A DNA stretch of 63,864 nt, the filler included, from Reclinomonas americana ATCC 50394 (Eukaryota): NCBI GenBank assembly GCA_048213135.1. It is 16 parts of 16 records of this genome, joined end to end, with 100 filler letters (N's around TTAATTAATTAA, not from the genome) between each part and the next. Parts side by side here need not be neighbours in the genome. Positions count along the whole stretch, not along the records: positions 28,347 to 34,014 come from AFZH01019394.1; 15 more parts are not named here. One strand, 5' to 3'. Shown here piece after piece: positions 1 to 63,864 of the stretch. Position numbers and translations under genes: made by a program. The first letter of the stretch is position 1, and each line of letters starts with the position of its first letter. Below the pieces are notes generated by a model, which saw only the letters and a list, made by a program, of their open reading frames with translations, was not told where the DNA came from and ran no database searches.

Positions 1-12500: not shown

Positions 12501-14977
12501 CACCTGTCGAGCNNNNNNNNNNNNNNNNNNNNNNNNNNNNNNNNNNNNNNNNNNNNTTAATTAATTAANNNNNNNNNNNNNNNNNNNNNNNNNNNNNNNN
12601 NNNNNNNNNNNNTGAGGAAGAGAACGAGGGAGTGGCAAGCGTGAGTAGAGAAGAGGAAGTGAGCGACAGAGGGCGAGGGTAAGGGAGAAGTAAAGGGAGA
12701 GAGTCAAAAGAGGAACGGAACGAGGGATTGGCGATTGAGAGGAGAAAAGAAGAGGGAGAGAGAGAAAGAAAGGGAAAGGGAGAGGAGAAGATGAAAACAT
12801 GGGTCAGGGGGAAGACGAACAGCAAACCCTGCAGAATATCGAGGGATGGAAAGAGGAGAAGATGAAAAAGGGAAGACTCTGTGCATGCAGAGAGATGACG
12901 AGCGAACAACGGTGACTTGAGGTGCAAGAAAACAGGCACACACGGAATTTCGATGAAGTAGAATGTCTGCTGCTCTCTCTCCCTTTCTCTTCCCCCCCTC
13001 TCAACCGAGACTCACCACAACGCGAAATGTCAAACACCGTCTGGTCCTCCAGATGCGCAATACGCACAAACGACGGATCCAGCAAGTCGTCCTCCTGGTC
13101 GAAGTAGCCGCCCAACTGAAAGCGAGCCAGCAGGCCGCCCAGAGTGACGGAAACTACGGTGTTGTCGCGATGCAGCATGATGATTTCCTCCTCTCCCGGT
13201 CGACTGCGCGTGCGCTCTCGAGTTGGAGGAGGAGGAAGAGGGAAGAAGTGAGGAAGGGCACGCAACGACTGGTCGTGGCCGACACGCAATTTGAGGCGGG
13301 TGATGGGAGCGTGGTGGAATCGCGCGTTCATGATGATTTCGCAGTCGACCTGCGGGATCGGGAAGCATGAGAATGGAGGAGAGGAAGAGTGGAAGCGGGA
13401 TGACGAAGAGAGGTAAATTAGAGAGGGATGACGGTGAAGACGCAATGAAGGAGAGGATGCGAAGGAAAGCAGGAGGAGAGACAGACAAAAGGATGGCAAA
13501 GGATGGAGAGCAGGCAAGAATCGGGCAGAGAAGAAGGAAAAGGTGTGGGCGAGAAAGTGTCATAATAGGGAGTGCGAGAGAAGCAGACACCAGAGAGAAG
13601 GAGGCGGGGTTGCCTTCAAGGACCACTGCTGTCTACCCCTTACTTCGACACCTTACGCACCTCGGAAAACGCCTTGATGCGACCCGAATCAAATGCCAGC
13701 AAGAGAATGTACTCGGGCACCGACTTCCACTGCGACGACGCCCCTCGCGTGCACATCCACAGCACGTCGGTGATCTCTTCCTCGTCCTCTTCGTGGCTGG
13801 ATGGGGAGCCGCCACCGCCGCCGCTACCACCGGAAGGCGACGCACCACTTTGTATCCGCAAAGTGAGCGAAGTGAAAGAAGATGGGAACAGAGGGGTGGG
13901 GTACGAACCGCATGCCCTCCAATTCGATAAAGGACAACTCGTCGATGCGCACTCGCTGCTGTTGTTGCTGCTGTTGTTGTTGAGAGGGGTCCTTGCGGTG
14001 CTGCGAATGAGGAGAGGAGAGCGAGATGTGAGAGGGAGGACGTGATTTGGAGAAGGAACTGAGGAACAGCGACGGGGACTGAGGAACAGCGACGGACGAA
14101 GAGGGCGAAGGGAAGGGAAAGCGAGAGGTGATCAGTGAAGACTGGGTAATATCGCGAGCTGGCGAGGGCGGTGAACAGGAAGAGCAAGTGTGATCGTTCC
14201 AGCACGGTGAGGGAGAGGCGAGTAAGAGAAGGCACTGACAGTGAGCGGGCGGTGAAGGAGAAGAGCGAGAGCGATCAATGAGCATGTCAGAGAGTGAGAG
14301 ACAGAGTGAGAGACAGAGAAGCCTTTGTGAGATCACTGAGTGAGTGAGAGAGTGCGAGTGAGGGAAGGCACTGAGAGTAAGCGGGTGGTGAAGGAGAAGA
14401 GCGACAACGATCTATGAGCTTGTCAGAGAGTGAGAGACAGGGCAGATCAATGAGGGAGTACGAGTGAGAGAAGAGCGAGAGCGATCAATGAGCTTGTCAG
14501 AGAGTGAGAGACAGAGAAGCCTTTGTGAGATCACTGAGTGAGTGAGAGAGTGTGAGTGAGGGAAGGCACTGAGAGTAATCGGGTGGTGAAGGAGAACAGC
14601 GAGAGCGATCTATGAGCTTGATAGAGAGTGAGAGACAGAGAAGATCAGAGAGAGTACGAGTGACGGAGAAGAGCGCGAATGATCAATGAGCTTGTCAAGA
14701 GAGTGTGACAGGTAAGCGCCTTTGTGAGATCCANNNNNNNNNNNNNNNNNNNNNNNNNNNNNNNNNNNNNNNNNNNNTTAATTAATTAANNNNNNNNNNN
14801 NNNNNNNNNNNNNNNNNNNNNNNNNNNNNNNNNACTGCACTCACTCAACCACGCATCACTGGATGACGAGGAAGAGGAAGAGGAGGAGGAAGAGGACTTG
14901 GAGGGTGACTGAGGCGCGGTGAAGAGCTTGCGCTGGAGAGCGCGAAGTGGGAGCTCAGTGAGCACGCGGATGTCCAT
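6577..14977 (-). CDS. RAB3GAP2: Rab3 GTPase-activating protein non-catalytic subunit (multi-exon, spans three gaps; 3' end uncertain)
   Basis: DAWLSECS (N-terminus), [58 protein letters not shown] and IYGARRGVLELW match the RAB3GAP2 N-terminal domain. Helical exons continue to about 6577; an extra terminal exon to about 6409 is possible. Confidence 0.88.
14230..14733. repeat. Intronic degenerate tandem repeat (units such as AGGCACTGA...GGTGAAGGAGAAGAGCGAGAGCGATCAATGAGCTTGTCAGAGAGTGAGAGACAG)
   Basis: The GCGATCAATGAGCTTGTCAGAGAG-like motif and CCTTTGTGAGATC each recur several times inside a RAB3GAP2 intron. Confidence 0.8.
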
Positions 14978-15099
14978 TGCTGTGTGTGTGCCCCTCCTTC
15001 TCACAGGTGGAGTGTGTGTTTCGCGCGCGATCGATCCACTTGTTGGTGTGACTGACAACTTGAAAATTCTCAAGATAAGACTTCGGTGAGAGGCAGCTG

Positions 15100-15335
15100 C
15101 ACATTGAACAGGAGAGACAGATAGAAGTATAGTGTTGTATGAGGGGCACAATGGGCTGTGAAGGATGGAGGCAGCAACGGCCACAACTTCAAGATACATC
15201 GGTATTGATATCGATTCCGAACTCGTGGGCATTGATCACCGGTACAGGAGAGACCGAGACTGGCGTGGAACAAGTACGAAGAAACACAGTTGGCTGTGAA
15301 GAATTCAGGCAGCAACGGCCACAACATCAACTGTC
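15100..15335. repeat. Two-copy direct repeat (period about 138 bp) between RAB3GAP2 and the helicase
   Basis: GGCTGTGAAG...AGGCAGCAACGGCCACAAC occurs at about 15154 and 15292, each preceded by ACAGGAGAGAC. Confidence 0.7.
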
Positions 15336-15432
15336 AGCATTCATTCTGCTTTGATCACACACTTGCATGATATACAACACCTTACACCAACACAACAATG
15401 TCAATCTATATGCGTAAGCGCGTCAACCGGCT

Positions 15433-16150
15433 TCACGTGTGCACCGCCGGTACCTGCGCAGGCGAGCGACTCGAGCTCCTCAAGCGCCTCTTCAGCGGCG
15501 GCTGTTCCGCGTCAATCTCCTCCTTCTCCTCCTCCGCCTTCAATGCGCCCGTGACAGGAAAACGGTCACGCTTGCCGGTGACGACAGGAGTTCCGATCTC
15601 CTGCGAATCCTGCACCATCTCCGGACTGGAGCCAGAGCCGGAGCCGCTGTCAGACCACGTCCTGCCATCCAGGTGACCACCATTCATCACGAAGAATCCG
15701 GCCGCCAAGGCCGCTGGCTCTTCCTTCAACGGGTGGCCTGCCAGAGGTGGAGCCTACGCAACGAGGGGGTCAAGACCTCGCTTCGGAGACAGCACGACAC
15801 TTCAAAACACTCCACTCACAGCAATCGAAATGTGCATCGATTCGGCTCTGACACCGCTCTGCGAAGCAGCAGCAGCAGCAGCAGCAGCACCGGCACCGAC
15901 AGAGTCGATCGTCATGGAAATAGCGGCAGTCGCCGAGGCGATGGCGGCGGGCTCTTCTTTCAACGGGCGGCCAGCCGGAGGCGGAGCCTGATGACAAGCA
16001 TACGCGATGAGGAGGTCAAGACCTCGTTTCGGAGACAGCACGACACTTCAAAACACTCCACTCACATCCATCGAAATGTGCATCGACTCGGCCTTGACAC
16101 CGCTCTGCGAAGCAGCAGCAGCAGTCATGGAAATAGCAGCTGTCTCCGCG

Positions 16151-16182
<32 letters not shown>

Positions 16183-18246
16183 AGAATCGCTTCCGGCAAA
16201 CAGACCACTGCGGCGATGCAACACACGAGACGCAGCATCCCAGTCAATGGATCCATTCGTCGCCAAGTCCGAGAGCGATTCACTGCGCCAGTTGAGGTCG
16301 AATGATCCGACCACCGTGTTAAGGTAGCGCGAACGCGTCAGCTGGCGGAAGCCTTGCTGCTGCTCCAGATACGAGACCTGCAGTAGGATTTGCGCGCGCG
16401 TCAATCTGCAGCAAAGAGATGATGAGAGTTAACACCAGTGAATCACGCACACATGCACAGTCGTCTCACGAACCCGACGTACAACACGCGTCGCTCCTCC
16501 TCAACATCGCCATAAAACATGGGCAGCATGTTCTCCGACACGCCAGTCGCAAAGCACACCGGCCACTCGCAGCCTATTGTTGTAACCGAGTTGAGACACA
16601 GCTAGCATCACAAATCTCTCCGACACTGCGCTNNNNNNNNNNNNNNNNNNNNNNNNNNNNNNNNNNNNNNNNNNNNTTAATTAATTAANNNNNNNNNNNN
16701 NNNNNNNNNNNNNNNNNNNNNNNNNNNNNNNNCGCTTCTGTTGGCTTCCTCTGTTCGGAGAGCAAGCCACCTTGTTGATCATCGGGTCTCTCTGAAGTCG
16801 TACACGAAGAGAGACACCACATGGCCTGACTCAGAAGAACATCGAAGGAGAGCTGGAGGAGCTGAGTGTGACAGGAAGAAAGCTAAAAAGACGACCAAAA
16901 TCGTGCATACAGAAGATTCAGGAACAACCTACGATTCAGAGAGATTTTCTGCAGAATGTTGCACGCACAAAAGAGGATAGAAAGATGCAACAGGTTGCGC
17001 GAGGTGCATGCCAACTCAGACAAAAATGCGCACCAGAATCGGGCGCTTCGACAATCGACACTGGCGCACAACGCTCGTTCCGCGTGAACAAAGCCTTGTC
17101 CTGTTCAGCAGCAAGCGTAAACAACAAAAAAAAAACACAAATCCATTCATCCTCACGGAGCAGCAGCAGCAGCAGAATAACCAACCAGGCGGTTCTGGGC
17201 CTGCAAAATCACCCGTGAGCTAAAAGCCACACAGTCGGCCGATGAGCGGAAGTTCTCCTCCAGCTTGTGGTACTGGAGACGGCCCTCGAAAATAGGATGC
17301 GAAAGGAAGTCGCGCATGTTGGTGAACACGCTCCCGCGGAACGAATAGATGCATTGCTGGTGACCACGAGAGTGAATTTCTCAAGCACTACTGCTCGGAC
17401 CAAAAAAAACGTAGGAGACATATAGCAGACCTGCTCATCTCCGACCACCACGAGATTGCCGTGCTTCTCCACGAGTTTGGTGGTCAGGTCGTATTGCACA
17501 CGATTGGTCTGCACTCATTGTACATCAGCAAACATCTGCGCGCAGGACACCCGACCTCAGCGACTCACATCCTGCCATTCGTCCACCAAGACCATGCGCC
17601 AGCGTCGCCCGACAGCGTCCGAACTGTACGGTGAAGAAATCAGCGCAATTCTTGGGAGAGAGAGAGGAGAGTAGCGAACACCAAGTCGAGGACACACTGA
17701 CGATTGTGTCCTCTCCTACAACACTATAACAATCTCGGTACGCAACATCGACGGTCGAGCCTTGAAGCACTCCAGCGCCAGACACAGCATGTCATCAAAG
17801 TCGACCATGTTATGCTCGCGCTTGTAGGCCTCGTAGGCTTTCTCGACGCGGTGAAAGTCCGCCATGTTCTGATTTCTGAACTTGGAGTTCATCGCATACG
17901 GAACGCCCGGGCAGTTGCGCGTCCAGCTGATAAGGCTCACATAGTGGGCGGCCGCGTTCGGGCAATCTTGGCGCAGAGCACGCTTCTCTTGCTGCAGCAC
18001 TTCACCCATCGCCTTGATTTGCGCTTTTGAGTCGATAACCATAAAATGGCTTGCCACTGCACTTCGACAGGCGGTAAGCAGAGCGCATCAAGACGAGAAG
18101 CAGCTGCGCATGCCACACGCAACGACCAATGGCTTCGCCGTAGCGATGCAGGAGCTGCACGCACATGGCATGGAATGTGGAGATCTGCATGCGGTTCAGC
18201 ATGGCCTTGCCGACAAGAATGGAAAGGCGGTTTCGCATCTCCATAG
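15433..18246 (-). CDS. UvrD/REP/PcrA (Srs2-like) SF1 DNA helicase, 5' end missing
   Basis: Motifs AMEMRNRL, ISTFHAMC, VDFDDML, VLVDEWQD, LVVVGDEQ, QCIYSFRG, LEENFRS, GCEWPVCFATG and EEERRVLYVG-LTRAQ (motif VI), then a low-complexity tail to the stop at 15433. Motif I probably lies in or beyond the gap at about 18838. Confidence 0.92.
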
Positions 18247-18740
18247 CTGCACGAAAAGGGAAAGTGAGAGAGGAAAAGAGAGACGTGCACAACCTCGCCT
18301 CTAATTTACGCATGCAAGTGACAAGTAGCCTCTCTCTCGCCCACTCTCGCGTATGTCTGTTGCCTTTTTCTCTACCCAGTGGCACCACGAACCCAAGGAT
18401 GAGGAGTAGAAACGAGCTGAATCACTACGTACCCCGCCAAATTAATGGCTGCAGGCTTGTGAACTCTTGGCACACGCATCGGAGGCAAAGCCGACACATG
18501 ACAAATCGAGTAGTAGCCTTTCTCTCCCTCTCTCTCTGGACAAAGGGTGATCGCAAAGGCATACAAACGCATTCTCTGACAAACAGGCATAGAGAAAGAG
18601 AGACAGAAAGAGAGAAAAAGAGAGACGTGCACAAAGTCGCCTCTAATTACGCATGCAAGTGCCGCCCTCGAGCTCTCTTTCTCTGGACAAAGGGTGTTCG
18701 AAGAGGCATACATATTGCGTTCTCTGACAAACATGCACAC

Positions 18741-18836
<96 letters not shown>

Positions 18837-18953
18837 GNNNNNNNNNNNNNNNNNNNNNNNNNNNNNNNNNNNNNNNNNNNNTTAATTAATTAANNNNNNN
18901 NNNNNNNNNNNNNNNNNNNNNNNNNNNNNNNNNNNNNACACCACCACCACACA

Positions 18954-19000
<47 letters not shown>

Positions 19001-19216
19001 CACACACACACACACGCAGAGGGAGAGAGGTGATTGCCACGTTAGGTTAGGCAGTGATTGCATGAAGAGAGTGGTGATGCATGCAGCTTTTATAAAGAGT
19101 GACTGTTGTTCACACGCTGACCTCTCTCTCTCTCTCTGTTCTCCTCCTGCTCATTCTGCGTCTCTTCATGGTCATCCTCCCCCCCCTTCTCCTCCAATCT
19201 CTGTGTGCGCACACAG

Positions 19217-22113
19217 AATGGCTGACGCACTATCGCACGGAGCACAAGACTGCCGCACTCGCGCTTGACGCCGTCGCTGCCGATGTGCTTGTGTGGGCGG
19301 GCAGAGGAGGCAGTGTGCTCATCGCCGAGCTCGCCGCCGGAGCGCCAATGGCCAGCAAGAGTATCGAGATGGCTCAGGGCAGTGCTGTCACTCTCACACT
19401 GCCCACTGTCGTGTCGTACCCGACGCTGCTCGACTGGCGTCTGTTCGCTGGCGATCGCGGCGACCCGCTTGCTACATCGGCTGCCGCGGCAGCTGTGCTT
19501 GAGAACGCACGCGATGGGCGAATGGCCTCGCTCATCAGTGTGAGCGGCGCCGGCAAGACCAAGTGTATGTTTGACGTGCTGCGCCGCCGCTACGGTGTCT
19601 TTCTGGACATGAGCGGTGGGCGGGTGGGCAAGGTGGACGGCGGCGTGCAGCTGACGCTCTCGGCGATGGAGGAACTGGGCGGCAAGATTGCCGACAGTGT
19701 GCAACGCCTAAAATATGCATGCATGGACGAGTTCGCGCTCCTCCTCTCGGCTCGCCTGGCCACGATGCTGGTGCTGCACAGTGCCGGCCTGTTGAAGTCA
19801 CCCGAGCACTGGCTCCTGTTACAGTTGCAAGGCGATGTTATCAAGGGCGATTTCACTGGCGGGTTGGTGCGTGCACTGCGCTCGCTGGATGCACGTGTGC
19901 CGTCTGATCTGTGCACGGCACTGTGCCGACTGACACGTGCAACCTTGACTGCCAACGAGTATCCCATTATTGCTGTCGATGAGGCTGGCGCCCTTCTCCG
20001 TGTGCTGGAGAATCGCTTCCAGGACAAGTATGTTGTGTTTCTATTATAGCACTTCTTCATTCTTCGCTTGCTTCCTTCACTCGCTCACCATTCTCCCTCA
20101 ACGCACAGCGCGAAAGCAATCGCAGTGCGTTTAGCGTCGTGACGCGCTACCTGCTCAGCCTCAACTACGCTGGCAGCGTTGTGGCCGGCACATCCCTGTC
20201 GCTGCGTGATGCCGCTCCGTTCGAATCGGCCACGGCGGGCAAACCGGATCGCCTGCATCAACTCGGCCATTTGCTGCGCCCATGGCTCACTGATGATATC
20301 AAGGCGGTGCTCCAACGGTGCGGCATCGCCGACTGCACCGGTGCCGATGCCGCGTCGCTGCAAGGTTAGCAAGGGATTGTGCAATTTTCTCTCATTGTTG
20401 TGTTCTTTCTCCCCCTCTTACATTCTCGCAGGCCGCGCGCGCCTCACGATGCGCTACCTGCAACTCCGGTGGGATGGCAAGTCGTCCGCGGGTGCAGTTT
20501 CGGAGGTCCTCACGGAGGATGCCAAGACCGGGATCTCGGACAGACTGGCGCACCAGCTCGTCTCTGCGTCACGCTTGCCGGAGTATACATCACTGGTCGA
20601 GGTAATGCGTTCTTCTCTTCCCCACATCCGCGACCGGTTCCGCGCTGTTGGTCTCCTTTTTGTCTCATACCCTTTATCCCCTCGCATGCGCGCAGCTCGC
20701 TCGCGAACTCTATGTGGCCGAGTACTTTGCTTTTGGTGCCGTTCTCGACGAGGACCCTATGCCGTCGGAGTTCATTGATGCCGTGGAGCGTGGTCTCTGC
20801 TTTGTGCTGTCGGAGGAGGGTACTAGGCTGGTGTCGGTGGCCAACTCGCCGTCGGCTTATCCGGCGAGTCAGTGGGATGGCAGAGTGTTGTACTCCTGCG
20901 AGGTGCGGCAGAATTCGTGGGCATTGTATCTGTCGTTTTCGACTTCTGATGCGCCTCTCTTTGCCTGACTACTCAGCCGTTTGTGTTGGACGTTGTCCGT
21001 CGTGCGCTGCGAAAGGCCGCCGCCACGGTGGTGGCCAGCCTCCTCCAGCAGCGCACACAATCGCAAATTGGTCTCGAGCTGGAAGCGTTTGTAGCCGTTT
21101 GTCTGTGCGAAAGTGAACTGCACCCAGACACGAGTGGCATCACTGGCGCCCTCGCGCGCAACTTCTTGCAGCCGTTGCGTGCCGTGTTTCACATTCGTAT
21201 TTCTCTCACGGAGCAGCAGAGTGATTCATTTGTCTTTCCTCCCTACGCCGTTAGGTCTGCTGACGATGCCACTTGCGACAACGAGGAGTCATCATCGCCG
21301 ACGAAGATGATGTACAGCATCCTGTCGAGTCCCATGTCACAGCCGCGTCGGCCTGTGATCTGGGATTTGCGCGAGTCAGCACCGCTCGCGCGCCGAGTGG
21401 CGGTGGCGCATGCCGTACTGGACGACGTGTGCGGTGTGGGCCGTGGCGATCGGGATGCCATTCCGCCGGCCAGTGGCGCCACCCCCACTGCCTTTGTACA
21501 GCGCTGCTTGGAATTGGCGCGAGCGCAGGAGAAGGACGGAGGTGAGACATCGGAGCGCGTATGGCAGCGCAAGCCGTTTGCTGCTCTCCTCCCGACAGGG
21601 GGGCGCAGGAGTGGCCCCAACATTGTCGCCTGTGTGCCGCTGGCCTCCGATCCCACCAAGTTTGTGCTGCTGCTCGTGGCCTTCAAGACCAAGGGCGGCG
21701 GTGAAGCAGTGAGCAAGGAAAAGGCTGTCGCGAGTGTGCAGACCACGGATCCGCGACTCAACAGCGTAGCAAAGGAACTCGTCGAGGCTTTGAAGTCGGA
21801 GGGTGCGCTTGCGGCGCTAGTGCGGGTGCATTTTGCGTTACCAGACGAGGGACAGGAGGTGGCCGTGGGAGAGAAGGCGGTGGTGAGGCAGCCGGGAGAA
21901 GGAAGAGTTAGTGCTTCTTTTATTCACTCCACTTCCGTTGCGCAGGAAAAGGTCAACGTGGCTCCTGGTGCATGGTCAGTGCGATGGATAGAGGAGGACA
22001 CAGTGGAGGGCACTGTGCCCGAACTCGTCGTCAACGTGGATGGCAGCAACGTGGACAAGCTGGGCATATTTACGTCGGATGCGCTGCGGAGAATGAGAGT
22101 GAGTGACATGTGA
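19217..22113 (+). CDS. Crinkler/RHS-type P-loop NTPase plus restriction-endonuclease-fold protein (N-terminal header exon not seen)
   Basis: Walker A SVSGAGKT, Walker B IIAVDEA, then RSAFS...VVAGTSLSL, LQGRAR, EPFVL, GLELE and SGPNIV...LVAFK. This order matches CR-NTPase+CR-REase effectors. Several short GT-AG introns are present. Confidence 0.72.
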
Positions 22114-22332
22114 CAGAATTCAACAGCGTCAGCACTCATCGCACGTCCTTGAATGCACACTCTCATTTCGTATCAGATGTGCGCGCAGAAATCAGTGTCT
22201 TCCTCTACCCGTCTTTACCCTTGAACCGATGCGCGTTGTGTGTGATCAGCGTTTCTTTTTCCTGTAAACCCTTTACCCGTGTGGGCGTAATCAGTGGCTT
22301 TCTCTACCTTTATCAGTGCGCGTATACATAAG

Positions 22333-22573
22333 AACACTTCATTCACCACATTCCAACAACAATTCATTATATTCACCAACAGACAAGCAACAGCTGTCTT
22401 GATGGCCAACAAGTCGAGAGCAGCGATCTTCACCGCATGTATAATCAATTGCGATTGCTTGGCTTTGCCTCCTGAAAGGGAAGATGACTGTTTGGAGAAG
22501 AAAATGGTAGTTTGTGCCTTGGTCATTGTCGGCAAGGGATTTCACATTATTGGAATGTGGTGAATGAAGTGTT
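22333..22573. mobile_element. MITE-like element with perfect 24-bp inverted repeats
   Basis: AACACTTCATTCACCACATTCCAA (22333-22356) is the exact reverse complement of TTGGAATGTGGTGAATGAAGTGTT (22550-22573). The interior is AT-rich and non-coding, and parts of it recur elsewhere in the window. No clear target-site duplication. Confidence 0.55.
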
Positions 22574-22795
22574 TTTCTTTCCTTATATTTGCCGGTTCCG
22601 GATCCGTCGCCGACCGTATCCTCCACCTAACTAATTCACACTCATACTCTCTCTCACTCACTCTCTCTCTTCTCTCTCACACTCTCACACACACTTGCAC
22701 ACACTCGCACCCACAGACGTCAAGACATCGCGCGAGCACAGACTGTCCTCTTCCATCCCACGCACACGCACGCTCTCCTCTCCCCGTCCGCCCGC

Positions 22796-23311
22796 ATGGC
22801 CTCGGCCTCCGACGCCTACCAAACCCTCAACTCCGACACCGTGCCGCTGAGCGACACCGAGCTGCGCACATCACGGAGACGCACATCAATCACATACACG
22901 GCGCCCACATGCGCAGATGACAAGGGCCAGAAGAGACCAGAGGACGTCGATGTCGACGATGACGACGAGGAGGCGGACGACATACGGCCAGTGACGCGGC
23001 GGCAAAAGATCGCCGCGAGCATCGCGCCGCTGCTGACGTCGGCCGCGGGCATTTGCGCGGCGCACTTTCAGGTGAACATGCTGATTCAGGTGCCGATTTC
23101 TGCAGTGGGCGGCACGGCGATGAAGGCCGCCTCGCGTCTCTTGCCGCCGGCGTGGCGATTTGGGCTGCAAGGGGTGGCGCTGGCGAGTGGATTTGTGTTT
23201 GATCACTTTGTGCCGGGGTGGTATGTGGGCCCGGTGTTCCTGGCGGCCATGGTCGGCAGCATACAGCGGTTGACGAAGATGTTGATCTTGGGGAAACCCC
23301 TGTGGAAATGA
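22796..23311 (+). CDS. Small intronless membrane protein, unknown family
   Basis: 171-aa ATG-TGA ORF with GC-rich coding bias, an acidic N-terminus and 3-4 hydrophobic segments. Confidence 0.7.
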   Translation: MASASDAYQTLNSDTVPLSDTELRTSRRRTSITYTAPTCADDKGQKRPEDVDVDDDDEEADDIRPVTRRQKIAASIAPLLTSAAGICAAHFQVNMLIQVPISAVGGTAMKAASRLLPPAWRFGLQGVALASGFVFDHFVPGWYVGPVFLAAMVGSIQRLTKMLILGKPLWK

Positions 23312-23824
23312 AAACAGGAGAAAAGATGAGGAGATGAAGGGCGCGAGTGTGTGTGTGGGTTCCCCCACTGGCTTTCTGCCAATCATCTCTCATTTCTCAC
23401 CTCTCTCTGCGCACTCTCTCTTGCTTGCTCTCTCGCTCTCTCTCACACAACACTCCAATCTCGTCACAAGGCGCGGGGACTCATGCAATGCACCAATGGT
23501 GACCAATGCTCCACTTCGAACCCAACGTCGAAGTCGCGAGACGACGCGCGCGCTCGCTTCCGCTCTTCCCAGCATGCCAAGTAGGAAAGCAGACGGCACG
23601 CGAGGGACGCAGAGAGAAAGAGAGAGCGACAGGGAGAGGCAAACATGACAACTTCATGCTTGTTTTTCTCTCTCTTTCTTTTCTCTCATGAGCAACAAAC
23701 GACGCTGATGGTGATAGTCGTGCTGGTCTCCTTTCTGGCTCCTTCGATGCACAGTGGCAGCGGCATCCACTCGCGTGCATGCATACGTGTCCTTCCGCGT
23801 CCCACACACATTTTCCTCCACCCC

Positions 23825-24243
23825 ATGAGCGCTGGCTCCTCGTCGGGCTCTGCAGCTGGCAGTGGTGGTGCATCATCCGCCAATGCGCCTTTTGCAGGTG
23901 CGTGCTTCTCTCTCTGAGCTGAGCAAAGGCAGTCTGTGTGAAATGGCGCACTCCGTGTTGTCTCACTCACTCACACGCTCTCTCCTGTGCGGCTGTGTTA
24001 TGGGACTGCAGAGCATGCAGCGGTGTGTGTCCAAGTTGACTTGGCCACGCAGCTGTTCAAGGTGAGTGATTGACCGTGAGTGACCGACATGCAAAGCAGA
24101 CTGACGGACTTTGGTGCGAAAGGGTCTTGTGGAGTACACGCTGAGTGCTGCGGGCTCGGCTGCAATGTCGACAGGCTCAGAGATCCGACTCTCAGCGCAA
24201 GATATTGGTGAGTGCGATGGAGAGAGAGAGAGAGAGAGTGACG

Positions 24244-24308
<65 letters not shown>

Positions 24309-27300
24309 CGCGTCGACNNNNNNNNNNNNNNNNNNNNNNNNNNNNNNNNNNNNNNNNNNNNTTAATTAATTAANNNNNNNNNNNNNNNNNNNNNNNNNNN
24401 NNNNNNNNNNNNNNNNNCCCTTCTCCCTCCCTTCCCCTTCTCCCTCCCTCCCTCCCTTCCCCCTCCCCCAGTCTCCGAAGGCCCCGCTGCCCTGCGCGAC
24501 TACTTCCCCGCCTACGCCGCCTCGGTGCAGTCGCTGCGCAAGGGCAACTTGATTGTGCGTGTGCCTCCACTGCCTCCACTGCCGCAGGTGGCGCTCGACG
24601 GTGGACTGCCGCAACGCAAGCTGCGCATCGCGTACGAGGTCAAGTCGCCGTCGTGTGTGGTGTTCCGACACAACTACATGTACACTATCATCGGGCCGCT
24701 GCAAACGTGCGGCTGGGTGCCGTGCGTGGAGGGCGCCAGCGAATGCTGCCGATATCGCGTGGAGATCATTACGCATTTGCATCTGACGACTGTGTGTTCG
24801 GGAATCGTCAAGGAGCGAGTTGCGTCGCGAGTGCCGTTCCGTTCAGGATGCACGATTTCCCCCTGCTCACTGCAGGCGGAGCGCAGATGGAGAACCCGGA
24901 GACCGATCTGCGCACCGATGTGTTTGTGGTGGAGACGCCGATTCCCGCGCGTCACTTGTCGCTGGCGATTGGCGACTTTGAGATGTATGTTCCCGAATCG
25001 TTTCCACAGCAGGAGTTGGCGTGCTTGGTCGTGCGTCCGGTGGATTCCGGTGACCCGGCTGAAGCGGAGGCGATTACCGAGGAGGCCATTGCGCGCGCAC
25101 AGAGATTGATTGCCACGTGTTCATACATGCATCGGGTGAGGAGGCTGTGGGGAAGGGCGTTGAATTCTGTTGCTGCATCTCTGTCCTTGCCAGGATTCAT
25201 GTTGACGCCTGTCCTTTTTTTTGACACAAATCATGTCACTAGTTTGCATTCTTCACTCGGGATTTGTCGAACCCTTCCCCCTTCACTGGATCTCTGTCTC
25301 TGTCACTTCTCTGATTACCCTTGTTATCTTCCTCTTCTAATTGCTGTGCTGTGTGTGTGTGTGTGTGTGTGCAGGTGTTTGAGACATATGATCGCGAGTT
25401 CGGCCTCACATTCGGCATCATCTTTGGTGGCCAGTACACGCTTATCTTTGTCGACGACATTCCCGAGGAGACAATGAGCACCTTTAACTTTGCGCTGTGC
25501 AGGTGAGCAATTTGCGCTGTTTCATGTGTCTCGCCCGAGTTCTCATGGTTTTCTCGCCCAGCCGTTCACTGCTCCATCCGTTGGACGTGATTGACCCAGT
25601 GATGCACGCGCGAAAACAGCTCGCGTTTGCCGTGGCCCTCTCGTACGTCAAGGCGCTCGTGCTGGCCGAGGAGTGGTGAGCAGCGAGGGGGAATCTCTTT
25701 GTCTTGTTGGTCGTATATGTGGCTCACTCTCTGTGTTGCTGCAGGGGCGACATGTGGCTGGAGGTTGGCATTGCGGGGTACATGTGCGACTACTTTTACG
25801 ACAGTATGTTTGGACGCAACGAGCTCAAGTACATGCAGCGAATGGTGAGCGGTGTGGGGGAAAGGATTGGGGGAAAGGGAACGTGCATTGAGAGGGTCAG
25901 AGTACGTGGTGGAGGCGTGCCTCATGTTCTCTCGCTTGCCTTTGCATGTCTGTCGCTCTCACTCGCATTCCCTCTTCTGCGTCGTCTCTCTCTATGGTAG
26001 TCTTCACGTCTCGCAGCTTCTCTTGTGTGTGTATCTGTCGCTCTCCCTTGCATTCTTCTTGTGCTTCATCTCTCATTTTCTGCGCTTGTCTCCACTCTCG
26101 AACTGTTTCAGTCTCACTCTCTCTATCTCCATGTCTCGTGGCCTCCTTTCTCTCTGCATGTGTCTCACTCGCTTCGTCTCTCACTCTCTGTTTCAATCTG
26201 TCTCTCTCTTTCGCTCTCTCTCTTTCTCTCTCTCTCTCTCTCACTCTCTCTGTCCTCTCTTTCTCTCTCTCTCCCTCTCTCCCCCGCACGTATTACCATC
26301 TCTTGAATCCTCTTCTGCTATCTCTTTCCGCCCCCAGTTTCTTTCTCTCTTTCTCTCTCTGTCTCTCTCTCTCTGTCCCTCTCTCACATTCATTCTCTTT
26401 CTTTTAACATATCTCTGCCGTCTGTGTCTCTTTGTTTATCAGTTTCTCTCACTCATTCTTTTCTCCTCTCTCACACACACACGTTGTGCCTCTCCCCCCT
26501 CTCACTCTCTGTCTCCTTCTCTCACTCTCCCTCTCTCACATTCATTCTCTCTCGTTGAACGTATCTCTGCCGTCTGTCAGTTTCTCTCACTCATTCTTTT
26601 CTCCTCTTTCTCTCTCTCACATCTCCCACCTACTCCCTTTTCTCTCTCCCCCTTCTCACTTTCTCCCTCCCTCCTCTTCCCCTCGCCCACCACAGCGCCA
26701 CGAATGGGTGTGCGACCACGACATTGGCGTGCAACCGCTGTGCACCACCGACGACTTTGCGCACCCCGCCGAACTGGTCTCGGAGGTGGTGACGCAAAAA
26801 TCCGCCGCCGTGTTCCGGTTGATGGAAAAGGCGACCGATCACCCATTCAAGCGGGTATGTTCTTCGGGGAGAGGCAGAAAGCGAACACCCGCGCAAACAC
26901 ATACAGAGAGAGGAGGGAGGAGAGGAGAGAGAGAGAGAGGGAATGGCTCTGCCTGTTGTGTTGATGGTGGCCTCTTCCCCCACGTGCAGATGATCAGCCA
27001 GACCCTGCAAGCCTGTGCCCAGAACGCCGAGCGAGTAGCACATCGGCGGCTAGGGACCAAGGAGCTACAAAAGGCCCTGTCGCGCATCGATCCCGTCTTC
27101 ACCGAATTCTTTGCGCTGTGGGTGTACGGAAAGGGGTGTCCCGAGATGGAGATCAGCTTCCGCTACGATCACCGTCTCAATGTCATCACATTCGGCATTC
27201 ATGTGTTGAATGCGCACATTTTTGCCGACTCCAAGGCCTCGGTGCGTCCACATGCAGTGACCTCATGTGTGTGTGCGCCACATCGCTCTTACACTTTGGT

Positions 27301-30300
27301 CTCCACCCAGATCCCTCTCAACATTGCTGTGGAGGAAAAGACGCGCCGATACACATGCCTCGTCAACGTCAATCGCAAGTACATTCTGCAACGCTACGAG
27401 TGCGCCTCCAAGCCGAAAAAGTATCTGAAGGCCGGCGAGGACTTTGAGCCGCAACTCGACGAACAGTTGCGATGGGACTGTTGTTTTTCGTGCACCGAAT
27501 GCTGTCCTTTGCTGACTCGTTTTTCCCCAACAGGAACGACTCGAACATTCACTGGATCCGCATCGATCCGGACATGCAGGGATTGATTCGAGCGCGCTTC
27601 TTCCAGCCGCAGTGCATGTGGGTGCGGCAGCTCAAGGAGGATCCATGTATATGGGCGCAGATGGATGTGAGTAAGAGGGGAAGGGGAAGAGGGGAGGGGA
27701 GGGAAGGCAAGGAGAGGAAGAGGGGACGACGAATACTAGAATAGGCAGTATGCACTGGAGTTGATTAGAGAGGATGTGAAAGGGAGAAGGAAAAGGGGAG
27801 CGAGAGCAAGATAAATACATATCATCGTCGGGGGAAGTACAGAACAAGAAGGAGAGCAGTGGCACCCGCTATGGAGGGGTAGTGTGAGAAGGAGTCAAGA
27901 CTGTCAAGAGATAGGTAGAGGGACAGCGTCGCGCAGAATACCGGGGGACGACGAGAAGTAACTGGCATGATGTGTACTGGATCTGGTGCGAGGATGTGAA
28001 ATGGAGAAACAGAGGAGAAGATAGCGAGAGTCACAAGAGACACAAGAAATGAGAAAGATGGAGAATGTGTGTTAGATAGACAGAGAGCGACCATAGATAG
28101 GGAGCGAGAGGAGACATTAAGAAACGTGAGTCGAACGATCGGGAACGAAAGACAACAGCAGTGGTAATGAATGCGCCCTCTCTCTCTCCCTCTATCTCCC
28201 CCGCCTCTCCCTCCCCTCTCTTCCCCCTTCTCTTCCCCCCCTCTCTNNNNNNNNNNNNNNNNNNNNNNNNNNNNNNNNNNNNNNNNNNNNTTAATTAATT
28301 AANNNNNNNNNNNNNNNNNNNNNNNNNNNNNNNNNNNNNNNNNNNNGCACAGATGTTGCTGGAGGACTCGGATGGTGAGAGTGTGGACGGCCGTGGCGGA
28401 GGCGGTCCTCTGCTGTACGGCCAAGGCGGATGTACGGTACAGCAGCTCTTCCCCTTCTCTTCCCCCCTCTCTTCCCCCTTCTCTTCCCCATCTCTCCCCC
28501 TTGTCTTCCCCCTTCCCTTCTCCTATCTCCCTCGCCTCTCTCTTCCCATCTACTTCCCTCCTTCCCCCCTTCTCTTCCCCCCTTCTCTTCCCCTCCCTCC
28601 CCTTTCTTCCCCCTTCCCCTCCTTTCCCTCATACCCCTTCTCCCCCTCCCCGCAGGCCATCGAAGCCCTCCACTCATTCACCTACCGCGGCACCGTCGGC
28701 ACCTACCTGGAGGACTTTATGCTCAACCCACGCTTCTTCCACCGCTGCCGTTCCGGCGCCGCCGACACCCTCGTGCAGTTCACCGGCAAGGGCACGCGCA
28801 ACGGCGTCGGCTTCCTCATTGACCTGTTCAAGCGCCTATTCTTCTCTGCGGAGCACGCCATGGTGGCCCCGAATCGCTTCACCAATGTGCCGACCTACTT
28901 TTTCGAAAAGGTGTGACACATTGCGCGCCTCACTCTCTGTGACAGATCCATGTCGCGCTCACCTCTGTATACTGCAGGGACTGATCGAGGGCATGTCGGC
29001 AATCGGCAGCATGCCCAAGGTAACGGTCGAGACGCGCACCGTCGTCCGCAACTTTTTCCTCGACCTGCTCGACATGAATAACAACGAGTCGAACGAGGTT
29101 TTGTGTGCACGTGCTGCGTGATCTGCAGCCGACCGTCGCCCTCATTTCTCGTGCCACAGTACTCGGACAGTCACTACGTGGCGGAGATCTTCTTGGCCAT
29201 TGGTCGTCTGGCGCCTCTGGAGGCCGCTGAGACCGAAGGTGTGATGGCCAGATGTCGACGCTTCATGGAGGGCGAGCAGTTGCATCCGTCGCACAACTTT
29301 GTCGTGGCGTGTGCCATTTACAAGGTCTGTGTTTTTGGGGTAGTAAGAGATGGAGCTATGTGAGCGCTGACACCCCGCGCAGTGCTGGGCGGCCATGTGC
29401 AACGCGTGCGCCGAGTTTCCCGGCCGAACCGAGTTGATCGAGTCCATGTGGCAGGGCTTTTCGTTGCGCACCATTCCCAGTCGCTGTGTGTCCTCCGGTA
29501 CTCATCCTTTAAGGGATGCAGATCGGCGGCGGCGTTTGACGTGGTGCACGTCTGCATGCTGTGTGTGCTGGCGGTGGCCGGCGCAGATGCACAATTGTCT
29601 GGACAATCGGCTGCTGCGGAGGAACTCATGGGCCGTGTGTTGGTGACGCTGGACGACATTGGTGTGCGCGAGTCTCCGCACTTTCGCAATCGGTTACTGG
29701 CGCCGCTCTCCGATGTGTTGCAGACGGTGCGCGACGTGGCGTAAGAGTTTTTGTGTGGTGTGGTGTCTGTCTCACACCGAGTGACCACAGCAACACATCA
29801 AGGAGGATGCGGATTACTCTCGTGGTCACGGAGTCGATGAGTCGTACTTTTTCGGCAGGCTATCATGGCGGAATCACCTCGCCGCGTCCATTGCACCGCT
29901 AAAGCTGGAGCACGTGGCGGCTGCGCTCGGCGTGTTGCACAATTTGCCTACATCCTCGGTGAAGCGCATGTGGACGTGGTTGAGGTGCGTGTTTTTGGTG
30001 CATCTTTCTTCTCCTATGTGTACATTGCACCGACACACAAATCGCAGGGCACCTGCATCATGCGATCACTACTCGCGGTGGCGCGCACTCCGCTTCTATC
30101 ACGTTGCCTTTGACTTGGACAAACCGGTGCCTCGACAGCCGGTGGAGCGACAGCGTTGGCTTCCCTGTGTCGTTGCCGCCACTGTCACGACGTTGCGTTT
30201 GGCTATGGAGAAGGAGATATCTGTGGGTCGTGGTCCTTACTGCTTCTGCATCGCGCCACAGTCGCTCTCAGTCGGGCGAACCTGCTGTGAAGAGGCAGCG

Positions 30301-33290
30301 CACCGATGCCGCAGGATCCTCAGTCTCCACTGCGGCCACGCCGGCCACGCCCGCTGTGCCGGATGTACCGGCCAGCCTGTCATGGGCAAAATCGAGCCAG
30401 CCAGAGGAGCAGTCGGAAGTCGCGCCAGTTGCGATACTCACTCTTGCCAACGCAAGAAGAAATCAAGTAATCATCCTCTTATATTCCCTGCACAGATGTT
30501 GCTGGAGGACTCGGATGGTGAGAGTGTGGACGGCCGTGGCGGAGGCGGTCCTTCGCGCCAACACAAGGCACGAAAGGCGCCGAAGAAGAGGCCGAGGGAC
30601 TCGCCTTCGGGTTCCTTGTCGGACGATGAAACGCCTCTGCCGCGTGCGTCGAGCTCTGGCAGCCTGTTCTCTGCTGCCGCATACCCCAGACAGGTTTATT
30701 TCGCACTGTGTTGTTGTTGTTGCTTGGCGCATACGTCTCGCAATCCTCACTCTTGTCGTCGCAGTCGTTTGGAGTTGCGCAGACAATCGAGCCGGTCGAA
30801 TACCTCCATATTACCACCAATGTGGCGTCGTTTGTGTACGCGTGTGATCGGAAGGCTGCCGATGCGGCCGCGCTTGTGCTGAGCGAGTTGCGTGTCTGTC
30901 GCCTCGGTGATCGCGGTCGTCGTCGATTCTCACACGTGTTGCAGGTTGCCTGTGTTTGGCACATTTGGCGTGCTGAATGGCGTCTACACGATGAAGTTCC
31001 CCTCTACCGATAGAACCACAGAAGTTGCGAGCGCACCGCTTGTGTGTTTGACGGTGGAGTGTCTCTGTTCGCTGACCCTCTCTTTCTTGTCGGAGCAGGT
31101 GTATCGAACAGCGAAACTATCTGCGCGGCACGGAAAGGGCGCACTCGCTCTGTGGCAGGAGTCGCCAGGCGGTGCCGCGTACCTGTGCACCCATGACGGA
31201 ACCACACATTACGAACATGGCGGTTTCGGCGCCGAGTGTCTCGGATTCGCCAAGACGATTGCACCCAAGTTGCGCGCATTCGCTCCATGCCTACTTTTTT
31301 TGGTGCTCCTGTCCTCTCTCACTCATGCTGTGCACAGAGAGCTGTCGATCAGTCAGGTGCCACACAACGCGCCCTTCCGCATCACGCCGTCGCGTCGCGT
31401 CGAGTTGCAGCTGATGCGCCCCAGCGATGCGTCGGCTGACGCGGACTCGATGTTGGATCCCGAAGAGCTGCTGCAGCCGTTTGCCGTGCATCTGTTTGAG
31501 TCGGTACGTCGCCGTGCATCGTGCTCGACGTGACAGACATGTTGGCTCAAGATAGTGTGCGCCAGGTGGTGGGTGATCGCTTGTGGGAGCAGTCGCTGGA
31601 GGTGTCGACGTGGTACATGCTGAACGGCATGTTGGTGATTCCGCTCGCCGATCCTGCCGTCGGTGAATTGTATCACGGTCGTGTGTATGGATCGCTGACG
31701 AAGAAGAAGGTGGTGGAGTATGGTGATGTGGCGTATTGGCCCACGAGTTGCGTAGGGAGGGGAACCGAAGGGGAAGGGTGGTGAAGGGGAACCGAAGGGG
31801 AAGGGCGGTGAGGGGGAAGGGATGGCGAAGGGGAAGGGAATGGGGAAGGGAGGGGGAAGGGCGGTGAATGGGAAGGGCAGTAAAGGGGATGAGAGGGTAA
31901 GAGAAAGGGAGGGGGAGAAGGAGAGGGAAGTGAAGGTGGAGAGGTGGGCAAAGAGAAATGAAGAAGGAGTGGGAAGTAAAGGTGGAGAGATGGGAGAGAG
32001 AGATTGCGTTGTGACTGTTGAAGCGTGCGAGAGGGAGTGTGAAGCTGCGGAATCTGTACAGGCTGTGCTCGGCTGAGGTCGTGTTGCAAGTCTAGAGATG
32101 CAGAGAGGAGAAGATGAGAGATAGACAGAGAATTGAAGGGGGAATGAGAGAAGGGAGTCGAAAGATGTAATCTGCTGGTTGTGCGTTGATGAGTCTGTGT
32201 CGCGTGTGGAGAGGTAAGACGGAGATGAAGGGGTAAGATGGAAATGAGAAAGAATAGGGAGGACAGGCAGTTTGTGCACCAGCTGTGCTTGAGAACAGCA
32301 CCAAGCAGTTGTTGCGCTGTGCAACTGCGAGTCAACTTGCGAAAGGAGAGTACAGTGCTGAGTTTAGAATGCGCGAGAGATAACTTTTCGCTCTTCCATG
32401 TGTGTAATGGCACGGTTCTTTAGTTGCTTGAGAGAGGAAGCACCTTTTGCCCTTCTGTTATCCTTTGTCCTCCTCATCTCTCACGCCTTTTATTCCCCAC
32501 CCGACCCGCAGGCCGCAACGCCAGTGGTGCCATGACGGGCAACGCTCTCGTGATTGTCTTCTCAGCCACCAACTTTGGCAAGGGCTCGCAACTGGCGCTG
32601 GCCGAGGAGTGCCCGGTGGTTGGTCGTTTCCACCCCTCCGAGGAGACGCGTGCCGACTTGGAGAACTTGTCGCGCATCAGCCTGCGCATGGCGTCGGAGG
32701 AGGATGCGCAGAATGCGGACCTTGGTCGCATGGCGCGCGACGTTCCCATGTTGCTGGCGCCAGTGCGCGGCAAGGGTCACATGCAGGGCATGTGGCGCAT
32801 CGGTCAAGAGGAGACGTACTCGGGCTTCTTCCAATTGTGGGACACGCTGGCGTCGGATGCGTTTGTGTCGGCTGTGAAGACGACGGGTGAGGAGGGGAAG
32901 GGAGAAGGAGAGAGAAGGCTGACATGCTTCCTCACTTTGTGTGTGTTTCCAGGTGGAGTGTTTTCCGCCAGACTCGGCGCCTACATGCAGGGAGCTGTCA
33001 CCATTTTGCGGGTCGAGTGCGCTGAAATCGACTGGCCCAGTCAGCTCGTGAGCAATGCTTACGATGAGCAGCAGCGCACTACCATGATGCCGGGCGAATT
33101 CGGGTACAGCATGGTCGACAGCTCGCTGGTGATTTGCGCTCCCGGTCCGGCGCACATGCAGAGTGTGCCGGTCGTGCTCGCGAGACCAGTGTCAATGATT
33201 GGGCGCTTCTCGAGTGCCGGCTGGCACATGTTGCAGCGAGGTGCCGTCCCGGGCGTGTGGTTCTCCATGGTGTTAGACGCGCAGCAGTAG
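23825..33290 (+). CDS. TAF2: TFIID subunit 2 (TAF2) with C-terminal extension of three cyclophilin-like domains (multi-exon, spans two gaps)
   Basis: HAAVCVQVDL, WVPCVE, IPARHLSLAIGDFE, LIFVDD, LLHPLDVIDP, DMWLEVGIAGY, FGRNELKY, WVYGKGCP, WIRIDPDM, QPQCMWVRQL and NNESNE-YSDSHYVA are all TAF2 motifs. Exons remain spliceable in frame to TAG at 33288-33290. Confidence 0.92.
28347..28445. other. Assembly artefact: mate-pair internal adapter joined to a misplaced copy of 30490-30552
   Basis: 28410-28445 is CTGCTGTACGGCCAAGGCGGATGTACGGTACAGCAG, the reverse complement of the SOLiD-style long-mate-pair internal adapter as I recall it. The preceding 63 nt duplicate a TAF2 segment about 2.1 kb downstream. 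Confidence 0.85.
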
Positions 33291-33346
33291 AGACGGTGAA
33301 TGACGAAAATGGAATTGTGCATAAGCGTGGAATTGCCACTTTCTTT

Positions 33347-33533
33347 TCATTCGTGATACTTGGCCAGCTCCATCAGCATCTTCTCCACCTCGTCGGGGTG
33401 GTACCGTGCGAGAGACTTGATGAGCGCCGTGGCCTCCTCGGGGTTGTCGGGTGAGAGATTGATGAGCAGGGTGATTTCGAGGTCGGTGAGCGGGCCGGCC
33501 TCGCTCATGATAAAGTCGTCGCGCATGAGCTCG
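33347..33533 (-). CDS. RPB4: RNA polymerase II subunit RPB4, terminal exon
   Basis: ELMRDDFIMSEAGPLTDLEITLLINLSPDNPEEATALIKSLARYHPDEVEKMLMELAKYHE* matches the RPB4 HRDC-like motif LxNLxPxxxEEAxALIxSL. Acceptor CAG lies immediately upstream. The Pol III paralogue C17 is less likely. Confidence 0.8.
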
Positions 33534-33858
33534 CTGCACGATATGAGAGAAGGGAGAGTGAGGGGCAGAGGGGGGAGGGACGAAGGGAGAAGGGGAAGGG
33601 AAAGGGAGAAGGGAGAAGGGAGTGAGAGAGAGACAGAGGGAAGAAAGGGAGCAGAGAGATAGAGAAAAGAGAGAAACGACTGAGTCTTGCAAAGGGAACG
33701 ATATCAAGAAGAACGCGATTGACGCCCACGGAGAGCAGAGATACAGGGTGGAGAGAGAGAGAGAGAGAAACGAGAGAAACGACTGAGTCTTGCAAAGGGA
33801 ATGAAATAGAGGATAACGCAATTGACGCCCACGGAGAGAAGTGAGGGGAGATCGAGGG

Positions 33859-34014
<156 letters not shown>

Positions 34015-34152
34015 NNNNNNNNNNNNNNNNNNNNNNNNNNNNNNNNNNNNNNNNNNNNTTAATTAATTAANNNNNNNNNNNNNNNNNNNNNNNNNNNNNN
34101 NNNNNNNNNNNNNNCACCTCTCACACACCCCATCTGACGCCCTCTCGCACAG

Positions 34153-36585
34153 GCATCCAACGCATCCGCAAGGTCTCTCACACACAAGCAGCATGCAATC
34201 TTCCTCTCTCTTTCTCTCTCACACGTGTCTGCATGCAGGACTACAAGAGCGGCTCAGGCACAGATCGCTCCATCACTCTACACCTGATACTCCGTCACGT
34301 CTACAACACCATCATCCGCGTTGTTCCGCGATCCATTGCGTTGCGCTCTTTCTGCACAACAATCACTTGTCTCCTATCTCACTCCTTTACAGTCCGAACG
34401 TGATCACTCTGACCGGCTTCCTCTGTGTGGCACTCTTCGTGGCCACTGGTGTCTATTATGCCCCGCAGCTGCTTGGCGAGTGCCCGCGATGGGTCTACCT
34501 GCTCTCCGCAGTGTGCATGCTAGCCTATCAGACGTGCGACAACCTCGACGGAAAGCAGGCGGTGCGCACCAAGTCGTCGTCGGCACTGGGCGAGCTGTTT
34601 GATCATGGAGTCGATGCGTTGGCGGTGCCGGTGAGCCCCTTGCTTTGAGAGAGAAAGGCTTGCCACCTGACGCAGCTTCTCTCTCGTTTGTTAGTTGGGC
34701 ACTGTCGGCGTCTGTGTGTCGTTGTCGTTGGGGATTTCGTGGGGCGCGGTGCTGTACTTGTGGACGGCCACGCTGCCGTTTGGGTGTGCCACGTGGGAGG
34801 AGTTGCGACGCGCGCGGTGAAGAGTGGGTGCGGTTGCTTTGTGTTTCTCTCTCTCACACGTGGTGAGGTGGTGCAGATATCATCGCGGCTTCCTGCACTT
34901 TCCCGTCATCAATGGCGCCATTGAGGGCTTGATCCTGATTGCCGGCTTGCATCTCATCTCGTTCTTCAATGGTGTGCGCGGGGGAATGGGCAGAGAGAGG
35001 GGGAGGGAGGGAGAGGGAGGGAGGAGAGACATGCTCCTCCTCTTCCTCCTCCTCCTTCCCTTCTTCTGCTTCTTGTTGGTGGCGGAGTTCTTCTTCTTTT
35101 CCTTCTTTTATTCTTCTCATCCTCCTCATCCTTCTTCTCTTCTCCCTTTTTCTTTTCTTCTCTTTATGTTTTTTCTTGAGGAGAAGAAGGAAGTGGAGGA
35201 AGAAGAAGGAAGTGGGTGAGGGAGGAGAAGAAGAAAAAGAACAACAACAACAGCAATAACTACAACAATAAGAACGAGAAGGAGATGAGGATGGAGATGG
35301 AGAAGAATGTAAGAAATAAACTGTGACGGCGAGAAGAGAAGTTCCTCCACCTCTCCTCCTCTTCTTCTTCTCCCTCCTCCCCGTCTTTTTTCTCATTTAT
35401 TGTTCAGTTCATCGTCAACTCTTCCGTTTGCTTCCTCCTCCTCATCATCATCATCATCCTCCTCCCCGTCTTTTTTCTCATTTATTGTTTAGTTCATCGT
35501 CAACTCTCCCGTTTGCTTCCTCCTCCTCCTCATCATCATCATCATCCTCCTCCTCCTCCTCTTCCTCTTCCTCCTCTCCTCCTCTTCTCTCTCTCTTCTT
35601 CTTCTTCTTCTTGCTCTTCTCTTTGTCCTCCTCTTCCTCTTTTTTCTCATTTATTGTTCAGTTCATTGTCTTCTTCTTCTTCTTCTTCTCTCTCTCTCTC
35701 TCGTCTTCGTCTTCTTCTTCTTCTTCTTCTCCTCGTCCTCCTCCTCGCCCTTTTCCTTACCACTCCTTTCCCTTCCCCTCGATTGCAGGTTCCGGCATCT
35801 GGCACCAGGACCTCGCCACCATCTTCCCCAACTCCTCCCTGACCAAGTTGCCGCTGCTGCACGGCATTCCCCTGTACCAGTACGCACTGGCCATTGGCCT
35901 CGCGCAGGTCACGCTCACGTCGGTGCAAAAGTTGAGGCAATCGCTCCTCTCCCTCTCTTCCGCATCGTGCCCTCACTCACCACACTCCGCGCAGCCTGAT
36001 CCGAGTGGCCAGCAACGAGTCACGCCACGTGAGTCGTGAAGGCACCTTCCGCTCCCTGCTGCCACTGGCCGTCTGGGCCGTATGCATGTTCGCGTGGCGG
36101 GCCTTCACCCCCGACTTGCCGGCCATGGAGCGCCTGCCCGTGCTGTATTTTGCCGCCGTCGGCTGCTCCTTCGCCAAGCTGTCGGTGAGTCGAGCGACGC
36201 AGGCAGCAAGGCGATGTTGCGCACTCAACCACGCCTGCGCTCACAGACCAACCTCACCGTGTGCCACGTCTCGTACGACCCGTATCCGCTGCTGCACTGG
36301 AACCTCCTTCCGGTCATGGTACCAGCCGTGCACGCCTGCATCGCCTTCTTCACCGGGTACAACTCGCACCACACTGCCTTTTGTGGTCCTCTTCACCCCC
36401 ACTCACTTGCGTCTTTGCGCAGTCACGTTTACATTGACGAAACCACGCTCCTATATCTCTCGGCACTGACGTCGACCGCCCTCTACGTCGGCTACATTGT
36501 GCGCGTCGTGCGCGAGATCTCCACACGTGCCGGCATTCCCGTGTTTACATTACCGCCACTGGAGGTCGTCGCCAAGGCCCAGTAA
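34153..36585 (+). CDS. CDP-alcohol phosphotransferase (choline/ethanolamine phosphotransferase, CEPT1/EPT1/AAPT-like), 5' end at gap
   Basis: APNVITLTGF, YQTCDNLDGKQAVRTKSSSALGELFDHGVDA (the CDP-alcohol motif) and TWEEYH...NGAIEG, plus multiple TM exons. Stop TAA at 36583-36585. Confidence 0.95.
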
Positions 36586-36621
36586 AGCAAGCAAGCAAGC
36601 AAGCGACGTTGAGCAACAAGA

Positions 36622-40618
<3,997 letters not shown>

Positions 40619-40857
40619 CGGTCAATGGGAAGGCGACTGGGTGGTGGCAGAAGAGAGGGAGGGAGAAGGGGTTGGAAGGAGAGTGCAAGCGCTTGCGTGT
40701 CCTTTAGTCCTCACTTCACGCTCTCGCTTGCCAGCGTTGAGTTCAAGATAGTCAGCAGTGCACAGGAACATCATGGACCTTTACATGCAGCTCAAGGACG
40801 CTCAAACCAGTCGACGTCTCTTCAACACCTGCCTACCTCTCGATCAGCTTTCGCGCC

Positions 40858-41964
40858 TCACAGGCACAGCTGTGGGTCGCCGAGGCACCGATGCACAATG
40901 ACCGCCGCTTCCTCAACCGCGAAACACCGCAGCACGAGTTCCGCCAGGCAGCGCGAATCCCGTTCCTCCTCCTCCTCTTCTCCTGTTACAATTTGCATCT
41001 CCTGCACGCTGCGCATCGCCGAGTGCGCCACATCCAACTCCAGTTCAGCCAGTCCACACGGCGTCGACCACACGCGCAGCGTATCATCTGCACTCGCACT
41101 CACGATGTGCTGACCGTTGGGAGTGACGGCGACAGCAGACACTTGTTGCGTGTGTCCCTCCAACCGCTGCACTTGCTCTCCGCTCGCCAGCGACCACACT
41201 CGCACCGTCTTGTCATCGCCGCCACTCACCACGTGTCGCCCACTCGGAGTGACGACGACCGACTGCACCCACGTAGTGTGACCCACGAGTTGCTTAAGCT
41301 CCTTGCCAGTCGCCAGATCCCACACCCGCACCTTGACATCGAGACCGCCGCCCACAACATGTCGGCTGTCGGGAGTGACGGCGATCGACTCCACGATGCC
41401 GGTGGAATTGCCAACCATACGCGCTCTTCCTCCGTCGAGCCGTCGTACTTCTTCTCCTCTCACCAGCGACCATACGCGCACGGTGTTGTCATGACCAGCG
41501 CTCACAATGTGCTGACCATCCACAGTGACGGCCACAGATCTCACCATCATCGTGTGTCCATCGAACCGCTGCACTTGATCTCCACTCGCCAGTGACCACA
41601 CTCTCACCGTCTTGTCATCACTCCCGCTCACAGCGTACTGCCCATCGGGAGTGACGACGACTGAGCACACACACCCAGTGTGCCCCTTCAGTTGTCGCAC
41701 CTGCTTTCCACTGGCCATAGACCACACACGCACAGTCTTATCCCCACTCCCACTGAGAATGTGCTGGCCGTCAGGAGTGACGACCAGCGACATCGCATTG
41801 CGTGTGTGTCCCTCCAGTCGGCGCACTTCTTTGTCAGTCGCCAGTGACCACACATGCACTGCTCTGTCATTGCCTCCGCTCACAAGGTGCTGGCCATCGG
41901 GAGTGACGGTGACGGACCACACTGGTCCCGTGTGCTTGAAGACGCGGGTGCAGCGGAAGGTCAT
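40858..41964 (-). CDS. Intronless WD40-repeat protein, copy 1 (7 highly similar repeats plus short helical C-terminus)
   Basis: MTFRCTRVFKHTGPV... is followed by repeats of GHT..V.SV.VTPDGQH.VSG.DDKTVRVWSLA.G. The ORF-track extension upstream of 41964 is low-complexity sequence. Confidence 0.92.
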   Translation of the reverse strand: MTFRCTRVFKHTGPVWSVTVTPDGQHLVSGGNDRAVHVWSLATDKEVRRLEGHTRNAMSLVVTPDGQHILSGSGDKTVRVWSMASGKQVRQLKGHTGCVCSVVVTPDGQYAVSGSDDKTVRVWSLASGDQVQRFDGHTMMVRSVAVTVDGQHIVSAGHDNTVRVWSLVRGEEVRRLDGGRARMVGNSTGIVESIAVTPDSRHVVGGGLDVKVRVWDLATGKELKQLVGHTTWVQSVVVTPSGRHVVSGGDDKTVRVWSLASGEQVQRLEGHTQQVSAVAVTPNGQHIVSASADDTLRVWSTPCGLAELELDVAHSAMRSVQEMQIVTGEEEEEERDSRCLAELVLRCFAVEEAAVIVHRCLGDPQLCL

Positions 41965-42411
41965 CGAGAGGGGAAGGAGAAGGGGAAGCAGAGGAGAGGG
42001 GAAGCAGAGGAGAGGAGAAGGAGAAGGAGAGGAGAGAGAGAGAGAAGGTGAAGGAGAGGAGAAGGAGAGGAGGTGGCTGTGGAGAGAGCAAAGGGAAAGC
42101 AGAGGAGTGAGAGCAATGGGTACAGATGGAGGAACTGTAGAACAAGAGATGCCTACACCGGGAGGAGACGGGGTTGAGAGGAGAGAGCAAGCGCGCGCGA
42201 GTGCGGAAAAATTGTCGCCTTGTCCTTTCGGCGTCCTCACTTCGCGCTCTCGCTTGCCAGCGTTGAGTTCAAGATAGTCAGCAGTGCACAAGAACATCAT
42301 GGACATTGAAGACAGCAACAGCAACTACAAGTTTACATGCAGCTCAAGCGGACGCTCAAAGACTTCGACGTCTCTTCAACACCTGCCTCTCTCTCCGTCA
42401 GTTGCCACAAT

Positions 42412-42704
42412 TCACAAACACAGCTGAGGGTCGCAGTGGCACCGATACACAATCACCTCTGCCTCCTCAACCACGAAACACCGCATCACTAGTTCAGGCA
42501 GGCAGCGCGAATCCAGTTCTTCCTCCACTTGCATCTCCTGTACGCTTCGCATTGCCGAGCGCGCCGCATCCACTTCCAGCTGAGCGAGACCGCACGGCGT
42601 CGACCAGACACGCACCAAATTGTCTGCACCTCCACTCACAATGTGTTGACCGCCCGGGGAAACAGCGACAGACCGAACACTCTCGTGTTCCTCCAGCCGC
42701 TGCA
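42412..42704 (-). CDS. WD40-repeat protein, copy 2 (3' part only; rest in gap)
   Basis: LEEHESVRSVAVSPGGQHIVSGGADNLVRVWSTPCGLAQLEVD...HCDPQLCL* is paralogous to the end of copy 1. Flanking non-coding DNA is also duplicated. Confidence 0.85.
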
Positions 42705-43508
42705 NNNNNNNNNNNNNNNNNNNNNNNNNNNNNNNNNNNNNNNNNNNNTTAATTAATTAANNNNNNNNNNNNNNNNNNNNNNNNNNNNNNNNNNNNNNNN
42801 NNNNGGAGGAGGAGAAGGGGAGGAGAAGGAGAGGGGAAGGAGAGGGGAAGAGAGGAGAAAGCGAAGGAGGGGAGAAGGAGGGGAAGGAGAAGGAGAGAGC
42901 AAGGGGGATGCGCGGGAGTGAGAGCAACGGGAACAAAGAGGGAAGAACTGTTGCGCAAGGGATGACTGCAGCGCGAGGGAATGGAGAGAGAGTGCAATCG
43001 CGCGCGTGCGCCTGTGCTCGGAAAATTGTTAGTTGTCCATTTCATGTCCTCACTTCTTTCGCTGTTGCCGCCATTGTTGTGCTCCAGCGAGTCAACGGTG
43101 TGCAACACGACTGCAGTGACAAGCACGACAACAGCAGCAACATTTTGTGCGCCAAATATCTTCGACGTCGACGTTCTCTTTCTTTCTTGCATGTTTTTCG
43201 CTAATGCAAGCTGCGACTCTTGTGTCTCGTTGTTGCTGTGTTGTGCATGCACGTCTGCTGTTGTGCAGACTGAGTGACTGTGAGAGGTTTGCAGGACAAA
43301 GACAGAGTCCGAACAAACGCAGCAACTCAGTCAGAAAGAGAAGACCACCTTTCCTCAACAATGAGACGCAGAGTTGCGTGCGCCACTTGTGTGTGTGTGT
43401 CTCTCTTCGCATGCACAGTTCGCCATGCGCGCGAAAAAAAGTGCGGAGAATTTGACACATTAAAGTATGTGGTGTGCTCTTTGTGTGTGTGTGTTTGTGT
43501 GTGTGCAG

Positions 43509-44863
43509 CCGGTGTATTCGACTATTGCAGTGTGCTGTGTGATATCAGCGGGTCTTATTGTGGCTGCGCTGGTGAGTGCATTGATGATCAATACATGTCT
43601 TGAATCACAGGAGACTTGCTTCTCTCGACCCTCTGTCTCTCTCTTGCATGCTCACTCTGCGCTCTTACAAACACTCAGTCACACTAGCTCTTTCATACTC
43701 TCACTGGCCCCTTCTCCCTCCGTTTTCGCCAACTCACTCAATGCTCTGCCTCCCGCATTCTCACTCTCTCTTCCCTCGCTCTTCTCTCTCTTTTCGTCAC
43801 TCTCTCTGTCTCCCTCACTCTCTCTCTCTCTCTCTGTGTATGTCTCTCATGACCTCCTTTCTTCCCTTCATCTCTCACTCGCTCCTCTGGTCGTCTGTCT
43901 CTCGCGCAGCCTTCCCTGCTCACTCGCTCCCTCCCTTTTTCTCACTCACTAACTCTCTAATATCGTTCTTCTCTCATCCCTCGCTCTCACTCACTTCGTC
44001 CCTCTCCGTCTCTGTTACTCTGGCACTCATACGCCATGTTCCTTTTCCTTGCATCTCTCGCTCGCCCCGTGTGACTGCGCTCACTCGCTCGCTCATTCAC
44101 CGCATCCAGTCTTCTCCTTTGAGATTTCACTCCATCACTCCCCTTATTGTGCCAACCCTCTTCCTTCCGTCCTTCCCCACTCACTCAGTCACACACTCTC
44201 CTTCTTTCCCATTTCTCCTTCGCTTCACTCTTTCTCTTCCCTTTTCCTCCTCCCTTTCCCACTCACCATCCCTCCCCTCCCCCAGGTGCTGAAGGACTGG
44301 TTCGGTGTGGAGAACCAAGGTGTGTCCACCTGCCTCACCACTCACTGCACGTCGCCCACTCACCTCCTTCCCCTTTTGCCGCGCAGTCATCGTGGCGCAG
44401 AACACGCAGGACCCCGACGTGACCTATCACGCCATCTTCAACGTGGCCATTGATCCGTTCACTGTCGACTGGAAGGGTAAGGCATCCGGGCTAGTCGCGC
44501 CCTCACTCCTTGCTCACCCAGCTGACGACTGCGCTCCTCGCAGTGGAGCTGTTCTCGTACAAGGGCACGCAGGTGACGAGCGAGGTGCAGTCGGTGTTCT
44601 ACGAAGGGTCATTGTCGGGAGCGTGTGGTTTGTGGCTTGTATGTGTCGAGGCGTCGGAACGTGAGGTTTGAAACGTGCTGCCGCAGATGTGCAGCTGATT
44701 GTGGACGAGCTGCATGGCAACGATCATTGCGATCTGGTGTCGAAGTTTGGCAAGGGTGTGGCGATTATCGCGGTGGCGGCAGGTGAAAAGGGGGGAAGGG
44801 AAAGGGGGAATGGGGGGGGGAGGGGAAGGGAGAAGGGAAGTGGGGGAGGTAGGGGGAAAGGGA

Positions 44864-44923
<60 letters not shown>

Positions 44924-45063
44924 GAGGAGNNNNNNNNNNNNNNNNNNNNNNNNNNNNNNNNNNNNNNNNNNNNTTAATTAATTAANNNNNNNNNNNNNNN
45001 NNNNNNNNNNNNNNNNNNNNNNNNNNNNNTCGAGATGACCGCTCTTTCTCTCTCTCCGTCCTC

Positions 45064-45108
<45 letters not shown>

Positions 45109-45986
45109 ACTCACCCGAGTTGTGCCACAGCGGCCATGTGCGGCATTGCGGCGCTGACGTCCCTGCTCGGCTCGTGCTCGCAAGACTCCAAGTGCTGCGC
45201 CTTTATGAATAGCGTTGCGTTTTGGTTTGTAGGTTGTCTATCGCGCTGTTTTTGCCAACCTTTTGCTCCTCCCTCACATAGATCATTGTGCTGGTGGCCT
45301 TCCTCACCACGGCAGTGGTTTCCGGTATGTTTCCCTTCCATCAGTCAAACCGCGCTTGTCCCCTCACTCCGTTCTCTTCGTTGCACAGCGCTTTGGGGTG
45401 CGCTGGCCATCAAGGGCAAGTCGGTAAGTCCATTATTCGGCTTCACCGTGCCTCGCCGCTGTCTCACCACGCTGCGCAGTACATCAACGACGGACTCGGT
45501 GCGTTCGTGCAGAAGGAGCTGATTCCGATGGGTGTGCCGACGACGATTGCGAATGGTTTGTGTCCACGCTTGGTCTTCTGCGCATTTCCGACTCACCCAT
45601 TCTCCGTGCGCAGGCAACGGTCAGTTTGATGCGCATCTGTCGCTGTGGCTGGCGGTCGGCGCTGCTGGTGCGTGTGCTTCACTTCTTTTCTGGGACTCGC
45701 CGCCTCATTCTCTTGCCACAGGCCCCATGCTGATCGCCGTGCTCGCCGGGTTTATGGCTTGCTGCTGGTTCGTCGCCCTGCCCTTCTCTCAATACTCTTG
45801 CGCTCACCTCTCCCACGCAGCGGCTCCGCCAGCGACGACGAGAAGCGCATGCTGCGCGAGCCCATCAACATTGTGTCGTACTCGACTGCCCCGCCGGCGT
45901 CGTACGGCTCGCAGCCGCAGTCGTTCAGCGCGCCACCGGTGTCGTATTCGACGGCGCCGCCCAACAATCGCTACACGAGAATGTGA
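43509..45986 (+). CDS. Four-TM membrane protein, claudin/PMP22/SUR7-like topology (multi-exon, spans one gap; start uncertain)
   Basis: TM1 (IAVCCVISAGLIVAAL) is followed by VLKDWF and a long loop containing Cys. Three further TM segments lead to a Pro/Tyr/Ser-rich tail (SYSTAPP twice) ending NRYTRM*. Confidence 0.6.
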
Positions 45987-46127
45987 GCGAGATGGGGAGA
46001 AGGAGGGGGAGAATAGGGGGAAAGTGATGAGGCATGAAGGTGGTCTGCCGGAAAGGGAAAGGGGGTGGGAAGGGGGGATGGGAAAGAGGAGAGGAACGAG
46101 GGTAGTGGGATAGTTCTCAAAGAACGA

Positions 46128-46565
46128 ATGCAAAATGTAGGCAAGGGAGTCGGGAGTCTGGACACAAGGCGAAGAGAGGGAGACCTTGTTGCCGAAGGAA
46201 ACGACGCTGAAAGGGGTGTTGCATCTGAACGACAGGCTTCGCGATCAGGCCTGGAGAAAGCAATGCTCCAGCTTTCTAAGAGGCATGCCTTCAGAACGTC
46301 GCAAACTCGGTGGCACACAAAGTCCTCTCATGCTCAAAGGACAACTCCATCTCTCTCATGTCAACGCCATGCTCCTCAGCGTCCACGCCTTCTCGCAGTC
46401 GCCTGCCTGTTCCACGCAGTCGACCGCAGAGTGCGCTCGTGCGATCCACTGATGACGCACCTCGCTTGTCAACAGCAACATCGATAACAACAACAGCAAC
46501 GACATTGATGATGTCAACAGAGTCGGCTGTGATGCGGGAGAGTGTGGATGAAAGAGTGAGTGAGT

Positions 46566-46596
<31 letters not shown>

Positions 46597-48982
46597 CACG
46601 AGGGGAGGGAAGATGTGTATCGTGATCTTACTTGTCTCTTTCCCGCTCAGCACGCCACTCGACTACCGCGACCGCAGAGTGCGCGTGAGCATCGCTCAGG
46701 CCAGACTGAGAAAGTGGAAGACGAGCTTCTCGATGGTGTGGTCGGAGTGGAAGGCGAGGAGAAGGAGGAGAATAAGGCAACGCGACAAGTGGCGCCTGTC
46801 CAACCTCCCATTGCTTCACGCAAGGCTGATGATGAGCCTCTTGGTGGCACAGTTGGAGTGGATGGCGAGGAGAAGAGGACAGCAGCACCTCGGCAACGAC
46901 CTGCCCGACCGCGTAGTGCAAGTGAGCATCGCTCAGGCAAGACCGAGGAGCCTGACGATCATCTCGATGCCGCGAACGGAGTGGAAGGCGTGAAGAAGAC
47001 AGTGCCTCGACAGCGACCTACCCGACAGCTGGGCGTTCGAGGCAAGACTGCGGAAGCTGACGATCATCTCGATGCCGCGAACGGAGGGCAAGGCGACGAG
47101 GAGAAGAAGAAGCCAGTGCCTCGGCAGCGACCTGCCCGACCGCTGAGCGCGCGAGATCGCCCTTCAGGCAAGACGGAGAATCCTGACGCTGAGCTGCTTG
47201 GTGGCACAGTTGGAGTGGATGACGAGGAGAAGAGGACAGCAGCACCTCGGCAGCGACCTGCCCGACCTCAGAGTGCACGCGGCAAGACTGAGAAGCCTGA
47301 CGATCATCTCGATGCCGGGAACAGAGAAGAAGGCGTGATGAAGACAGTGCCTCGGCAACGACCTGCCCGACCGCTGAGTGCACGAGATCGCCCTTCACGC
47401 AAAGCTGAGGAGCCTGACGAGGAGCTGCTTGACGGTGCGAAAGGAGTGGATCGCGAGGAGAAGTTGAAGGCAACTGCACCTCGACAGCGACCGGCTCGAC
47501 CGCTGATCGCACGTTCTTCAGGCAAGACTGAGGAGCCGGACGATGAGCTGCTTGATGGTGCGAACGAGGAGCCGCATCCGCCAAGGCCTCGGCAACGACA
47601 AATGGCGCCTGCGCCTGCTCGCCCAGGTGCGTTGCTCCACTTTATTCTTGAGTTGTTGAAGCGCTCATCGCTGTGTGTAGTTGCCGCTGCGCGACCTGGC
47701 AAGGTCGGCAAGCGAGGAAAGGCCGTGTCGTATTTTGTATACAACAAGCTGGTGGGCGAGGCGGAGTGCTCGTTGCGTTGTGTCTTTGACGACGTGTATT
47801 TGCTGGCACTGAGCGACGTCTGTGATACAGGGAGGAGGAATTTGCGCGCGTGTTGCAGTTACCCGCGCTCCCGCGCATCACGGTTTCCGCTCCTCTTCTC
47901 ACTCGTTGTGCAGGTTGTATCACGACTCGTGGGCCAACCGCGTGTACACGCTGTGGCGCAGCAATCTCACAGGGCGTGAGTTGCGTGGTTGAGGAGGGGA
48001 GGCAAGAAGTGAGTTGAGATTTGCTCATGATCCACAGATGCGTGCGAGTCAAGGGTCCCTGTCTCTGCTTTTGTGGCCACTCTGTTGCGTGCGAGACTGC
48101 AGTGTATCTCTCTTTGTGTGCCTGTGAACTGACGGCGTGCTTGTGATGCTGCAGTACAAGTCGCATGAGGTGCTTGGCAGTCGATCGCACTTGCTTTCCC
48201 CCTGTGAGACACGCGCACAGATACCCCTCTTCTCCCTTCCCCCTTCTCCTCCCGTCTCTCCCTCCATTCTCCTCATGATTTTCTGGTTTGTTCATTGTCT
48301 TCTGCAACGTGACTCATCGGTTGTCGCGTCACGCAGTGGTGGGACGCCGAGGGCAAACAGCTGCGATGCCGTGTCGCCACGTGCAAGTGTGCGCGGTTCG
48401 AGGTACGGCTGAGTACCTCACATGCCATTTGCCATGTACGTGCTCACCCGCCTACTTTCCTTTTCAGTACCTCCACCACCAAGGCTCGTGGTTCCTGCAG
48501 TGTCGCTGCAAGGTGTGTCATTGTCCGTGTTGCTGCAGCACCACTTTCCCTTTTTTCACACCTCTTCAACAGCACCCGGGCATCGAGCATCGCAAGTCCG
48601 GTCGTCCGTCCCCGTGCCAGCACGCCGGCTGCGAGTGCCGCGAGTTCAGCACTGATTTCACGTGCATGTGTGGCGATCAGTGGAACGATCATAGTACGTT
48701 CGTGGACACGGAGGCGGAGAGGAGGGTGGAGGGTCGACCGGTGGATTCGGAGGTTGCGTTATTTGGGGATGAATATGTTGTGCGTGTCTCGGCGGTTGAC
48801 GAAGAGTGGGGTGGTTGTGGATGCAGCTGGTCAAAGGCGAACGTCGGCAGCAGATGCGTGATACGGTGAAGCAGCAGAAGGAGGCCGGGTGTGGCATGTG
48901 TGTTGGATGCAAGTGCCTCATGCCGTGTCAGAGGAGGGGTGGGGGAGGAGGAAAAGGAGGAGAAGGAGGAGGAGGCAAGTGA
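46128..48982 (+). CDS. FAM221A: FAM221A-like (DUF4475) Cys/His-rich protein with repetitive N-terminal extension; both ends approximate
   Basis: YFVYNKLVGE, NRVYTLWRS, CVRVKGPCLCFCGHSYKSH, CRVATCKC, QCRCKH and FTCMCGDQWNDHSTFVDTEAERRVEGRPV follow the FAM221A motif order. Confidence 0.85.
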
Positions 48983-49442
48983 ACACCGCAACTGAAGAGC
49001 CAACGCGATTCACACGTGCGGCTGCATTGCAGTCTTCAAATTATTCATACAGACCGTCTCTCTCCTATTCATTACGACGGCCCAGCTGGTCCTGCTCCTC
49101 CTATTAGACGCCGCAATTCGTCCAGCACATACTATGCTGACACTCGTGGTCTCTGCATCACACGCGCGTAATGAGCAGCCACCTCTCCCGGCGACACCAT
49201 CCACTTCGCAACCCAGCACTGGCGAATCAGATTGCGAATGTCTTCCGGCACGCTTGTCCGCACACTGTCATCGTCAAGATCGGCATCCACTCCGCCGATT
49301 GTGCATCTCAAGCTTGCCTCCTGACAAGGTATCGCATGTACGCCGCGATCTGCGACACACCGCCAATACAGAGAGCGGCATGAGATCCCACGTGGTGGTG
49401 GTGATAGTGATGATGGTGGCGGAGGGGATTGTCGATAAGATG

Positions 49443-49991
49443 TTATGTTGGTAGCTGTTGCTCCGCAGCGAGACGGTCGAGCAACTCGGCCACTTGCTGA
49501 TGGCCATGGTCGCGTGCCAGCTGAGCCGCCGTCTTGCCCTTCTCATCGACCGTGGGAATAAGACTGGAGCAACGAGTAGCGAGGATTCGCACAATATCTC
49601 CGTGGCCTTTCTCAGCAGCCACATGCAGTGCAGTGCGCTGGTCGTGCGCTGCTACAGCTTGCCTCATCTCCAGTGAACACCGTCGCTCATCGGCCAGCAA
49701 CCACTCCACCACGTGCACATGCCCTTCGCGGGCAGCCACCATCAGCGGCGTCCAGCCACCAAAGGCGACCATCTGTACGAGTTGCGACCCGACACCACTC
49801 TCCTCCCACAAGTACTCCAACACTGCGAGGTGACCACAAGCAGCGGCGCAGTAATATGCCGAGCTGCCGTACGAATCCATCTCCTCTCGCTTCAGCAGAG
49901 CGCGTATGCCCTCACGTGCCACCAACTCGCGCAGTGCCACCACATCGCCACTCCACGCCATCTCCCATGCATTGTTTTTCTGCTGTTGCCT
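49443..49991 (-). CDS. Ankyrin-repeat protein (about 4 repeats); an upstream exon is likely
   Basis: SAYYCAAACGHLAVLEYL, GWTPLMVAAREGHVHVVEWLL, RTALHVAAEKGHGDIVRIL and GKTAAQLARDHGHQQVAELL. Confidence 0.9.
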   Translation of the reverse strand, partial: RQQQKNNAWEMAWSGDVVALRELVAREGIRALLKREEMDSYGSSAYYCAAACGHLAVLEYLWEESGVGSQLVQMVAFGGWTPLMVAAREGHVHVVEWLLADERRCSLEMRQAVAAHDQRTALHVAAEKGHGDIVRILATRCSSLIPTVDEKGKTAAQLARDHGHQQVAELLDRLAAEQQLPT

Positions 49992-50437
49992 GTCGACGAG
50001 AACGAGTCGTCAGAGAGTGAGTGTGAGAGAGAGAAGAGGATGACAGGCGACAAACCTGTCACCGCCCTGCGCTGCGCCCATCACTCGACTTCTGTTGCAA
50101 ACGGCGGACGCAGGACAGCTCTCAATCGATCACAACTTCTGTAACCACTGAGCGAGCGAGTGAGCCATCGCGCAGCTCGCACACAAGCAGGCACGTGTCG
50201 CGCACACTGTCGCACACCATACACGCTCGATGTGCGGACAGTGCCGCGAAGGCGCAGCTCGTTTGCGATCGATTTCTGCAGCTGGCGTGCTTCCACCCAA
50301 GATCTGTTTCTGCGATGTCTCGGTTTCTCAAGGTGGTGTTGCTGTGTAGACTGGTAAAGCTCTTGTTCTGGTGCAGTTGATGCATGCATTGGTCGCCGTC
50401 CCAGGGACGGCGTCCTTTCATCGCCGCCTCGAGAGCC

Positions 50438-52160
50438 ATGAGCTTCTCCTTCCTCCCACTCTACGACGACGATGACCTCCTCCGTGAATCCGCCACCTCA
50501 TCTCCTCCTCCTCACCTCTCCTTGCGTGTCGTCGACCGTGCCTATCGACTGCCACTGGGTGGAGTCGCGCGTGAGGCCGTGTTAGACGCGAATGCCGTGC
50601 CGTTCTATGTGTTTGGCATGCACGTGGAGGGTGCGAAGGAGGAGGTGGAGGTTGGGCGCATCTCGCTGCGTGTGACCAGTGATGATGAGTTCACGTTGCG
50701 AGTGCGCGGGCATATCGGGTATGCGGTGCAGGAGGAGCATCGAGGGAAGAGAGTTGAGTGGGGTAAAGGGGGAAGGGGGGCGGGAGGGAGGGAAGGGTGG
50801 AGGGGAGGGCGAGTGGCAGAAGAGAGGGGGGAATCATGGGACAGGGGCCGTCGGATGCACATGCCAGTGCTCCACTGCGCCATTTGTCGTCTCGATGTTC
50901 TACTTTTCTTCTTCATGGTGTTCTTCTCTTGCATCTTCTTGCTTTCTCCTCTTTCGTCGTCTTGTTATTCACGTTCATCTTCTCCTATTCTGCTCCAGTT
51001 GCTTCTCCTTGCTCTCTTCCTTTGCTTCTCCTCTTGAGTTGTCTTGCCCCCCATTCGTTTCTGACGTCATGGTCCGTTTCGTTTCTGCTCTTCACCTTGC
51101 TTCTCCTTGCGTTCTCCTCCCGATTCTTCTTGCTTTGTCCTCTTGCGCCGTCTTGGTCTCGTCTTGCATCCTGTTCCTCTTCTCTTCCTGCCTTTTCTCA
51201 TCTTTCTGCATCTTCTTGCTGCTCTCCTCCTGCTTCTTCTTGCTTGCCCCTCTTTTGCGTCGTCTTTCACTCCCCCCTTCCTCTTCTCCTCTTGCTTCTC
51301 CTCTTGCTCTTCTCATCTTGCTTCGTCTTGGTCTTGGTCTTGCTTCGCTGGTACGTCGTCTTGCTTTCGTCTCTCTCTCTTTCCGTTTCGCAGTGTTTCT
51401 CTCCGTCTCCCACTTCCGCTGCTTCATCTCGCCCTTGTGCTTATCCTCTTTTCGCTGTCTTGCTCGTGCTTGTGTTGTCTTGCTCGTCTCCTGGCTTTCT
51501 CCTCGTGCGTCGTCTTGCTCTCCCGATTGCATCATGTTCATCTTCTCCTCTTCTTCCTCTATTTGGTTCTCCTTGCTCTCCTCCTTTTGCTTCTTCATGG
51601 TGTTCCTCTCCTGCGTTGTTTTGCTCTCTCCTCTTGCTTCTCCTTGATCTTCTTCTCTTGTTTTTTCGTGCTCTTCTTGCTTCGCTCTCTGTTGTGCCTC
51701 TTCTCCTCCTCTCACTCTCGTTACTCGTTGCTTTTTGTTCTGCTCCTCTTTCCTCTCTCTTGTTCTTTTGCGTCTTCCCTCTGTCACTCTTTTCCCTTCG
51801 TGCTCTTCTCCTCTTCCCTCGCTTTCTCTTCTCTTTCCTCTCCCTTTCTCACTCCCGTTGCTGGTTGTTCCTCCATTGCATTCATTGCTCCTTTGCTTGC
51901 ATCCATCCCTTCCCCTTCATCCACAGTACGCCTCCCGCGCCCTTCGCATCGTCCTTCGCGTGGCACGCCAGCACGGCCTGCGCGAGGTCTTTGTCACCTG
52001 CAATCCCGACAACGCGGCCTCGCGGCGGACATGCGAGCTGGCGGGTGGCGAGCTGGTGGACGAGTGCGTGGAGGTGCCGGAGTGGAGTGATTTGTACCAG
52101 CGTGGCGCTCGCGTCGTCTGTCGCTATCGGTGGGAGCTGTCGAGCGGGGATGGGGAGTGA
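50438..52160 (+). CDS. GNAT-family acetyltransferase, bacterial COG3981-like; exons 50438-50752 and 51927-52160
   Basis: VPFYVF...VGRISLRV...GHIGYAVQEEHRGKR|YASRAL...VFVTCNPDNAASRRTCELAGGE...CRYRWEL. A phase-0 intron joins the acetyl-CoA-binding motif. Confidence 0.9.
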
Positions 52161-52924
52161 CGGGGACGCTGGAGAAGGCTGCTGTGAAGTCTTCTATGCC
52201 ACTGACGGACGCCTACGAGACGACACAAGTACCGCGATGTGATGCGCGCAACGCACGTAGAAGCGCGTCATCTTCTATTCACGAAACGGACTGGTGACAA
52301 CTTGGCTGAGCTGGTGCGTGGCCGTGTGCCTCAGGAGCGTGGGGCGGTGTGAGCCGTTTGACGCGGATCGAACGTTGTCACGGCCGCCCCCCTCCCTCCC
52401 CGCTTCGCTCAGGATCGTCGACGCAGTGACGCTTGCTGTCCAGACTGTGCGCCACGACCATTACGTCTGGTTGGCGCATTGCGGTGCCGTTGCCAGAATC
52501 AACAGGCGGCAGTGACAACTCCCGTGAGCAACACCATCATCAGCGACAACCACTCGACTGCACCTCAGCTCCTTGCGGGACCTAACTTGCACGTTGCCTG
52601 GCTTGTTGGTTTTCCCTATGTGTTCTGACACCAACAACTCTTGCTATCTCTCTCGTTACCATTGTGGAATTCGGCGTCAAATCCATGCTTGTCATGAGCC
52701 GTGGTTTCTCTTGCAGATCGCCAGCATTAGCCATCTCGACTTTTTCTCGCTTTTTTTCGTGATGTCTGAGTTTCTGGTGCTCACTCAAGATGGTAATCAT
52801 CATGCAGCTGTGTTGCTGTTTGGATTAGTAAAGTTGTTGTTGTGAAGGAGGGGAAGAGTGAAAAGGCAACGATCCGCGGCGCGAGCGATATCAAGTGCGT
52901 CAAATCCACTGGTCAATCACGCGT

Positions 52925-53068
52925 ATGCGGTGAAGCTCGCAGTTCTCGACTTGTTCGGAGCTCCGAGAGCGAACACACACACACAAGGAACCTGCTGCTG
53001 CCTCAAGATTGGTGATCGTGTTGATGTGCTGGATACGGTTGAACTTGGTCATCAAGACAGTCTGTTTG
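52925..53068 (+). repeat. Dispersed repeat family copy (related to 22370-22437 minus strand and 56940-57033)
   Basis: Shares GCGGTGAAG.TCGC.G.TCTCGACTTGTT with the 22.4-kb element and TGCCTCAAGA.TGGTG...GGATACGGTTG.ACTTGGTC.TCAAGACAG with the 57-kb copy. Confidence 0.75.
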
Positions 53069-53741
53069 ACAGAGAACGCTGCGATTAGAAGATGCAGGGA
53101 TCGATTTGAATTTCGAACAGCTGCGAACGAAGACGCCGGCGCCGCCAGCCAAGACGGGAATATGAAGGTATACCCCGAATAGGGTTGCGATGCTTCTATT
53201 GCTCGAGCGCTAGCAGGGGCATGCCTGGTCGCGAATCCGAAGAACAATCGCGTTGCACGCGAATTTCAAAGCCTGGAGTCGCCCCCCAAGGCAGGAATGT
53301 GCATGGATATCCCGAACACTCTTGCAACATTGCAAGTGGTCTTGCGCAGGTCCGCAGCACATTCTTGTTCGCGAATTCGCGAAATCGATGGAATTCGAAT
53401 GTCGAACATCTGAAACTGATGCCTGCCGCGACCGCTGCGTTCAAGATCGGTGTGTTCTCTTCCCCCTGATATTGCACTTCTGTAGCTCGTGCCGTTCGCC
53501 AGAGACATTCATGGTCACAAATCGAATTCGCATGCGCAGCGCATGCGCAGTCGACTTCGAATTTCGAACACCTGCAGCTGCAACTGCAATTGCAAGCAAA
53601 ACAGCCTGCCGCCGCCTGTATACATTAATATCCTGCATTCGCTGCTGTTGCTCGCAGCTGGGCAGATGGAAAAAAACGCAGAATGGCGCGAACCACCACT
53701 GTCCACCGCGAGCACTGTCCACAGTTAACTCACACGCAGTC

Positions 53742-57856
<4,115 letters not shown>

Positions 57857-58567
57857 CNNNNNNNNNNNNNNNNNNNNNNNNNNNNNNNNNNNNNNNNNNN
57901 NTTAATTAATTAANNNNNNNNNNNNNNNNNNNNNNNNNNNNNNNNNNNNNNNNNNNNCCTCCTTCCCACTCTCAATCTCTCCAGCACTCTTTGACAACCG
58001 GTTTGATCATTTATGAAGACCTGATCATTCAATTCCCGTTGGCAAGCCTCTCTCTTTGCGCTGTCATGCTCTCACTCTCTCTGTCCCCTCCTCCACCTGT
58101 TCCTCCTCTTCCTGTTCCTCTTTCTCCTCCTGTTCCTCCCCCTCCCCTCCTCCATACACCCTGTTGCTGTCTGATAATCATCCAGGAAGACCTGTTCATT
58201 CAGATTCTACCACTGTCTGTTTGCTTGCAAGGCCCTGTCTCTGTCTCTTATCACTCGTAACTGTCTCTCTCCTCCCCGCTCTCGGCCCCTCCTCTAAGTC
58301 CTCCTCCCTCTCCAGCTCTTGCATGATCAGACACTCGATTTCCGACAACTGATCATTCATGGAGGCTGTTCATTCTTGTCCCTTTGCCAGACACTCTCCC
58401 TGTCCCTTGTACACTCTCCCTGTCGCCTATGCCCTCAGCCTCCCATTGTCTCACTGCGACGTTCATTTTTGGACAACTATTCCTTTTTATCGCATTCGCG
58501 CCACACTCTCATCGCCTTCACACAAATCAGACTTCATCCACCTTGTTTTCCTGTGTCACCTTGAGCC

Positions 58568-60370
58568 ATGACCACCATGCACCGACTATCACTTCTCCTG
58601 CTGTCTCTTGTCTTGCTCTTTGCTGCGTCCGTGCACGCTGGCGGCGGCACGTGCGGCGCTCGCTTGCGCGGGTCCCGCATCGAGCCGCAGCAGCGACCTC
58701 ATCGTCCCATGATGCCGCTGGCGTTCAACACCACAGTGCAGTACACTGGCGAGCTGGGTGGCACGGTGACCACCAGAGTCTTTTACAATAAGGCACTGAG
58801 GTCCACTTGGGTTGCACGAAATAGAGAATTCTGGCATTTTTCTAGTTGGCTACTTACTTTGGCGCTTGCGTGCAGTCGGTACCGCTTGGACTCGTACGGC
58901 ATTCCCACGCCGCCGATGCTGGGCTTGTCGCGGCTGCCGGAGTCTGTCACGCAGCGATTGTTGAAGGCGAACAGTGGCGACGAGGACGGCGCGTACCCGC
59001 CGCTCGGTCTGTACACGTTCTTCTTCCACTACGACAAGGTGCGTCTCTTTGCTGAGAGGGTGGCGAGTGTATGGGAAGCTCACACTGCTTCTGAACAGGG
59101 TCAGCTGCTGTCGATCTGGCCGGTGCGTTGCGCGTGTTTGTCTCTCTTGGTCGGTTGTGACTCACGGCGGTGGTGGTGTAGGGCGACGGAAAGGCCACGT
59201 GCCTCATTACCGATGTTGCGTGCTGGTGTCAAGGGTGGAAGACAAGTCCCCTCGGTGACTCAATCCCATGTCACGCGCAGATCAACCCGGCCACGCCGCC
59301 GCCGCTCGCGCTCTCAAAGTGCGTGATTTTCGACGAGGAGCACTTGCCCTTTGATTCCTCCCTCATCTCTCGCCCACAGCAACGCCTACTTTGTCGGCAC
59401 CATGGACATCAACAACCGCACGTGCTCGCACTGGCGCGACGAGTATCTCTTCCTCACCACCGACATGTTCTTCGACAACGAGACAAATAATCCGGCAATG
59501 TGCGTCACTCACTCAGGGGGAAAGGGGGAGAGGGGTGAGAGGGAGAGAGTAAGGAGAGGGCGAAGAGAGGAGTATGTTCGTTTGTGTCGCGGTCATTATC
59601 GGCAATGTGCGTCACTCAGTCAGGAGAAGGAGGAAAGGGGGAGTGAGAGACTGAGTGAGCAAGTAATGAGTGCAATTAGGAGAGGGTGAGGGGAGGATCA
59701 CCTTCGTTTGTGTCGCGGTTGTTATATCTTGTTTTTTTGTGTGTGTGTGAGGAAAAGGTAGATGCCTGTCTTGTACCGGCGGTCTCTGCCACCGTCCAGC
59801 TTTGTGCTCTCAATCGCATGATATTACTTGTTGTGTCATACTCCATGCTTCTTTTCCGATTGTTTGCTTCCAGTAGAACTGTTGCATGCTCGTTGACATC
59901 AAGATTACCTTTGATTGTGTCGCGGTCATTATCGGCAAGCTATCTTGTATATTTTGTGTGTGAGTGACAGTGGTGTGTGAGCGCACCGTCCAGCTTTGGG
60001 CTCTGGATGTCATCGCATGATGTTACTTGTCGTGTCATACTCCATGCTTTTTGCTTCCGGTAGACCTGTTGCATGCTCGTTGACATCAAGATCACCTCAA
60101 GCTATCTTGTTTTATTTTGTGTGTGGGAGGGAAAGGTAGATGCCTGCCTTGTACTGGCGGTTTGTGCCACCGTCCAGCTTTGTGCTCTCCATCGCACGAT
60201 GTTACTTGTTGTGTCATACTCCATGCTTCTTTCCCGATTGTTGCTTCCAGTAGAACTGTTGCATGCTCGTTGACATCAGTTTTCCTCTGTCTGTCTGCTG
60301 CTTCGCCGTCGCGTTTGTATCTCAATATTCTTGCACGCCGAGGTGTGATGTGTGCAATCTCTCTCCTTCT

Positions 60371-60411
<41 letters not shown>

Positions 60412-60764
60412 TCTGTCTGCAATTTGCCTGTCTGCCAGTCTCGTTTGCTTTCCACGTAGTCAGGTGTCAGTGACTCTTTTTCTCTCTTTCGCCTTCTTCG
60501 TCTTGTGGGTGTGTTTATTTTCTCTCTCTACCTGTCTGTCTCGCTCGCCAATGTCAGCCGCGCGTGACACTCACCTCCAACTCTGTGCAGGTTGACTTTC
60601 GGCACCGACGTCTACACCTTTATCGATTTCATGGCCGGCCCGCAAGACATTACGTTCTTTGATGTTGCGTAACTGCGGTGCTCTGCTCCGTCTCCTGCCT
60701 TCTCACCGCCTGCTGTTGTCGCGTGCTGCAGCCGCCGGGCGACATTCCATGTAAGCACGAGTAA
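58568..60764 (+). CDS. Secreted/lysosomal ependymin-related (EPDR-like) protein
   Basis: Signal peptide, then PMMPLAFNT, FYNKALR-RYRLD, AYFVGTMDINNRTCSHW and the terminal FFD-PPGDIPCKHE*, which fits the FxxPxxC-type ending of the family. Confidence 0.65.
59725..60277. repeat. Intronic tandem repeat, three copies of a ~175-bp unit
   Basis: CACCGTCCAGCTTTG...GTGTCATACTCCATGCTT...CTGTTGCATGCTCGTTGACATCA occurs three times. The middle copy is internally deleted. Confidence 0.9.
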
Positions 60765-60821
60765 CGACGTTGTGGCGGATAGCAGAGAGAGAGAAAACAC
60801 CAAAAACTGTTGTTGTACTAT

Positions 60822-62344
60822 TCATTGTACTTTTCTGGTTTGCTTGCTTTCGTCGGCGGCGACAAGGGGTTTGGCGGTGTAGTGGCCGCCCGTGTTGTGC
60901 ATGAATGGGGCGTCGAGGAGGCCGAGGAGGCCGAAGTTGTAGTTGAAGCTTATGGGAGATTAGGGAAAGGCGGAGGGGAAGGGAGATTAGGGGAAGGCGG
61001 AGGGGCGCAAAAAGGGAGGGAGGGAGAGAGGGAGAGAGAGAGAGAGATAGAGAGAGAGAGGAAGCGGGAAAGAGAGACGGCAAGGGAGTGAGACGCAGAT
61101 TGCAACGGAGATTTGGGGAAGGAACGGGTTGCAGAGAAGGGAGAAAAGAAAAGAAATGGTGGAGCCAGAGAGCTAAAGAGGGAAGGGGAGGGGTGTAAAA
61201 GGGAGAGTGCAAGCGACAGAGACGCAGATTTCAAGGGAGGTCAGGGGTAGGAACGGGTTGAAGAGAAGGCGGACGAGGTGGGGAGCGGTGAAGGGGAAAG
61301 CAGATGTGAGAGAGCGAGCAAGCGAGTGGGAGAGAGAGAGGAGAAACTTGAAGAGAGAGCAAGCGAGAGACGAAGAATGCAAGGGAAAGTTGGGAAAGGA
61401 ATGGGTTGCAGAGATGGGGACGACGAGGGGGGATTGCAGATATGGGAAGGAGAGAGGGCCCAAGTGGGCGAGACACGCGGGAGAGAGCAACCAGAGAGAG
61501 GAGAGGAGAGAGAAGAGAAGTCGGAGCGAGTGCAAGCAAGCGGGATAGACGCAGAATGTAAGGGGATATGGAGAAGGAACGGGTTGAAGTGAAGGCGGAC
61601 GAGGAGGGGAGCGATGTAGACGGACAGCAGATGGGGTAAGGAGAGAGGGGAGCATGTGGAAAAGAACAGAGAGAGCAAGCAGAGAATTCCATGTCTTCCA
61701 CTCACCTGTAGTGGTGGTAATCGTGGAAGAGCGGCGAGTACGAGCCCACCATCCACGGGCTGCTCGGAAGAGAGAGTAAGTAGATGCAAATGGAAAGCGC
61801 AGCGCGACGGACGCAACAACTGGTACCCGCAGTGATGCGCACACGTGCCCGTGACAGCGATGACGGTCCAGATCCACACTGTCGACATGTGCGCTCCGAC
61901 CAGCATGGGGCCGGCGGCCAGCGGAAGCATGTTGCCGCACACGAATTCGACGGGATGCGCGTATTCGCTAAACGAGAAGGACGAGGTGAGAAACAGTGAG
62001 ACGCTTCGGTGTGTTTTCGACCCTGACTCACCTGGCGATCGCAATCGGCGCGGTGAATCTGTGAAAAGAGGGTGTCACGACGAGATGCGAAAGAGATCGG
62101 AAATACAGGCGCCGATACGCAACTCATGGTGGATCTTGTGGATTGGCCTGCGTGTGGAACGCCGATGAGCGACAACACAAACACACAGCAACGGAGCTTG
62201 CCACGTAACTCGTAGAACCACACATGCAGTGCGCGATGCGAATAATAGAACAGAACCTCCAGCACCAGCACCGAAATCGCCAGGTGCCACAGCGAAACCC
62301 ACCACGAGGGGATATCGTCAGGGTCCACCGATACGCCCGAGGCA
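60822..62344 (-). CDS. Fatty acid hydroxylase/sterol desaturase family protein (FAXDC2-like), 5' end in gap
   Basis: His boxes FYYSHRALH, IHKIHHEFTAP, EYAHPVE, HHCGYQFPW and FHDYHH, then FNYNFGLLGLLD. Stop TGA at 60822-60824. Confidence 0.92.
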
Positions 62345-62585
62345 CTGCGCGGGATACGGATTCGAACATGAGTCCGCCCAAACAAAGGATGAGAAGAGAA
62401 CGGAGAAAGAGGAGAAGGGGAAGGAAAAGGAGGAGAGTAGGAGGAGGAGAAGNNNNNNNNNNNNNNNNNNNNNNNNNNNNNNNNNNNNNNNNNNNNTTAA
62501 TTAATTAANNNNNNNNNNNNNNNNNNNNNNNNNNNNNNNNNNNNNNNNNNNNCACACACACACCAGCCACAGACGAGTGACCCAA

Positions 62586-63638
62586 CTAACTCGAGTCACT
62601 GTCGTCGTCGCTGCTGTAGTCTCCACCCCGCCGCCGACTCCCAAACTTCGGCGTGCACTCCAGGACCCACTGACGGCCCTGCTGCACCCACTTGGTCGTC
62701 ACCTGCACCGGCGAAGCGCGTCGCGAACGCGACAAGCACGCGCGCACGCGTCGCGCCCACACTGCTGCCGGCGACATCGAGGAGGAAGAAGACGACGAGG
62801 AGGAGAGACTGCGCATCCTTCGACGCGGGTGTGCGTCCTCCCACTCCCGCCAGTCTTCCCGCGCATCCAGCTTGCGCGCGCCACGCCGATCATAGTCACC
62901 GTAGCGCTCCGTGCGACGGCCACGCCCGTGCCACCGTCCGCCCGCTCCCAAATCTGCAGGCGATCGCGACCGCGATCGTGACCGCCACCGCCGGTAGTGA
63001 GCAGCAATCGATCGATACCGGCGATCGGGACTCCGGCTACGCTTGCGACCACGCCCTCGCTCGCGATACTCGCCGCGCCCGTCGCGCACAGGTGAAGGAG
63101 AGACGCAACGCCAGTGACCGGGATAGAGCTTCTTGCGACCGTGACGGATCTCGTCGGCACCGCAGCCGTCCTCGTCGCGATCGATCTCGGTCGTGGCCGG
63201 ATCGTCCCGACGCAGGCGCATATGCGTGTGGTGGCTGCGACTGTAGTCGCGCACCTTCGACGCTGTCACCGCCTCTCCGCGCCTCCGCCTCTCCGCGTCT
63301 GCCTCAAACTCGGCCTGCTCGCCGTCGACGTTCATGACGACTTCACGGTCAGCAGCAGCAGAAGCCGAGCGGCGACGATCAACCTCGTCATCGCTCACCT
63401 GGTAGCTGTACAGCATGCTGGCACAGCAGGTCGGCAGGTTGCGCAGGCGTCTGTGAGTGTCTGTAGGCGACGTCGACGTTCGAGCAGGCGAAAGGTAAGC
63501 TGGTGGTGGAGGAGGAGGTGGCGGAGGAGGAGGAGAGGAAGCAGGAGCAGTGAGGTCCAACGAACCAGGCAGCGGTGCACCCTTGCGTCGCAAGGGGCAC
63601 AGGGCCTCATACTCGGCCATCTCGATCTCGTCACTCAT
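62586..63638 (-). CDS. Arg/Ser-rich low-complexity hypothetical protein (possibly one in-frame intron)
   Basis: 350-codon ATG ORF with GC-rich coding bias, a poly-Pro stretch, RSRS repeats and a C-terminal TTKWVQQGRQWVLECTPK segment. Confidence 0.55.
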   Translation of the reverse strand: MSDEIEMAEYEALCPLRRKGAPLPGSLDLTAPASSPPPPPPPPPPPAYLSPARTSTSPTDTHRRLRNLPTCCASMLYSYQVSDDEVDRRRSASAAADREVVMNVDGEQAEFEADAERRRRGEAVTASKVRDYSRSHHTHMRLRRDDPATTEIDRDEDGCGADEIRHGRKKLYPGHWRCVSPSPVRDGRGEYRERGRGRKRSRSPDRRYRSIAAHYRRWRSRSRSRSPADLGAGGRWHGRGRRTERYGDYDRRGARKLDAREDWREWEDAHPRRRMRSLSSSSSSSSSMSPAAVWARRVRACLSRSRRASPVQVTTKWVQQGRQWVLECTPKFGSRRRGGDYSSDDDSDSS

Positions 63639-63864
63639 TCTCGTGTCACCAGCAAGTGAATGCGTGACAGAGAGAGGAGGACAGAGAGAGAGGCAGGAGA
63701 GAGCGCGGGGGAAAAGGTAAAGTGAAGAGGGGCGGGTGGCCTGCTCTCGCGAGAGACGAAAGAAGAGAAGAAGGTGAGTGTTGTCGGATTTCTCGCCGGG
63801 TTTTTAGCGAAATCGCAGGTCGACTTGTCGCGTTGCAATAAGACCCTCTCTCTGCCCCGAAAAT

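Follow-up and report, generated by a model that had tools for sequence, protein, structure and literature searches.

The TAF2 gene of Reclinomonas americana most likely continues into a tail with at least one cyclophilin-like domain

Introduction

In animals and fungi, TAF2 comprises an M1-aminopeptidase-like domain, HEAT/TPR repeats and a low-complexity tail, with bromodomains in some fungi, and accounts of TFIID domain evolution have chromatin readers (bromodomains and PHD fingers) being gained and lost. The PF04126/TM1367 family is bacterial and archaeal, and its function is unknown. A locus of Reclinomonas americana ATCC 50394 raises the question of whether these two can be parts of one protein. 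The original prediction, made from the sequence alone, placed three tandem cyclophilin-like domains of the prokaryotic type at the end of a TAF2 gene (30765 to 33290 of the window, i.e., of the whole stretch of 63,864 nucleotides, filler included, that was analysed). In this work, the identity of the upstream gene, the continuity of its frame and the nature of each of the three units were considered in turn.

Identity of the upstream gene

The following features of the window belong to the upstream gene.

26990..27478, plus strand: TAF2 exon, first part of the Ig-like (third) domain; Pfam PF25316 TAF2_3rd, E 5.5e-5, 24.0 bits, profile positions 1-75 of 120
27523..27666, plus strand: TAF2 exon containing WIRIDPDM, in which the Ig-like domain ends; PF25316, E 4.4e-4, 21.1 bits, profile positions 95-120 of 120
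28247..28346, no strand: linker N44-TTAATTAATTAA-N44, an assembly gap in the TAF2 intron 27667-28655; the window has 15 such linkers, all identical
28656..28910, plus strand: TAF2 exon in which the TPR/HEAT-like C-terminal domain begins; PF25577 TPR_TAF2_C
28978-29097, 29160-29324, 29383-29462, 29522-29735, 29791-29984 and 30048-30222, plus strand: six further predicted TAF2 exons

The gene was identified as TAF2 because three Pfam matches, two to PF25316 and one to PF25577, are collinear, and this part of the original prediction was supported. The PF25577 match (query 28638-28913, profile positions 19-106 of 363, E 7.1e-7) reached 28.8 bits, above the cut-off of 27, whereas both PF25316 exon matches are individually below the 27-bit Pfam cut-off. 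The first of these exons shows GC contents of 0.57/0.40/0.70 at the three codon positions, and the exon with WIRIDPDM is followed by a GTGAGT donor at 27667. The six further exons are separated by in-frame GT-AG introns of 55-67 nt and fit the same third-position GC pattern, while none of them taken singly gave a Pfam match. As in animal and fungal TAF2, the Ig-like domain is followed by the TPR_TAF2_C domain and then by a charged, Ser-rich tail.

Judged by its sequence, this TAF2 is very divergent. For the M1-aminopeptidase-like N-terminal domain, four upstream frames (24641-25880) yielded no Pfam match of any kind, and the look-alikes of 26990-27478 in the ESM Atlas were Peptidase_M1/ERAP1_C clusters at 0.86-0.92. 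Searching the PDB with single TAF2 exons returned no TAF2 chain and nothing relevant, and a search for longer proteins with a TAF2 exon found none among proteins of 287-2000 residues. When metagenomes were scanned with the WIRIDPDM exon, 75 stretches fitted a pattern and two of these passed tblastn, both on the same 25-residue match; one of the two looks bacterial and was set aside as a chance match.

Continuity of the frame into the tail

The junction between TAF2 and the tail includes the features listed below.

28347..28409, plus strand: 63-nt repeat, copy 1, starting at the first base of the contig, inside a TAF2 intron
30223..30495, plus strand: candidate intron of 273 nt (GTGGGT, pyrimidine tract, CAG) or read-through linker
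30490..30552, plus strand: 63-nt repeat, copy 2, i.e., the first 57 nt of exon a with the preceding 6 nt
30496..30693, plus strand: exon a, an acidic, then basic and Ser-rich linker of 66 codons

From the TPR exon at 28656 to the TAG stop at 33288-33290, 15 exons and 14 GT-AG introns form a single open frame of 943 codons, in agreement with the earlier claim that splicing keeps the frame open. All 14 introns end in a CAG acceptor; 12 of them measure 55-75 nt, and the other two 273 and 765 nt. The window as a whole is rich in GC and in introns. The frame stays open also when 30223-30495 (GC 0.60) is read through instead of being spliced. The start predicted at 30765 proved to be the first base of exon b, directly preceded by a CAG acceptor, the peptides quoted for units 1, 2 and 3 are all present in the spliced translation, and the stretch from 28.4 kb to the stop is free of gaps, as had been stated, the nearest runs of N being 28247-28346 and 34015-34114 only.

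In the tail exons, GC contents at the first, second and third codon positions are approximately 0.6, 0.4-0.5 and 0.65-0.8. Since this is the same codon-position pattern as in the TAF2 exons, the tail exons are almost certainly coding and not chance open reading frames. The fusion was inferred from the continuity of the frame, and tail and TAF2 are quite likely to be one gene.

Two genes could also lie here. TAF2 would then end before 30.5 kb, for example through splicing into a frame with its stop at TAA 30468-30470 or through early polyadenylation, and a separate gene starting from the ATG at 30496 would encode a stand-alone cyclophilin-like protein. That ATG is present; 30223-30693 shows no clear codon periodicity and could be untranslated or intergenic, and one frame contains stops at 30288-30290 and 30468-30470. 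The locus is also tightly packed, the stop of a convergent gene lying 56 nt from the stop of the tail:

33347..33550, minus strand: C-terminus of an Rpb4-family protein, outside the predicted feature; Pfam PF03874, E 4.4e-7, 30.6 bits

However, the TAF2 frame has no stop from its last exon to 30882 and the ATG at 30496 lies in this same frame, exon a is immediately preceded by a pyrimidine tract and a CAG acceptor as an internal exon would be, and a terminator, a promoter and a 5' UTR would have to be accommodated in at most 273 nt. Two separate genes are therefore considered unlikely.

A 63-nt exact repeat is located at the TAF2/tail junction and at the start of the contig, its two copies (28347-28409 and 30490-30552) being 100% identical.

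It is very improbable that the adjacency of TAF2 and tail is an artefact of a chimeric contig (28347-34014) in which the assembly joined TAF2 to an unrelated locus via the repeat. Such an origin would agree with the two copies of the exact repeat, one opening the contig from its first base and one at the beginning of the tail, with the draft state of the assembly, whose short contigs are joined by linkers, and with the reach of overlapping public contigs from three small runs, which cover 33087-33560 only and stop short of the junction. Against it, both flanks of the second copy are continuous in one contig, and two false junctions would be required. The tail is, moreover, in the frame of TAF2, and intron sizes, CAG acceptors and the unusual GTTGCG donor are alike on both sides of the repeat, this donor being found at 29463 upstream and at 30887, 31024, 31269 and 31747 downstream.

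The middle unit

The exons that bear on the middle unit of the tail, unit 2, are given here.

31338..31503, plus strand: exon d, spacer and proposed first strand of unit 2; GC 0.67/0.42/0.82 at the three codon positions
31566..31746, plus strand: exon e, core of unit 2 ending in VVEYGDVAYWPT; 16.0 bits with the PF04126-derived profile
31747..32511, plus strand: intron of 765 nt (GTTGCG...CAG) with G/A-rich low-complexity repeats, splitting the hallmark loop of unit 2
32512..32886, plus strand: exon f, remainder of unit 2 (..GNALVIVFSAT..CPVVGRF), acidic spacer and start of unit 3

TM1367 has an atypical cyclophilin-type fold (PMC2954229). Our profile was derived from 62 proteins, all of which (62/62) were verified as members of PF04126, the TM1367-type cyclophilin-like family; it recovers the TM1367 structures 1zx8 and 2ka0, and also 2nnz, at about E 1e-43, and it over-weights the hallmark motif since the proteins were chosen by that motif itself. 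With this profile, exon e was the best match both among 127 open reading frame pieces of the contig (E 6e-5) and among 1619 pieces of the window (E 7.6e-4), and the top two matches of the 1619 were the two adjacent exons of unit 2. The spliced unit scored 21.9-23.7 bits over positions 57/58 to 104/119 of the model, and the spliced tail 21.7-21.9 bits over positions 58-119; none of 500 shuffles reached the score, which lies below 27 bits, the gathering cut-off of the Pfam model PF04126. In hhalign, unit 2 was matched with a probability of 96.5% (E 9e-10, 52 columns). Pfam's own PF04126 model, run on unspliced frames only, gave no match at E up to 10.

The hallmark of PF04126 (Cyclophil_like, formerly DUF369; PDB 1zx8, 2ka0, 2nnz) is a G-D-V-x-Y-W-P-P-G loop with a following strand A.C.FFG.TP, and in the tail it is seen in unit 2 only. 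VVEYGDVAYWP of unit 2 corresponds to the profile consensus vvevGDvaYWP and is continued by G.AL.I.F..T and VVGR; unit 2 and the TM1367-type proteins agree in this loop and in the strands of their C-terminal half. Unit 2 keeps G-D-V-A-Y-W-P and differs from the family in having T in place of the second P of WPPG and then a 9-residue insertion, at the point where the 765-nt intron interrupts the loop, before G-N-A-L-V-I-V-F-S-A-T, and its N-terminal half is unrecognisable. Known PF04126 proteins are single-domain and prokaryotic, whereas here the module is split by introns and would belong to a large eukaryotic protein.

The alignments begin no earlier than profile position 57/58 and so cover the C-terminal half alone. 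The N-terminal half, with its invariant P30, W38, E41 and F44 and the pattern LP...WG[DE]E.YF, stayed unaligned in every reading tried, and exon d gave no alignment to the profile. Two alternative readings were rejected: reading through the 62-nt intron in the frame of exon e gave no better score, continuing exon d's own frame through the intron lowered it, and neither extended unit 2 towards the N-terminus. In sequence, the middle module is shown to retain the C-terminal half of a TM1367/PF04126-type domain, namely the G-D-V-x-Y-W-P loop, the strand that follows and the V-x-G-[KR] strand.

A further explanation is that the tail is a fast-evolving, lineage-specific extension of TAF2 without a cyclophilin-like fold, in which the GDVAYWP stretch and its sequel arose by chance or convergence. 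Only half a domain is aligned, raw frames have no Pfam match and sequence searches gave no relative, as this explanation would have it. A match of 22 bits is also possible by chance across very many windows scanned, and an unrelated cupin-like family, to which 29 of the 105 loci from the motif scan belong, has the short motif as well. Nevertheless, a control profile made from 29 cupin-like proteins sharing GDVxYWPPG gave 7.4-7.6 bits on unit 2, covering the motif only, and unit 2 exceeds this control by approximately 14 bits. The PF04126 match continues in order across the intron into the next exon, the significance is high for a single sequence (E 7e-9 for the spliced tail, in addition to the hhalign result), and units 1 and 3 also match weakly, in the register expected. 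An extension of this kind is regarded as quite unlikely, and unit 2 is probably a true relative of PF04126. A profile search, of the kind proposed earlier as a check, recognised this unit.

The flanking units

Units 1 and 3, which flank the middle unit, occupy the following exons.

30765..31268, plus strand: unit 1, possible degenerate cyclophilin-like domain of 124 residues; exons 30765-30886, 30945-31023 and 31099-31268
32953..33290, plus strand: exon g, carrying most of unit 3 and ending with the TAG stop at 33288-33290

The 124 residues of unit 1 equal the length of the profile. With the PF04126-derived model, unit 1 gave 0.8 bits in the expected register, at positions 5-37 only, and 13 of 1000 shuffles reached this score; hhalign placed it in the wrong register with P 0.17-0.19, which is not significant. 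For unit 3, the score of -0.0 bits was reached by 33 of 500 shuffles, and hhalign gave P 0.041 in the expected register (template 54-104). The invariant loop is degenerate in both (GALALW and GEFGYS, respectively). Modelled by AlphaFold2 from the single sequence, unit 3 (174 residues, 22 of them from an in-frame intron) yielded a poor model with a mean pLDDT of 33.9. The cyclophilin-like match is significant for unit 2, by profile and by hhalign (96.5%), and weaker for units 1 and 3, with p about 0.01-0.07 against shuffles and no significance in hhalign.

Nor were the units significantly alike in pairwise Smith-Waterman comparisons: out of 1000 shuffles for each pair, 109, 866 and 145 scored as high. 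The description of three related units, and with it the suggested triplication, was not borne out. Shared intron positions, considered as a sign of triplication, were rejected, the positions and phases differing between units. There is an even chance that three cyclophilin-like units are present, and the odds are likewise about even that the domain of the middle module recurs in units 1 and 3 as strongly degenerated copies.

Relatives and literature

The last 258 residues of the tail gave no match at E 0.001 by phmmer among 1.84 billion representatives, and word-indexed searching brought up no relative, either among 2357 candidates of greater length or among 706 of near length. One irrelevant match (E 0.22) was returned from the PDB and no usable match from the ESM Atlas.

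A literature search linking TAF2 or TFIID with a cyclophilin-like (PF04126) domain found no description of the architecture, in keeping with its having been called undescribed. The sections of PMC6672047 that deal with TAF2 domains name an M1-like domain, HEAT-like repeats and fungal bromodomains only, and the word cyclophilin has 0 occurrences in the text of that paper. Those same sections place TAF2 bromodomains in fungi only and do not agree with the earlier attribution of such bromodomains to plants. The fungal bromodomains of PMC6672047, as far as they are described there, are a precedent for accessory domains at the C-terminus of TAF2, although the module here would be made of a cyclophilin-like barrel, or barrels, instead of a bromodomain.

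Conclusions

Summarizing these data, it may be concluded that the TAF2 gene most likely continues into a tail of 540 residues that would contain at least one small cyclophilin-like barrel domain. That 30496-33290 is the 3' part of TAF2 with a cyclophilin-like tail as proposed has, in our opinion, a probability of about 0.6. The encoded protein would pass from the TPR/HEAT-like domain through a flexible linker, first acidic and then basic and serine-rich, into approximately 475 residues, which would form three modules of roughly 124-140 residues each. These modules may be non-catalytic barrels that are tethered at the TAF2 lobe of TFIID and act as a binding module, with a peptide or a small ligand as the partner, the pocket-lining loop of the prokaryotic family being apparently retained by the middle one only. 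By analogy, the role might be akin to that of the bromodomains added to TAF2 by some fungi. A binding rather than an enzymatic role of the putative tail is a guess that we hold to be somewhat better than even.

On a more speculative and rather doubtful view, the triple cyclophilin-like tail would be an old, overlooked TFIID module of distant protist lineages, lost in animals, fungi and plants; as its middle domain keeps the pocket loop of the TM1367 family, it could bind the same peptide or metabolite as that family and so link this signal to promoter recognition.

The gain is limited in that a cyclophilin-like nature could be demonstrated for only a single unit out of three. If the architecture is true in more than one protist lineage, it would represent an unstudied accessory domain added to the basal transcription machinery, and, if true, it would provide the first cellular context for the TM1367 family.

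TAF2 and the Gene Model of the Tail

The gene upstream of the tail (the spliced coding stretch 30496-33290) is identified by its domain matches as TAF2. TPR_TAF2_C was found in it at 28638-28913 (28.8 bits, E 7.1e-7, Pfam; cut-off 27), and the TAF2 Ig-like domain is spread over two collinear exons. The predicted TAF2 protein is very divergent. Single TAF2 exons matched no TAF2 chain in PDB, and no Pfam match was obtained in four frames upstream of the TAF2 exons.

Features of the locus outside the tail
26990-27478, TAF2 Ig-like exon, Pfam profile positions 1-75
27523-27666, TAF2 Ig-like exon, Pfam profile positions 95-120
33347-33550, minus strand, convergent neighbour gene, RNA polymerase Rpb4-family C-terminus (PF03874, 30.6 bits)

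The gene model was rebuilt from enumerated in-frame GT-AG pairs, and the complete chain was then verified. It consists of 15 exons, from 28656 to the stop codon TAG at 33288-33290, and 14 introns, all of them with a CAG acceptor. Twelve introns measure 55-75 nt, and the remaining two have lengths of 273 nt (30223-30495) and 765 nt (31747-32511). The single open frame of 943 codons stays open when 30223-30495 is left unspliced, and every peptide quoted in the original prediction was found in the spliced translation.

Unusual GTTGCG donors were found in 5 of the 14 introns (29463, 30887, 31024, 31269 and 31747; + strand), one upstream of the tail and four inside it, and their presence in both parts argues that the TAF2 exons and the tail belong to the same gene and the same genome. 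The tail exons show the same kind of codon-position GC pattern as those of TAF2, GC3 clearly exceeding GC2, and are therefore coding.

The hexamer GTTGCG itself occurs 70 times in the window (41.4 +/- 7.0 after shuffling, none of 100 shuffles attaining that number), with nine + strand occurrences within 29463-32316.

One Gene, Two Genes or a Chimera

On the evidence of frame and splice sites, TAF2 and the tail probably constitute one gene (probability of about 0.75). A separate gene carrying the tail and following TAF2 is an unlikely arrangement, suggested by the ATG at 30496, by the absence of codon periodicity from the link region 30223-30693 and by the tight packing of the locus, where the stop of the Rpb4-family gene lies only 56 nt from that of the tail, leaving room for only very short or overlapping 3' UTRs. 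However, the TAF2 frame is free of stops until 30882 and is shared by this ATG, a pyrimidine tract and a CAG acceptor stand directly before 30496, and a terminator together with a promoter would have to be confined to at most 273 nt. The aperiodic link region fits an intron and a low-complexity linker after it, but is also compatible with non-coding DNA.

A draft scaffold of eukaryotic DNA makes up the window, with 15 identical 100-nt linkers, N44-TTAATTAATTAA-N44, between its short contigs. Since the linkers are identical, gap sizes are nominal and the contig order depends on the assembler. All the linkers (for example, 28247-28346) contain stops in all six frames. The TAF2-tail locus is situated within a single contig, 28347-34014, flanked by the gaps 28247-28346 and 34015-34114.

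A 63-nt exact direct repeat raises the question of a misjoin of TAF2 and the tail. Its first copy (28347-28409) begins at the first base after the assembly gap, within a TAF2 intron, and the second (30490-30552) covers the acceptor together with the initial 57 nt of the tail's first exon. The repeat may be a genuine small duplication with its upstream part missing because of the gap, or it may be an artefact of assembly. A chimera would, however, need two false junctions and would leave unexplained the shared frame and the style of splice sites on both sides, and we regard it as very improbable in comparison with one continuous gene.

Long G/A-rich and GA-dinucleotide low-complexity arrays are present at 31759-31909, in the 765-nt intron, and at 33557-34012, downstream of the gene, and C/T-rich arrays occur at 26.2-26.7 and 28.2-28.6 kb, in introns of TAF2; the positions of the assembly gaps coincide with these arrays. 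In three small public runs of 2012, from one sample and of uncertain type ("DNA?"), only 33087-33560 of the contig was recovered. The matching public contig of 314-476 nt extends from the last part of the tail ORF across the 56-nt spacer into the terminal part of the Rpb4-family gene.

Unit 2 as a Probable Relative of the TM1367 Family

No match to PF04126 (Cyclophil_like, TM1367-type) was given by Pfam in unspliced frames, as expected for domains split by introns. Our own profile was constructed by scanning prokaryotic genomes with back-translated G-D-V-x-Y-W-P-P-G, which yielded 105 loci, 62 of them coding for proteins of 105-150 residues with a second family motif and taken as members. All 62 match PF04126, and the TM1367 structures 1zx8 and 2ka0 are retrieved by the profile with E values near 1e-43, as is 2nnz.

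When the contig was divided into its 127 ORF pieces, the one containing exon e, the core of unit 2 (ORF 31500-31781; exon 31566-31746), scored highest (16.0 bits, E 6e-5), followed by the ORF with exons f and g, and the same two pieces ranked first and second among 1619 ORF pieces window-wide. The spliced tail scored 21.7-21.9 bits over profile positions 58-119 (single-sequence E 7e-9) with this profile, which over-weights the motif used to choose its members. For unit 2, hhalign gave a probability of 96.5% (E 9e-10, 52 columns), the alignment being limited to the C-terminal half of the domain; the profile score, reached by none of 500 shuffles, is below the Pfam cut-off. In none of the readings tried could the residues that are invariant in the N-terminal half of PF04126 be found in unit 2.

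Of the 105 loci, 29 (L004, L005, L011 and L016 among them) belong to a cupin-like family that is unrelated but shares the motif G-D-V-x-Y-W-P-P-G, which is, therefore, insufficient alone for assignment to PF04126. A control profile of the 29 cupin-like proteins gave only 7.4-7.6 bits, in the motif region only, and for this reason genuine kinship of unit 2 with the TM1367 family is very probable. Its loop agrees with the prokaryotic consensus at 10 of 11 positions, so lateral acquisition of the domain is possible. The cupin-like bacterial family also carries C-x-C-P-H-W-G.

Units 1 and 3

Without the 75-nt intron 31024-31098, unit 1 (exons 30765-31268) has 124 residues, equal to the profile length. 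It aligned with our profile in the expected place (positions 6-37) at 0.8 bits, a score reached by 13 of 1000 shuffles. Unit 3 (the end of exon f and exon g) scored -0.0 bits (33 of 500 shuffles); hhalign placed it at positions 54-104 in the register originally proposed (P 0.041), and AF2 without an alignment gave a pLDDT of 33.9 with a 66-nt intron in frame. Pairwise similarity of the three units was not significant (observed scores reached by 109, 866 and 145 of 1000 shuffles), and their introns are unlike in position and phase; the relatedness and triplication of the earlier description are thus hints, not findings.

Searches for Relatives

For the last 258 residues of the tail, no relative was found in word-indexed protein searches, by phmmer among 1.84 billion representatives or in the ESM Atlas, and a TAF2 exon query found no longer protein among those of up to 2000 residues. 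The organism's own protein is evidently absent from the searched collections. Scanning of metagenomes with the conserved WIRIDPDM exon gave two loci with an identical short match. One of the two, L106, was bacterial-looking, and its match was therefore rejected as a chance one.

Possible Role of the Tail

TM1367, a protein from structural genomics, has an unknown function and a fold of the cyclophilin type that is atypical (PMC2954229). A survey of how TFIID evolved attributes to TAF2 an M1-like domain, HEAT-like repeats and, in fungi, bromodomains; cyclophilin is not mentioned in its main text (PMC6672047). Among the papers covered by our literature search, none connects TAF2 or TFIID with a TM1367-type domain or describes the architecture. 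The feature originally described is real, and its interpretation as TAF2 joined to three such domains is supported in part.

In our opinion, a flexible charged linker would tether cyclophilin-like barrels to TAF2, one of them recognisable and two possible, and these barrels may bind a peptide or a small ligand, unit 2 keeping the conserved pocket loop. Such a binding role is favoured because no function is known for the TM1367 family, and the tail may play a part analogous to that of the reader domains added by other lineages to TAF1, TAF2 and TAF3.
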